This document shows, in pieces, positions 1-64,000 of a DNA stretch of 64,000 bases. Origin of the DNA: Parvularia atlantis (lineage: Eukaryota); contig CALSCO010001030.1 in NCBI GenBank assembly GCA_943704415.1, positions 1 to 64,000 on the forward strand, read 5' to 3'. A program made the position numbers and the translations under genes. Within the stretch, counting starts at the first letter, position 1. Every line of letters begins with the position of its first letter. Below the pieces are notes generated by a model. It did not search any database, was not told the DNA's origin, and was given only the letters and a program-made list of their open reading frames with translations.

Positions 1-828
1 CACCCAAACCCAAAAAAAAAAAAAAAAACGCCGCTGCGCACCGTCGTCGCCGACGTACTCGTCGTCGTCGTCATCATCGTCCTCATCGTCGTAGAACTGG
101 GTCGCTCTGCGCCCGCCCCATCGCACGTCAGGACGCCACACGCCGCAGCAAGGCTGCGCACTCGTCGTCCGAGTTGTCCTCGTCGTCGTCGTGCTCATGG
201 TCGTGGTCCATGTAGTCGTCAAACTCGTCGTACGGCACCGGCGGCGGTGGCGGCAGGAAGTAGCCCGTCAGGTGCACGACGCTGCGCGGTGCCGCACGCG
301 CGGGCGTCAGTCTGGGCGCACGCACAGCCGGCGCGCGCGCACTTGTTGCCGGTCACGCTAAACACGACCGACTGACCCTCGCTGAAGTGCACCTTGAGCG
401 ACACGTTCTCGAACTTGCCCGGGGTGAGGCTGGTACGTGCACGCGCGCTCAGGCCGGGCAGCACGGGCGGCGCCCGTCGCTCGCGCACCTGGCCAGCACA
501 AACTCGGTCTTCTCGACCGTGGCGACGACGCACGAGCGCTCATGGCCGCTGAGCTGCGTGCCGAAGGTGGCCTGCGCGAAGCCGTGTCAGGCGCACGCGT
601 ACGCGCACGCTCGGCCCGCCGCACGTTGGTGACGCAGAACGGGCTCTCGACCGTCTGCTGGTAGGCCTCGTTCGGCTTGAGCTCGAGGCCTTGGGACGGT
701 CTTAGATCTCGGCGGACGGGCAAGCGGGCGGGGCGGCGCTCACCCCAGAAGCCCTCGAGTGCCATGCCCTCGTCGCTGTCGTCGTCATCGGGGCCGAACC
801 CGTCGGGCGACCCGTACACATCGGTCAT
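1..828 (-). CDS. Nucleoplasmin-like (NPL) domain acidic protein, FKBP39/Fpr3/HD2-type N-terminus; runs off the window's left edge
   Basis: Spliced: MTDVYG...MALEGFWG/LELKPNEAYQQTVESPFCVTN/.../SLTPGKFENVSLKVHFSEGQSVVFSVTGN/SVVHLTGYFL, followed by D/E tracts. FWG...V.HL.GY is the NPL pattern. Confidence 0.75.
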
Positions 829-909
829 CGTGCGGGCGAGAGCAGCAGCTTGAGAACGAGGAGAGGAAGTGGCGCGCCACGTGGCTGTGCACGTGTTTGA
901 TGACAGGCA

Positions 910-2413
910 ATGGCGGCGACGATGCGCGTCCTCGACCGCGCGTTTGACGAACTCGACCTGTGCGCTGCTGCCGCCCGCGTGCGTGGCGGGCTGCTGAAGC
1001 GTGCGCGAACGCAGCGACGAGGTTGGCTTTGCCATGGACGACGCGCCGGGCCCGGGCAGCGAGCCGTACGCGCCGTTCGTCGTGCGCGAGGGCACCAAGC
1101 TCGGCATCCCTTTCGGTGCGGCGAGCGCAACGCGCGCGCGGGACGGCCGGCCGGCTGAGTAGCGCGCAGACCTCGTGGGTGAGCTGTACCCGTACGCACT
1201 CGCGAGGCTACTGGAGGCTGTGCGCGCGGGGACAGTCGACGCCGCGGCGATGAGCCACGCGCGCGCGCTGCTGCTCGTCAACGGCGACCTGCTGGTGGCG
1301 TGGAACGTGCGGTGCGCGTGCGCGTGCAGAGCTGCAGCTGCTTGTCTGATCTGTGTGACATGGAGATAGCAAGCAGCGCCTGCTGGCTGCGGCGACGGAC
1401 GACGACTGGCTGCGCGAGCGCGCGCTCGTCGACCTCGTTTTCACTAAGCACCCGAAGATGCAGGAGGCGTGGAATCACCGGTGCGGGGCGCCCGCGTGCG
1501 CGTCTCGAAACGTTGCTCACGCGTGGTTTGTCCAGACGCCTCGTACTGCAGCGCCTGCTGGCCGGGCGGGCGGCGAGCGGCGACGGTGGGCGGGCAGTGC
1601 TGCAGGTGGCTGCCTGTGTTGTTCGGGCGCGCGCGGCGCTGCTGACCGTGCGCGACCGCCACAGCACGAGCTGCGCGTGTGTGAGCGTGTGTGCGACGTC
1701 TACCCGAAGAACTACATGGCGTGGACGCACCGTCTGCACGTTCTGCACCGCATCGCGGCGGGCGGGCACGACAACGTGCGTGCCGTGCCGAGCGCGTGGG
1801 CTGCGCGGCCGTGCTGACCGCCGCCTGCCAGCTGCTGCTCGGCGAGCTGGCGTTCAGCGAGCGCTGGGTGCCCGGCCACCTGAGCGACCACGCGCTCGTG
1901 CACTACCGCGAGCAGACGCTGCTTATACGCACGCTGGCACTGCTCGGCGCGCGGGCCGCCGCCGACGACCTGCGTAACCCATGGCAAGAGTTGGACGCGC
2001 TCAGCCGCGAGGCACGAGCACCCGCGGCAGACGTGCTGGCCGCCGTGCGAGAGCTGTGGCGCGGCGCCTGGGCGCTGTCGACGCGGGTGCGTTGGCACTG
2101 TGAGCGCGGGCTGCGCCTGACGCGACGCAGACGTTGGAGGACTACCCGGGCCACGAGGCGCAGTGGGCGCACCGTCGCTTCCTGGCGCGGAGCAGCCGCC
2201 TGCTCGCGCGCATCGGGGCCAACCCGCACGAGGCGCCGGGGTGGGCCGGTGGGCGGCTGCTGCTTGCTTCGCATGTGCCGTCGCTGACGATGCTCGGCAG
2301 ACGACGAGGCAGCCTGGCTGCAGGCGCTGCTTGGCGACCCGGCGCACACGGCGTCGTACGCCCAGCAGCGTCGCTGGGCGCTGTCGTACGGGAGTCACTT
2401 GGTTGCACTGTGA
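910..2413 (+). CDS. PTAR1: Protein prenyltransferase alpha-subunit repeat protein (PTAR1-like), multi-exon
   Basis: PPTA-like repeats: ALLLVNGDLLVAWNVR, LVFTKHPKMQEAWNHR, VCDVYPKNYMAWTHR, HLSDHALVHYR, YPGHEAQWAHRRFL; stop TGA at 2411-2413. Confidence 0.75.
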
Positions 2414-2434
2414 AAAGATTTCACCGGACGAAAG

Positions 2435-3000
2435 ATGGGCCGCAGCGTGCAGGCCCCGCGCGACGGCGACGCCACGCAGTCAAAGACGCAGAAGAAGAAG
2501 GCGGCCAAGGCGGCCAAGAAGGCGGCGGCCAAGAAGGCCGCGAAGAAGAGCACGGCGGATGCGGCGGATGCGGCGGATGCGGCTGTGGATGCAGGTGAGG
2601 CCGCGGCGGCCGGGCAGACGCAGCTGGCCTACCTGCGCACGTGGAAGACCGCGCGCGACACGTGGAAGTTCAACAAAAAGGACCAGACGTGGCTGCTCAA
2701 GCACGCACTCGATCAGAGCAAGGCACGTCTGTGCCTGCGACCGCGCAAGCGCTTGACGCGCGGCCACAGGTGCCCGATGACGACTTTGACACGCTGCTCG
2801 AGTACGTCGACAGCCTGCGCGGCTCGTCGCGCAACGTATGTGGGGGGCCGTGCCTGCCGCCGCCGCCGCGTCCTGACTGTGCGGGGATGCAGATAACGCT
2901 CGACCAGGCCCGCATGGCGCTCAACGCTGAGGACGACGATAATGACGCGGCCACGACACGCCGCGCGCGCGCCGCGCAGCTGGTGAAGGTCCTTGAGTGA
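2435..3000 (+). CDS. WKF-domain protein (C7orf50-like)
   Basis: Lys-rich N-terminus, then YLRTWKTARDTWKFNKKDQTWLLKH/VPDDDFDTLLEYVDSLRGSSR; ends RARAAQLVKVLE*. Confidence 0.85.
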
Positions 3001-3054
3001 ACGAGCTGCCCACCACGCGCAACAGACGAGACACAGACACGCAGTCGCGCTCGC

Positions 3055-3939
3055 TCATCGCACGGGCGCGCCCACGGCCGCCGGCTGTGCCTGGCCGGCC
3101 GGCGCGCCGCTCTTGAGCTGCGTCTCAAACGCGGCGATGGCGGGCGGCACTGCGGGCGCACGACTGCTGAGCCGGGCCGATGTCAGCGCGCGCGCGCGCC
3201 GGCGCACCGATCGCCTTGAACGACTCGGCCGCCTGCTCGGCGTAGTGGCTGCGGCGCGCAGCCAGGCCCGCCGCGATCTCGACCGTGCAGGCCGTCTGCG
3301 AGACGGCGACGTGCGTGCGATCGGGCCCGCCGGAGCGGAAGACGAGCGTGACGTTGGCCTTGCGCCGGCGGTCCTCTGTACTCCACGCAACGTCAGGCGC
3401 GCGTGCTTGGTTTGTGGCGCACAGACCGCCGAGCAGGTTGACGACGTAGACGAGCTTGCTGTTGGGCACGATCTGGTCGAGGAACACCTGGTACGTGTGC
3501 CGCTGGCCCTCGTGCTGCAGCTGCACGCCGTACAGCGCGCCCGTCTGGCGCGGATGCGCGCGTAAGACCGGCGCGCGGGGGATGCGATGCGGCGCGCGAT
3601 CGCACGGTCTGCGGAGCGCCCGTGTTGAGCGTGCTCGTGGCCGCGCCCGGCCCGAGCAGCTTGCCCACGAGGCACGTCTCGGCGGCCCGCGCAAAGACGG
3701 TCTCGAGCGGCCCGCCGACCGTGCTCTGCGTGCGGCCGGGGTCGTCAGTCGCGGTGCGAATCGCAAGATAGGACTGACCTCGACGGTCGCGTCCGGCACG
3801 CGGATCTCGTACGATGCGCCGCACACGCTGCGGCACACCTGCGCTCGGCGTGCGCGCGCGCGCGACACGTCAAGGGTGCGATGGCAGACCCGGCGGCACG
3901 CACAGGGCACCAGACGATGTCGACGCCCGCGCAGCACAT
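3055..3939 (-). CDS. Hypothetical protein, possibly an SRPBCC/Aha1-C-like fold
   Basis: Consistent spliced frame MCCAGVDIVWCP/VCRSVCGASYEIRVPDATVE/STVGGPLETVF...TYQVFLDQIVPNSKLVY...ANVTLVFRSGGPDRTHVAVSQ. The fold call is a weak resemblance only; both ends are approximate. Confidence 0.45.
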
Positions 3940-3980
3940 ATCGAGCTTAGCGCAGAAAGCGCAAGCAGTCTGAACATATT

Positions 3981-5541
3981 ATGGCAACAACCGCGCGCGC
4001 GAGGTCGTCCGGCTCCGCGACCTTCTTCGTCGCTGCGTCGACCGCGGCAGCGTCGGTGTCGGCGTCGGCAGCCGCAGCGTCACCCGGTGCGGAGCCCGCC
4101 GCGCAGCCGGAGCCGCTCGGGCGGCGCGGGCGCGTGCCGTCGCTGCCGATGCTGGTGCGCGCTCCGACGTCAGGCTTGGAAGGCCGCTGCTGAGGCGCGG
4201 CTGCGCAGGCGGCCGCCGAGCGCGATCTGCTCGTGCACTACGTCGCGAAGGACTACCACCGGCGCCTGCGCGTGGTCAACAACATGCTTGTGGCGGTGCC
4301 GCACGCCCGCGCGCCCCCGCACGGCCCGCCGCAGACTCACGACTCGGCTCGCGCTTGGCCAGGACGCGATCGCGCTGTGCGTGCAGAAGCTCGGCTGCCC
4401 GGACCGCGACTACGACGTGCCCGCGCACGAGCAATACGGCCTGTACGTGCCGTCGACGGTGTGTGTGTGTGTGTGTGTGTGTCGTGGCGTGTGGCGTCGT
4501 GTTGCCACGGTCTGAGCACGCGACGAGCGCAGGGCCAGTGGGTCGACGCGTCGCGCGGCAGCGACCTCTTTGGCGTGACGGACAAGGTGCTGCGCAAAGC
4601 ATGCCGTCACCCAGCTAACGATGGCGGGCCGGCGACGCACAGGAGGAGCTGCAGTTGCACAACCGCGCTGACCCGATCAAGCTGCCGGCAGTGCGCGACA
4701 CTCAGTTGCGCCCGGCACGCAGGCGCTCACCCGCCCGGCAGACGGTGGCAGCGCGCTCGCACTACGCCGAAGGCTGGCTGCACAAGCAGGGCCCGCACTC
4801 GACGGCGTGGCAGCCGCGCTTCTTTGTGCTGATCAACCACACGCTGACCTATTACAAGCGCAAGCCGGTGCGCGAGGCGCTCACGGCGGCCGGCACACGT
4901 GTGCGCACTAACGGTGGCGCTGCCTGACGCAGCGCGACTGCGCCGGCGAGGAGCCGCCCGCGGGCGAGATCGACCTGACGGCCGCGTTCGAGTTTGGTGT
5001 GTCGCCGATGTGCGCGTGCGTGGCCCGTCAGCAGGCATCGGCCAACGTCTCACGCGGCTGGCGAGCGCAGTCAGGAGATGCGCGGGTCCATGGAGGACTT
5101 TGCGTTCCACCTCACAAAGCCGCACCGGATATACTACCTGTGCGCGGCCAACTCGGCGGTGCGCACGCGCAGCTGTCTCGGCTGGGGCGCGGGCGTGACC
5201 CGCACGTATTGCGCGCAGGACCTGTCGCACTGGCTGCGCATCCTGCGCCAGCTGCAGGCCGAGCTGCAGGACATGATCCTGTCGGACGGTACGGACGACG
5301 AGGAGTTCTCGTCCAAGGTGTACGAGCCGCACGGTGCGCCGTCAGCCTTGTCGCGCCGGCCTGCTGAGCGCGTGCATCGCCTCGTAGCCGCGCACCACGC
5401 CGGCCTGCCAGACGGTGATAAGGCCGGGTATCTGCTCAAGCGCGGGCGCGCGACCAACATCTGGAAGGGGCGCTGGTTCGTCCTGAAGGACAAGGTGCTG
5501 CAGTACTACAAGGTCTGTCGCCCACACAGTCGCACGCACCG

Positions 5542-5618
<77 letters not shown>

Positions 5619-6458
5619 GCACACGCTCACGCACCCCAGGGCACGCGCGCCAAGGGCTACATCAACCTCGCAAACGGCCAGATCTTCCACTACGGGCCGG
5701 TGCGGCGCGCGGCACGGGGCGTTGTGGGCTCAAACGGACCCCGCGCGCGCGCTGCAAGACCAACTTGCGGCGCCAGCGCACGTTCAAGATCGTCGCCAGC
5801 CACCGCACCTACTTCCTCAAGGCGTGCGACCAGCACGAGTTTGACGACTGGTGCGTGTTGACGATGACGACTTGCGCGCGCACGGCTGAGACGCGGTGCA
5901 GGTCCAAGGCGTTTGAGTTTGTCGCCGGCATCCCCGTGGCGCTGCGCGACGCCGACGAGGCGCGCGAGGACGGCGACGAGGGCGAGTTCGCGGCGCACCC
6001 GGCAGCCGGGCTAGACGCAAGCACGAGCCACGAGGGGTACGTGATGAAGCAGGGCAACAACGTGATCAACGACTGGCGCCGGCGGTACCTCGTGCTGCGC
6101 GACGCGACGCTGCTCTACCGCAAGTTCCCGGACGTGCGTGCGCGTCTGACCAAGCAGCGCGGGAGGCTGACGCTGCGCTGGCTGGTGACAGAGCAAGGCT
6201 GTGCTCGGGAGCATCCCGCTGAGCGCGTGCACGCTGCACGAGGACGCGAGCGCCAAGGTGCGCGACCTCGTGCCGTCCCACGCCGTGCGATCGCTGACGC
6301 ACAGCGGTGTGCCGCAGACGCGCCGGCCGCACACGTTCGAGCTCGACGTGAGCCACCGTCAGTACTACTTCCAGGCGGCGAGCGAGCACGATCGGCAGAC
6401 CTGGGCGGCCAAGCTGCGGCCCTTTGTCGCGCACAGCGTGGCGCCGCCGCCCTCGTAG
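3981..6458 (+). CDS. Protein with three PH domains and an N-terminal ubiquitin-like (talin F0-like) segment
   Basis: PH starts EGWLHKQGPHSTAWQPRFFVL, KAGYLLKRGRATNIWKGRWFVLKDKVLQYYK and EGYVMKQGNNVINDWRRRYLVL, each with a C-terminal Trp helix. Confidence 0.85.
4459..4482. repeat. (GT)12 microsatellite starting at an intron donor
   Basis: gtgtgt... run read directly. Confidence 0.95.
5544..5616. repeat. (CT)n microsatellite, intronic
   Basis: About 36 CT units inside an intron of the PH gene. The 'SLSLSL' in the ORF track is an artefact of it. Confidence 0.95.
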
Positions 6459-6530
6459 CCTCATCGCGCGGGCTTCTTTCTTTGTTTACGGGACTGCTTC
6501 TTGCCAGCCCCCACGCAGCCGCGCGTCGGC

Positions 6531-7858
6531 TCAGAGCAGGAAGGGGATATAGGCGCGGCGGCCGGCCGGGTATTCGCCCTTGAACTTGTCCAGGTACCAC
6601 TTGTGGTTCGAGAGCGCGCGCGGCATGAGGTTGGCAACGGTAAAGACGAAGAACGCGACCTGCACGCGCGCACACGGTTGTCGGCCGGACGGGCGCACAC
6701 CGCGCCGCGTGCGCACCGACGGGAAGGCAAAGTCGGTCGCGATCATGTAGCCCAGCCACTCGACCGTCTCGGCGGTGTAGTTGGCCGCCGTGACGTACTC
6801 AAACAGCCCGCCGCGCGGGATGTGGTAGCCCGTGTCGCCAGGCCTGCGCAGGCCGCGGAGGACTACGAGGCGGGCGGCGAGCGTCAGCGGCGGCGTACCT
6901 GGCGACGGCGCGGCCCTGGCACGCACTGCTGTCGGCCTGGATGTTGGCCAGGAAGCCAAACAGGAACAGCGCCGCGCCGAGCAGGAACTGCGGGTGCGTC
7001 AGCCACGTGTCGTCGTACGTCTTGATGTTGCCGAACCAGCGACCTGGCGCGCAGCGCGTCACACACCCGCTCGCTCGACGTGCACGCGCGCTTACGGACG
7101 GCCGCACCGTGCATGTAGCCGTTGACCGTGCACCACGCAAACGCCATGAAGAACACGAAGAACGGCGTCGGCTTGGCGCCCTTCATCTGCAGCGGGTAGA
7201 TGAGCGCCCTGCGCGGGCACGGCAGTCAGCAGCGCGCACAACAGCAGTAGTAGCGGGCGTGCGCGCGCGTGCCGGTTGGCGTAGTGCAGCAGCAGCATGC
7301 CCAGCAGCACCTGGTTGGCCGCGTGACCGAGCACGGCCGGGTTGGCCGACGTGAACACGAGCGCGCCCGCGACGACGAGCACGGGCACCTCCTGCAGTCT
7401 ACATCGGGCACGGGCTCAGATTACAGCAGCGCGTGGCACAGGCAGGTGGCGCGCACAGCCAGGCGAGGCGGCCGGGCACATCCGGGCCGAAGAGCGACTT
7501 GAGGCCGGTGTGGCGGCCGTACGGCGCCGTCACAAACTGCAGGACTGCAGGCGGGCGGCGTGCAGTGAGCGCGCACGTGCACACGCACAGACGGCAGGGC
7601 AGCGCGGCGCACTCAGCACGATCAGCACCGAGAGGACGAGCGTGCCGTCGGCCAGGCCAAGCATGAAGCCGCGCTCGACCGGGCCGATGGTCGTCGGGTC
7701 GCGGCGGTACTCGGCCCACAGCTGCGCGGCGTAAGCACGATGGGGCGCATGTGGGCGGCGGGGCCGCGCACCGCCGCAAAGTCCGGCACGAGCGCGCCGA
7801 GGCCCTGCGCGCGCACGAGATCGAGGCGCTCCAGGAACCGATCCGCAACGGCCGTCAT
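6531..7858 (-). CDS. 3-oxo-5-alpha-steroid 4-dehydrogenase (SRD5A/DET2 family)
   Basis: APYGRH, AWL/LQEVP, HYANR/ALIYP, NIQADS/.LRGLRRPGDTGYHIPRGGLFEYVTAANYTAETVEWLG, ANLMPRALSNHKWYLDKF...YP..RRAYIPFLL*. Confidence 0.92.
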
Positions 7859-7879
7859 CGTTCTCGAACTTAGATAGCG

Positions 7880-8971
7880 ATGGGCGCGACAAGACGGGCG
7901 TCGTCAGCGCGCGCGCTTGGGTCTGGCGGCGGCGTGGGGCCGGGCGGGTCAGCGACATCGATCGGGCTCGGGAGCAGCGAGCACGGTGAGTCGGCCGCGG
8001 ACACGAGGGACGGCGCAGCGGACGCGGGAGGCGCGCACGAGACCGGCGTCGTAGCGAGCGTTGTGCAGCGCATGACCGGCGTGCTCGAGCGCCTGACGAC
8101 GCTGCCGCCCGTGTGGCTCATGCGCTCGGTGGCGGTGATACAGCTCGTGCGTGCGCACTTCTCGCGCGATGCGGCGGACGAAGGCTGACCGCCATCGGTC
8201 CTGCTGCAGCTCGCGTGCGCCATCCTCAGCCTGTACTGCCTCTTCATCGGCCGGCGGTTCGCGCTCGTCGACTCGGCGACGTACTACATCGCGCTGGCGC
8301 CGCTCGTTGTCGCCGTGATGTACGCCGTGCGCCTGCCCGAGCCGGACGTGAGACGAGTGCGCATTGTGGCACTGGTGCGACCGGGGGCAGCACAGGGGGC
8401 CTCACGGCCGCGCGACTGACGGGCAGGGCGCCCAGTTCATCGCCGTGACGATGCTGACGGGCCTGCTCTCGTCGTTCTTCTTCATGGTCAAGGCGAACGA
8501 GGTCGAGATCCTGCGCCGCGAGTGCTCGCTCACGGTCATGATGCCGCTCGCACGCTACTCGTGTGCGTCAGCACCGCGCGTGAGCGCCGCACCCATCGCA
8601 TCCGCACGCTAACGCGCCACTTCCCGCACAGCGGCCGACTGTGCGCGCATGCTCGCCGACGAGACCGGCTGCGTCGTGCGCAGCGCCATCTTCATCGTTG
8701 TGCAGGCACGCGCACAGCGCGCGGCCGATCGCCGCCGTCCCACCGCCGCCTGACCGCCGCCACCACGGCTGCGCGCGCGCCCGCGCAGATTTGCGGCATC
8801 CACCCGGCCGTGTCGTACCTGATCGAGACGCTGCGACAGCGCGAGCAGCTGCAGGTGCGCCGCGCGCCGCCCCGCAGCACGACCGCGCTCACCCGCACCC
8901 GCCCGGTCCCGCAGCAGTCCCGCAGCAGCAGCACCGGCACCACCACCAGCACAGACAGCGCAAGACAATGA
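7880..8971 (+). CDS. Hypothetical multi-pass membrane protein
   Basis: Hydrophobic exons LACAILSLYCLFIG, YYIALAPLVVAVMYAV and FIAVTMLTGLLSSFFFMV, with regular short introns. Confidence 0.55.
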
Positions 8972-9018
8972 GACCGCCACTTGTGTGACACAACGCAAAG
9001 GCCACGTGGCGCTGCTCG

Positions 9019-10594
9019 ATGGCCGGCGCAGCGGCGGCGGGCGAGGACGGGCGCATGCTGCGCGTGTCGTTTGTGACGCAGCAGGCCGAGCTGCGCGTGA
9101 CCGACGCGCCTATCGCCGTGCCGGTGCAGCTGCGCCGCTACGGCCTGAGCGAGATCGTCAACCACCTGCTCGGCCGCGCCGACAAGCCCGTCCCGTTCGA
9201 CTTCCTCGTCAATGGCGAGCTCCTGCGCACGACCCTCGCCGGCTACCTCGAGCGGCACCAGCTCGGCACCGAGGCCGTGCTCACGCTCGAGTACATCCAG
9301 TCCGTGCCGCCGCCGCAGCCCCGCCCGGCCTTGTCGCACGACGACTGGGTCGGCGCCGTGCACGCGGGCGAGAGGTGCGCGGCGCGCGCGCTCGTGTCGC
9401 CGCTGCTGCTCAGCCCACCGTTGCCGTGCAGCCTCGTCGTCTCGGCCTCGTACGACAGCCACGTGCGCGTGTGGGACTACGGCGGCACCTGCCGCGCCGT
9501 GCTCGCGGGCCACGCGCGCCCCGTGCGCGCCGTGCGCTGGGTTGGCAAGGCGCACTGTCTAAGCGCCGGCGACGACGACAGCGTCAAGCTGTGGCGGGTG
9601 CGCGGGGCGAATCGGGCGTGCGGGACAGTGTACTGACCGCGCGCGCGGGGTGCGGGCAGACGGGCGACGACGCCGGCATCGCCTGCGACTTTGTCGGCCA
9701 CACGGGCGCCGTGCACTGCCTCGCCGTGAGCCCGCGCGGCGACCAGGTAGCTTCCCCGGCGCGGTGGCGCGTGCACGTGCGCTCACGCCGGCCCGGTGCA
9801 GTTTGTCAGCGGTGGATGGGACAACGCGCTGCGCCTGTGGCCCGCCCTGCCCGCTGTCGCGACGGCCGACGGCGCGAAGGAAGCATCGACCGACAACCGC
9901 CAGAAGGCCGGCCACAAGCGCGCACGCGTCAACACGCCTGTGCGCGCGGTGCCATCGCAGGTGCACGCCCCCCCCCGATAGGTGTTGGCGGGGGCCAACG
10001 GGCGATCGCAGCACGCGCTCGCCGTGTTTGACGGGCACACGGGGCCCGTTGCGGCCGTCGTCTGGCCATTCGAGACGCGCGTCTTCTCCGGCAGCTGGGA
10101 CCACTCGATCCGCGCGTGGGACACGACAAGCGGCCTGGTGCAGACGACGCTCAGCTGCGGACGCGTCGTCACGAGCCTCGCGTTCTCGCAGGCGGCGCAG
10201 CTGCTCGCGTCCGGGCACGACGACCGCAGCGTGCGCCTGTGGGACCCGCGCATGCAGGGTGCGTGCACGGCAGTGCCTGTGCGCTTGCACTTACACGAGG
10301 CTCACGACGCGAGCAGACGGCGTGGCCGTTAAGCTGCGCCTGGCCTCGCACCAGTCGTGGGTCTCGTCTGTCGCCTGGGCGCCCGAGTCGCCGTTCTACC
10401 TCGCCAGCGGCTCGTACGACCACTCGATCAAGCTGTGGGACGTGCGCACGACCACGCCGCTGCACACGATCGCCGCGCACGACAGCAAGGTGCTCTGCGT
10501 CGACTGGTCGCGCAGCGCGATCGTCTCGGGCGGCGCCGACAACCAGCTCAAGCTGCTCGAGCCGCCCGCACAGCTGGCCCAGGCCGCGGCGTGA
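9019..10594 (+). CDS. WDR12: Ribosome biogenesis protein WDR12/Ytm1 (NLE domain + WD40)
   Basis: PIAVPVQLRRYGLSEIVNHLL...PVPFDFLVNGELLRTTL...TEAVLTLEYI, HDDWV, SGSWDHSIRAWD, LASGSYDHSIKLWDVR. Confidence 0.93.
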
Positions 10595-10638
10595 CTGTGA
10601 TCAGGCTATGAGATTTATGGACACATGCGCCGTGCGCG

Positions 10639-13398
10639 TCACAGGATGCCGCGCTGGCTGTTGTACAGGCTCAGGTTGTAGGCGCGCCCGCGTGCCGGCG
10701 CCGTCCCGGGCGTCCCGCTGCCCGCGGCTGCCGGGCTCTTCATGCTCGGCGGCGGCACGACGCCCACCGAGATCGGCAGGTCGACGGCTGCGGCGCGGCA
10801 GTCAGCACCCTCCCCTGGCAGCGACCACATGGCGCAACGCGCACCGGGCGGGCCCAGGTCAAAGTCGAGGTCGAGGCTGACGCTGGCCTGCTGGCGCGCG
10901 CTCGCCACCGTCGGCGGTGTCGCTGCGCCCGCGATGCTGCACACGGGCGCGTCAAGCGGGCGCTGCGCACACACACACGCGCACGGACACACCTCGGCGA
11001 CGACTTGACTTCCGCTTGCGCTGGCACGGCTGCCGGGCCCGTGAGGCCTGCTTTGCTTGGCTGCCGCACACCAACGCTGCGTCAGCATGGGCGCGCCCCA
11101 TCGCGTGCCTCGCGCACCGACGACGGTGCATCGCGCGGGATGTTGGACACGACAACGCGCCGCCGCTGGAACGGGTTGAACTCGGTGTCCGCCGCGCTCG
11201 CCTTGGTGCCCTGTGAGCACGCGCGCGCGCGGGCGGTCACGACACCGTCCTGCCCGGCTGTGTGTCGGCGGCGCGCGCCTCCTTGTTGGACCAGTCGAGC
11301 TCGATCTGCATCTGCTTCTCGCGGCTGCGACGGTTGAGCTCGGCGAGGTCTGCGAGAGCTGGCGGTCAGCCGTGCTGCGCGTTGCGGCACGCGGGGCGCG
11401 GGGCGCACTAAGAAGGTGCTCGTCGCGCTTGCGCATCTCCTCCGCCGCGAGTTCGTTCAACTCATCCAGCTCGCCTTGCTGTTGCGGCGCATGAGTGCGC
11501 GCGTGCATGCCACCGTGCAGCGCCGCGGGACCGCACCAGCCGCTTAACCTCCTCCGCCTGGTCTTCCTGCACCGCGATCTGGAGCAGCCGCTCGAGCTCG
11601 GCGCGCTCGGTGACCGGGTTGCGCGGCCGGCTGCGGATCTGGGCGGCGGCCACCCGCGCGAATGAGCACGGCAGCGCGCAGGCCAGATGCCCGCACCCGC
11701 GACTTTTCCGCGATCATGAAGCGCTGCTCCTCGGGCGTCATCTCGTGGTCGCGCGCGGCCTTGAGCGTCTCGACCACGGGCTCGAGCGTGCGCGCGTTCG
11801 GAATGCGCTGGTTGCCCGTCTGCAGTGCCTTGATGTACCTGCGCCACGCCCGCGCGTGAGCACGCCGAGCCTGCTGCTGCTGCCGCGAAAAGCGCACGCT
11901 TGCAGCTCGGGCTCGGTGATGGCCATGTTGGACACGAACGACAGCTGGAAGACGCGCTTGGACGCGCCGATGCGCAGCTCGAGCGCGCGCTGCGGCACGA
12001 CGCTCAGCGGTACCCGCGCCACACGCAAAAGACGCAGACACACATCCGTCGGCCGCTTTTCAAACTCGTACGTGCGGTGGTACTTGGTGATGCGCGAGAT
12101 CTGCGCCACGCGGTACGTCTTCTGCTGATTGCTGCCCATGCCGATTTGCACGCTGCAGCGCCGCGTGCGGTCGTCAGCAGCGCCTCTCGCACGCCACGTC
12201 GCTCGCGGCTGCGCACCGCACAAACGCGTCCTTCACAACGTCGCCAAAGTTCGGAAGCCACTGCCACTCGTTCAGCATGATGCGGCTGACTTGAGCCTTG
12301 CGCAGATCCTCCAGCAGCAGCGGCACTGACAGTTGCCGCGTGAGCCCGAGCGGCACAGGCTCGAGCGCCCCATGCACACCTTGTCGCGCCTCATCGGCCG
12401 GCAGCAGCGCCTCCGATGCGTCAACGCTGAACTGGCTGCGCCGTGTCAACCCCTTGTTCTCGTCCTGGCGGCCACCTTCAGGACGCGCGCATGTCTGCAA
12501 GCACGACGCACAATCTCCTTGTCGCGCACCAGCTTCTTGGCCGCGCGCTCGGCCTCCTTGACCTGGCGCTTGGCCTTCTTGTCAATCGACTTTTGCAGCT
12601 GTGCCTTGTGCTCACGCCGCTCGATCTCGCGCGCCTTGCGCTTGAGCGCGAGACTGCAGAACCGTGCGTGAGCGCGGTCGCACGTGGCGCGCCCGTTCCC
12701 CGCCGCACCGCGCCCGCCGCGCCTCGCGCTGCTCGCTGCGCTCGCTCAGGATCTTTTCGCGCTGGATCTCTGTCATGGCCTGCGGCGCGGCGTCGGCCTC
12801 GCTCTGTCCGGCGCCTCGCGCCACTTGCGCCACACCATCAGGTTGGCGCGGTCCTGGGCGTCGCCCATGAGGTCCGGCCCGTAGCCGTCGTTGTCCTCGT
12901 CCTCGTCCTCGTCCTCGTCCGAGCTGCGGCCACGATGCGGTCAATGGGCACGCCCGCGACAGCACGGCGCGGCGCACCTCGCGTCGTTCGACTCCGAGTC
13001 GGACGCGTCGTCGTCGTCGTCGTCGTCGCCCGGCGTGTCCGAGTCTGCGCGCGCATGAGCCTCGTGCGGCAAGCGCACGGACGCACAGCGCCGCACCGGA
13101 CGCGTGGCCCTTGCGCCGCCCGCGCGTCTTCTTCTTGCTGCGGCGCGGCGTCGTGTCTCTATGTCAGCGATCGCCGTGACATACGCGCCACGCCGCACCG
13201 CGCCGACGCCTTTGTGCCGTACTCCTCGTCGTCGTCGTCTGAGTTGCGCGCGGTCTTGCGCGGGCGCTTGCGCGTGATCTTCTTGGCGCTGCACGGCGGC
13301 CGTCCGACGGCGCGTCAGCCGGTGTGCGGCGTGAAGCAGGAGGAGGACGCGCGCCTGTTGAGCACGTCCTCGAGGACGTCGTCGAGGTCGTCGTCCAT
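10639..13398 (-). CDS. RTF1: Paf1 complex subunit RTF1 (Plus3 domain)
   Basis: GYGPDLMGDAQDRANL/MTEIQREKILSER (HMD); Plus3 WLPNFGDVVKDAFVR/VQIGMG...YRVAQI...FQLSFVSN; C-terminus LSLYNSQRGIL*. Confidence 0.9.
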
Positions 13399-13477
13399 GC
13401 TGCCTCGCCCCACACCACGCTCGGGTGCCGCGACGATTCGTCTGGAAGCGTCTCAAGCTTCCACACCGAGAAGGGCC

Positions 13478-15769
13478 ATGGATGCGCAGCCCGCGCCGCT
13501 CGCGCGCGGCGAGCCCATCAACCTGACGATCCGCACGGCCGCCGCGACGATCCGCGCCGAGACGCCGCTGCTGCACGTGCTGCAGCGCGAGGGGCGGACG
13601 GCCGCGGCCGACGGCGGCACCGCTTCGAGCACGCACAGAGTGGCCGATGTGGCACCTTCACCGGCCAACGACGCATCCTGGCGGCGCCCGCCCGAGCCCG
13701 CCCGGCCCCCGGCGCCTCTGCTTTACTCGCCGCACGACGTCGAGCGCCACTCGGCCGCCGCAGAGCTGCAGAGCATCCATCGCGCTTTCACCGGCGCGGC
13801 CGCGGCCGCCGCACCCGATTTCGCCGCCCAGGGCCATCGCCGCTTCGTGCAGCTGCAGTCGCGCGGTCCGGGGCCCGCCAAGCCCGAGCCGAGGCCGGCC
13901 GCCGCGCCGGGCGGGCCGCGCCCGTTCTCGTTCCAGCGGCCGGTGTACTGGGGCGCCATTGTCAGGCCGCCGACGAGCCCGCTGCCGCCCGTGGTCCCAC
14001 CGCCGCTAGGCAACCGCATCGTCACGGACGTGCGGCGTGCAGCGGACGCTGCCGTGCGCCCGCCGGAGCCGAACGGAGCGTCGCACCCGCCCGCTCGCAG
14101 CCTCGACCGAGACCGCGACCGAGACCGCAGCCGCAGCCGCAGCCGCAGCCGCAGCCTCAGCCGGGGACGCGCCGTGCGGTCGTCCAGCCGCAGCAGCAGG
14201 AGCCCGCTTGGGCAGAGGCGGCGGAGCACGAGCCCGGCCGGCGGCAGCAGCCCGGTCCGCGGCCGCGCGCGCGTCACGCTCCGGGGACGCAGCCACAGCC
14301 GCAGCCCGAGCCGCGGGCGCAGCACCAGCCGCAGCAGGAGCAGGAGTACGAGCCACGGCAGAAGCCGCAGCCGCAGCCGAAGCCGAAGCCGAAGCCGCGG
14401 CCGCGGCCGCACGCACCGGCGCAGCACGAGCTCGGGCAGCCTGAGCCGGCGCAGCTGGAGCAGCCGCAGCCGCAGCTCCAGTCGCAGCCGCAGCCGAAGC
14501 CGCGGCCGACGGAACCGCGGCGGCAGCCGCTCGCCCAGTCGGACACGGACCGCGGCCCCGGAAAAGCCGCCCGCGCCCGCGCCCGCCCCCGCCGCGCCCA
14601 TGATCAGCCCCGCGTTCAAGGCGTCGTTTATGCCAATCTCGCCCGAGGCGCTGATGCCGGCCGCCCTAGTTCCATCGGCCCCGCGAGTCGTCGAAGTTAC
14701 GCGCGGCTTGGACGTGCCGCCACAGCCGCCTTTCATTGTCATACCGCGCCGCGTGAGCTCAAGCTCAAGTGTGCTTCCCGGCGCAACGACTTTGCCCGTG
14801 CCGCTGGCGATGCTTCGGCCACCCGTGCCTCTTGCCATGCTGACGCCGCCTGCGTCGGTGCCGCAGCCCGTGCCGGTGCTGCGGCTGGTGGCGCAGCCGG
14901 GACCGGTGGCGCAGCCGGTGCTGGTGCCGCGCAATGTGTTTGACAGCCCGGATCCGATGGACCTCGGCGAGTCGCTCGTGCTGACGCCCGTGCAGGACAC
15001 CGTCGGGCCACCGCCAACTGCACCGCCGCCGGTCGTCGCACCGCCGAGGCGCGCGCCCGTGCCCGCGATCGTGCTGGACGACGACTTACCGGACAGCGAC
15101 GCGGTGCCGATGGACCTGACCGACACGCCGCCGCCCGCGTCGCCCATGGACAGCGCAGCGATGCCAGAACTGGGGCCGAAGCGCTCGGGCATGTTTGCGC
15201 GGCGCGTCGTCGTCACCAACGGCCGGCGCGAGTCTGTCAGCGAAGCTGCCGAGCGCGCCGCTGCCGACAGTGCCGCCGCTGAGCACCTGACTGAAAGCGC
15301 AGCAGCTGCCGAGCGCACCCTTGCGCCGTCACTTGGCCTGGCAATGGCGACCACGGATGAGGCGCCCGAACCCAGCGCTGCGAAGCCAACGCCGGCCGTC
15401 GAGAGCACCACCACCGCGACAGCCAGCACGATCGCTGCCCCAGGCCCCCCAAGGCCACGCCGGAAGCGTGTCGCGCTCACGGCTCAGCGATGCGCCAACG
15501 ACAGTAACTTTTACGTCGACTTGTTCCGCCAGGCGTTGCACCTGCGCGCGCAGCAGGGCGCGCCGCCGCCCGACGCCGCGCACGTCGTGCTGAGCATCGA
15601 CGGGTACGTCTGGTACGAGTACAACCCGGCAGACCTCCACCGGGCGTTGGAAGAGCGCCTGGACGAGCGCCAGCGCCTAATCGTCCTGGCCAAGCGCGAG
15701 CTCGCGCGGCTAAGGAGCGCCTCGCGGACGGCGAGCGCGGAAGCTAGACCGTCTACTAGCCAATCTTAA
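13478..15769 (+). CDS. Intronless Pro-rich protein with a long RS/RD dipeptide domain (763 aa from ATG 13478)
   Basis: Uninterrupted ORF with RDRDRDRSRSRSRS...; the only globular-looking part is the C-terminus (NFYVDLFRQAL...VVLSIDGYVWYEYNPADLHRALEERLDERQRL). The upstream part of track ORF 12443-15769 is antisense to RTF1. Confidence 0.7.
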   Translation: MDAQPAPLARGEPINLTIRTAAATIRAETPLLHVLQREGRTAAADGGTASSTHRVADVAPSPANDASWRRPPEPARPPAPLLYSPHDVERHSAAAELQSIHRAFTGAAAAAAPDFAAQGHRRFVQLQSRGPGPAKPEPRPAAAPGGPRPFSFQRPVYWGAIVRPPTSPLPPVVPPPLGNRIVTDVRRAADAAVRPPEPNGASHPPARSLDRDRDRDRSRSRSRSRSLSRGRAVRSSSRSSRSPLGQRRRSTSPAGGSSPVRGRARVTLRGRSHSRSPSRGRSTSRSRSRSTSHGRSRSRSRSRSRSRGRGRTHRRSTSSGSLSRRSWSSRSRSSSRSRSRSRGRRNRGGSRSPSRTRTAAPEKPPAPAPAPAAPMISPAFKASFMPISPEALMPAALVPSAPRVVEVTRGLDVPPQPPFIVIPRRVSSSSSVLPGATTLPVPLAMLRPPVPLAMLTPPASVPQPVPVLRLVAQPGPVAQPVLVPRNVFDSPDPMDLGESLVLTPVQDTVGPPPTAPPPVVAPPRRAPVPAIVLDDDLPDSDAVPMDLTDTPPPASPMDSAAMPELGPKRSGMFARRVVVTNGRRESVSEAAERAAADSAAAEHLTESAAAAERTLAPSLGLAMATTDEAPEPSAAKPTPAVESTTTATASTIAAPGPPRPRRKRVALTAQRCANDSNFYVDLFRQALHLRAQQGAPPPDAAHVVLSIDGYVWYEYNPADLHRALEERLDERQRLIVLAKRELARLRSASRTASAEARPSTSQS
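14105..14545 (+). repeat. Coding CGCAGC/CGAAGC hexamer repeats (RS domain)
   Basis: Multiple tandem ccgcag runs. Confidence 0.85.
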
Positions 15770-15773
15770 CGTG

Positions 15774-16873
15774 ATGTACACTTTGTCGCTTGCAAAAGTC
15801 GCGCCTGTCATCAACCTCGTTGAGCCGAAGGCGCATGCGCGTCTTTTCGTGCACCTGGGGCTGCAGCGGTGCGGCCGGCAGCGCGTCGGTCCGGGCCTTC
15901 GCCTGGACCGTCGCGGCCGACCACACCGCCCGCCCCGCTGGCGCCGCAGCGTCCTCCGCCCCGGTGCGCCGCGCGGCGCGAACGGCCCGGCGCGCCCTCA
16001 CACGCCCGGCGCAGCGCGTTGAGGACCTCCGCCGAGCCCGCGCCCCTGCGCGCCCCCACCGCCACCGCGCGGCCAAGCGCTCGCGCTGCGCTCCTGCGCC
16101 GTCCCCGCCGGCCGCGGTATTCCGGTGGGGCACGCGCTTGCTCGGCCGGCAACCAGGCTGACACGCGCTGTCGCAGCCCGGCCGACTTCCCGCCGCTGCC
16201 GTCGCGCGCCGCGCCCACCGCCCCGCGCGCCGCCCCCGCCCCGGCCGCCCCGCCCGCACGGCCCGTCGCCGTCGCGCAGCTCGTCAAGGCCGCGCCGCCA
16301 GCCGACGTCGCACAACGCCCCTACAGCCAGGTCGCCGGCGCCGCCGACTCGCACCGCGCGGCCCTGGCCGCCGCCTCGGCCGCCGCTGCCGCTGCCCGCG
16401 CCCCGCTGCCCGCGACACGCCTCGCGCCGCTCACGCGCAAGCTCGTGCGCGTCATCCGCGACGACCTCGCGTGCGTCCCCGCGCCGCCCGTGCGCCCGTC
16501 GCCCGCGACCGTCTCTGCGCCGGCGGCGGCACCGCTGCCCGCCCGCCCGCGCGCACTGCGTTCGCTCCCGCGCGCTGTCACGCTCTTCCGTGCGCGCCAC
16601 CGTCACGTCGCGTGCGTGCGTCGCCTCGCGCCGAGTGCCTTCCTCTCGCGGCGCCTCATTCAGGTGCGCGCAAGGTTGCATTGCTGTGCGCTCAGCACTC
16701 ATCTGCCGCAGCGCATGGTCCGCGCCACGACGTCCACCGCGCTGCTGCGCCAGTACAACTTGCTGCGCCCGTCGTGGGCGCTCGTCGGTGCGGCGCCTCC
16801 GGCTCTGTGAGCGGCCCGACTGACCGCACACGCGCGCACAGACGGCGGCTGGCGCCCGCAGGCCGCTTGCTGA
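15774..16873 (+). CDS. Pro/Ala-rich hypothetical protein, multi-exon; start uncertain
   Basis: Phase-consistent introns near 15963, 16117, 16664 and 16788; ends ...LLRPSWALV/DGGWRPQAAC* (TGA 16871-16873). Confidence 0.45.
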
Positions 16874-16921
16874 GCCTCTCCCTCTCGTGCATCCATTTGC
16901 CTACCCCTGACCTACTCGACC

Positions 16922-19142
16922 ATGCAAGCCCACATCAACCCGTCCCTCGCCGAAGTCACCCGCCGCCTGCTCGACGGCGAGGGCAACATGATCCCCGTCT
17001 TCCGCCAGCTCAACGCCGACCTGCTCACGCCCGTGTCGGTGCGTGCACACAGCCGTCGCTGCCGCTGCGGCAGTGCACTCACCGCCGTCCGTGCCAGGCC
17101 TACCTTAAGATCGCCAAGGGCGCCACGCACTCGTTCCTGCTTGAGTCGATCGCGGGCGGCGAGCGCGTGAGCCGCTACTCGTTCATCGGCGCCAACCCGC
17201 GCAAGATCATCGCCACCGGTCCGAACGAGGCGGTGCAGGGTGCGCCGAGCCACCGTCACGCTGCAAGATGGCGCCGCTCAGACGCGCGTGTGGCGCAGGC
17301 GACCCGCTCGCCGTGCTGGAGCCGCTGCTGCGCGACGTGCGCTACATGCGCGTGCAGGGCCTGCCCGCGTTCACTGGCGGCGCCGTCGGCTACATTTCGT
17401 ACGACTGCGTGCGGCACTTTGAGCCGCGCACGGTACGCCCGCTCAAGGTGCGCAGCGCGCATGTCCCCCCGCGCACCGGTGTGACGCACGCTCGCACGCG
17501 GCGCAGGACGTGCTGCAGATCCCCGAGGCCGTGCTCATGTTCTGCGACACGATCATCGTCTTTGACCACGCGTGGCAGACGATCAAGGTGGGTGCGCACA
17601 GGCTCTGCTGTACTGAAAGGCTTGCTCACGCGCGCCGCGTTCCAGGTCGTCGCGCACGTCTCGCACAACGCCACTGCAGGCACCGACCGCGCTGCCAGCG
17701 AGACCGCCATCGCCGAGGCGTACGCGCAGGCGTCCACAGCGATCGACACGCTGCTGCGCGCACTGCAGGACCCGCACGTGCCGCTGCCACAGCAGGGCAC
17801 CGTAACGTCAAGCCCCGAGGTGGGCGACGACGCGCTGCGACTTGGCTTCACGCTGACTGCGCCGTGCAGCCCGTCTCGAACGTCGGGCAGCAGGGCTACG
17901 AGGACATTGTGCGCAGCCTTAAGCACTTTATCCACGAGGGCGACATTATCCAGGCCGTGCCGTCGCAGCGCCTCGGTGTGCCCTCGCTTGTGCTGCTCAC
18001 GCCGGGCTCATCCGCTCGCGCCGTCAGCACGCCCGACCGAGCTGCACCCGTTCAACCTGTACCGACACCTGCGCTGCGTTAACCCGTCGCCGTACATGTT
18101 CTACGTCGACCTGAAGGACTTCCAGCTGATCGGCGCGTCGCCTGAGGCCATGGTCAAGGTCAGCGCCGACGGCCACTGGCGACGTCGGCGGTCTGACGCG
18201 CCCGGGCCACGCAGGTCACCAACGGCGAGGTCGAGACCCACCCGATCGCGGGCACACGCCGACGCGGCCGCACGCCCGAGGAGGACGTCGCGCTCGAGAA
18301 AGAGCTGCTCGCGGACGAAAAGGTGGCGGCGTGGTGCACCGGCAGCCTCGCTGACGCCGCCACCGTACGCAGGAGCGCGCTGAGCATATCATGCTCGTCG
18401 ACCTCGGCCGCAACGACGTCAACCGCGTCTGCGTGCCGTCTACCGTGCGCGTGGAGGACCTGATGCACGTGCAGCGCTTCTCGCACGTCATGCACATCGT
18501 CAGGTGCGCCTCCGCCCGGCGACACGCGGACGCCGCTCACATCGCGCTGGCGCATGCACGCGCAGTCGCGTGCTCGGCCAACTGCGCGCGGAGTGCACGC
18601 CGTTCGACGCCTTCCGCTCGATCTTCCCGGCCGGGACCGTGTCGGGCGCGCCGAAGGTCAGTCGCGTGCGGCATGCGCCCTCACACAGGAAGCGTTGACC
18701 CGACCGGCCGCAGATCCGCGCGATCGAGCTCATCAGCGAGCACGAGAAGGAGTGCCGCGGGGTCTACGCCGGCGCAGTCGGCTACTTTAGGTGCGCGCAG
18801 CCGCCAGTTCGCGCGATCTGCTCACGCGGTGGGCGCCGGCCCAGCTACTCGGGCGACATCGACACGTGCATCGCCATCCGCACGATCCTGCACAAGAACC
18901 GCACGCTGTACCTGCAGGCCGGTGCGGGCATCGTCTTCGACTCGGACCCGACGGCCGAGTACGAGGAGACGATTGCGAAGCTCAACGCGAACCTGGCTGC
19001 CATTCGCTCGGCAGAGCAGACGTACGCGGCACCGCTCGGTGCGTCGCGCGTGCCTGTGCGTGCGCTGGCACGCTGACGGTGCGCAGAGGGCGAGCAGGAC
19101 GGCTCGTCGGCCAGCAAGCGCCGGAAGCAGTCGCGCAAGTAG
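16922..19142 (+). CDS. trpE: Anthranilate synthase component I (TRP2/TrpE)
   Basis: DLLTPVS/AYLKI...[101 protein letters not shown]; last exon ...SKRRKQSRK* (TAG 19140-19142). Confidence 0.96.
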
Positions 19143-19153
19143 ACACGCCCACC

Positions 19154-20014
19154 ATGGCAGCGGTCCACAACGGCGGCAGCAGCGGCGAGCGCGCCGCCCC
19201 GCGCGTGCTGCTGATCGACAACTACGACAGCTTCACGTGGAACGTCTACCAGTACCTCGAACTGGCGGGGGCGCGTGTGACCGTGCACCGCAACGACAAG
19301 GTGCGCGCGGAGTCGCACCCAACGTCGGCTAGCTCATCGTTGTTGCGACAGATTACCGTGCAAGAGTGCGAGGCGCTCCAGCCGACCCACATCGTCATCT
19401 CGCCAGGGCCCGGCCGCCCAGCCGACGCCGCCGTGTCGAACGACGTGATCCGCACGTTCGCGGGGCACGTGCCCATCCTCGGCGTGTGCCTGGGCGAGCA
19501 GTGCATGTACGAGCTGTACGGCGGCGTGGTGCGTGTGCGCGCGGGGGTTCGACGCCCGCCGACATCAACGCGCAGGTGACCTACGCCGGCGAGATCAGGC
19601 ACGGCAAGACCGCGCCCGTGTCGCACGACGGCCGCGGTGTGTTCAAGAACGTGCCGGACAACATCGAGATCATTCGGTACCACTCGCTCGCCGGTGCGCA
19701 TCGCGTGCAAGCGGTGTCGGCGCTCTCGCTGACGTGCGCTGACCGCAGGGGACCCGGCGACGCTGCCTGCCGTGCTGGAGATCACAGCGCGCACGGCCAA
19801 CGGCATCGTCATGGGCGTGCGGCACCGCGAGCTGATCGTCGAAGGCGAGCGCGCACGAGGGCACACGCCGTGTGCGCAGGCTGACGAGACACGCACAGGC
19901 GTGCAGTTCCACCCCGAGTCGATCAAGAGCGAGGGCGGCCTGACAATGTTTAGGAACTTTTTGAGCTGGTCCGGCGGGCGCTGGAAGGATCTGCCGCCAA
20001 GCGCGTCATTCTGA
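19154..20014 (+). CDS. trpG: Anthranilate synthase component II, glutamine amidotransferase (TrpG)
   Basis: [62 protein letters not shown] in gcccaccATGG context; TGA 20012-20014. Confidence 0.96.
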
Positions 20015-20072
20015 GCGTATGCGCGGGTCCTGCGGTCTGAGCGCTCAAGCTAACCGCGGGCGCAGACGACCG

Positions 20073-21236
20073 ATGGCGCAGCCGACCATTCTCGAGCGCA
20101 TCGTGCAGCAGCGGCGGCTCGACGTGGCCGCTGCCAAAGAGCGCGAGCCGCTCGAGGCGCTACGTGTGCGCGTCACGACGTCGGCTCCGGCGGCAATCGA
20201 CTTTCACGCGCGGGTGCGGCAGCGATTGCGTCGCGATGAGCACCTCGCTCATGCGCAGCCTCTCGCCAGCTTCTGCGCGCCGTGCAGCCGCCAGCGAGCC
20301 ACGTCGCCGTGATTGGCGAGATCAAGCGCGCGTCGCCGTCCAGAGGAGGCACGTCGCGGTGGTGGGCCTCCAGATGCGCAGCCGCGCTCACACACCGCGC
20401 GCCCGCAGACATCGCACCGGGAGCCGATGCGCTGGCCACTGCCCTGACATATGCGCACGCGGGTGCGGCCGCGATCTCGGTCCTCACCGAGCCGACGTGG
20501 TTCAAGGTGCGCTGCGCACGCTGCTGCTGCCGCGCTGCACCGCGACACTCACGGGATGGGCAGGGCCACCTCGAGGACCTGCGGGAGGCGCGCGCGGCTA
20601 TCGAGCGCAAAGTTGGCGCCGACGCGCGCCCGGCGTTCTTGCGGAAGGACTTTATCGTTGACGAGTACCAGGTCGCGTCTTGGGAGCCCCATTTACTCGG
20701 CCCGCTGAGCGTGCGCGCCCAGGTGCTCGAGGCGCGTGTCGCCGGCGCCGACACGGTGCTGCTGATCGTCGCGTGCCTGTCGGACGACGAGCTGCGCGAG
20801 TTGATGCGCACGTCCCGCGCCCTGGGTATGGAGCCGCTGGTGGAGGTAAACAACGCCGACGAGGTGTGTGCATGCGACCTGTGCGGCATAAGCATGCTGA
20901 CGGCCGGACGCAGATGCGGCGCGCGCTGGCGCTGGGCTCGCGCGTGATCGGCGTCAACAACCGCAACTTGCACAGCTTCACGGTTGACATGAACACGACG
21001 TCGTCGCTGGTGCGGTGTCCTGCGGTGCGCCGCGCTCGCGCTGACGCCTGCCCGGCCAGGCCGAAATGATCTCGCGGGACGGCGACGTGGTGCTCGCGGC
21101 GCTGTCGGGCATCACCGGCCGCGCCGACGTGGCCGCGTACGAGGCGCAGGGCGTGCGCGCGGTGCTCGTGGGCGAGGCGCTCATGCTGGCGGCCGACAAG
21201 GCCGCGTTCATCCGCGGTCTGCTCACGGCAACATGA
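20073..21236 (+). CDS. trpC: Indole-3-glycerol-phosphate synthase (TrpC)
   Basis: [94 protein letters not shown] 21234-21236. Confidence 0.95.
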
Positions 21237-22235
21237 CGTTGGTCAAGATCTGCGGCGTGCGCGGCGAGGACGGTGCACGCCCGCCTGCGCCGCGTGCTGC
21301 CCTGCTGGTCGCTGAACATCTGCGCAGCGGCTGTCACTGCAGCCGACGCCGGCTGTGACCTCATCGGCCTGATCTTCGCCGTCTCCAAGCGGCAGGTGGC
21401 CCTCGCGACGGCGCAGGGCATCGCTGCGCGCGTGCGGTCGCCGAACGAGCGTGGCACGGCGCAGCTCGACGACACATCGTACACCGCAGCGGCGCGCTCG
21501 CTGACCGCCGAGCGGATGCGGCTGGGGCGGCCGCTGCTGGTCGGCATCTTTGCGGACCAGCCCGCGGAGCATATCAACGAAATTGCGGGTGCGCCAGCCG
21601 CGCGCGCCGTCGTGTGTGTGCGTGCGGATGCTGACCGGGCGCCCCGCGCAGAGGCCGTGCCGCTCGACCTGGTGCAGCTGCACGGGCTGCACGAGCCCGT
21701 GGACATGCCGGCAAAGGTGCTCGCGAGGTCTGGTGGGCACGGGCGCTGACGGTGCGCGCGTGCAGATCGTGCGGCCGTGCCTGCGCGCGCTGCACGTGCT
21801 CCCGGACGACACGGCGGCGACGGTGCGAGAGCGGTGCGTTGGCTGGAGCAGGAGGAGGTTGTGCTCGCGCTCATCGGTCACACAGGCTGCGCGCGCACGA
21901 GGGCCACGCCGCGCTAAGCCTGCTGGACACGGGTGTCAAGGGCTCTGCGGTACAGGGCGGGAGCGGCAAGGGTGCGCGCGTGCGATGCCGCTCACTGCTG
22001 CCACCGATCTTTGCCGCGCGCAGAGTTTGACTGGTCAATCGCCGCCGAGCTCGCGCGCGAGGGCTTCCCGTTCCTGCTCGCGGGCGGGCTGACGCCGACG
22101 ACGGTCGCGAGCGCTGTGGTGCAGGTGCGGCCGCTGGGCGTGGACGTGTCGAGCGGGGTCGAGGACGCGGCGACGGGACAGAAGGACCTTGGCAAGATTT
22201 GCGCGTTTGTAGCCGCCGCTGCTGTGTCTCGGTGA
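21233..22235 (+). CDS. trpF: Phosphoribosylanthranilate isomerase (TrpF)
   Basis: [40 protein letters not shown]...[26 protein letters not shown]...[10 protein letters not shown]. Its ATG overlaps the trpC stop (ATGA). Confidence 0.94.
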
Positions 22236-22250
22236 TCGATCGCGCACCAC

Positions 22251-23321
22251 ATGCTCGTGCACAGCGCGCGCCTGGTGGTGCCCGAGGGCGCGGCGAGCGC
22301 CGTGCGCCTGGCGGTGCGCGTGGGCGTGCCGAGCGTTCCCGGGCCGCGAGCCGCGACAGCGCTGATCATCGCGCATCCGTGGGGGCGCGTGCCGGCTGCG
22401 CGCTCTGCCTCGTCTCGGCTTCTGACGCGCGATGCGCGCCCCGACAGCCCGCTCGGCGGCAACGCCGACAACAACGTCGTCCAGGCCGTGTTTGGGCACT
22501 TTGGGCAGCTTGGGTACACGGTCGCGTGCTTCGACATGCGGTGCGGCGTGGCGCGTGTGGCGATGCGCGATGATGGCGCGGGCTGATCGACGGCGTGCAG
22601 GGGCGCAGGCGCGTCGACCGGCTCGACGTCGTGGACCGGTGCGGCGGCGCACGCGAGCTGCGTGCCGACGGGTGGCATCGCTCACGCGGACGCGGCGCGC
22701 GCGCAGGCGCAAGCGAGGCCGAGGACGTGCGCGCCATTGTGCGGTACGTGCTGAGCGCGCAGGCCGGCACGGCCACGCCGGTCGAGCGCATCGTGCTCTG
22801 CGTGCGTGCGCCACACGCGCGCGCGGCACTGCACCGCTGAGCGTGCCCGGACGCGCGCACCAGGGCTACTCGTACGGCGCCGCCGTCTCGGGCATGGTCG
22901 TCGACGAGTTCCCGCAGATCGTCGGCTACGTCGCGATCGCGTACCCGTTCAGCGTGCTGTGGTCGGTGCCGCGCACCCCGCGGACGGTCCGCCGCTCACG
23001 CGACGCACCGCGCAGGTTCCTCACCTCGCTCACGCACGGCGCGGTCCTGGCGAGGGCGCGCACAGCCAAGCCCAAGCTGTTTGTCCAGGTGTTGCTGATG
23101 CGCGCTTGCTGGCCGCAGCAGCGACTGAGCCCAGAACGGCGGCCGCGCAGGGCGACTGCGACAACTTCACGGGCCGGTCGAGCTACACGTACTACCTCAA
23201 CTCGTTTGCGCAGCCGCTGCAGGTCGAGTGGATCGACGGCGCCGACCACTTCTTCTGGAGCCGCGAGAAGCAGGTGGTGCGCGCGATCGAGCAGTGGCTG
23301 CAGACGGCGTGTCGCCTGTAA
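22251..23321 (+). CDS. Alpha/beta-fold hydrolase
   Basis: AHPW/.PLGG, FDMR/GAGASTG, nucleophile GYSYG, GDCDNFT (Asp), GADHFF (His). Confidence 0.88.
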
Positions 23322-23335
23322 AACAAAGCTGACCC

Positions 23336-25081
23336 TCATGCGGACCCTGCTGCCGGCTGGCACACGAGCTTGTGCCGCGGCCAGTCGTCCTGCTGGCATG
23401 TGCGGCAGCAGTAGGCCGCGCGCTTGCAGCGGCCGCAGTGCGACAGCGGCACGTACTCCTGCGCGCACGCCTGAGCACGCGTGCATGCAGACGCCGCCTC
23501 TGTGCACCGTCCGGCGCGCGTCTGCCATCATCGTGCGCTCGAGCTGCTCGGCCAGGCGTGCGTAGCGCTGCACAACCGCGTCCCGCGCCGGCTTTGTGTC
23601 GGCTGGCGCGACACGAGGCTCAAGACGCTGACCACTGAGTGCCGTGCAACCACGAGCGTACCGCCGTCCGCGATGCCCTCGAGCTCGCGCGCCATCGCCG
23701 GCTCGAGCTCCTGCGTCCAGCGCTGCTTGACTTGCGCGACGATCTGGTGCCGTGCCCATTCAGCGGGCGTGACAGGACGCGAGCACGCAGCACGACCTCT
23801 TTCTTGCGCATGTGGTCCCGCGACGACAGGTGCCGCCCAAACGTCGCGAGCAGTTCGGGCGCGTCAGGCGGCCCGCTCGAGCGCGCGCACTCGGGCCGCT
23901 CGCACAGGACCTCAGGCCGCTCATCCGGCCGAAAGGTCAGCGCCGCCGCTGGGCAGGACGGCGCGCAGTGCTCACCTCTGTGCTGGCGTTGTGGTCGTGG
24001 ATGGGCCACGGGACGCACACCTTGCGTGACAGACCCGGCACGGTTGCGATGAACGGCGCGAGCACGTCACCGTGCCAGAACGGCACCTGCGCGCGCGCAC
24101 GCGTGGGACGCACGCGCACGCCAGCGCCCCGGCTCGCACCAGCACAAAATCTTGGTCGACGAGCGAGTAGAGCGCCGCGACGGGGCAGTCGAGCTCGCCG
24201 CGCAGCCGGAAAACCGTGTGGGTGAACGAGCGCAGCAATGCGGCGTCGTGCCCGGCCGCCTCCCACACGCGCCTGAGTGCGAGCGTCTCGTCACGGATGG
24301 CCGAGGGCAGCGGCGCGTTCGGGTCCCGGCGGTCGTCGTCGTCGTCGTCAGACGGTTCGTCATCCGACGCGTCGTCCTGCGAGCGCGGTGCGCGGCCGCT
24401 GGCGCGCTGGGCCTCGTCCTGCCGGTGTGGCGATCAGCCTCGGGTAGAGTGCCCACGCGCACGTGCCTGTCGCCTTTGCGACTCGACGAAGGCGCGCAGA
24501 CAGTTAAGGCGCACGGCCGCGGCGACGACGAGGGCCGACGCGCTGCGCTCGTACCTGCGCTTGGGTTCAAAGGCGCATTGATGCGCGTGACAGTGGCCCC
24601 CGCACCGCGCGTTAACCAGCGCGAGCGGCACGGCGAGCTGGCGCAGGATGTGCGTGGACATTTTGAACAGGTTCTCGGTCGTGTCGAGGCGCGGCACGGC
24701 GCGGAAGACGACCGCGGGCCAGTGGAAGCGCGCGGTCCGGCCCGTGTCGAGCGCGAGCATCTGCCACGACGTCGGCCGGCCCTCACTGTCTGCGTGCGCG
24801 CACGTCAGACGGCCGTGGTGGCGCGCGATCGGTCCCGACGTGCCTGCCGGCAGGAAGAGCGTCTGCGGGCGCCGCCGCGTCTGCTCGCGCGCCCACTCGG
24901 CGATCTGCCGGCGCTCGTCCACCTCGAGCTTGTAGAAGATTTCCTCAACCTGCCGCAACGCAGCGATCACCGGCGTCAGATGGTGTCAGCAGGCCGCCGT
25001 CGACGGCGCACGCGCCTGGGTCGCGCTAAGGCGGCACTGCGCAATGTCGCGCGGCAGAGTCTTGGGCTCGTCCGCGGGCAT
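23336..25081 (-). CDS. Hypothetical protein with a C-terminal MYND-type zinc finger
   Basis: Last exon LSHCGRCKRAAYCCRTCQQDDWPRHKLVC...*; upstream exons are unassigned. Confidence 0.65.
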
Positions 25082-25141
25082 TGGTGCAGCTGATGGCGTG
25101 CAGACTGCAGAGCAGGTAGTTATCGAACAGTAGCTGGCAGG

Positions 25142-27614
25142 ATGGAGGGTGTGCTCGACCCGTCAGACAAGCGCATCAAGGAGGTGCGCGCGCCGTGCCG
25201 GGCGGGCGGGCGAGCGGCGTGCGACGTGTGCGACGCGCGCAGGACATCCTCAAGCTCATCCTGAGCTACCTGCAGGAGGAGGGCTACCAGGCGGCCAAGA
25301 CGACGCTGCAGGTGCGCGCATCGGCCGATGTGCGCGATCCGTCAGCCGAACGCGTGTCGCCGCCACAGGACGAGGCCAACGTCAAGATCGCGGCCGGGCG
25401 CGAGAAGTTTGTGGAGATGAAGGCCGTGCGCAAGGCGATCCGAGGTGCCGTGCCGCACCCGCCGTTTGACCGGCGGCCTGAGCGCCGCGCGCGCCGACAG
25501 ACGGCGAGTGGACCGAGGTCGAGCGGCTTGTGGCCAAGCTCGGGCTCAAGAACAACAAGACGTTCCTGTACGCGGTCTACAAGCAGCAGTACCTCGAGCA
25601 GATCGACAGCGGCGAGTTCCAGAAGGCGCGGCGCCGCACAGCGCGTGCGCGAGCGTGTGCTGACGGCGGCGCCGCGCGCACAGGCATTCACGTACCTCAC
25701 GAAGCGCCTCAAGCCGCTCGAAACGCTGCAGACGACGCCCGACGAGTTCAAGGACCTGTGCTACCTGCTCAGGTATGAGTCCATGCGTGCGCGTGTGGTT
25801 CTGAGACGCGGGGCGCTAGCTGCCGGTCCGTGCAGGAGGCGCCGTCGTTCAAGAACTGGCAGGGCGTGGGCCCGTCGCGGTGCGTGCAGTCGGCGCTGAG
25901 CGTCGCGATAGCACTCAGACTGAGCGTCGTGCTCAGTGAGAAGCTGCTCGAGGACTTCCAGACGATGCTGGACTTTGAGGCGATCGAGAGCGCGGGTGCG
26001 CGACGCCGGCCGGCCCTTGCGCCCGCCGGCTCACCGTGCCTGCCGCACAAAGGGCCCGAGTACGTCTCGCCCGACCGTCTTTTTTCGATGCTGCGCCAGG
26101 CCGTCGCGTACCAGATCAAGTCGTCGCGGTACCACCCCAAGGTGCCGCCAAAGATCACCACGTGCGTCGGGCGCGCGTCCTGCGCGCGAGCGGGTGCCTG
26201 GACTCACAACATGACGCGCCCCAGGCTGCTGGAGGACTACTCGGCCTTTGTGATCCCGAACGCGTGCCGGCACGTGTTCGAGGGGCACACGCAGAACGTC
26301 AAGTGCGCCGAGTTCCTCGGCACCGACGGCCAGCGGCTCGCATCCGGGTCGAGGCAAGCGGCCGTGCACGTGACCCCAAGCAGCGTCTGACGCCTGCGCG
26401 CGGCGCAGCGACGCGACCGTGCGCGTCTGGAACACGGAGAACGGGACGTGCCAGGCGGTGCTGCGCGGGCACACATCGCGCATGTGCGTGCTTGTGCGAG
26501 CCGCAGCAACGATGGCGCACTGACGACGCGCGTGTGGCGCAGCTGGGACCTGTCGTGCAACGCGTCGGGCGCGGTGCTGGCGAGCGCGTCGGCCGACGGG
26601 ACCGTGCGGGTGCGGAAAGACCTCCTCGCGCGGAAGAGACAGACGTGCTCACCTGCCCGCGCGCGGCCAGCTGTGGGACATCAACAAGCTGAGCTTCAAC
26701 GCGACGGCATCGTTTGACCTGCAGTCGGGCGACTTGTACACCGTGCGGTGTGGCGTGCCGCGCTGCCCTGCAGTCGCTGCGCTGCTGATGCGCTCGGGTG
26801 CGCACGCAGCTTCCACCCCGGGCAGAACCACCTTGTTACGGGCGGGTACGACAAGACGCTGCGGCTGGTGGACGCGCGCACGGGCACGGTCGTCAAGGGC
26901 TTCACGGGGCACCGCACGTCGGTCACGTCGACCGTGTTCAACCCGCACGGCAACCTGGTCATCTCTGGCTCGAAAGACCACACGGTGCGGTGACATGCCG
27001 GTGCCGCGTGCGCGCACTTCTCTCACGCTGTCGTACGTGCGCGGCACACGCCCAGGTCAAATTCTGGGACCTGTCGTCGGGCCTGTGCGTCAACACGCTG
27101 TCGGCGCACCTGGGCGAGATCACGTCGGTGGCGGTCAACGCGAGCGGCACGCTGCTCCTGACGGGGTCGAAGGACAACTCGAACCGGCTGTGGGACCTTC
27201 GCATGGCACGCACGCACTCTCAGGAGGAGTCTGTGCTCTGCTGTCTGATCGCTTCGCGACGCACACAGCTTCAGACGAAGCAGCGGCTCAAGGGCCACCA
27301 GAACACGTCCAAGAACTTTATCCGCTGTGGCTTTGGGCACAAGTCGCTCGTGCTGGGCGGCTCAGAGGTGTGTGCACACTGCGCTGCTGCACGGCTGCAC
27401 CGCGGGCGGTGTGGTGACTGCACGGAGCGTGCAGGATGGCGTGGTGCACGTGTGGGACCTCGAGAGCGGGCACGTGTTGCAGCGGCTGCCGGGCCACGTC
27501 GGGACGGCGTACAACGCGACGTGGAACGCGGCACAGCAGCTGCTCGTGAGCTGCGGCGAGGACCGGACGATGCGCACGTGGTGGTTCGACGAGGGGAGGG
27601 ACGCAGAGAGATGA
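25142..27614 (+). CDS. LisH/CTLH + WD40 repeat protein (WDR47-like)
   Basis: DILKLILSYLQEEGY (LisH), AIR/DGEWTEVE, FLYAVYKQQYLEQI, then WD repeats GHTQNVK, TGGYDKTLRL, SGSKDHT/VKFWD, GHQNTSKNFIR. Confidence 0.82.
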
Positions 27615-27710
27615 TGCGGCACAAAGAGGGAAAGTGTGTTTCCGCGGCGTCCAGTTCACCGGCGAAGGTTCCAGAACAGCCTGTGACGTCGAAGCACGCG
27701 ATTCGCCAGA

Positions 27711-28943
27711 ATGGGTGCGCGCCGTTGCGCGCGCGTCTCTCCGCGCTGACTGCGCCGTGACGCAGACACCACCGCCGCGTCCACTGCCGCTGGCAGCCCG
27801 GGGGCCAAGGCGCCGGCTGCGCGCCCGCAGGCGTTTGTGCCGACCCCGCCCGTGCTGCCGCCCGCCCTCGCCGCGGCGGCTGCGGCCGCTGCCCAGCCGC
27901 CCGCGCCGTCGACACCGACGCATGCAGGGGCGACGCTGCCGCTCTGGCCAAGCCCGCAGAACTTCGCCAGCATGTTGCCGTTCTTCGCTATGAACCTGCT
28001 GCCGGGCGCGGGCGCCGCTGCCGGCAACGTCTCGCCCACGCCCGCGCGCCAGGGCCCGCCGATGATCCGCCCGCGGCCGACCAACGGCAACGGCAGCGCG
28101 AGCGCGTCGCCCGCCGGCCCGCTCACGACGGTCGTGCAGGCCCCGCCGCCGCCGCAGCAGCCCTCGCAGCAGCCCGTGCCGGCACCGCAGCCGCAGCAAT
28201 GGTCGCCCCCGCGCACCGATGCGGCCGCGCCCGCATCTGCGCCCGCACTCGTGCCCGCGCCTGTGCCCGCGCCGGACGCCTCACCGCCGGCCAAGCGGCG
28301 CGCCATCGAGGGCGCTGCACGCAACTCGCCCGCGTCGCGGCGGCCAGGCGAGTTGGCGGCAGACGGCGGCAACGTCTCGGGCGGCGACGGCGCGGCGGGC
28401 GGGGGGACCGGCGGCAGCGCGCCCGCAGGAGCAGGAGCAGCAGCAGCGGCACCAGCGACAACAGCATCGGCAGCGACAGCAGCACCGGCATCCGCACCGC
28501 CAGCAGTGCCCGCGCTGCTGCAGCCGCCGCCGATCTTTGACCCGGTCGCAATGGCCACCGAGCCGATGGCGTCGCTGATGCAGGACCCCAAGTACATGGC
28601 GGCGGCGATGACTGCTGGGGTGCCCGGGCTGACGGAGGCGGCGCTGAAACGCTCGAAGCGGCTGATGCGCAACCGCGAGGCCGCACGCGAGTGCCGGCGC
28701 AAGCGCAAGGAGTACGTGTATGACATCGAGAACCGCGTGCACGAGCTCGAGCGGGCCAACCGGGCGCTCAGCGCCGAGGTGCTGCACCTGCGCAAGCTCA
28801 TGGCCAACAACCCGGCCGGGCTGAGCGAGGCGAGCGCGGCCGGGGCCGAGGCCGCATCAGCGTACGACATGCTCGACTTGGCCACGCGCAGCGCCGCCAA
28901 AATGGAGGCCAACACGTCGAGCGCGAGCGACGCGGACGGCTGA
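27711..28943 (+). CDS. CREB/ATF1-like bZIP transcription factor
   Basis: KRSKRLMRNREAARECRRKRKEYVYDIENRVHELERANRAL; one intron right after ATG-G. Confidence 0.88.
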
Positions 28944-28985
28944 GGCACAGGCGTTGTACGCAGATTGTTTCCCGGCCCATTCAAA

Positions 28986-30474
28986 ATGACAGACAAGCTG
29001 GCCACGCTTGTTCGCGAGGCCGCCGCGCTCGAGCGAGCGCTCGCGGCCAAGCTGGACGAATACGAGGCGTGCGCGGCGGCAGAGGGGCGAGCGGGGCCGA
29101 CGCACCCGGTGCGCACCGCGGCGCCGCGCCCGAAACGCGCCGTTTCAGGCCCGTCCCGAGCCCGTGTTTACCGCGGTCCCCGGCGCGGCTCGCGCAGAAG
29201 TACGCGGCGCTCAAGGCCCGGCTGCAGACGCTGCGCGCCGACGGGCAGCTGCTGCGCTACCAGCTGGCGCGCGTCGACCGGGCGGACGTGGCGCCGCAGG
29301 GTGCGCCACAAGAGCGTGGACGCGGTGGTATCGCTGATCGCGCTTCCGCAGAGCCGCCGTCCGCCGCGCGCCTCGTGCTCGCGGAGCGCGCCCTGACGAG
29401 CGTGCCGCCGGCGCTGCTGGCGGGCGCGTCGCTCGTGACGGTGCGCGGCCACCCGTGCGTGCGCGCGGCCTGACACAAGGGGCGCGATGTACAGGACCTG
29501 AGCCTCGCGCGCAACGGCTTGACGGCCGTCCCGGACGCGCTGCTGGCGGACGCGGCGCTCGCGGGCCGGCTGCGACGGCTGGACCTGAGGTGGCGTCGCG
29601 TTTGTGGCAGCCCGCCGCGCGTGCACGGCTGACGACAGAGATGCTGCGACGTTGCGTCACAGCCACAACCAGATCCGCGTCGTTCCGGCCGAGATCGGCC
29701 GCCTCATGCAGCTGTGCTTCCTGAGCCTGCGGTGCGCGCGTGCCCACGCCTGTCGCGCGACGCTCATCGCACGCGGGCGCAGGTCGAACGCCGTCGAGCA
29801 GCTGGAGCCCGGCTGGAGCGCAACGTGGACGCAGCTGGAGACCCTCGATCTCGCGCACAACCGCCTTTCCGACGCGAGCCTGGCAATGAGCGACGAGCTC
29901 GCGCAGTCACGCTCGAACCTGCGCAACCTGTCGCTCTCGGGCAACGAGCTGGGGAGCGTGCCGGCCTTCGTCGCGCTGTGCACGTGCGTCGCGCCGGCGG
30001 GCACCAGCTGTAGTGGTGCGCTGACAACGCCCGCGCAGCAACCTCGTGCGGCTGCACCTCGACCGCAACCGCATAAGTGAGCTGCCTGCCGCGCTCGTTG
30101 GCCTCGCGCGGCTGCAGTGGCTGCAACTGGGCCAAAACCAGCTGACGGCCGTCGCGCCCGGGATCGCCGCGCTGCCCGCGCTCATTGGTGCGTCCGGTTT
30201 CAGCGCCAGCGGCGTGCGCTCACTCGCCCTGTTCAGGGCTCGGCCTAGCGGGCAACCAGATCGTGGCCAAGCCCGAGTTTGCGGCGCACCTGCGCGTGCT
30301 GCGTGCGTGCTTCTTGCGCGGCGCCGAAGAGGCTGCGCTGATCCGCGCTCATCGGTTCTCGCAGACCTCGACGGCAACCCGTTCTGGGATACGCCGGCGT
30401 CGCATACGCCGCCGCTGACGGCACAGGCGACCGACCTTATGGTCCCCGCAGACGCGACGGCACAGGCGGCATGA
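28986..30474 (+). CDS. Leucine-rich repeat protein with an N-terminal coiled coil
   Basis: Repeated LxxLxLxxN: LETLDLAHNRL, LRNLSLSGNEL, LVRLHLDRNRI, LQWLQLGQNQL, LDGNPF. Confidence 0.88.
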
Positions 30475-30513
30475 GCTGCTATTTGCACATGGACAAATTG
30501 GATGGACACGCTC

Positions 30514-33500
30514 TCAGTCGTCCGCCAGCCCGGGCGCGTCGCCGTCGCCGTCGCTGCCAGGGGTTTTGCGCTTGCGCCGAGGCGCGGCACGCTTCTTCTG
30601 CGGGCTGCCGGCCGGGCTACTGCCACCGCTGCTGTCGGGCGCATCGCCGTTGGCCGCTGGCGTCTTGCGCCGCGGCGCTCGCTTCTTCTTTGGGCTGGCG
30701 GCGGCGGCTGGATTCGGCGCCTCCCCATCGGCCGCCGGCGTCTTGCCGAGCAGCGCGTCCACGGCGCGGCGCACGCGCTCGCTCGAGTGCCCCGTGCGTG
30801 AGCGCACGAGCGTCGCCGGGCCGAAAAAGTCCTCGAGCCGCGCTTGCACCTGTGCGCGCCCAGCGCCCGATCAGCGCCCGTCTGCGCACGCTCGAGGCGC
30901 GCACATTTGTCTCCGACAGCTTGCGCATCACCGGCAGGATGTTTTCGTCCGCCTTGGCCTTGTCCCACAGGAAGCGGTCCATCACAAACGCGCGCAGCCG
31001 GTCCAGGTCGGGCAGGACGTGCACAAACTGCTCAGGCGAGTCGTCCACGGTCGGGTGCATGTACGCTGCGGGCGCGTGAGCACGCCCGGGGCGACCGAGA
31101 CGGTCCCCCAGCAGCGCACCGTGCGCCGCGCGCGGGTCGGGGAACTCGGGTCGGATGTACAGCTTCTTCTTGGCGCGCATCTGGTGGGCCGGCCGGCCGG
31201 TCGCGTCAGCCAGAGCAGCGCAAGCAGCCAGGCTGGGCGCGCACAAACTGCTTCTGGAACTCGTTGCGCGCGTGCGACAGGTCCAGGCCGCCCTCGTACA
31301 CACCCCGCCACCAGTTGGCAAAGTGCTTGAGGCCGTCCGGGCCCGGGAACTCCTTAAGAATCTGCTCACGCCGGGGCTCAACGAGGCGCCCGATGCAAAC
31401 AGCAGTACCGCACGCACCTCGATCGCCCACACGCCGCCGACGCCCGCCAGCCCGTCGGTGTAGTCGCTGCCGAGCAGGTATGCGAGCTGGATGAGCTTGT
31501 CGCGGTCGAGCCCCTGCGCACGCGTCCAGCTACGTCAATCGCGCCGGCAAACAGTGCGGCGCGCACCATCTCCTTCTCGATGTCGCTGATGGCGTACATC
31601 TCGACGTGCTTGCCCTGGTTGAACAGGTTGCGGTAAACGGTGCGCGCGCCAAAGAGCAGGGCGTCGGCATCGTCGGTCACCGTGCCGTCGACCAGCTGCG
31701 ACACGGTCAGCTGCGACCACCGCGTCTTTCTCGTGCGCCCGCGCACCTTGAGCCGCTCGAGCTCCGCGCACTGCGCCTCGGCCTCAGTCGGCGCGACGAT
31801 GAACGGCACACCGAAGAGCTGTAGCAGGTGCTGCGTGTCGGCCACCATCTCGTCCGTAACCGTGGCCATGTTGCGGCTGTCCTTGCGCAGCTGCTCGCGC
31901 AGGTCCGCGCGCTCTGTCTCGAGCTCGCGCTGCAGCCGGCCGACGTCGACGTCGCTCCTGATGCGCGTCAGCACAACGAGAGCGCACGCACCAGGCCCAC
32001 GCACTGGTTGATCGTCTTGAGGAACGCACGCAGGTCGGCGTCGACGTCGAAAGGCTGCTCGGTCGCAGGCAATGCCTGCGCTGGCGCTGAAGCTGGCACC
32101 TGGGCTGGTGCTGGCGCAGTTGAACCGCCGAGCGACATTGCAATGGCCATCGCTAGCTGCTGCTCCTCGTCCAGCTCGGAAGCGTCCCTTGAGCCGTGCG
32201 ACGACGCGAGCGACTCGGCGATCGCGGCCGCCAGCTGCTGCTGCTCTGCGTTGCGCTCGTCGGCCGCAGACGCGCTTGGCGACGGCGAGGGCGGTGGTGT
32301 CGGCGAGGGCGTGCGCAGACGGGTGATGCGTCGGCGCGGTGCCAGCTCGGGTGCCGGCTCGGATACCGGCTCGGGTGCCGGCTTGGGTGCGGGTGCAGGC
32401 GTTGGCTCGGGTGCGGGTGCAGGTGTTGGCGACCGTTCTGCTTCCCGCACCGACTCGGCTATCCGCATCGGATCGGCTGCCCGCGCCGGCTCAGCGACCA
32501 GCACCGGTTCGGCTGCGGGCACGGCTGCGGGCACGGCTGCGGGCACGGGAACAGCGACAGTCTCAAACTTCTCGTTGTCGACGTCGTCCTCGTCGTCGTT
32601 GCCTTTGCAGTCGCTGTCGTTGCCGCCAGCGGCCAGGAGCGCTGTCACGTCATCATGCTCAGCAACACGGCACCGTGGGCACGCAGCGACACACCCTCGA
32701 TGCAGTCCTGCAACAGCACCATCGCCAGCCGCCCGTCCTCGTCTTCGGCCAGCTCGAAGCTGCACAAGCAAATGTCGTCAGCACGGCTCGCCACCGTCCA
32801 TGCCCTTGCGCACCGCCGCTTGCGCTCGAGTGTCGCGGCGAGGCGCGCGCGCAGTGCCATGCCCGCGTCCGCTGCCGCGGCCTTTAGCAGCTCGTCCATG
32901 TCCCTGGCCAGCATCGGCACCGCGCGGGTGAACGACGGCGCGATCTGCCGCTTGAACTGCGCCGTGGTGGTCGTGCTCAGCAGCAACCGCGGTGTCTCGG
33001 TGCGCGCGCCCGCACCAGCCCGATGGTCTCGCGCTGGGCAGCCGTGCCGAGCGCGGTGTGCGCCTTGCTGTCGCTGTCGTCGCCGAGCACGATCGGTCCC
33101 GCCTCGTCCTCGTCCTCCTCGTCCTCCTCGTCCTCCTCCTGCGTCTCGTCATCCAGCAGCGACACGACCGCCTCGTCGTCGTCGTACAGCTGTTCGGGCC
33201 GCTGCGGCGTCTGCGCGCACTGTGCGATCAGTCGCGGCTGCGCACCGTTCAGCCACTCTCGCACCTCCGTCTTGCGCGCCCCGCCCTCGGACAGCAGCGC
33301 GCTCGCCGCTGCGCCCGCGCCCTGCAGCGTCGAGAACATGCCGCGCGGCGGGAACATGTACACGTCGTCGTCGGTGATCGAGGACTCGTGCGCGAGCGCA
33401 GGGGCAGCGGCAGCGGCAGGCGATGCAGTCGCCAGCGCGTCCTGCTCGTCCGGGTCGAGCAGCGCGCCTGCACCACCGCCTGAGCCGCCGCGAGGACGGC

Positions 33501-34998
33501 GAGCGCGTGTCACGCACGGGCCTGCGCGGCCGCCTCGGCCGCGGCGCGCTGGCTGCGCAGGTGCGACATGAGGCCGGCCGCCTTGCCGTCCTTGGCCAAG
33601 ATGTACTCCTTCGCGTCCTCGGACACGATGCGGTTTGACTCGGTGCCGCTGAACAGGCGTGCACGTGTGAGCACGGCCGCGCCCGGGGCGGCGCCGGCAA
33701 CGCACGCAACGCAGTTCTCCTTGCGCAGCACGTCGCGCACCTCGTCCATCTTGCTCCACAGGTTCGAGCGATGCACCGTGTTGCGTATCTGCGCGCCCGG
33801 CGTCAGGGCCTGAGCGAGGCGCGGTTCCACAATGCCACCGCGCCTGCAGCAGCGAAAAATCGGCCGCCGTCGATGTGTTCTCCATGTGCGATCGCAGGCG
33901 CTTCCACGACGTCTCGCGGCTGCGCACGGTCAGCTCGGCGACGATCTCGTGCTGCGCCGCCGCCGCCTCGTGTCAGCGCGCCGTGCGCTCGAACGGGCAG
34001 CGGCACGACTCGCCTGGATCATCGGCGGCAGCGTCGCAAACTCGTCCGAGTGGATGTCGATCGACGTGCCCTCCTCGTCGATGATGAAGCGGAACTCACC
34101 CTTATAGTCGTCGTTGAAGCGCGAGCGCAGCGAGAACGACGGGCTGCGCGGCACATGACGCTCAGCCAGTTTGCGCACACGCGCCGCGCTCCGAGCTCAA
34201 AGCGCACAAGCGCTCCTCGTCCGACTCGGCGCCCTCGACGGCCGGCGGCACCTCAAACTCGTCGCGCTTGCGCTTGCCTGCGCGCGCACATAGGCGGCGT
34301 CACCAACACAAAGGCAAGCAAAGTCCACCGCCCACCATTGCCGGCGCGGCGCACGGCCAGGGCGCCGACATCCGCGTCGGCGTCGGCATTGGCAGTGCCG
34401 CCCGCGTCGTCGTCCGCCGTCGCCTTGGCCTTGCCCTTGCGCGTGCTGAGCCGTGCATGGACGCGTGAGCCGTCGGACGAGCGGCTGCAATCGCCAACGC
34501 AGCGCACCGCGCGGCCGCCAGCGCCTGCGCGCGCAGCTGGTTCGACAGGAGCTTCTCGGCGGTTTTGCGGAAGCTCGTGGCGGTGCGGTCCTGGCGCTTG
34601 CGGCGCTCGCTCTGGCGCGGCGCGGGGGAGGCGGTGAACGCGCAGCCGATCGGGCCAGCAGTTCGCCACGAGCGCACGAGGGTCTTCTGCTTGAGCATCG
34701 GCGCGGCGCCGTCAAAGACAAAGACCGGCCGGACCTTGTAGAACAGGAGCTTGCAGACGCGTCGGAAGAAGCCAAGCAGGTGCGCGTTGCGCAGCAGGTT
34801 GCCCTCGCCGTCACGCATCGCCTTCAAGAACTGGTTGAGCCAGATGCTCGCGTCTGGACGGCGACCGGCTGAGCGCAGCGGACCGATGACGGGCGCGCAC
34901 GCGCGCGCACCGACGGCCAGGCGTTTGCCCGCGAGCGACTCGAGCCGCACGGGGCGCCCCACCGGCTGCAGCAGCGGCCACAGGCCCTGCACGCCCAT
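30514..34998 (-). CDS. RAD2: XPG/Rad2 structure-specific endonuclease (ERCC5)
   Basis: N-domain [10 protein letters not shown]...[17 protein letters not shown]...PVFVFDG; I-domain [48 protein letters not shown]; long spacer between them. Confidence 0.95.
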
Positions 34999-35036
34999 CG
35001 CGGTGGCGCTACCGTTCGAAGCTGCGCTCGAATGTT

Positions 35037-36610
35037 ATGGCGTCGGCGCGTGTCACCGAGCTCGTCGCGGCCTTTGCGGCGCTGCCGCCGGCTGAGCAGC
35101 GGCGCTTGTGGGTCGCCGCGGTGCGCACATGGTCCGTGCTGAGGGCGCCGCGGCGCGCGCAGCCTGCAGACCGTGCCACCGATTTGGCGCGACGACGCGC
35201 GCACCGCCGCCGCGGTCCTCGCCGACGCGCAGGCCGCGTACGACGCGCGCACGTTCGACGTCGTCGCGCGGCTCCCGCTCGAGCTCGCCGTCGCCGTCTA
35301 CGCGCTGCTCGACACCGCGGCGATGCTCGCCTTCGCGCACGTGTGGTGCCGAGGCGCAGCGCCAAGGCGCGGTGCTGACGGGCTGCGCGCCGCAGGTCAG
35401 CACCGCGTACCGCTGCGTCGCGCACAGCGAGCCTGCGACGCGCCTGCTGCGCGAGCGCCTCCGGGGCCCGCCGCGCCTGGGTGACGGCGAGCTCACGCCG
35501 CGCGAGGCCCAGCGCCTGCTGCACCGCGAGCTGCTGTGGCAGACCGCCGCGTTCCGCTTCACCAACCAGTGGAACCACGACGGGCACACGATCGTGCGCT
35601 GCCGCGACGGGCGGCTGCTCAACACGGCGTTCAGCCGCGACTTTGACAACGCTGCGCTGGTGCTCTACGACCTGACGCGGGCCGACGTGCCGCGGGTGGC
35701 GAGCTTCGTCGACGGCGAGCACTTGCAGATGTCGCTCGTGGATCTGTCGGTGCCGGTCGGCGTCGTCGCGGCCGCGCACTTTCTGCGGTGCGGACCTGCG
35801 CGCGTGTGCGTGGCCGTGCTTGTGGCGCTGACCGAGCACGTGAGAACAGGTGTATGGTCACGCTGTGGCCGCTCAAGATCGGCGACGCCGCGGCGCGGCC
35901 GACGCACCGCTTCGTCGCCCACGCCGACCGCATCACGGCCATCGCGCTCAGCCAGGACCCGGCGCGACCGTGGCTGGCGACCGCGTGCAGCAGCGGCAGT
36001 GTGAGCGTGTGGGACGTGCACACGGCCGAACGCCTGTGCACAATCACGCTCGACGAGCGCGACACGCCCATGTCGCTGCACTGGCGGCCCGCGGCCGCGC
36101 TTGCTGCGGGCGCCGAGCTCGTCGTCGTGCACCACAGCCCGGTCATGCTCAGCGTGCTGCAGGTCGACGCCGGCAGGTGCGAGATTGTGCGCGTCCTGCA
36201 CGAGGGGCCCGTGGCCCTGACCAGGTGCGCTCGCCCGAGGCAAGTCTTCGCTGAAGCGTGGCAGCACACGCAGCCCGCGCGCGCGCACGATTATGGACGC
36301 GCTGCCGGACGGCGAGTACGTGTGCATCAAGGAGAAGCTGGGCACGGCAGCGCTGCTCGGGCGCAGGCGCGCGAGCATCTGGCGATACACGACCGGGCTC
36401 ATGCGGCTCGCCTACTTTGCGGTCGACGGCACGACGCCGCAGCTCAAAACGGAGCTGGAGGTGCCGCGGCAAGGCAGTACGGTCCTGGCCGACCTGCAGT
36501 GCGACGAGACGCGCCTTGTGCTCGTGCGGCACGGCCGTGTTCCCGCGGACAACAGCGTCGTGGTAGTGTACAAGCCGCGCGAGAACACAGCCGTGCCAGC
36601 GGCCGTCTGA
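35037..36610 (+). CDS. F-box protein with divergent WD40-like repeats
   Basis: FDVVARLPLELAVAVYALLDTAAMLAFAH/VSTAYR (F-box); AHADRITAIAL...LATACSSGSVSVWDV. Confidence 0.7.
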
Positions 36611-36688
36611 CTGTGTGCGTTTGTGCATGCACTCTCTTTTCGCCGCGCGCGTTTGTATAGGACATGGCTATGGTCGCGGGTCGCGGCC

Positions 36689-39600
36689 TCAGCGCACGTC
36701 GCGAACGAAGAGCACCAGCGAGACGAGGCCGATGAGCAGCCAGCCGCCCTGTGGTGCGGCGTGCGCGGGTCAGGCGTCATCGTCGTGGGTCGCGGCGCGC
36801 ACGCGCACGCACGAGCATCGCGCTGAGCGCGTAGAGGTCGATTGTGTAGGCCCAGTTGGGCTTGAACGCAAAGAGGGTGAGCACAGAGCGGCCGGGGACG
36901 TATTCGGGCTGCGCGCGCCGTCAGTCGGTGGACGTGCCGCGCGCGCGCCTCGAGCGGTCACGCACGTCCTCGAGGCCGTACGGGTCAAAGTAGATCCAGA
37001 GGTTGTCAAACTCGTTGACCATGATCGAGTTGAGCGCAAAGCGGAACGGCGACAGGTACGTGATCCACGACACGTACGGCGACATGGCGTCTGTGCGTGG
37101 GCCGGTGAGACACGCCCGTGGCGCGCAGTACGCAGCGAGCGAGCGCACCGATGTTGACCAGCGCATTCTGGAAGAGCATGAAGAACAGCAGCGTGATGAT
37201 CGCGACGAGGTTGGCCAACGACACGTTGCGGATGACGGTTGAGATGCACAAGCAGATGAGGGCCTGGCGGTCCAAGCGCGCGGCCGGGTGAGCACGCGCG
37301 CGCTCGGGCGGCAGGGTCCGCACCGTGACCGAGTTGAACAGGATGAGCACGAGCAGGAAGTGGCCCATCAGCGCCACGTCGCTCTGCAGGCCCGTCATGA
37401 AGTAGACGATCAGGCCGAGCACGCACGCCGGGATGATGCGCAGCGGGACCAGGTCAAACAGGACCTGCCGCACACACTGTCAGCCGCATGCACCGCCCGT
37501 CGCTTCATCCGCCCGCGCGCGCGCGCGCCTTCACGGCGTAGTACGCCGACGGGCGGTAGTAGCCCGACGCACGCTCCTGTGTGAACTGATCGCGCTCGCG
37601 GTTCATAAACTGCGCACACACGCGCACGTGCGGGATGAGCTCGTGCAGCGAGGGACGTGTCGCACGCGGTGCGCGCGTACCCCGATGCTGCTCATGCTGC
37701 CAAAGGCGAGCACGATCAGGATGAACAGCAGCATGCCGATGCGGTTCTGCGTCCCTGCAAAGTCCAGCGTGAGGTTGAAGAAGATGAGCCCGATGAGCAC
37801 TGCAACAGGGTGCACGGGCGTGAGCATCGCGGCACGGCACCGGCCGCAACGCGGCCAACGCACCGCCGCTGATGACGGCAAACAGCAGGTGCATCTGCAG
37901 CAGCAGCGGGTAGCGGTACATGTCGGCGAACGAGCGGCCTAGCGGCGGCGCGCGGCTTGAGCGTGTGGGCGCGCACAAGCAGGCACGCGCGGGCGACGCA
38001 CCCGACAGCACGACCACCTGCGTGAACCACGACGTCGCGTACGTGTCCTTGTACCCGTCGGCGAGCACGGGGCGGTTGCCGAGCAGCGGCTCGGAATCCC
38101 TGCCGGCGGCACGTGAGCAGGCTGGCGCGCGGGAGGGCCGCTCGCTTGTGCACGCACGTCGTGCTCGTCTCGGGCGCCTGCTCGTGCTGCGCAACGCTCT
38201 CGTGCTCCGGCGCGCTCAGGCTCCCATATGCCGGTGGCACCGTCGACCGGTTGACGGAGCCGTACTTTGTGCTGGCCACGACCGAGAACGTGTTTGAGTG
38301 CACGCTGTCGGCAGCGGTCAGGCACTGCAGCACGCGCCACACACAGCCGTCACGCACCTCCGCACACCGCTCGAGTACAGCTTGCTCTCGCGCAAGTACT
38401 TCTGGTACGCGGGCGACTCGACAAAGCGCTGGTGCAGCATGAGCAGCTTGTCCTGCTCCGACACGGTCACGTCGACTGTCGCGCGTCGTGCGTGCGCACG
38501 TCAGCCACGCCACCCGCGTGAGACTGCCGCGCACGCACGGATGAAGTCGGCCGGGTTGAAGTCGTCCGGACACCGGTAGCCGAGCTGCTCAAAGTACTCC
38601 TTCGCGCTGCTCGTCTCGCCGTGGTATATCTGGCGACATGTGCCGCGGGTGCGCCGCATGAGCCGCGCTGCGGACGTGAGCGCGAGCCTGAGTCCGAGCG
38701 CACCGTGTAGCCATTGCCGAGCACGAGCAGGCGGTCGAACGAGAAAAAGATGTCGGAGCGCGGCTGGTGGATCGACATGATGATCGTGCGCTGCTTCTTG
38801 GCCGCGTACGACTTGAGGAAGCGGCAGACCGTGAGTGCGTTGAACGCATCGAGGCCCGAGGTCGGCTGCGGGGCGGTGTCAGCGCGCGCGTGCCGCCAGA
38901 GCGACGTGCGCGCACTTCGTCCAGGAACACGATCGACGGGCCGGTCACGAGCTGGCACGCGATCTGCACGCGGCGCTTCTCGCCGCCCGAGATGCCGCGG
39001 TTGCCTACGCCCACGGTGAGCGCGCAGGCGCAGCACGGTGAACGCCTCACTTGCGCACCAGTCTCGCCGTAGCGGCGGTCGAGGATGTGCTCGATGCCGA
39101 GCTCGAACGCGAGCGACTGGATCCGCTTCTTCTTCTCGTCGGTCTTGACGATCTGCGAGCACAGCAGCGTCAGCGGCGCGCGTGAGCGTGTCTTGTGCGT
39201 GCACACCTCGGGCAGGCGCAGCTGGGCCGCGGCCATGAGCATCTCGCGCACGCTGAGCGTGCCGAGCGCGGCGGGCTCCTGGTCGACGTAGGAGGTGATG
39301 CGGATGAACGAGCTGTCGATGGGCGAGCTGTTGATGGTGACCGTGCCGGTAACGGTGCCGCGCTTGACGCGCTGGGCGAGGATGTCGAGCAGGGTCGTCT
39401 TGCCCGCGCCCGACGCGCCAATGATCGCGAGCACCTGGCCGGGCATGGCGAGGCCGTCAACGCTGTTGACGAGGATCTTGCCGTCTGCGCGCAGGCGCGT
39501 CAGTGCGAGGTGCACACGCGTGCACCCAGGTCGCACCGAGCGTGTAGCTGATGTTCTCAAACAGCAGTGTGTCGTTCGAGAACTGCAGCCCGTTGTCGGC

Positions 39601-41049
39601 CAGCTCGAGGAACTGGATGTCCTTGCCGTCGAGGCCCTTGAACGAGAAGTACTTCTGCTGGTGCCGGCGGTAGATGTACATGCTCAAGAGAAGCGTGCCG
39701 ATGAGCACGACCGAGGCCAGCGCGGCAAAGATAATGCCGCGATAGTTGACCACTTGCTGCAGCACGCGAGAGGCGCCATCAGACGCGCGCACGCGACGCA
39801 CAGCCGGCCGCGCACCTCCACGATCGGCCGCGGCTCGCTCAGGCACTCGCCCGAAATGCACTTCATGCGCAGCGTGTCCGTGATCGACTCGAAGCCGACC
39901 TGCAGGCGAGTGTGAGCCGGCCGAGCTGCGCAGCGGCAACGGCGCACGCGCACCGAGTACAGCTCGCACTCCATCTCGCCGTCGCTGCGCACGCTCGAGC
40001 AGCCAAACTCCGTCAGGCCGACGAGCCCTGCCCGGCCGCGCCTGCAGTGAGCCCGACCGCGCCAGCCTCGTGTCGCGGCGCGCGCACCCTCCTCGACAAA
40101 CTTGATCCAGCGCTGGTCCCAGTACAGATGGCCCGTGAAGTAGCACTTGGTGTCGGCGCACGAGTACATGTAGTAGGCCTCGTCGCCTGCGCCCGCGGGC
40201 TTCAGCACCCGCGCTGATCACCGTGCATTGAGGGGCGCGCGCACCGATCGCCGAGCAGTTGGACACGTCGCAGTAGAAAATCTCGCGCAGCTCGTAGCGC
40301 ACCGGGTTCGTGTTGGCCAGCTCGACGTTGTTCCACAGCTGGAAGTGCCCGACGGCCTGCGAGATGTTCAGGTCCTTGCGGTATATCTCGGCGCGGATGG
40401 ACGTGTTCAGGTAGGCCAGCTCGTCACTCAATTCTGTCGAGCGCGCGCGAACGCGCGTGAGTGTCTCGGCGCGCTGGCACGGGGCAAGGCGCGCGCGCAC
40501 CATGCATGTAGCAGTCAAAGACCTTGTAGTTGACGACGACGGGCGTGATGTCGCACAGCGGGTCCTCGGTCTCGGGCGGGTAGAGCGGCCGGCACGAGTC
40601 GACGGAGCGGCACACTGTGCGCGCCGCTCGCTCGTCAGCACGCGCCGCGTTTGTGGCGGCGGCCCCCTCCGCGCACGGTCGCAGTTGCGGCCGGCCCACT
40701 GCGGCGGGCACCAGCACGCGTGGATCAGGCCCGAGCGGTCCGTCTCGTTGGCGTTCATCATGTAGCCGCCGTTGAGGCAGGCGAGACAGTCGCACGTCTC
40801 GGCCGTGACCCAGCCGCACGTCGTCGAATCGTAGCCGTTCGTGCACACGCACGTGCCTGCGCGGCGCGTCCGTGAGCACGCGCCGCGCGCGCCTTGGCGA
40901 GGCGCACCGTTCTGGCACTGGCCGCCGTGCTGACACGGCTCGGTCGCCTGGTCCGACAGCGGCGAGCAGTCCTGCGCCGCGGCCGGGCCGAGCATCGCGG
41001 CCGGCACGAGCACCAGCAGCAGCAGCACGAGCGGCAGCGACCGCCGCAT
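36689..41049 (-). CDS. ABCG half-transporter with signal peptide and N-terminal EGF-like extracellular domain (ADP1-like)
   Basis: Signal peptide; CQHGGQC and CLNGG...CWCPPQWAGRNC; Walker A GASGAGKTTLLD; signature RGISGGEKRRV; FLDE/PTSGLD; SIHQPRSDIF; ABC2 membrane part QNRIG, ERASGYY. Confidence 0.92.
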
Positions 41050-41128
41050 GGTGTGTCTGCCAGCGTGCGCACCGTCAATAAATACCACGGCCGAGCCCGC
41101 CTCAGCGCGTGGCGCCGTCTCTCTCTGT

Positions 41129-41131
<3 letters not shown>

Positions 41132-41162
<31 letters not shown>
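41132..41162. repeat. (TG)n microsatellite in the ABCG/DBP5 divergent spacer
   Basis: Read directly; preceded by a short CT-rich run. Confidence 0.95.
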
Positions 41163-41165
<3 letters not shown>

Positions 41166-41293
41166 GCGCCCGCCCGCTCCGCACCCACGGCCACGCGGCC
41201 ACGCGGCGCGACTAGCTGCGTGTGCAGACAGCAAACAGCCCCTGTCGCGCGAAGCAGGAACCGCTGACCCATTGTGGGCGAATTTCGACTAGC

Positions 41294-43750
41294 ATGGGCG
41301 ACGACAGCAACGCGTGTCCTGTCTGCGGCGAGCAGCTCGGCAGCGCGGCGGGGCTCAAGCTCCACCTGCGCCGCGTGCGTCTTGCCGCGCGGGTCGCAGC
41401 GCCTGCGGCGTGCGCGCTGAACCGTGCGGCGCAGCAACACCCGGACGCCGCCGCGACGCCGCCCAAGGCCGCGCCAGTGGCGCCAACCTCGCCGCCCGCG
41501 CCTGCGCCTGCGCCCGCACCGGCACCGGCACCGGCACCGGCACCGGCACCGGCTCCGGCACGCGCGCCGGCGAGCGCGACCGCGACGACCGAGCGCGTGA
41601 CGGCGCAGCTGCAGGACATGCGCACGGACGACGCGGACGGTGCGCGTTGCGGGCCTGTGGCGTCAAGGCTGACAGGCGCACACTCACGGCACAGAGCAGA
41701 CCAAGAACAAGCTCATGGACAGCCTGGTCGAGTCGCTCACGCAGGTCGAGGTCAAGTTGGCCGACATCCAGGCCGACGTCAACTCGCCGCTGTACTCAAC
41801 GTCCAAGTTCGAGGAGCTGCCGGGCATGTGCGGGACGCGCTGGCGCCACCCCCCACCCAACCCACACGCGCGCGCACAGCACGCCCGAGCTGCTCAAGGG
41901 CTTGTACGCGATGAACTTCAACCGCCCGTCCAAGATCCAGGAGAAGGCCCTGCCGCTGCTGACGCGCCCAGACAACTCGCTCACGTGCGGTGCACTTCTC
42001 GCGCGCGCGCTCGCGGACTGCTGACTGCGCCGACCGAACGCAGCCCGGCACGGCCACGTGACCTCATCGCGCAGTCGCAGTCGGGTACGGGCAAGACGGC
42101 CGCATTCACGCTGGCCATGCTCAGCCGGATCTCGCCCGAACACTCGGTCGTGCAGGTGCGCGCTCACTGCCAGCAAGCGCGGGCCAGGGACGCTGACCAC
42201 GCCGGCGCCGGCGGCAGGCCATCTGCGTCGCACCGTCGCGCGAGCTCGCGCGCCAGATTGGCGAAGTGATCACGCGCATGGCCCAATTCACCAAGATCCG
42301 CGTGTGCTACGCCATCCGCGAGGAGATGCCCGGTGCGTGCGCCGTGTCTGCGCGTGGGCGATGTGTCTTGACGCGGCATGCAGGCGAGTCGCGCGCGCCG
42401 ATCACCGACCACATCGTCGTCGGCACGCCCGGGACCATCCTCAAGTATATGAACGGGCGGCGCTTCGAGCGCAGCTACGTGCGCATGATCGTCATCGACG
42501 AGGTGTGCGCTCGCCGCCCCGCACGCAGCGCTCCTGACCGCGCGCACACGACGCCAGGCCGAGCTCATCCTCGACAACCGCGACATGGTCGACCAGGTGA
42601 TGAAGATTGTCAAGTGCGTCTGCGCGCGGCACGAAGCGCCGACGCAGCTCACGCCGCCGACGCACCAGGGCCCTGCCGGAGCAGACGCAGAAGGCCATGT
42701 TCTCGGCCACGTACAAGGAGGAGGTGCGGCGCATGGCCCAGGCGGCGCTGCGGGACCCCAACATCCTCACGCTCAAAGTGCGAAGCGGCGGCCACGCGCG
42801 CGCTCGTCGCGGGCTCTCACAGACACTCTCGTGCGCGTGCGCTGCAGAAAGAGGAGCTGACGGTCGACGGCATCCGCCAATTCTACATCAACGTGCCCGT
42901 CGCTGCCGCGCGCGAGACCGAGGTGTGGAACGCCAAGGCTGACATGGTCCGCAAGCTCTTCGGCCTGCTTACGGTCGGGAGCTCGGTCATCTTCTGCAAC
43001 GTGCGCGGTTGTCCGTGTGTGCGGTGCGGCGCGCTGCGAGCCTGATGCCGCGTGCGCCGCGCTCAGAAACGCGCCGCCGCCGAGTATCTCACGAGCGCGC
43101 TTAAGAGCGACTCGCACACGGTTTCGATGCTCACGGGCGAGATGCTGCCGACGCAGCGCGACCAGGTGCGCTGCCGCGCGCGTGTGCACACGTGCCGCTG
43201 CTGACTGCGGCCATCGGGAGGACAGGTCATGGAGGAGTTCCGACGCGGGACGACCAAGGTGCTCGTGTCGACCAACGTGCTTGCGCGCGGGATCGATGTG
43301 CTGCAGGTGCGCGGGCCGCGTCGCCGGCCCCGCGCCCGTGACACGCCGCCCGGCCCCGTCCCGCCACGGCAGATCTCGCTGGTGATCAACTTTGACCTAC
43401 CGATCGACTTCGACAAGTCGACGCAGACGCGCCGCCCCTGCCCGGACTTTGAGACGTACCTGCACCGCATCGGCCGGACGGGGCGGTTCGGTGCGGGCGT
43501 GCCCGCGCCGCGCAGCCACGGGCCGGAAGGCTGATGCTGCGCGCCAGGCCGCATCGGCAGCGCGATCAACTTCGTGCACGACCGCGAGAGCGAGCAGCTC
43601 CTGCGCGAGATCGAGGGCTACTTCCGCAAGCCGATCGAGCAGCTGCCGTCGGTGCGTCAGCGCGTGCTACGCCCGCGTGCATCGCTGACCGCGCCGTTCG
43701 CGCAGAACGACCGCGACCTCGAGAAGCTGCTGCAGAAGCTCGAGCAGTGA
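41294..43750 (+). CDS. DBP5: DEAD-box RNA helicase DBP5/DDX19 with an N-terminal C2H2 finger and (PA)n linker
   Basis: [88 protein letters not shown]. Confidence 0.94.
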
Positions 43751-43810
43751 GCGGGGCGTGCGCCGTGAACAGTCACGGCGGAGGCTAGCGCGTTTACTAC
43801 ATGGGCAGGG

Positions 43811-45164
43811 CTACAAAAAGTACTCGGGCACCTCCTGCGCACGCACAACGCGAGCGTGAGGACGTGGCGCCGAGGACGCACGGCATGAGCGCACCTTGTT
43901 GACGTCGACGACGGTGTCGTCCGCCAGCACCGAGCGCGACGACTCCTGGAACATGTTGAAGTGCCTCTCGAGCGTCTCGCTGATCTGCGTGCGCGCGCGC
44001 ATGTGTGAGGTCGGCGTCGTGGTCGGCCGGCGCCGGCGCACCTCGAGGATCGACGCCTTGTTGCCGCAGCGGTAGCAGTAGTTGGGCGCGCTCCACACGG
44101 TCGAGAGCTTGTCGTCAAAGAGCACCTGGTAGCCCTCCTCGCACAGCTGGTGCGCGCGCAGCACGTGTGTCATGCCGTTGGTCTGCAGGAACTTGTTGAC
44201 GACGGTGCGCCCAAACGTGAACCCGGCGCCGCGCGGCGACACGGTGTAGTCCTCCTTCTCGGCGTCGGGGTCGGACCACATGAGGTCGGCCAGCGGCCCG
44301 TCGTGCGGGATCTCTGCGCACGCACGGGTGCGGGCGCGCGTCAGGCCGGGCAGTGCACGCGCGCGGCACGCCACGCACCCTGGAAGCGGTCGATGACGCG
44401 GATCTGGTCGAGCGTCTGCAGTGCGGGCGACAGGCCTGCAGCGCGGTCGATCAGCCGCCGCGACGCGCCGGCAGGCCCGCCGCACCGCCGTGAACGCAGA
44501 AGATGCTGTTGTCGATCACGACCGAGATCGTGAGGAAGTCGAACATGTCGGTGAAGTACTTCCACACGCTCGCGTTGCCGTACTTGCGCATGCACTCGGT
44601 GTAGAAGCCGTAAATCTGCGCGCGGATGCGGCGGCGGCGGCGGCGGCGGTCGGCAACAAGGGCGACGGATGACCGCGGCGCCAGCGCCACACCTGCGATA
44701 TCTCGCGCGTCTCGTGGTTGCCGCGCAGCAGCGTCACGCGCGTCGGGTACCGCAGCTTGAGGCACGTCAGCAGCGAGATCGTCTCAACGCCGTGGTGGCC
44801 CCGGTCGACAAAGTCGCCCAGGAAGAGGTAGTTGGTGTCGGGCACGAAGCCGCCGACCTTGAACAGCTCGAGCACGTCGTAGAACTGGCCGTGCACCTGC
44901 ACGCCGCGCGCGTGTGCGTTGGCCTGGCTGCAGGGCGTGGCGGCTGCGGCAAACGCACGTCGCCCACAACCGTCACAGGCGCTGGGATGTGGTGCACGTT
45001 GCTCTCGTTCAGCAGCACGTCCTTCAGCCGCTCGCACAGGTCGTGCACGAGCTCCTCGCCCTGCCGCCGACCCCCCCTCCCCGCGTCACGCGCCTCGACG
45101 CCCCCGTGCGCCGTGCGCCGCGCACAAGCAGCTCGAGGCACTCGTCCAGGTCGATTGCCGGCAT
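43811..45164 (-). CDS. PPG1: PP2A-related Ser/Thr phosphatase catalytic subunit, PPG1-like
   Basis: [69 protein letters not shown]-terminus EYFL*. The family is certain; the PPG1 subfamily call is from recalled signature residues. Confidence 0.85.
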
Positions 45165-45210
45165 GGCCGCGCTCGAGTGTTCAACGTGTTAATTAGTGCA
45201 GCCGCTGCAC

Positions 45211-48200
45211 ATGATCGAGCTTGACGACAGCGGGGGCGCGATCGCGCCGGGGCGGGCCGCGGGGCGGCCGGGCGGCCGCGTGCCGTCGTCCGACATCAGC
45301 GAGCTGTCGCTCGAGGTGCTGGGTGCGTGAGCAGGCGCCGGCGCACCGCGCGCGCCCCCGAAGCGGGTGTGAAGCGCCGCGCGTTCACCGCGACACACAC
45401 GCGGGGTGGGTCGGTGACAAGGCACCAGCGAGACGATCGACACGCGCCGGTGGCGCTGGCTCAATTGGGGTGTGACGGCGCTCGTGCTGCTCGCCGTCGC
45501 GGCCTCGTTCCTGTACTACGTCTCGCGCCGTGCGACGCCGCCCGCCCGCGCCGCGCGCCGCTCACGCCACCCGCCCGCACTAGCGACCGCCGGCGACGCC
45601 GCGCCCCTGCCCTGGAGCGAGACGCGCCTGCCGACGACGGCCGCGCCCGCGCACTACTGGCTGTTCCTGCGCACGGATCTCGCCACGGGCACCTACAACG
45701 GCGCCGTGACCATCGCCGTCAACGTGCGCGCGCGAGAGAGTGCACGCGTGACCAGCGCGTCGCCTGACGTTGGCGCGCTGGCGCAGGTCGCGAGCGCCGC
45801 GCCGTGGCTCGTGCTGCATGCGGTCGACCTCGACATCGGCGCGGTCATGCTCACGCGGCAGGACGGCGGCGAGCGCGCGCCGAAGCGGTGCACCACGCGT
45901 GCTCGCGCGTGTGCCGCATCGCGCTCATGTTGCGCGGCCCGCCAGCGTCCTGGTCAACGCGACGACCGAGCAGCTGCTGCTCGACTTTACCGACGCGCCG
46001 CTGGCACCCGGCCTGGTGTGTACACGCGCGGTCGCGAGCGGTCGAGCGCGACGCAGCGGGCTCACGCGGCGCGCGCGTCTAGTACAACCTCACCATTGCC
46101 TTTGGCGCCGCGCTGCGCTCCGACCTGAGCGGGTACTACACGAGCGTGTTCAACGGTGCGTGCGCGCGTGATCGCACTTGCGCTGGTGCTGATGCACGAC
46201 CGCGCGTGGCGCGCGCAGACGACCTAGGCGGGCGGCACACGATCGCAACCACGCAATTCGAGGCGACGAGCGCGCGCCGCGCCTTCCCGTGCTTTGACGA
46301 GCCTGCGCTCAAGGCCGTCTTTAGCCTGAAGCTGGTGCGCTGCGCTGTGTGGCACTGCAGACCGCAGCTGAGCCGTGCACCAGGCCGCGCACCCGTCGCT
46401 TGAGGTGCTCAGCAACACGGCGGTCGCGCGCGTCGAGCTGAGCCCGGATGGCTTCTACGCCGTGTGTGCTCTCGCGCGGGCTGCTGCGCCGATGCTCAGC
46501 GACCGCGTGCAGAACACGACGTTTGCCGACTCGCCCGTGATGAGCACGTACCTGCTTGCGTTCATGGTGCTGGAGGACTTCAACTGCGTCGAGGGCGGGT
46601 CGGCGCGCGGTGCGTGTGCAGCGGCAGCCGCACGAGGTGGCGCCTGACAGCATGGCAGGCGTTGTCGTCTTCGCGTGTGCGCCGTCCATCTACGCGGGCT
46701 CGCTCGAGTACCCGCTGAGCGTGGGCCTCAAAGTGGTCGACTTTATCGCGAACCTGTATGGCCTGCCGTACCCGCTGCACAAGATGCACCTCGTGGCCAT
46801 CCCGGACTTTGCCGCGGGCGCGATGGTGAGGCGGCCAGCGCACCGTGCCCACCGGGGTGGCTGACGGGCGGCGTACGAAGGAAAACTTGGGGCTGATCAC
46901 GTTTGCGCCGCTGTACATGCTCGTGGACCCGCTGCGGTCGTCCGCGTCGAACGTGTACCGCGCTGCGACGACGGTGCGCGCGCTGCCGCGGTTTGCGCCG
47001 TTCCTGAGCGTGTTGGCAGGTCGCGCACGAGATCGCGCACCAGTGGCACGGCAACCTGGTGACGATGGCGTGGTGGTGCGTGCGCGGTCGCAGCGGTCGG
47101 ACGCGCGCCGCTGACGAGTGTGCTGCCACGCCAGGAACGACTTGTGGCTGAATGAGGCTTTTGCGACGTTCCACGAGTACATCTCGACCGTCGCGGCCGA
47201 GCCGGACTGGGAGCTGCAGTGGGTGCGTCTGTGCTTCTGTGCTTCCGGCGTGAGCGCGCCGCTGAGCGGCCACATGCAGGCGCAGATGTACGCGATCGAC
47301 GCAAACGACGCCATGGCGGCCGACGCGCTCGCCTCGAGCCGCCGAATTGTGCCGCCGCTCGCGTCGATCGGTGGGGTGCCTGGCGGTTCGACGCCGACGG
47401 GGCTGCTGACGTGCTCTGGGGGCGCGGCCGCAGTGTCGCCGGGCGAGATCGACGAGATGTTTGACGCGATCACATACAGCAAGGGCGGCTGCGTCCTGCG
47501 CATGCTGCAGGCCTACGCCGACTCGCTGCACACAGAGCGCCGTACGCAGCAGACGCGCCGCTGAACGCCTGTGCGACGCCTCATTACCGGCGCGCAGCCT
47601 CGTACTTTGCCGACCGGGTCAGCTTCTATCTGGAACGCCACAAGTACGCGAGCGCGACCACGGCCAACCTGGTCAGTGCACTAGACGACAGCGGACGGTC
47701 GCGCTTTCCGGTGCGGCCCGGCGCGCCAGCTTGCCGTGGACGTGCATGTGAGCCGCCGCGCGCACCCACAGACGGCCGACATGGTGGCCTCGTGGACGAG
47801 CCAGGCCGGCTTCCCGCTGCTCACGGTGACGGTCACCGCGTCAGGCATCACCGTGCGCCAGCAGCGCTACCTGTCCGACCCGGGCGGTGCGTGCGTGCAC
47901 GACGGGCGGTGGCCGGGCGAGGCACCAACTCGTGCGCCCGACAGCCGCGAGTGGCGAGGCGCAGGCGTGGATGATCCCGCTGTCGGTGACGGTGGAGGGC
48001 GCCGCGCCCGTGACGACGCTGCTGCCGGCCGTGGCCGAGAGCAGTGTGCCGCTGTCGATCCCGCCGGGGCAATGGTGCGCGACCGTTGGAAACTCGGCGG
48101 GTGCCGTCGCCTCACGCCGCTCGCCGCCAGGGTCAAGGTCAACGTCGGCCAGACGGTGCTCGCGCGCGTGCGCTACAGCGCCGCCAATCTGCTCGCGATC

Positions 48201-49605
48201 GCCGCGGCGCTGCAAAGCCGGCCGAGCCTGCTTGAACGTACGCGGCCGCCGTGTGCGCCCCTAAGTGCTGTGCAACCGAGTGACACGGCGCGCCGCAGCC
48301 ATCGACCGGGCGGGGCTGCTGGGCGACGCCGTGCAGCTAATGCGCTCGGGCCACGTCAACGTCTCTGCGGCGCTGCAGTACACGCATGTGCTGCAGGTGC
48401 GTGCACGCACAAGACCGTGCAGCCCACGCTGTTCTGACCGCCGCGCGCCGGCAGGGCGAGACGGACGCGACGGTGTGGGCCGTGGCCAAGCAGCATCTGC
48501 TCGCGGTCTCGCGGATCCTGAGCGGTGCGCGGCTCGCACAACCTCGGTGCCTCACTGACCGCGCGGAAACGCCAGGCGCGCGCGCTCCGACGTCGGGCCA
48601 GTTTGACCAGTACATCGGCCAGCAGATGGCGCCGCGCCTGGCAGGCCTCGCCTTGACGGGGCGCGGGACGTTGCTGAGCGACAGCTTGCGCGCGTCGCTG
48701 CTTGCGATGGCGATCACGCTGCGGGTCGAGGTGCGTGGAGGCGGAGCGGTGCACTGACGACGGCACAGCCTGACGCGACCTCCGCCCAGCCGACGCTCAG
48801 CGAGGCCGTGGCCATGTTCCAGACGTTCCGCGAGGTCGCGTCGCCTGCGTTGAGCACTTGCCCGTGCGTGGCTAACACGGAGGGCGTAGAGCGGTTCCTG
48901 GGCGAGCGTGTACACGCGGCTTGCACCGGACGTCGTCGCGCTGTGCACGCTCGCGGCGGTGCAGGAGGGTGGCATGGCCGAATGGACGTGGGCGGCCGAG
49001 CGGTGGCGTGCTTCGTGAGGCGTGCGCTGCCTTGCTGACAGCGAGCGTGCGCAGGCGGGCGGCGACGACCTCGGCCGACGAGCGCGAGTGGCTGCTGCTG
49101 GCCATGGCGGCGTCGCGCAACGAGGCAGTCGTGGCCGAGACACTCAACTCCGCGCTGACATGTGCGCTGGTCGCCGCGTGCGTACGTACGCCTCTCGCCT
49201 GCTGACACGCGTCGCAGCCGACCAGCTGAGGCCCCAGGACCGTCCGCGCCTTGTGGCGTCGGTGGCGCGCAACCCGTTCGGCGTCGTGCCAGCCTGGGCG
49301 CTGCTCAAGGCGCAGTGGGCCGCGCTCGACCCGGCGCAGACGGACAGCTTTGTGCTGGCCTCGGTCGTGCGCGTGATCGTGTCGTCGCTGCCCGCGATGC
49401 AGGCGTTCTACAACGACGCTAAAGTGCGCTGCCCTTCGCCGGTTGATTTCGACTGATCGTCGGGTCGCAGGCGTTCTTCGCGAGCGCCCCCGTCATCCCG
49501 GGCTCGTCGCAGGCCGTCGAGGCTGGGCTGGCGCAGCTGCAGGCCAACGCCAACTGGCTCGCGACGCACGGCAACGAGCTCGCCGCGTTCCTCTCATCTC
49601 AGTGA
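45211..49605 (+). CDS. M1-family zinc aminopeptidase, type II membrane (aminopeptidase N/ERAP-like)
   Basis: [90 protein letters not shown]. Confidence 0.94.
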
Positions 49606-49629
49606 TCCTTGTTTTGTTAGACGCGCGTG

Positions 49630-50362
49630 ATGAGCAAGCGCGACAAGGAGCTGCTGCTCGAGCTCGGGCTGTCGCTGCGGTGCGGCACGACGTGGCGCGG
49701 ACGCCCACGGCGCAGGCGCGGGCGCGTGCTGACGCATGGCCTCCAAGCGAGCGCGGCCACGTGGCGACACCACCTGAGGAGGAGGCGATGCGGACGGCGG
49801 TCGCGCGCGCCGAGTTTGCGACCTACTCGCTAATGGGCACGGTGGTGCCGCTGATGGTCGCGGCGTGGCTGGTGCCCGTGCGCGAGGTCTTCAGCTGGCA
49901 GACGCGGCCCGGGAACATCTGGCGGCCGCTGCTACGGTGCGGCGCGATGCCCGCCGTTGGCCGTGCTGAGGCGCGCATGCATCGCGAGCAGCGGCACGCG
50001 CAACTCGGTTGGCGTGATGGTTGTGGGCGTGCTGTACAGGTGCGTCGCCCGCACGCCGTGCACCGGCGGGTGACGCCGGCCGCAGCCATGTCGTCCGCAT
50101 GTACATCGACCGCTCGCTGCTACACGAGCTCGTCAGCAACGGCTCGCCCGCGATGCAGGAGACGATTGCCAGCCTGTGCGTTGCCTCTGGCCTTTCTGCT
50201 CCGACGCGCCTGACGGATGCGTGCGGCAGCGTGCAGACCAAGTACCCGCATCGCGAGGGGCTGATCAAGAAGATGCCGGCCAAGAGCGAGAAGGTCGACG
50301 TCATGACGGAAGAGTTTGTGAGCGACGCCGGCGGCGGCGATCGCGGCAGCGAGGCCAGCTAA
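49630..50362 (+). CDS. Small hypothetical membrane protein
   Basis: Spliced exons MSKRDKELLLELGLSLR, YSLMGTVVPLMVAAWLVPV, RMYIDRSLLHEL, KYPHREGLIKKM...*. Confidence 0.5.
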
Positions 50363-50427
50363 AGAGATTGCACCACGCGGCAGCGTACAGCAAAGCAGCG
50401 CACGAGCAGGCGCGAGGTGGCTGCCGA

Positions 50428-51393
50428 TCACTTGCGCAGGCGCTGCGCCAGGTCGACGAAGGTGGCCATGTGGCGCGTGAGCAGGTCGCGCACAAACGCG
50501 TCCTTGAGCTCGTGGCGCTCGTCAAACTTCTCGCTCGCAGCGCCGAGCGTGACCTCGGGCTGCATCACGGGCGTCATGCTGCGCGCATGCGTGAGCGCGT
50601 CTGTGCGTGCCAAGACGCCGCATGCACGGGGGCGTACTTGAGGAAGATGAACGTCGCGCGCCACGCGAGCTGCGAGCGGATTGTCGCCGACGTGCCGATG
50701 TTCTTGCCGTCGTTGCAGCTGAAGCCCGCCGTGAGCCGTGCGCGACCAGTGGCGCGGCTCGCACGTGCACGCACCCCATGAGCGACACGGCCTTGCCGCT
50801 GAACGGGCTGGTGCCGTACGGGCGGCTGAGGTAGTCGACCGTGTTCCTGCGGCGCGTGCGAGCCGCACGTCAGCCGCCTTTGTTGCACCGCGCGACGTGC
50901 CCGGTGAACGCACTTGAGCCCGCCGGGCAGGCTGAAGTTGTACTGCGAGCGGGGCGGTCAGGCAGTGTGCGGACCACGGGGCGCGCGCGCGCGCACCTCG
51001 GGCGTGACGATCATGACACCGTCGGCCGTCTTGACGTAGTCCTGCCGTGCCGCGCGTGCGCGCGCGTCATGTCAGGTTCGCGTCCGAGTTGCCCCGGCGT
51101 CGCCCTGGTGCCGCGCGCGCGCGCGCCTTGATCTCCTGCGCGGCGGGCGAGTAGTTCTTGTACTCGTCGTCCTCGTTGAACACGGGGATCTTGCCCCACT
51201 CCATGACCTGCTCGCGCGCGCGGGCCCGCGGGCCGTCAGCATAACGTGGGGCTCGTTTGTGCGCTGTGGTGCGGCGCGCCTTGATCTCGGTGCCCGTCGG
51301 CGCGAGCTTGACGGCCGCGTTCATGAGCTTGCGGTTGAGGCTATCCTTGCGCAGCGAGCCGCAGAACGCGGCGATCTTGACCGGGCGCGACAT
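50428..51393 (-). CDS. NAD(P)H-dependent FMN reductase (ChrR/Lot6-like flavodoxin fold)
   Basis: FCGSLRKDSLNRKL, IPVFNED, ADGVMIVTPE/YNFSLPGGLK/NTVDYLSRPYG. Confidence 0.92.
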
Positions 51394-51516
51394 CGCGGGC
51401 ACAAATCTGCTTACAAGCGTGACGGATCGATCAGCTCGCAGATCGGACCAATCACAAGAAGGCTGAGCTCCCTCCAGAAGCTTCCAGCTGCGCTCGCGGC
51501 GGCGCGCCAAACAGGC

Positions 51517-54632
<3,116 letters not shown>

Positions 54633-54669
54633 TTTCGAGAGCAGCCACACTGTAACGCGCCGCTTGCGG

Positions 54670-57600
54670 ATGCCACCGACGGTGATGGCGGCGAAGAGCC
54701 GTGCGGCATCCTCGCGCACGGTCGTCTCACGCGCCTGCCGTCGCGGCTGCTGCTCGCAGGCCAAGCGGCGCCGCAGCACATCCAACGCGGCCATGCCGGC
54801 CACATCGATGATGGTGGCGCCCGTCGCGACGCCGCCGCCGCCCGCGCCGCAGCCGGCCGAGCCGATGGCGACCGAGGGCGCGACGGACGGCGAGCGTGTG
54901 CCGCCCGAGCGTGCGCTGCCTTGGGCCCCGCGTGCGAGGGCGTGCGGCGGCTGATGCGGCGCGGTGGCGCACAGGAGCGCTGATCGCGTCGCTCGCGCGG
55001 CTGCTGGAGGCGCTCGGCAGCACGCTCGAGGTGCGCCGCCGCCGCCCCGATGCACGCTCGCGAGCTGACAGGTGATACGCAGGACCCGCTGGCGGACGAG
55101 GCCGTGCCGATCCCGGCGGTCGACGCCGCGGTGCGCAGTGTGATCGGCCGTGACAGCAGTCGGATGACCATCGATGCGGTGCAGCTCGTGCGCTTTGTCG
55201 ACGACTGCGATGTGGCGCTGCACGACAACACGCCCGGCGTCGTCGCGCTTATGGCGGAGCACGTCCAGACCCTAAGCGGTGCGCGCACCGGACCGAACTG
55301 CGTCGGCACGGTTGACCGGACGCGCGCAGCACTCGAGGCCGGCGTGCGCGCGCGCCAGCTCGCCGTGCTGCTGCGCCTCGTGCGCGTGCTGCAGCGGCGC
55401 TTCGGCGAGGGTGCGGTCAGCCTCGAGCCGCTGCTGTCGACCGTGCGTCAGCCGGCACGAGCCCGATGCGGCTCATTTGTGGCGCGCGCAGGGTATCCCG
55501 CTGCTCGCGAGCGAGGACCCTTGGCCATTCATGCTCCTGTGCCGCATTATCACGGCCCTGCTGCGCAGCTGCAGCGTGCGCACACGCAGGCACGCACACA
55601 CACTGGCCGTGCTGCTGCTGATCGTCTGTTACGCAGTGAGGTGTTTGCCAACTTTGTGCGGACCTCGGCCGACCTGCCCGCGCGCATCGCGTGGCCGCAG
55701 GCGCAGCTGCTGCAGGCCACCGCGGCGACTCTCGTTGACCTCGTGGACGGCCTGGACCCGGTGCTGCCGATTGTGGTGATCGCGGGGCAGGTGCGCGTCG
55801 ACTGCGGCCCTCGTGCAATCGCCCACATGCACGTGCGACACAGCTCCAGGCCATCGAGGGCAGCTGGGCGCTGCAGCCGCTCAGAGACGCCGTAGCCGCG
55901 CGCCACGCAGCCGTGGGCCGGCTCGTGAACGTGCTCGGTGCAACGCCGAGCCGAATGCTGCGGCGCTGCTCACCGCGCGCGCGCCACGGCGGCAGCGCTC
56001 GACAAGATGTGCATGTTCACCGTCAACTCGACCGCGACGTGGGAGATTGTGGCGTCTCTGGGCGACCGCGTGCGTGCTTGGCCTTCCTCTCGCATTGCTG
56101 CGCGCCTAAATGTGAGCGCTCCAGGAGCAGCTGCACAACTTTCGCCTCGCGTGCTGTCTCGGCGTCGTACTGCAGAACGCGTCCGACCTTGCCAGCCGCC
56201 GCCTGCAGCTGGCCGCGGCTACCGACAGCACCGGGCCCGGCCAGGTGCTGATGCGCTGGCTCCACGCCGCACCCGGCGCGCTCACGTGCTCGTTGCAGGT
56301 GCCGCCCAAGCACACGCAGCCCGCGGTCGCCTCGGCCGAGTACGCGCGCATGTTTGTGCTCGAGCTGTCGTGGCGGCACAAGCGCGGGCAGCGTGCGTCA
56401 CGTGCTGTGCGCACGACTGTGGCAGCGCTGGGCCATGACTCGCGGCTGCACAGAGCAAGGAGTGCCTTACAACCCGCTGGACGACCCGATCATGCTCCTG
56501 CGCTGGAACCAGGCCGCCGAGCTGCTACTGATGAGCGTGCAGGCGCCGTGCGTTTCTGCCGCGTGCAAGCCACAACACGCACATGACTCGCGGTGCGCCG
56601 GCGCAGCCTTCTCGGGCAGGCGAACGCAATGGACGTGCGGGCGCTGGTGCAGTACCAGCACTTTCTGCAGACGATCGCCGAGCTGGCCAAGCAGCACGGT
56701 GCGCAAGCGGCAGGGCGCGCGTGCCACACCGGCTTGCTCACGACAGCGATGTGCCCAGGCGCGGTCGACAGCGTCCGGCTGATGCTGCTGTGGCTGCTTT
56801 TGCAGGTGCTCGAGTACTTTGTCAGGCTGGTGCGCCCTGCGGCTCGTGTGCGCGCTGGCTTGCTCACGTGGCGAGCCAGGTGTCTGTGGCCAACAACGCT
56901 GAGCTGAACGCGCTGATCATGGCGGCCGTGAACGCGGTCGTCGTCGACACGCGCAGCACAGGGCCTGCCGCGCCGGTCGACCCAGAGCACACCTCGCTGC
57001 TGCACGTGGGCGGCGTCTTTCTGGTACGCCTGCGTCTGCCGTCGGCGGACGCTTGCCCCCAGTCTGAACCGCGCGGCAGAGCGACATGGTGCAGCCGGTC
57101 GAGCTCATCCGCAGCGCGCTGGCCGACAAGGTCATGATCATTGAGTCGCAGCGCCCGCTTGAACGGCGCATGACCGAGGCCTACCGCGCCATGGTGGCCG
57201 GGCTGAAGGGTGCGTGCACGTGTGCGTGCACAGAGGCGCAGCGTGACAGCAATGCGCACGTGCAGGCTCAAGCGCGCTGCTGGCCCAGCACGGGCTGGAG
57301 CAGCACATGCGTGCGCTGTGGATGCACTCGATGACGTCTGCCGGCCGAGAGGTGCGCCGCTGCCGCTGCACGTCGTTACCTGCGCGCAAGCCGAACGTCG
57401 ACGCGCCGCGCAGACCGTGCCGGTGATGTTGCAGATCGTCGTCTTTGGCGCCGGGGCGGTGCGACCACCTGCTTCGACGCACGCGAGAGTCACCTGACAC
57501 GCCTTGCTGCAGGGCGACGAGGTGACCACCCTGCCAAACACGACGCTCAAGTGCCGCCGTGTCGCTGCCCTTGATCCGTCGCTGTACATGCACCTGCAGA

Positions 57601-60600
57601 TCAGCGTCAGGCTGCAGTGCGTGACGGCCGAGAGCTTTGGGCTGCGCGCGCTAGACGCACGTCACGCCTGCAGGCTCATCGGGCAGATTGTCGAGCTCAT
57701 CTCCAAGGGCGCTTCGGGTCTGAGTGGCGCCGACGGAGCAGGCGCGGGTGCGGTCGACGTGAGCAGCCCGACCACGTTGGACCACATCGCGACCGTCTGC
57801 CACTCGCTGCAGATGTTGTGCGTGCGGGTGGCGTAGTCGTGGCCGTGCACTCGTGCTGACACGCAGTCGCGCGCAGCTACACCACGCCTCTGCAGAAGAT
57901 CATCACATCTAAGATGCTCACCTTTGCCGCGATCATCTCGGAGCGCCCGGACGGCGCGGCCGCCCCCGCCCCGGCCATCTCCGCCACCGATCACGCGCAC
58001 GCTTCGCGCGCCTTGCAGACTTTCGTTGAGCTGGTGCTTTACCGGCTCGTCACGCTCGCCAGGTGTGCACTTGCAGAAGCTGCACGCGGTGCTCAGTGCC
58101 GCGCGCGCCCCTCGATTAGCGCGCCCGCAAGCTCGCTGGCCGTCACGATCCTCAGCAACTTGCTCCCGACCCTGCTCAAGATCCGCCGGTGGCAGCTCTT
58201 TCTGAGTAGCGAGCTCCTGGGCGTGACGATCCTGCAGCTGCCGCTCGATGCGATGGCCATTCTCAAGATCTTCCCGAAGCAGGTGCGCGCCGAATGCGTC
58301 GCGTGCCCGCGCTCAAGTCTGCGCTGCAGGAGGCGCGCGAGGCCGGTGCGCCGCCGACGACGCAAGGCGAGATTGTCAAAGCGATCGCGACGCTGCTCGG
58401 CCCGTCGCTGTGGATCCGCCGCAGCTACGTTGTGGCGCTGGCTCGCATGCTCAGCCTGCGGTGCGCTTGCGCTGCCGACGGCAAACGCGAGCGCGCCTGA
58501 CACATGTGTGCGTGCGGGTGCAGCGGGCCGGGCGACGCTGTTGAGGAGCGCATTGTCGCACTGCTCGACGCCATCCACGCGCTCGACGTCCCCGACGCAC
58601 TCACGTGGAGCCCGCAAGCGCGCGAGTACTTCCCGCCACTGCTGCGCCGGTAGGGCCTGCCGCCGCCGCGGTGCAGCGCGTCCTGATGCTCGTCTGCGTG
58701 CTCGCAGGTACTACGATGCGCGCGACAACACGCTGCGCCAGCACGCGATCGACCAGCAGATCACGAGCTTCATCGCCACAGACCTGCACAACCCGCTCAT
58801 CCTCAACGCGCCGTCGGCGCCGGCGATCGACCCGCTGCCCAAGGTGCGCGTGCTCGCCCCGTGCGTGCGCTGCAGCGATTGAGGGCAACACGCACCTTCG
58901 TGTGCCGCCGCAGCTCATCCAGCACTACATGCTCCCGGACTACAAGCGCTTCTTCTTGTGCGTGATCTGGAGCTTCATGACGTATGAGGAGGGACACATC
59001 GACCTCGACTTCAAGAGTGCGGCGCGGGGCTGCAAGGCTCTGAACTTCCTGACGTGCGTGACCGTGCGCCAGACGTCGGCAAGGTCATGCTGGCGATCGG
59101 GACGGACCAGCGCGCTGCGTGCACGTGGTTCTTGCTGGACTACATCGTGCAGAAGCACGAGAATAAGGGCACGGTGCGTGCGAGGACGCGTGTGCACGCA
59201 CGTCGCTGCTGAGCACAGACTGCGTGTAGGTCCAAAAGCTGCGGCTGGACGCGCTCGAGGACATGATCTTCATGCACCGCCTGCTCTCGCTCGAACACGT
59301 CCTGGCCGGCCTGAGCCGCGGCCATCTCGAGCGCACGGAGGTGACGTTCCGCATCCTGCGGTGCGTGCGCGTGTGCGGCCGGCCGCCGTGACGCTGCACT
59401 GATGCGAGGTCGACGCGACGTGCAGCTTCCTCTTGCTGCAGTCTACCCAGTGGACACGGCGCTTGAATACCTTCCTGGAGGCTGGCCTGAACCCGGCGCG
59501 CTGGCGCGAGCGCGACCACCTGAGCAAGCTGCGCGCCTACTACCAGGCGTGCGTGCACACGGGCGCGAGATGCGCGGGCAGACTGCTCACGGCCCCGCCG
59601 CGCAGCTTCCCCGAGACCTTTGAGCCCGAGCAGATCGGTGGTCTGCTGAACCCGTGCGCGCACCCGCATGCTTGTCGTTGCGCCGAGCGCCAACGCATCT
59701 GCCCGCCCGCTCGCGCGCAGGCTCACCGATCTGACGGCGCACCTGCAGCACAATCTGCCGGTGTACTACGGCGTGCTGCCCGTGCGGTGTGTGCCGAGCG
59801 GCGTTGCACGCGCGGCCTGCCTCACGCGCGTGGCAGCGTCCTCCCGGCGCTCGCGTGGGTCATCCACCGATGCCTCGAGCACGACGAGGAGGCGCTGCTG
59901 CTGGACCTGCTGCCGTCGTGCGCACTTCGATGCGCCGCACACGGTCCGCCGCACTAATCGGCGCGCTGCCCAGGCTGCGCCCGCTCTACGCGTACCATTC
60001 CACGCCGGTGCTCTTCTTGCATGAGCTCTTCTCCGTCTACGCCGCCTGCCCGCTCCTGAAGCGCAGTGCGGCCGCGCGCCGTGGGCTCCTGCTGCTTCTG
60101 CCCGGTCTGTGGCGCACACATGTCGCGCTCGCGGGACATTCTCTGAGCCGCGCGGCAGACAACGTGGCGGTTGAGCTGTCGGCCGAGACGCGCAGCTTCT
60201 GCGCCGACGTGCGCGCCGGTCCGCCGTACGGCTCGCCCGAGCACTTCTGGCGCTTTGTTGAGCGCCTCGCGGACGGTGCGCGTCGTGTGTGCGCCCACCT
60301 CGCAGCGTTTTGACGAAGCCGGCGCAGTGACCACGAGCACGATGCCGTACGAGGGCGAGATGAACACCGACAGCCTGCACGACCGGCAGCACATGGAGCT
60401 GCGCAGCCCGAGCGCGCGCGTGCTGCGGCTGGCGAGCATCGAGGGTACGCTGCATGTAGCGTTACGGATCAGCTCACACCTTCCTGCACAGTTTTGGCCT
60501 GCCCCAGCTTTGCGCCGCAGCACGCTGCGGAGCTGCTGGCGTGGAGCATGCACAGACCCGCGCGCACGACCGTCGCGCACATGGTCGCGCTGGCGCAGCT

Positions 60601-61617
60601 CGTTCTTGCGCTTCCGTCGCCGTATACGCACGCCTTTACGGACGCGGCCCAGGCGCTCGTGCGTGACATGGACTGGGGACCGTCGCGCGCACCGCCCGCC
60701 GAGGGTCTCGTGCGTGATCCTTGCGGGGCCGTCTGCTGCTGCTCGAGAGCTGACACTGCACCTCGCAACGCCAGCCCGTGTCTGCCGGGCTCTTGTTCAA
60801 CCAGCTGGCGTGGTACGAGATGGACACGGCGTTTGACGGCAGCGAGGTGCGCGCGCTGGAACGACAAATTGGCGCCGCTTATGCCGCCGCGCAGGCGCTG
60901 GCGTGCGGCACGTCGCTGTTCCTGGAGCCGCTGGCGGACGAGAGCGACGCGCGCCGCGGGCTCAACAATGTAGCGCATCGCCTGCTCGTGTTCATGCAAG
61001 GCCGTGCGTGGCGTGCGCGCGCGTGCTCGCGTGCTCACGGCGACGCCTCCCAGTGCTGCGCTTCGGTGGCGGCGACGTCCTGCGCCGGTTGTCGGCGGTG
61101 TTGCGCGAGGCCGGCGGGACAGAGCACTTTGAGTTTGTGGTGCGCGTCGTGGCGCCGACGCTGCACCGCCTGCGCGACAGCCGTGTGCAAGACGCGCTGT
61201 TCACGACAGTGCGCGCGCGCGTGGCCTGCCTCCCTCGCTCCGTTGACTCTTGTGCCGTGCCAGGTGATCGTGGACCTGCTGCTGCTGTTTTCGCCCGTGG
61301 TTCAGCGCGCAACCACCGCGGGCAAGCTTGCGTGCTCGCTAACTGTGCAAACGACACTCGACCTCGTGTACGCGTGCGCTGCGCGTGCTGCGCATGAGCG
61401 AGCGGCGGCTTACCACCCATCGACACGCACAGTGACCTGCTCAAGCGCGACGCCGGGCTACCGGCCGACGCGATCGCCCGGCTGAGTACAGCGTTTGCCC
61501 CGTGTGACGCCAGGCACGTGCGCGGTCCTCGCGCCCGCTCGCAAGCTGACCCGGTCGCCCAGGGTGCGAGCAAGGCTCGAGCGCTGGTGGACGCCAGCGA
61601 CCGCGGCTGCAAAGTGA
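54670..61617 (+). CDS. MED23: Mediator subunit 23-like, many exons; start approximate
   Basis: C-terminal half resembles MED23: FFLCVIW, W...DHLSKLRAYYQ/.FPE, LPVYYG...WVIHRCLE, LYAYHSTPVLFL, MPYEGE. Confidence 0.72.
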
Positions 61618-61652
61618 TCGCTTGAACATGTAAGGAAAACGTGCTTTAGACC

Positions 61653-63917
61653 TCACTCTTCGATCGCGCGCGCGGCGCTGGCAGACCCGGAGCTGTCGTC
61701 GGCCAGGACGTCGCGACGTGCAGGCGCCATCGCTACGCCCTCGGGTGGTGTGTCTTGCTGCGCCGGCGCCGCCGCGAGGTCGGGCTTGGCTGCTGCCGCC
61801 GCTGGTGCGTCAGCACTCTGGCTGCCGTGCTGCTCGACTGGCCCGTCCGCTCGTGCAGGCAGCGTGGTGGCGGCTGCAGGCGGGGGCTGCTTGTCCGCTG
61901 GCCCGTGCTCAAGCAGCACGTCCGGCGGTGGTGGCACGGTTGCGCGCACGGGCGCGGCGGTCACGGTCGGCAGCGGCCCATTCAGCCCTGTCGCGACCTC
62001 GGCCAGCGGCTTGTCGTCTGCCGTGACGCTCGATCTGCGCGCACGCACAACGCACGCGATCGGTGATCCCTAGTCGGTTTGCCCAGGCACACGCACATCA
62101 TCAAGCTCGTGGTGCAGCTGAGGGCCAGGAATCCGGCAATCAGCAGCGCGGCCTGCGCGTAGCGGCGGCGCTGGTCGTTCTTGTTGTACACCCGGAGGAA
62201 GAACAGCGACGGCAGGATGTAGGCCACTGTGAAGCCCGCGGTTGCGCCCGTCATCGACACAACCTGGCCGCCGCGCGTAAGGCCGGGCGGCGCCACAGCA
62301 GCACACGGCGCCGCGCGCGCACCGTCTCGACCGACGGCACCATCACGCACGTGTAGCCCGCCAGCGCGAGCACAAACAGGCTCTCGACCGCGTGCCGTGC
62401 CCACTGCCGCGGCCTCAGCGTGCGCGGCTCACCTGTCCCAGCGCGGCTGCGCACCGGCGTCTTCATCACGCTGCTGTCGTGCAGACCGACGGCGCTGCGG
62501 CGCACGTACAGGAACGAGTCGAGCGACTGCCCCGCGAGGCGTGCGTACGTAAGCGAGGGCCGCCAAACCCAGCCAGCGGCGCGCACCTGGCAGCACGGCA
62601 GGAGCGCGAGCGGGAAGAGGAGGATGGTTGAGCACGCAAAGGCGATCTGGATCAGCGCGGTGAGGAGCGGCATGGCCGCAGCGAGCGTTGGCCAGATCGG
62701 GTAGATGACCTGCGCGCCGAGCACGAAAAAGCCCGCAAAGCCAAACTGCGCGCACCCGTCTAAGCGCTCCACTCGCACGCACGCGCGCGCGCGCGGAGTC
62801 GGGCGCACCAGGCTGTACATGATCGACGCGAGGTTGACGGAGCGGTACATTGTGTCCATGGTGTTGTGCAGGTTGGGCACGTCCACGCTAAGGTCAAACA
62901 TGTCGCTGCGCCACACGCATCAGCCAGCGGGGGCACGCGCGGTACCGCGCACGCACAACTGGCAGGTGTACGCCTGGCAGACGATCGGCACAGCCTTCAT
63001 GACGTGGCGGAAGTCGAGGTGCGCAAACGTGAATGCCGTGCCAAACGTCAGCGCGGCCGGGTCGAGCTCGTTTGGCGGCTACGCAGGCCGCCCGAGCGTG
63101 AGGCAGCGGCGACACGAGCGGGCGCGGACGCACCTCGGCGATCAGCTTGCGCTGCCCGAGCCACACGCTGAACGAGTATGACAGCAGCGCCATGAACATG
63201 AGCACGACGAGGCCGACGTCGACGATCACGGCAGCCTCGCACGCGCGCTGCGCGAGGGGGCCGGTGAGGGCAGCTCGCACGCGCAAAGTGGCACGCACCT
63301 GCAGCTGGCGCGTGTCGCGCAGGAGCGCGAGCGGCACCAGCCCGACGATGACCGCGCCGTTGACAAGCCGGCTGAGCGGGCTGTCGGCGCCCCCGAGGTA
63401 GAGCTGCTCAAAGGCGACGAGCACCTCCTGCAGGATGAGCAAGTAGGCTGTGCGCCGGTTGAGCGTGCAGGCCCCGGCCGGCGCGGGCGCACGCACTGAC
63501 AGACGTGCCAAACTGCAGCACGGCGCTCCCGAGCTCCACGGCCATCGAGCCCGGGTAGCCGAAGAGGTAGAAGCCGAGCATCTCATAGCTGCGCGTGCCG
63601 CACTCCCTGCTCGCGAACTGGAGCATCTCGAGCGAGAACTTGGTGCCCTGCGCACGCGCACGTCACCAGCGCCGCTCGCCAACGGCCGCCCAAACGCGAC
63701 CTGGTGCGCGAGCCAGGTGCACGCGAGCCCGAGCAGCAGGCCCGTCTTGCCGTAAAAATACACGATCGACAGCAGGCTCGAGCCGACCATCGCCGCCGTC
63801 ACGAGTGCGACGCCCTGGCGCTCGAGCTGGGCGCGCACACACCAGGCGGAGCGTGAAGAGGCGCGACACGGCCTCGCGGGCATCACGCACGCTGCGCTGG
63901 TCCCGCGCGAGGTCCAT
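61653..63917 (-). CDS. Amino acid transporter, SLC38/AVT (Aa_trans) family
   Basis: AMVGSSLLSI.YFY.KTGLLLG, SYEMLG, LVPLALLRD..QL, PIVCQAYTCQ, FGFAGFFVLG, FPLALLPC, TGATAGFTVAYILPSLFF. Confidence 0.85.
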
Positions 63918-64000
63918 GGCCGCGGGCGGGTCACACAATCGAGCGTCGAATGGGCACGCGTCTCCTGCTGCGCGGGCCGGACGCGGCGGCGTGGGTGGCG

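Follow-up and report, generated by a model that had tools for sequence, protein, structure and literature searches.

RESULTS

Gene models and junctions

Four intact ORFs for tryptophan synthesis, trpE, trpG, trpC and trpF, lie end to end on the forward strand of the Parvularia atlantis DNA analysed here (64,000 nucleotides, the window), in the order of a bacterial operon and with 27 coding introns. The explanation that we prefer, tentatively and at something short of an even chance, is that the cluster is an inherited tryptophan gene set in bacterial operon order, expressed as two overlapping spliced bicistronic mRNAs, trpE-trpG and trpC-trpF, whose second ORFs would be translated by termination-reinitiation.

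Models built from splice signals contained no internal stops in any of the four genes. trpE (anthranilate synthase component I, 16922-19142) encodes 518 aa, has 12 introns and stops at TAG. trpG (glutamine amidotransferase, 19154-20014) encodes 217 aa with 4 introns, trpC (indole-3-glycerol phosphate synthase, 20073-21236) 279 aa with 6 and trpF (phosphoribosylanthranilate isomerase, 21233-22235) 243 aa with 5; all three stop at TGA, and trpG and trpC each have one GC-AG intron. A Pfam scan of 21 trp exons placed 16 in the expected families, namely PF04715/PF00425 in trpE, PF00117 in trpG, PF00218 in trpC and PF00697 in trpF. TrpE scored 564 with TIGR00564 (cut-off 517.7) and TrpG exceeded the cut-off of TIGR00566, so that Pfam and NCBIfam assign all four genes to one pathway. 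A gene finder applied to the whole window reproduced the trp models except for one retained intron in trpC. The splice-signal models thus bear out the first-pass annotation in describing four separate, intron-rich ORFs with their own ATG and stop, which are adjacent and on the same strand as the genes of an operon are.

The E/G spacer (19143-19153) is 11 nt long and leaves trpG out of frame with trpE. The G/C spacer is 58 nt in the genome but contains a 49-nt GT-AG intron (20017-20065), and the 9 nt left after splicing place trpG and trpC in frame. At C/F there is a -4 nt spacing, the start of trpF and the stop of trpC sharing the letters ATGA (21233-21236). With stops at 20012-20014 and 21234-21236 and a change of frame at C/F, G, C and F do not share one continuous reading frame as they do in the fungal Trp1-type fusion. 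A sense reading of TGA was also considered (three TGA stops, with the next ATG following in frame); it was set aside as weak, since C/F is out of frame.

Genomic and spliced contigs, and unigenes

A 27-kb contig of run X1 spans 15000-24000 with 0 differences from the window. A 4,303-nt contig of run X2 (record 10, plus strand, 16597-22707) extends from the interior of the upstream ORF to the interior of the downstream gene. It equals the fully spliced model in 11/11 intervals with the trp stops retained, and all 28 introns (27 coding plus the spacer intron) are removed in this single contig. The E/G spacer and the C/F overlap fall within gap-free pieces (19086-19298 and 21059-21271) and, like the junction of trpF with the next gene, show 0 differences. 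Across G/C the contig measures 1,183 nt, as expected if the spacer intron is removed; with the intron retained it would be 1,232 nt. Both the models and this span agree with the spacer lengths first proposed. Because the X1 contig, and X2 within these pieces, match the window with 0 differences the stops are real, and the concern that they were assembly errors or were spliced out is largely removed.

That X2 is an RNA run is a probable guess, though the contig is fully spliced; it is a short-read assembly, in which overlapping RNAs can be joined into one contig, and it also bridges both non-pathway neighbours of the cluster. From run X3 (share 0.08) came nothing but unspliced pieces of 151 nt and genes of other organisms, which speak neither for nor against the spliced cluster. 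The first-pass annotation had proposed a spliced polycistronic operon. Spliced RNA does cover all of the junctions, but a single molecule does not follow, as the X2 contig is also compatible with a pair of bicistronic mRNAs that overlap or with four monocistronic ones that do so. It is likely that the downstream enzymes are made from shared mRNAs.

For three of the trp proteins EukProt has an identical entry under the label Parvularia atlantis, with TrpE, TrpG and TrpF as separate proteins of 518, 217 and 243 aa; these entries and the X2 contig possibly derive from the same source reads. TrpE (P0126) and TrpG (P0001) are identical over their full length and both are from Unigene6101, while TrpF (P0246, 243 aa) is from Unigene6100 and was 100% identical over the query exon and otherwise compared by length. 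Thus in a second assembly trpE and trpG share one unigene and trpF is on another. The TrpC unigene was not found, the window's own TrpC being absent from the representative search results, and therefore the break can be placed only between G and F.

Compactness of the window and neighbouring genes

With our own gene finder on the whole window, gaps of 38-244 nt were found for 6 divergent pairs and of 35-78 nt for 7 convergent pairs. Models scoring at least 30 leave 24 gaps between them, the shortest being those of -4, 11 and 15 nt. The tight packing extends to the non-pathway neighbours, 48 nt before trpE and 15 nt after trpF. The observation that the spacers leave no room for promoters and UTRs is not diagnostic alone, because genes are packed closely throughout the window. 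Where divergent gaps measure 38-60 nt the leaders must be very short, making transcription starts within upstream coding exons plausible at every junction.

The upstream neighbour (15835-16873, plus strand) is an open, low-complexity model of 278 aa, not a trp gene, with 80-89% GC in mid-model and an intron (16664-16711) visible as a joint in X2; its longest exon had no Pfam match. The downstream neighbour (22251-23321, plus strand), a 233-aa model, looks by eye like an alpha/beta hydrolase, and there was no Pfam match for three of its exons. Neither neighbour matched the fetched proteins. The downstream gene is probably a transcription unit of its own, since TCGA and an AT fraction of 0.38 are found in its upstream sequence and rare codons end trpF.

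Candidate promoter signals

A patch in the last exon of trpG (19901-20000, plus strand) is AT-rich (0.45 against a background of 0.30) and rich in rare codons, and is a candidate promoter for trpC-trpF. Among 929 windows, the last 30 codons are rare in trpG (4.6th percentile) and trpF (3.9th percentile) but not in trpE (66th) or trpC (62nd). The 60 nt before trpG, trpC and trpF resemble background, with AT 0.30 and no TCGA, a motif present before 12 of 19 reference starts and also before trpE and the downstream gene. These reference starts come from our own models, 13 of which were dropped as fragments or weak, and divergent pairs share spacers. The tests were post hoc, the patch having been noticed first and tested afterwards, and part of the contrast is between coding and non-coding DNA. 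As far as composition goes, there is a hint of an internal promoter ahead of trpC and of none ahead of trpG or trpF.

Translation of the inner ORFs

On a long RNA the three inner starts would be preceded by 10, 14 and 23 AUGs. There are 8 internal AUGs in trpE and 8 in trpC (excluding the trpF start), and AUG use is not reduced: 3,783 nt contain 19 that are in frame and 3 that are out of frame, compared with 7.0 and 1.6 per kb in other genes. The scarcity of upstream AUGs seen in the leaky-scanning bicistrons of green algae is not found here, and with 10 to 23 of them leaky scanning is disfavoured.

The stop-start distances of 11, 9 (spliced) and -4 nt are within the approximately 20 nt of viral-type termination-reinitiation. 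For viral TURBS the upstream motif sought is UGGGA; it was absent before the trp starts, and the 80 nt ahead of each start gave no stable fold (z from -0.59 to 0.72, for structures other than pseudoknots). Many exon junctions lie 3' of the trpE and trpC stops, and exon junctions after a stop would invite nonsense-mediated decay. The best-documented cases of reinitiation after long ORFs are viral, with reported stop-start distances up to 20 nt and rates of 3-20% per junction (PMC10275272).

Phylogeny and comparison with bacterial operons

The Trp proteins of the window group with those of fungi. Orthology with the fungal domains was supported at 99 for C, 94 for G, 88 and 83 (weak) for F and 100 for the concatenate in a quick tree; the G tree was built without row L003 and the F tree from rows of 180-300 aa. 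Among the bacteria sampled, the eukaryotic clade is sister to Tepidiformales-type operons of Chloroflexota (concatenate, 100, also a quick tree). A recent horizontal transfer, with the window and seven Tepidiformales-type rows as one clade, was rejected with p-AU 3.6e-7 (LG+G4, quick tree) in an analysis that left out six long rows and most of the distant bacteria; TrpF alone does not discriminate. Both the trees and this rejection uphold the initial impression of proteins that are fungal in type and not recently bacterial.

The order E, G, C, F is common to the cluster and the Tepidiformales-type operons, one of which (locus L086) reads trpS, trpE, two other genes, trpG, trpD, trpC, trpF and trpB. 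As in the window, ATGA overlaps C/F in 16/32 of these loci, which were chosen by their TrpF start, a choice that favours ATGA, the figure for unselected loci being 5/22. Their TrpF starts MTLVKICG, like that of the window, and in 24/29 cases a Met of their TrpC precedes the TIL motif by four residues, again like that of the window; every ORF in the cluster has its own Met where the bacterial orthologues start. Unlike these operons, the cluster is nuclear, has 27 coding introns, must be translated by eukaryotic ribosomes, and is without trpD, trpB and any inserted genes between E and G. In a preprint the sister group of several eukaryotic tryptophan enzymes is Chloroflexota, and a single operon transfer is considered possible but in need of validation (2026, 10.64898/2026.05.08.723234).

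Fusions in other lineages

The fungal trifunctional TrpG-TrpC-TrpF protein (A. nidulans trpC, N. crassa trp-1) and the E + G-C-F locus of chytrids have domains orthologous to, and in the same order as, those of the window. Unlike the fungal G-C-F protein, all three junctions in the window carry stops and their own starts, with no linker. In the fused proteins a Met was found at the C start position in 0/33 and at the F start position in 0/33. For chytrid-grade species the accession number of trpE was next to that of G-C-F in 3/3 checked, and seven fungal database models join E-G-C-F. Contrary to one of the first proposals, trpE was not recruited upstream in this lineage, since in early fungi it already adjoins G-C-F or belongs to models in which it is joined to G-C-F.

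E-G is fused in Arcella and Cavostelium and C-F in Pigoraptor, Creolimax, Balamuthia and fungi, while fusion of G with C was found only in fungi. Fusions in other lineages join only operon neighbours (E-G, D-C, C-F, G-C-F). Relatives of TrpG that stand alone also exist (P0002, P0004, P0011); their contigs were not recovered from the 2 of 64 metagenome parts scanned. Neither of the two histories first put forward fits the whole: fission in place of G-C-F suits C/F but not G/C, which is fused only in fungi, and a pre-fusion state suits G/C but not C/F, which is already fused in Holozoa, Amoebozoa and fungi. On this distribution the C/F split is probably a fission and the G/C gap looks ancestral. 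The finding of C-F fusions in Holozoa and Amoebozoa lowers the case for the ATGA overlap as an untouched bacterial relic, which we consider rather unlikely though it deserves some weight; the overlap would arise automatically, because Met-Thr codons yield ATGA.

DISCUSSION

The two-bicistron explanation would run as follows. An early amorphean ancestor would have gained the operon, and E-G would have stayed beside C-F after trpD left. C-F would have fused early and been split again in this lineage, a step that would take only a Met ahead of the conserved TLVKICG plus a frameshift; E/G may have split in like manner. The trpC promoter would lie within the last trpG exon, with the spacer intron in the trpC leader, and TrpG and TrpF would be made by termination-reinitiation, across the 11-nt gap and the AUGA overlap respectively. 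Read-through would add longer RNAs. This pairing is suggested by the placing of E and G on unigene 6101 and F on 6100, by rare codons that end trpG and trpF only, and by the fusion of the same pairs, E-G and C-F, in other lineages. It may be remarked against the bicistrons that a contig is not a molecule and bridges non-pathway neighbours, that UGGGA and an upstream fold were not found before the trp starts, and that the promoter tests were post hoc.

The strongest competitor, which we regard as unlikely but by no means negligible, is a set of four overlapping monocistronic mRNAs that start in upstream coding exons, run on into further genes where 3' ends form poorly and are translated for their first ORF only. 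No unusual translation is then necessary, gaps are very short across the window and the contig joins unrelated neighbours as well. Moreover, monocistronic and polycistronic forms coexist in Encephalitozoon (PMC2803860) and in mushroom fungi (PMC4503453). However, the AT-rich, rare-codon signal is absent before trpG and trpF, an AUG-free trpF leader must begin within 50 nt of the AUG in ordinary trpC codons, and neither the three shortest of 24 gaps nor an exact stop-start overlap at this very place is explained.

A single four-cistron mRNA, with one promoter upstream of trpE and three successive rounds of termination-reinitiation, is less probable again. The one unbroken spliced contig, with the spacer intron gone and 9 nt left at G/C, is what it predicts, and the 60 nt preceding each of G, C and F do lack the TCGA/AT-rich signal. 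It does not account for the trpF unigene differing from that of trpE and trpG, or for the rare-codon, AT-rich patch that ends trpG, and at the viral rate of 3-20% per junction (PMC10275272) very little TrpF would remain after three rounds. Doubtful to about the same degree, or slightly more so, is the fuller scenario of one capped mRNA with 28 introns and successive reinitiation, descended from a Chloroflexota operon taken up by an early eukaryote. Its G/C gap (possibly also the ATGA and both bacterial starts) would never have been fused, and it would represent the pre-fusion state of the fungal, holozoan and amoebozoan fusions.

Recoding, by UGA read-through at G/C and a -1 frameshift at C/F, would rebuild a G-C-F polypeptide of the kind that is functional in fungi, and G and C are in frame across the 9-nt spliced spacer. 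It is very improbable when judged by read-through and slippery-heptamer contexts, as G follows the UGA and no slippery heptamer precedes ATGA; in addition each ORF has its own Met at the bacterial start position and E/G is out of frame. Still less credible is an operon of the nematode type, whose pre-mRNA would be cut into single mRNAs by spliced-leader trans-splicing. AG acceptors do lie just before the trpG AUG (12 nt, this being the stop itself) and the trpC AUG (8 nt), but the 60 nt preceding the trpF AUG contain no [CT]AG and the contig crosses all junctions; among the papers listed by a literature search, none reported spliced leaders for nucleariids. Finally, an assembly or annotation error, with the stops as mistakes in one fused gene, can practically be dismissed even though some fungal database models join all four domains, for at E/G and C/F neither the DNA contig nor the spliced one differs from the window by a single letter, the G/C span is exact to the base and EukProt has separate ORFs.

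Polycistronic nuclear mRNAs of green algae resemble the cluster in being spliced loci with close ORFs on a shared RNA; they differ in having small ORFs with few upstream AUGs, read by leaky scanning (PMC7896298, PMC11892635), whereas the window has ORFs of 217-518 aa with 10-23 upstream AUGs, all of one pathway. Caliciviruses, influenza B and fungal viruses share the AUGA overlap and stop-start distances below 20 nt after long ORFs (PMC10275272), while the window has cellular spliced genes in which UGGGA and a stable upstream structure were not found. The read-through transcripts of microsporidia and Agaricomycetes likewise come from compact genomes with RNA across neighbours; there the genes are also transcribed singly (PMC2803860, PMC4503453), and the order in the window is an ancient pathway order.

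If the shared mRNAs are real then this would be a rare same-pathway operon in a eukaryote, a fungus-related amoeba. If TrpG or TrpF is made from shared mRNA, a cultured, non-pathogenic amoeba would provide a cellular example of reinitiation following ORFs that are long and rich in introns, a setting in which leaky scanning is unworkable. Should there be four single mRNAs, the translation claim falls and the evolutionary result holds. Gene order provides independent evidence on a single-operon transfer, and the E-G-C-F adjacency in a nucleariid and chytrids, the neighbour-only fusions and the one sister group of the concatenate make that question directly testable. The cluster is likely to be a stage preceding the fungal G-C fusion.

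Gene models and junctions

The first-pass annotation had placed four tryptophan-pathway genes on one strand, and models following the splice signals bear this out, being free of internal stops for trpE (16922–19142, 518 aa), trpG (19154–20014, 217 aa), trpC (20073–21236, 279 aa) and trpF (21233–22235, 243 aa). The models were spliced at GT/GC-AG introns of 47–63 nt with a CTRAC/CTCAC-type branch site. Three GC-AG introns occur inside 2.6 kb (window 19845, 20349 and 22385). Pfam assigned the expected families to 16 of the 21 scanned trp exons. Inspection by eye shows the usual catalytic motifs, among them CLGEQ and FHPE, others in TrpC, and KICG and LLDT in TrpF. TrpG is identical to a EukProt protein labelled Parvularia atlantis. 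At its C-terminus TrpE has a basic tail, KRRKQSRK, encoded by a separate last exon (19087–19142), and its nearest relative among the unlabelled proteins retrieved, P0142, ends PPRKRARN; we take both tails to resemble nuclear localisation signals, odd for anthranilate synthase component I.

The spacers are 11 nt (E/G), 58 nt (G/C) and an ATGA overlap (C/F). After a TGA stop, the next ATG is in frame with no stop between at 16873/16922 (48 nt), 20014/20073 (9 nt when spliced) and 22235/22251 (15 nt).

Part of the stretch was present in 3 of 5 sequencing runs. Run X1 gave a single 27-kb contig with zero differences from window 15000–24000; the window sequence may itself derive from this contig. 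Run X2, whose RNA nature is a guess, gave a 4,303-nt contig (record 10) covering exons only, with all 11 intervals agreeing with the fully spliced model. The interval holding G/C is 1,183 nt, where 1,232 nt would be expected if the spacer intron (20017–20065) were retained, and the E/G and C/F stops fall in gap-free pieces. The junction stops are therefore genuine, as first proposed, no junction is spliced out and the G/C spacer shrinks to 9 nt.

Genome compactness

The genome paper for this nucleariid reports a compact genome of 19.24 Mb, in which introns are short and number 8.58 per gene (PMC9492541). A gene finder built for the analysis placed 37 models in the window. Across 24 gaps between models scoring at least 30, divergent gaps were 38–244 nt, convergent 35–78 nt and those between tandem models -4 to 216 nt, some of the last falling inside split models. 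The three shortest were C/F, E/G and that between trpF and the downstream gene (22251–23321). In 4 of 6 divergent pairs the predicted start codons are 38–79 nt apart, and the AT-richer, TCGA/TTCG-rich spacers are a candidate minimal bidirectional promoter element. A second tight tandem pair (21 nt, window 2411–2437) joins unrelated models, the first with an AT-rich end.

Expression of the cluster

Our tentative preference is for two bicistronic mRNAs, E-G and C-F, in which the second cistron would be reached by reinitiation. A break at G/C is hinted at by three observations. In the second (EukProt) assembly, Unigene6101 carries both E and G and Unigene6100 carries F; a TrpC entry was not found. 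The last 30 codons are rare in trpG (4.6th percentile of 929 windows) and trpF (3.9th) and not in trpE or trpC; rare-codon ends below the 5th percentile occur in 2 of 21 other models, each lying 35 nt from a convergent neighbour. An intron directly before a start, as at trpC, is the typical look of a 5' leader. Among 19 reference starts, 12 have the sequence TCGA within 60 nt (28% background), as do the starts of trpE and the downstream gene, and it is absent at that distance from the G, C and F starts; this test and the codon-end test were post hoc and small.

Four overlapping single mRNAs, the ordinary alternative given microsporidia and mushroom fungi (accessible parts of PMC2803860 and PMC4503453), are doubtful here. 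One four-cistron mRNA is a little more doubtful still. Record 10 runs from ~16597, in the upstream ORF where GC climbs to 80–89%, to ~22707 in the downstream gene, and is a contig, not a molecule, that also bridges two neighbours outside the pathway. Leaky scanning, demonstrated for green algae (PMC11892635 and PMC7896298, parts seen), is disfavoured by the 10, 14 and 23 AUGs ahead of G, C and F on the long RNA, where AUG usage is ordinary. Neither UGGGA nor a stable fold was found ahead of any start. Recoding is very unlikely, trans-splicing even more so given that no splice acceptor precedes trpF, and an assembly or annotation error is scarcely credible.

The low-complexity upstream ORF (15835–16873), with a DFPPLP motif and GC up to 89%, ends in 34 codons, two of them Trp. 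Were the trp RNA to begin near 16600, these codons would make up an upstream ORF; a leader that senses Trp is conceivable, though unsupported.

In gene order and spacing the cluster resembles a bacterial operon, and in stop-start geometry it resembles viral termination-reinitiation (PMC10275272). It is so far a candidate for either class, the single mRNA and its translation being putative and the upstream motif not found in the trp cluster. At least one trp enzyme is somewhat more likely than not to come from a shared mRNA; an operon mRNA is plausible but unproven.

Origin of the proteins

The proteins had been called fungal-type rather than recently bacterial, and the trees agree. In single-gene trees TrpE (support 98) and TrpC (99) group with fungal proteins, TrpG with fungal proteins plus amoebozoans (94) and TrpF weakly with fungal proteins (88 and 83 in two trees). 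A quick tree of the four-gene concatenate (33 rows) joined the window to 8 fungal-type rows (100), branching outside chytrids and Blastocladiella (94), with 7 Tepidiformales-type Chloroflexota rows as sister to this clade (100). 'Tepidiformales-type' is our own label for bacterial loci L081–L115 and L118, which are filed under differing titles, and the bacterial sample is biased, the searches having been seeded with these Trp proteins. Grouping the window with these bacteria was rejected (p-AU 3.6e-7). One of these bacterial loci, taken as representative, has the order trpS, trpE, two other genes, trpG, trpD, trpC, trpF, trpB. According to a 2026 preprint (10.64898/2026.05.08.723234), Chloroflexota are the sister group of the eukaryotic genes trpE, trpD and trpAB; its signal for trpF and TRP1 is mixed, and it leaves open that the operon was transferred.

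Three stand-alone TrpG proteins group with window TrpG and one further TrpE protein with window TrpE (support 90 each). The stand-alone TrpG relatives P0002, P0004, P0011 and P0124 were called as uninterrupted ORFs on contigs of 2.7–18 kb; such contigs might be transcripts of related protists that carry several ORFs. In the metagenome protein P0068, an E-G-C-F model 1,366 aa long that sits on a long branch, the linkers at G-C and C-F are very short; it may represent an early-diverging fungal lineage near the point of fusion.

Gene order and fusion

The trpE and G-C-F genes have consecutive accession numbers in all three chytrids checked (Hyaloraphidium, Polychytrium, Gonapodya). E-G-C-F is joined in 7 database models: Synchytrium (two), Borealophlyctis, Thoreauomyces, Blastocladiella, Allomyces and one metagenome protein. 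Of these, the Borealophlyctis model at least, in which the start of G is missing, is probably a merge of neighbouring genes, which still shows adjacency. Fusions occur as E-G in Arcella and Cavostelium and as D-C in one further protein; in Pigoraptor, Creolimax and Balamuthia they join C to F and leave the start of C free. The chytrid adjacency and these fusions of operon neighbours across relatives indicate that the E-G-C-F order is old.

Thus, of the histories first proposed, recruitment of trpE upstream falls, E standing beside G-C-F in chytrids. The pre-fusion history survives at G/C, where the gap is likely ancestral because G-C is fused in fungal rows only. Fission survives at C/F: given the C-F fusions in three lineages, parsimony prefers a single fission here to three fusions, and we consider it fairly probable. 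For the view that C/F is a bacterial relic, the TrpC start lies four residues ahead of TIL, as it does in 24 of the 29 bacterial loci that have this motif (3 others are without it), window TrpF begins MTLVKICG with no linker, and Met stands at the C-start or F-start position in none of 33 fused proteins. Against it, the bacterial loci were chosen on the MTLVKICG TrpF start, and Met-Thr codons always give ATGA; the overlap occurs in 41 of 72 loci so selected vs 5 of 22 unselected.

In a literature search covering few subscription papers and no supplements, nothing was found on the trp locus, nucleariid polycistronic RNA or chytrid trpE/G-C-F adjacency. The words operon, polycistron and tryptophan are absent from the seen main text of PMC9492541, whose supplements cover correction of fused gene models; PMC2871058, in the part seen, does not treat the locus or the adjacency, and a term search of the Nuclearia genome preprint gave 0 matches. 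The trp cluster is a real feature, and probably a form of eukaryotic multi-gene transcription not previously described in the literature searched. Its evolutionary value is solid.

Follow-up and report, generated by a model that had tools for sequence, protein, structure and literature searches.

The window analysed in this work, a whole stretch of 64,000 nucleotides, has about 70% G+C and belongs to an intron-rich eukaryote. Its trpG exon matches P0001, a EukProt protein of Parvularia atlantis, at 100%. Parvularia atlantis is a rotosphaerid opisthokont, a nucleariid, and nucleariids are the sister group of fungi. Four genes of tryptophan synthesis lie in the window in the order trpE-trpG-trpC-trpF, between a gene with no assigned function, here called gene B, and a hydrolase-like gene. 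These genes, their joints and the smaller elements discussed below are the following:

15835 to 16873, forward strand: gene B, a gene model encoding a 294-aa protein of no assigned function, its first intron predicted only
16922 to 19142, forward strand: trpE, anthranilate synthase component I, 518 aa, 12 introns, stop TAG, a spliced model without internal stop
19143 to 19153, forward strand: trpE/trpG spacer, 11 nt, out of frame, crossed with 0 differences by RNA contig piece 19086-19298
19154 to 20014, forward strand: trpG, glutamine amidotransferase (PF00117), 217 aa, 4 introns seen in RNA
19945 to 19964, forward strand: AT-rich patch (15/20) in the last exon of trpG, candidate trpC promoter or 3'-end signal
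20005 to 20010, forward strand: weak alternative donor GTCATT, -6.1 bits, not seen used
20017 to 20065, forward strand: GT-AG intron of 49 nt in the trpG/trpC spacer, RNA contig joint 20016 to 20066
20049 to 20054, forward strand: branch motif GCTAAC, 11-16 nt before the end of that intron
20073 to 21236, forward strand: trpC, indole-3-glycerol phosphate synthase (PF00218), 279 aa, 6 introns, all in RNA
21233 to 21236, forward strand: ATGA overlap of the trpF start with the trpC stop, -4 nt, out of frame, in sequence and RNA
21233 to 22235, forward strand: trpF, phosphoribosylanthranilate isomerase (PF00697), 243 aa, 5 introns
22251 to 23321, forward strand: alpha/beta hydrolase-like gene, weak match to PF20408 (E 0.017, below the cut-off)

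TrpE is 60% identical to chytrid TrpE domains, its exons match PF00425, and the lengths in its model agree with the coordinates of the RNA contig. The protein ends in a basic, Lys/Arg-rich tail (window 19100-19142), which we take to resemble a nuclear localisation signal. The spliced TrpG of 217 aa is identical to P0001 and ends at the TGA at 20012-20014. TrpC shares 57-60% identity with the fungal TrpC domains of P0016, P0152 and P0008, and TrpF 32-38% with fused TrpF domains. Two introns, at 19845-19898 in trpG and 20349-20408 in trpC, are of the GC-AG type and consistent with joints of the RNA contig. The introns of gene B at 16664-16711 and 16788-16841 also fit the contig. At the far end, contig piece 21059-21271 crosses the ATGA overlap with 0 differences, and piece 22023-22383 spans the joint to the hydrolase-like gene, which starts 15 nt past the trpF stop and whose own end carries the AT-rich stretch typical of local gene ends.

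The RNA evidence consists of short-read contigs, from which rare variants drop out, of an RNA run (X2) and a lake metatranscriptome (X3). The original prediction saw an intron between the trpG TGA and the trpC ATG at 20073, with a donor GTATGC at 20017, a branch-like GCTAAC and a CGCAG ending at 20065, and all these positions hold on re-reading of the sequence. In X2, one spliced contig of 4,303 nt joins 20016 to 20066, skipping 49 nt that run from GT to AG without ambiguity, with 120 letters on the shorter side of the joint. This contig is the sole X2 record on 19090-21345, where it has 0 differences and 0 loose ends, and all 11 of its joints listed there are modelled introns. It shows the 20016-20066 joint alone and not the 20004-20066 joint that had been proposed as its counterpart, and no intron retention is found among X2 contigs at this spacer. 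X3 yielded short unspliced pieces only, with no contig over the junction, and in the DNA run X1 (possibly the source of the window itself) the junction stretch is unspliced with 0 differences. The spacer element is a real spliced intron of the spliceosomal (U2) type, and the TGA is kept in the mature RNA.

It is the RNA that settles splicing, as the sequence pattern of this intron is, by itself, within the reach of chance (0.27 matches expected in the window and 1 found, with at least 1 match in 23 of 100 shuffles). The claim that the element has the signals and size of local introns stands for its branch motif and for its length, 49 nt compared with 47-63 nt (median 54) in the other 31 modelled introns of the cluster. 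It fails for the donor, which at -2.1 bits scores under all 31 training donors (leave-one-out range -1.5 to 12.5). Splicing brings trpC into the frame of trpG, as foreseen, and reduces the gap between them from 58 nt to 9 nt, in frame, after which trpC begins at its own ATG. The ATG at 20019, inside the intron and in frame with trpC in the unspliced form, was confirmed from the sequence, as was the in-frame form that a 20005 donor would yield. The local density is 0.0074 introns per exonic base; chance alone would then put 0.26 introns into the cluster spacers, 35 nt in all, so that an intron within one of them needs no special history.

On the spliced RNA the gaps between trpE and trpG, trpG and trpC, and trpC and trpF are 11, 9 and -4 nt, and only the second of these is in frame. 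Together with the 15 nt after trpF, each is shorter than the 8 other same-strand spacers, which measure 21-96 nt (median 44.5; this window only, gene ends placed by hand). The contrast has an exact Mann-Whitney p of 0.002 with spliced lengths and of 0.055 with genomic lengths, in which the trpG/trpC spacer counts 58 nt. The ends of the trp genes also stand apart in composition. An AT-rich 12-mer near the stop, a putative gene-end mark, occurs at 21 of 24 other gene ends and at 0 of 4 trp ends (Fisher p 0.002; at least 8 A/T per 12-mer from -25 to +75 nt of the stop, with the threshold set post hoc, spacers shared within convergent pairs, and two ends dropped whose stops were not located). When the interval is widened to -75, the ends of trpE and trpC are still under the threshold (6 and 7), and those of trpG and trpF look like ordinary gene ends (9 and 8). 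Candidate signals for 3' ends or promoters are missing at the trpE/trpG and trpC/trpF joints, and ambiguous at trpG/trpC and after trpF.

We see an even chance that trpE, trpG, trpC and trpF form one spliced mRNA that is translated by termination-reinitiation into separate proteins, TrpG and TrpC among them. Transcription would start from a single promoter at or before trpE, and ribosomes would stop at the end of each frame and begin again at the following AUG, no more than about 15 nt away. Splicing would both trim the trpG/trpC gap from 58 to 9 nt and delete the upstream in-frame AUG at 20019, and after removal of the intron the restart would fall on the proper TrpC start. By the criteria of PMC7896298 (available part), a polycistronic nuclear mRNA would be recognised by single molecules that span the ORFs, by the lack of 3'-end or promoter signals between them, and by one transcription start, poly(A) after the last ORF only and translation of all ORFs. 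The locus shows the splicing, the kept TGA, four intact frames with their own ATGs, and one spliced contig over all joints, which spans about 16600-22640 from inside gene B to inside the hydrolase-like gene and whose modelled length is 4,301 nt. Leaky scanning is unlikely, with 9, 13 and 22 AUGs lying upstream of the trpG, trpC and trpF starts. Since leaky scanning and trans-splicing (considered below) are both unlikely, termination-reinitiation is left.

The geometry of the joints resembles that of known reinitiation systems. In prokaryotes a -4 ATGA overlap serves termination-reinitiation (PMC6728339, available part), and in RNA viruses such as calicivirus and influenza B the stop and start of such sites lie within 20 nt (PMC10275272, available part), a distance within which the three trp joints fall. 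The gene order trpE-G-(D)-C-F of bacterial loci such as L010 is also like that of the Parvularia run. Unlike these prokaryotic and viral cases, the Parvularia locus is nuclear and intron-rich, has no trpD in the run and has no TGGGA, and the coupling is putative. The viral TURBS is an 18S-complementary motif (UGGGA) upstream of the stop; the 110 nt ahead of each of the four trp stops contain no TGGGA of this kind. Stops ahead of many exon junctions would, moreover, invite nonsense-mediated decay. Reinitiation past long ORFs is known mainly from viruses, and yeast normally does not translate downstream cistrons but can be selected to do so (PMC11952965, available part).

As to the mRNA itself, the original prediction inferred that one pre-mRNA crosses the trpG/trpC junction. 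The transcribed region does cross it, but a contig across genes does not prove one transcript because X2 contigs bridge even convergent genes: another X2 record connects such a pair (23148-23459), and the main contig likewise runs through the 48-nt spacer between gene B and trpE, which is an ordinary one.

The nearest nuclear parallels are the polycistronic mRNAs of green algae, which likewise carry close same-strand ORFs on spliced nuclear transcripts (PMC7896298 and PMC11291117, available parts), and at some of these loci stop and start overlap, as in Parvularia trpC/trpF (PMC11291117, available part). The algae use leaky scanning according to the same part of PMC11291117, whereas 9-22 AUGs precede the downstream starts in Parvularia. 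Here, unlike in algae, the upstream ORFs are 217-518 aa long, four consecutive enzymes of one pathway are encoded, and the single transcript is putative.

A rival explanation, unlikely yet the most serious one, is that trpC, perhaps with trpF, has its own promoter in the last exon of trpG, and that the assembler merges overlapping RNAs. The 49-nt element would then be both an intron of the trpC 5'UTR and one of the trpG 3'UTR, and trpE-trpG and trpC-trpF could each remain coupled pairs. The candidate promoter is the AT-rich patch at 19945-19964, the most AT-rich 20-mer among the 21 gene starts tested, whose 15/20 A/T is reached by 6 of 2000 random 150-nt windows. Nevertheless, it is partly forced by the conserved residues that it encodes, and it lies 128 nt before the trpC ATG, whereas in most other genes an AT-rich stretch is found 20-40 nt before the ATG. 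Codons ending in A/T are in excess at the ends of trpG (6/22) and trpF (8/25), compared with about 0.095 (the gene ends g6, of uncertain frame, and PP, which spans an intron, being disregarded).

The compactness of the genome also speaks for such a promoter. In several divergent pairs the starts are only 3-40 nt apart (about 3, 21 and 38 nt at 3975-3983, 7856-7882 and 34996-35039, placed by eye), so close that promoters inside coding sequence must occur, and contigs, as noted, bridge even convergent genes. In the microsporidian E. cuniculi, overlapping transcription was found at more than 80% of the analysed loci (PMC2803860, available part). Microsporidia have very short intergenic regions, as Parvularia does, and their transcripts probably run into neighbours (same part of PMC2803860); unlike them, Parvularia is free-living and intron-rich, and its tightest joints are limited to one pathway cluster. 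Against an internal trpC promoter as a full explanation, the trpE/trpG and trpC/trpF joints, where AT-rich signals are missing and, at the latter, the frames overlap by 4 nt, would still need coupling or hidden promoters.

If there is a transcription boundary within the run, the trpG/trpC joint is its likeliest place, which would leave trpE-trpG and trpC-trpF as coupled pairs, because the AT-rich patch lies there and the trpG end looks ordinary in the wider interval. A transcript starting just before the patch would turn the last 22 codons of trpG into a uORF (19947-20014, starting at an internal Met of trpG and holding two Trp codons) that would end 9 nt before the trpC start. Elsewhere in the window, possible 5'UTR introns ending 1 nt before the ATG were noted by eye at 41221-41292 and 27635-27709. 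Short-read contigs cannot separate an operon-like mRNA from an internal trpC promoter, and under both readings TrpG and TrpC are separate proteins.

Programmed readthrough of the UGA by part of the ribosomes, which would yield a G-C fusion like fungal TRP1/TRP3, had been put forward for this junction and appears improbable. Splicing does place trpC in frame with trpG, a 1-in-3 prior, and in algae chance alone puts about a third of the polycistronic pairs in frame (PMC7896298, available part). The linker made by readthrough would be 45 aa between fixed motifs, within the 35-133 aa of 18 fused proteins. A hairpin in the first trpC exon, one of 5 folds tried, has a z of -2.43 over 100 nt, which falls to -1.16 when 147 nt are folded; Rfam gave no match in 15500-23500. 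The stop context is UGA-GCA and not UGA-CU(A), the context that drives readthrough in fungi and is also found in animals (PMC4207609, available part). As in those cases a UGA is followed by in-frame sequence at the trpG/trpC joint, but here an entire enzyme that has an AUG of its own lies downstream. The Met that opens TrpC sits where the stand-alone TrpC proteins P0321, P0302 and P0296 start. The flanking trpE/trpG and trpC/trpF joints are out of frame, so readthrough cannot be a general solution in the cluster. Given the stop context, the frame prior and these neighbouring joints, the proposed G-C fusion by readthrough is not supported.

It is very improbable that regulated splicing to the 20005 donor produces a fused G-C isoform in some conditions, such as tryptophan starvation. 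The donor is weak, as had been said of it; its use would be in frame and remove the TGA, and the resulting 61-nt intron is within the size range. However, its score is the lowest, below all 31 leave-one-out values, and no joint from it is present in the X2 contigs. An ordinary G-C fusion gene made through this donor was rejected, the RNA contig keeping the TGA and P0001 ending at it.

Spliced-leader trans-splicing of a polycistronic pre-mRNA, with the 20065 acceptor as a trans-splice site, is extremely improbable. A good branch motif and an acceptor 7 nt before the trpC ATG are there, and the tight gene spacing fits the spliced-leader operons of nematodes and tunicates (PMC11952965, available part), but in X2 the acceptor is joined in cis to 20016 with no loose end at 20066, and no acceptor precedes the trpF ATG. 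Other candidates were dismissed: a -1 frameshift at trpE/trpG or trpC/trpF (no slippery heptamer, by eye), a sequencing error at the TGA or ATGA (DNA and RNA runs from two studies agree letter for letter) and reassignment of UGA (TGA terminates many genes of the window).

Yeast TRP3 is a G-C fusion, and fungi as a rule join G and C in this order, within G-C-F or E-G-C-F proteins. Fungal TRP1/trpC (G-C-F) and E-G-C-F proteins have the same domains in the same order as the Parvularia run, in which, by contrast, each domain has its own frame with start and stop, and only one joint of three is in frame. Among named proteins, Parvularia TrpG is closest to the G-C-F fusions of chytrids. E-G-C-F models occur in Synchytrium, Borealophlyctis (without the start of TrpG), Thoreauomyces, Blastocladiella, the sanchytrid Amoeboradix and a JGI record, and some of them may be gene models that merge neighbours. 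Balamuthia has E-G, Chromosphaera has G with a TrpD-like tail, and one further protein has E-G-C-F with such a tail (TrpD read by eye in both).

Stand-alone proteins of the Parvularia type are also found. P0002, P0138 and P0140 are TrpG proteins of 202-208 aa, and P0302, P0298 and P0409 are TrpC proteins of 270-272 aa. Taken in this order as pairs, their records have equal longest source sequences (4822, 2018 and 18423 nt) and overlapping source lists, from which we infer that in three environmental relatives TrpG and TrpC appear to be separate as well and to lie on one contig. The TrpC closest to that of Parvularia, P0321 (277 aa, 69% identity), has the same ends, and no copy of Parvularia TrpC itself was among the matches of two protein searches. 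The original prediction suggested that an intron of an ancestral G-C linker may have outlived a fission brought about by a single stop codon; stand-alone TrpG and TrpC with the same ends in relatives speak against so recent an event.

In trees of concatenated TrpG and TrpC, Parvularia and the three split forms make up one group (SH-aLRT 96 in the quick tree, 90/72 in the careful one, which left out two long-branch rows, and a further value of 85). A tree of TrpC only places Parvularia beside P0321 and not with the environmental pairs. The backbone of the concatenated tree is unresolved, and a single clade of all fused eukaryotic forms is not rejected (p-AU 0.573, in a set that left out 12 eukaryotic rows). 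The tree does not distinguish a fission from genes that were never fused; fission would be the more economical reading, given that fusions occur in amoebozoans and fungi. The split state looks common to a clade of relatives and is probably old. The available part of PMC4224340 holds nothing on mechanisms of fission.

A metagenome scan with an alignment of stand-alone TrpG (2 of 64 parts, 80 loci) gave no locus of close relatives; of 9 loci examined, 4 were fused and fungal-type and the others prokaryote-like. Viral contigs gave no match. The GVCLGEQC motif was present at 40 GTDB loci; 14 of them code for TrpG, whose identity to P0002 did not exceed 55% even over the best stretch, so that these loci did not reveal a prokaryotic source of the stand-alone pairs. 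Many mushroom-forming fungi have a stand-alone TrpC of about 275-290 aa (P0303, P0306, P0320, P0410 and others). The TrpC of Dehalococcoidia and Tepidiformaceae (P0327, P0356, P0389, P0411) shares about 60% identity with its eukaryotic counterparts; in a tree without bacterial outgroup it clusters with the split environmental forms (SH-aLRT 97), hinting at a possible transfer in either direction.

The unit possibly extends to gene B as its first frame. Gene B has a homologue in the first 216 residues of P0008, the E-G-C-F model of Synchytrium (score 96, compared with 43.5±7.3 in shuffles and reached by 0 of 2000 of them, for a region picked after inspection; E 0.093 by blastp alone), so that the same gene precedes trpE in a nucleariid and, as the P0008 N-terminus, in a chytrid. 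A Trp near the C-terminus of gene B is also present in that region of P0008, and a tryptophan-sensing leader role for gene B would be a guess. The ESM Atlas had no match for the gene B homologue. Tentatively, and somewhat short of an even chance, tryptophan synthesis in nucleariids may depend on a true nuclear operon, one intron-rich mRNA with four to six frames (gene B-trpE-trpG-trpC-trpF-hydrolase) on which ribosomes reinitiate repeatedly after long ORFs, with a spliceosomal intron setting the distance from stop to start. Such an operon would correspond to the fungal E-G-C-F protein in a split form, or in one that was never fused.

No description of this trp arrangement was found in the literature covered, with most subscription journals and supplements outside its scope, and the data of the genome paper may bear on it. 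We regard the Parvularia run as a variant of known polycistronic or overlapping gene arrangements. Eukaryotic ribosomes are thought to restart poorly past long reading frames, and to our knowledge the known nuclear polycistrons depend on trans-splicing or leaky scanning. If an internal trpC promoter is confirmed, the locus would still clearly exemplify promoters that lie inside coding exons in a free-living, intron-rich genome. If the operon is true, reinitiation could be studied in its natural setting in an opisthokont already in culture, whose pathway cluster would be coupled by ATGA in the manner of bacteria; so could the avoidance of nonsense-mediated decay and the way in which multifunctional enzymes, fungal TRP1 among them, fuse or come apart. 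The operon would also show how eukaryotic genes can merge or separate with no need of new promoters.

Follow-up and report, generated by a model that had tools for sequence, protein, structure and literature searches.

An unfused, intron-rich trpE-trpG-trpC-trpF cluster in Parvularia atlantis, with a trpC/trpF stop/start overlap that makes it a candidate for termination-reinitiation

The window analysed here, a 64-kb stretch of DNA from Parvularia atlantis, a rotosphaerid opisthokont, is eukaryotic in character, with 70% GC and short introns, and its host is likely a nucleariid amoeba, a relative of the fungi. Four trp genes lie on the forward strand in the order E-G-C-F, each open reading frame with its own stop, its own start and a product predicted to be intact, while no trpD, trpB or trpA was found within the 64-kb window. 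The features are listed below, where X2 is a run from a separate study of the same organism, called RNA by guess but nevertheless spliced.

15835..16873, + strand: Ala/Pro-rich open reading frame upstream of the cluster, 294 aa if the predicted intron 16125-16176 is real, ending 48 nt before trpE.
16922..19142, + strand: trpE, anthranilate synthase component I; 518 aa, 12 introns (gene model, with intron lengths that agree with the X2 coordinates).
19143..19153, + strand: trpE/trpG spacer, 11 nt, with a strong Kozak context at its end (CCACC-ATG-G); unbroken in X2 piece 19086-19298.
19154..20014, + strand: trpG, glutamine amidotransferase; 217 aa, 4 introns, its own TGA.
20017..20065, + strand: GT-AG intron of 49 nt between the trpG stop and the trpC start (X2 joint 20016>20066).
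20073..21236, + strand: trpC, indole-3-glycerol-phosphate synthase; 279 aa, 6 introns.
21233..22235, + strand: trpF, phosphoribosylanthranilate isomerase; 243 aa, 5 introns; identical to protein P0241, with a Pfam PRAI match.
21233..21236, + strand: ATGA overlap, formed by the trpF ATG (21233-21235) and the trpC TGA (21234-21236), within X2 piece 21059-21271.
22251..23321, + strand: gene that follows the cluster, with 233 aa predicted; 15 nt separate it from the trpF stop.

The closest match of the trpE product is the E domain of protein P0253 (58.7%), and TrpG matches a chytrid TrpG domain at 74%. The first-pass annotation had recognised trpC and trpF from the letters alone, and both identities are borne out by Pfam matches above the cut-offs (IGPS for TrpC, PRAI for TrpF) and by the near-invariant columns, retained at 53/53 positions in TrpC and 25/26 in TrpF; judged on their sequence, both reading frames look intact. 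The 243-aa TrpF model is 100% identical to P0241, a EukProt protein whose record is named Parvularia atlantis and which possibly derives from the same RNA data as X2. An identical TrpC was not found in the protein collection containing this TrpF (108-2000 aa searched), and no longer open reading frame encloses trpC; the occurrence of TrpF without TrpC would fit a separately assembled trpF RNA, and dataset filtering as well. As to the flanking genes, neither of the two exon pieces of the upstream Ala/Pro-rich frame has a Pfam match, and the gene that follows trpF, which gave no family match, is from its motifs presumably alpha/beta-hydrolase-like. Read as a mere leader, the upstream frame would have 34 codons from the ATG at 16715 (16715-16873), including two Trp codons, 48 nt before trpE, which may be chance, or the tail of the 294-aa gene.

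At the trpC/trpF junction, TrpC ends in RGLLTAT at the TGA 21234-21236 and TrpF begins with MTLVKICG from 21233, in the -1 frame, at the coordinates first proposed for them. Since a Met-Thr start places a TGA in its own -1 frame, ATGA is automatic once the upstream frame reaches that start. The overlap is the only one of stop and start among the window's 29 gene models; the gene finder used cannot represent overlaps and bridged trpC and trpF with a false 126-nt intron, and no further false bridging intron was apparent among the other 19 predicted introns longer than 68 nt (311 introns predicted in all). A DNA run, X1, matched 16600-23600 as a single piece with 0 differences to the window, although it does not count as independent evidence because it is possibly the window's own source. 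In X2, the piece 21059-21271, delimited by the joints 21008>21059 and 21271>21327, spans the junction with 0 differing letters and 0 gaps, and therefore there is neither an extra base nor an intron at this point. An extra base is one of two findings that the first-pass annotation had named as fatal to its proposal; it was sought in the X1 and X2 contigs and none was present, and the lack of an intron had likewise been read correctly. The other, a trpF start site within the last trpC exon, is plausible in so compact a genome. The ATGA overlap is real. In a lake metatranscriptome (X3), no match at 98% crossed the junction; elsewhere it gave a few exact 151-nt pieces, some with an unspliced intron.

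All four trp stop codons lie within a single X2 contig of 4303 nt, which covers approximately 16597-22638 and from which 30 introns have been spliced out. The spliced model agrees with this contig at 4170/4170 expected nucleotides up to 22383, and at 4302/4303 overall. Fifteen joints were listed directly (3 + 12) and the remainder was deduced from the record coordinates, the deduced intron bases amounting to 557/557 and 216/216; the joints cover all 12 introns between 19250 and 21420, an interval with no loose ends, in which the trp contig is the sole X2 record mapped. The contig extends on one side into the 3' part of the upstream frame and on the other into the 5' part of the gene after trpF, both unrelated to trp. 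A short-read contig that spans several genes is not the same as a single RNA molecule. The ends of transcripts are not visible in contigs, and the depth of a contig (67.8 for that with the trp genes, 21.9 for the next) cannot rank the genes. Two of the 30 RNA-supported introns (19845-19898 and 20349-20408) are of the GC-AG type.

On the RNA, the spacers E/G, G/C and C/F measure 11, 9 and -4 nt. All three trp-internal junctions are thus of 11 nt or less, against 0/7 of the other same-strand neighbour pairs (15-160 nt; Fisher p=0.008, with a threshold picked post hoc and comparison gaps that are genomic and rely on predicted starts). The intron located between trpG and trpC shows that transcription enters this spacer from upstream and that splicing reduces it to its 9 nt. 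Once the intron is removed, trpC starts in the frame in which trpG stops. Use of an alternative donor, the GT at 20005, would join G to C in a single frame as fungi do, but X2 does not have this form.

With regard to translation, the X2 contig has 23 AUGs ahead of the one that starts trpF, and out-of-frame AUGs are not depleted, making leaky scanning from the cap implausible; the short first frame and scarce upstream AUGs that characterise leaky-scanning bicistrons are not features of the trp cluster. The spacing of stops and starts, in turn, is that expected for termination-reinitiation (overlap, or within about 14 nt), with the AUG following the stop at the 9- and 11-nt junctions, and AUGA together with close stop/start spacing are marks of coupled termination-reinitiation in the excerpted text of PMC5972666. 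UGGGA, the core of the TURBS element, occurs nowhere in the spliced RNA, and a TGGGC at -67 codes for the conserved VGE motif. Predicted folding of the RNA at the overlap, computed without a shuffle control, revealed nothing distinctive. Before the starts of 23 other genes in the window we detected an A/T-rich patch (mean best 10-nt window 6.6 vs 5.4 in coding sequence, p=1e-5); the value for trpF is 4, below 21/23 of these genes, which is weak evidence because the stretch preceding trpF is coding. The motifs TTCGA and CCCAT are also enriched before starts (6/23 and 5/23, uncorrected for multiple tests).

The trp cluster, in short, looks like a translationally coupled operon. The explanation that we favour, with a probability of about one half, is a polycistronic trpE-G-C-F mRNA from which TrpF would be made by termination-reinitiation at the trpC stop. 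The four genes would be transcribed together as one spliced polycistronic mRNA, with single molecules spanning all of them, and ribosomes would terminate at the trpC TGA and restart at the overlapping trpF AUG. We favour this explanation because all three junctions are so short and an intron lies between two of the genes; that trpF has no A/T patch ahead of it adds weak support. The first-pass interpretation is partly supported, coupled reinitiation, its core, being the leading candidate. P0121, a stand-alone TrpC that is 69% identical and sister to this TrpC, provides further support by ending at the same residue count. Against it, reinitiation would have to follow, unaided, upon frames as long as 217-518 codons, TrpG is required in amounts equal to TrpE, and the spliced RNA has no UGGGA.

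Further evidence to the contrary comes from how tightly genes are packed here. The X2 contig includes an unrelated gene on each side of the cluster, at gaps of only 48 and 15 nt, and head-to-head starts are down to 38-60 nt apart, so that promoters inside neighbouring genes are plausible. The main rival, which owes that rank to the extreme compactness of the window and to the joining of unrelated neighbours in the contig, holds that trpF, and also trpG and trpC, have their own start sites inside the preceding last exons, that the resulting RNAs overlap and have only their first frame translated, and that the ATGA is a fission scar. Gaps between predicted genes are indeed 11-244 nt in 26/28 cases (counts from our own gene finder, with predicted starts) and unrelated same-strand pairs lie 15-160 nt apart; there is an A at -3 of the trpF AUG; in the excerpted text of PMC3629993, microsporidian transcripts begin in upstream genes or end in downstream ones; and the protein collection with TrpF and no TrpC adds a weak point in favour. 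This explanation, however, requires a clean leader to begin at most 48 nt before the trpF AUG, past the in-frame trpC AUG at 21183, where the A/T patch is absent, and it leaves unexplained why all three trp junctions should be so short. In addition, RNAs that continue past a stop through many introns would be decay targets unless their downstream frames are translated, a line of reasoning whose idea appears in the portion of PMC3951408 consulted. We consider separate internal starts possible, though doubtful.

Two further mechanisms have far less in their favour. Internal entry, or the cleavage or trans-splicing of a precursor into single-gene mRNAs, is known from nematode and Drosophila operons (excerpts of PMC2776167), and a 3' splice site does lie 7 nt before the trpC start; trpF, however, lacks any AG acceptor from 21201 to its AUG, and X2 shows no loose end in 19250-21420. 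We regard such routes as very unlikely. Scarcely probable, too, is that a -1 ribosomal shift, which the first-pass annotation had listed as an alternative, or a rare splice form fuses TrpC to TrpF as in relatives. The trpF frame is open throughout the last trpC exon, and with a single base more TrpC and TrpF would be linked by 26 residues, the shortest length among fused relatives (26-83), but the last 180 nt of trpC contain neither a slippery heptamer nor a homopolymer of four or more, as a programmed -1 shift would call for, and the in-frame splice options (e.g. GC donor 21201 to AG 21247) would remove conserved residues and are absent from X2, where rare forms can be lost in contig building. 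Finally, the suggestion in the first-pass annotation that a one-base assembly error interrupts a fused trpC-F gene, natural as C-F is fused in most eukaryotic relatives, is refuted at the contig level by the identity of X1 and X2 to the window (0 differences, 0 gaps) and opposed by P0241, a complete stand-alone TrpF, and the likewise unfused P0121, and can for practical purposes be set aside.

Fungal fusions, G-C-F or G-C, make up most of the best 120 longer matches to TrpC. The best stand-alone match is the unfused P0121, in which, as in the Parvularia TrpC, the end lies 23 residues from the VGE motif, and the next are from Tepidiformales-like Chloroflexota. Eight Tepidiformales-like loci (L001-L008, among 80 loci fetched) have all their available trp genes nearer to this cluster than other bacteria have theirs, with identities of 47-58% for E, 58-65% for G, 59-64% for C and 43-44% for F. 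Fifty-six loci contained both trpC and trpF; in the 48 that could be scored the commonest gap was -4 (10/48). Of the seven Tepidiformales-like loci with both genes, three carry the ATGA overlap and four have a TrpF beginning with MTLVKICG. This bacterial operon resembles the Parvularia cluster in its order, E..G-D-C-F, in having the closest bacterial proteins and in the ATGA of 3/7 loci, but it differs in that the genes studied here are nuclear, with spliceosomal introns, have no trpD, trpB or trpA beside them in the window, and branch with opisthokonts and not inside these bacteria. The cluster context, with its three junctions, and the occurrence of the same junction in the bacterial sister operon were missing from the first-pass annotation.

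Fusions are found across eukaryotes. When a Tepidiformales-like TrpE was used as query, the best match was P0253, a 1345-aa E-G-C-F protein of Blastocladiella britannica; E-G fusions are represented by P0266 and P0270 (one of them from Balamuthia), C-F fusions by Amoebidium, Pterocystis and Planoprotostelium, and other combinations by Choanoeca (D-C-F), Diphylleia (D-C) and Rigifila (G-C-F). All fused junctions obey the order E-G-D-C-F. These proteins, including the fungal G-C-F and the Blastocladiella E-G-C-F, share with the Parvularia genes the same G/C/F protein clade and the same domain order; they are single polypeptides, however, whereas here a stop and a new AUG occur at each junction. 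Close relatives were also sought in metagenomes with two scans for degenerate patterns, which returned 0 loci and then 20, including 6 trp loci, none of them close (L085 and L100 are C-F fusions, L089 is bacterial).

A tree of concatenated G, C and F (41 chosen rows, two of them with C only, and 677 columns under LG+G4, omitting most of the 413 proteins and 100 loci fetched) united Tepidiformales-like bacteria and eukaryotes at 100/100, so that the eukaryotic trp genes of the fungal type have their bacterial sister in the Tepidiformales-like trp operon (e.g. L001:1671-9751). The cluster and P0121 pair up (100/99); Amoebidium and Fungi belong to the same clade (97/99), in which the pair stands outside Fungi (99/98). 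Monophyly of the eukaryotes against the bacteria is weak (80/73), and for this reason either direction of transfer is possible. The AU test rejected a grouping of the cluster with L001-L005 and L007 (p=0.006), from which it follows that these are vertically inherited opisthokont genes and not the product of a recent bacterial operon transfer. Single-gene quick trees placed TrpC beside fungi and TrpG inside fungi, and left TrpF without a resolved position. We infer vertical descent of all four genes from an E-G-D-C-F unit that was already linked and that is related to the Tepidiformales-like operon.

Comparison with other systems places the locus among the candidates for polycistronic, reinitiating loci, which it looks like. 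The coupled termination-reinitiation of caliciviruses and influenza B, and of a handful of cellular mRNAs, CASQ2 and GAD among them, shares the AUGA overlap and close spacing (excerpts of PMC5972666), but here there is no UGGGA, four conserved enzymes of one pathway are involved and the coupling is putative. Green-algal polycistronic nuclear loci also have several frames on one spliced RNA with short spacers. Set beside the criteria for such loci in PMC7896298, each frame here does have its own stop, start and intact product; for single RNA molecules across two or more frames the observation is one short-read contig over all four, and for a single upstream start site it is the A/T-patch proxy. 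As far as the excerpts of PMC7896298 and PMC11892635 go, the algal loci have a short first frame, leaky scanning and median spacers of 40-183 nt, in contrast to the long first frames, numerous upstream AUGs and single pathway found here. Overlapping transcription in microsporidia (PMC3629993, in part) resembles our case in the very compact genome and in RNA that runs across neighbours, but Parvularia is a free-living, intron-rich organism with pathway genes in operon order. Eukaryotic trp genes are mostly unlinked or fused, according to the portion of PMC3942023 available. The part of the PMC9492541 main text at hand makes no mention of operon, polycistronic, tryptophan or intergenic, and our literature search, with most subscription papers outside its coverage, found no published report of the trp cluster or of the Chloroflexota link.

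What is found in this genome is, in any event, a set of unfused, intron-rich trp genes in operon order, with the C/F junction of their bacterial sister operon, and it suggests that eukaryotic trp genes are linked to a single lineage of Chloroflexota, a connection so far unreported. If a nucleariid does cotranscribe these unfused, pathway-ordered genes, the cluster would offer a cellular test case for reinitiation after long frames without TURBS, and ribosome restart on the same message would be rare among nuclear genes. The origin of the fungal trp fusions would also become directly testable, whether from operon to fusion or from fusion to operon-like cluster. Even if internal promoters were responsible for trpF expression, the junction would still record a fission, or a pre-fusion state, at single-base resolution.

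The C/F overlap itself is probably a scar, left when one base split an ancestral fusion of C and F, and its retention as a bacterial junction is a somewhat less likely alternative; the E-G and G-C adjacencies require an ancestral linked unit in either case. Loss of a single base before Met-Thr would yield ATGA automatically, which speaks for fission. On the tree, fused and split C-F states require at least three changes, by our own count one fusion and two splits, versus about five fusions if the split state was retained, and on this account parsimony leans slightly toward fission in nucleariids. Against it, one base suffices to fuse overlapping cotranscribed genes, and Met stands at the place in question in 0/85 fused linkers. 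The most ambitious proposal, namely that a never-fused bacterial trp operon has survived in the nuclear genome of the fungi's sister lineage, having gained 28 introns, being read as one mRNA by serial termination-reinitiation and preserving the pre-fusion state of fungal G-C-F, E-G-C-F and other eukaryotic trp fusions, appears unlikely to us. The position of the Met was also considered as proof of an unfused relic and rejected, given that, absent as it is from the fused linkers, it is present in 2/11 stand-alone TrpF proteins of Kickxellales. In this order (P0242-P0252), a stand-alone TrpF occurs beside G-C fusions, likely as the result of an independent split.
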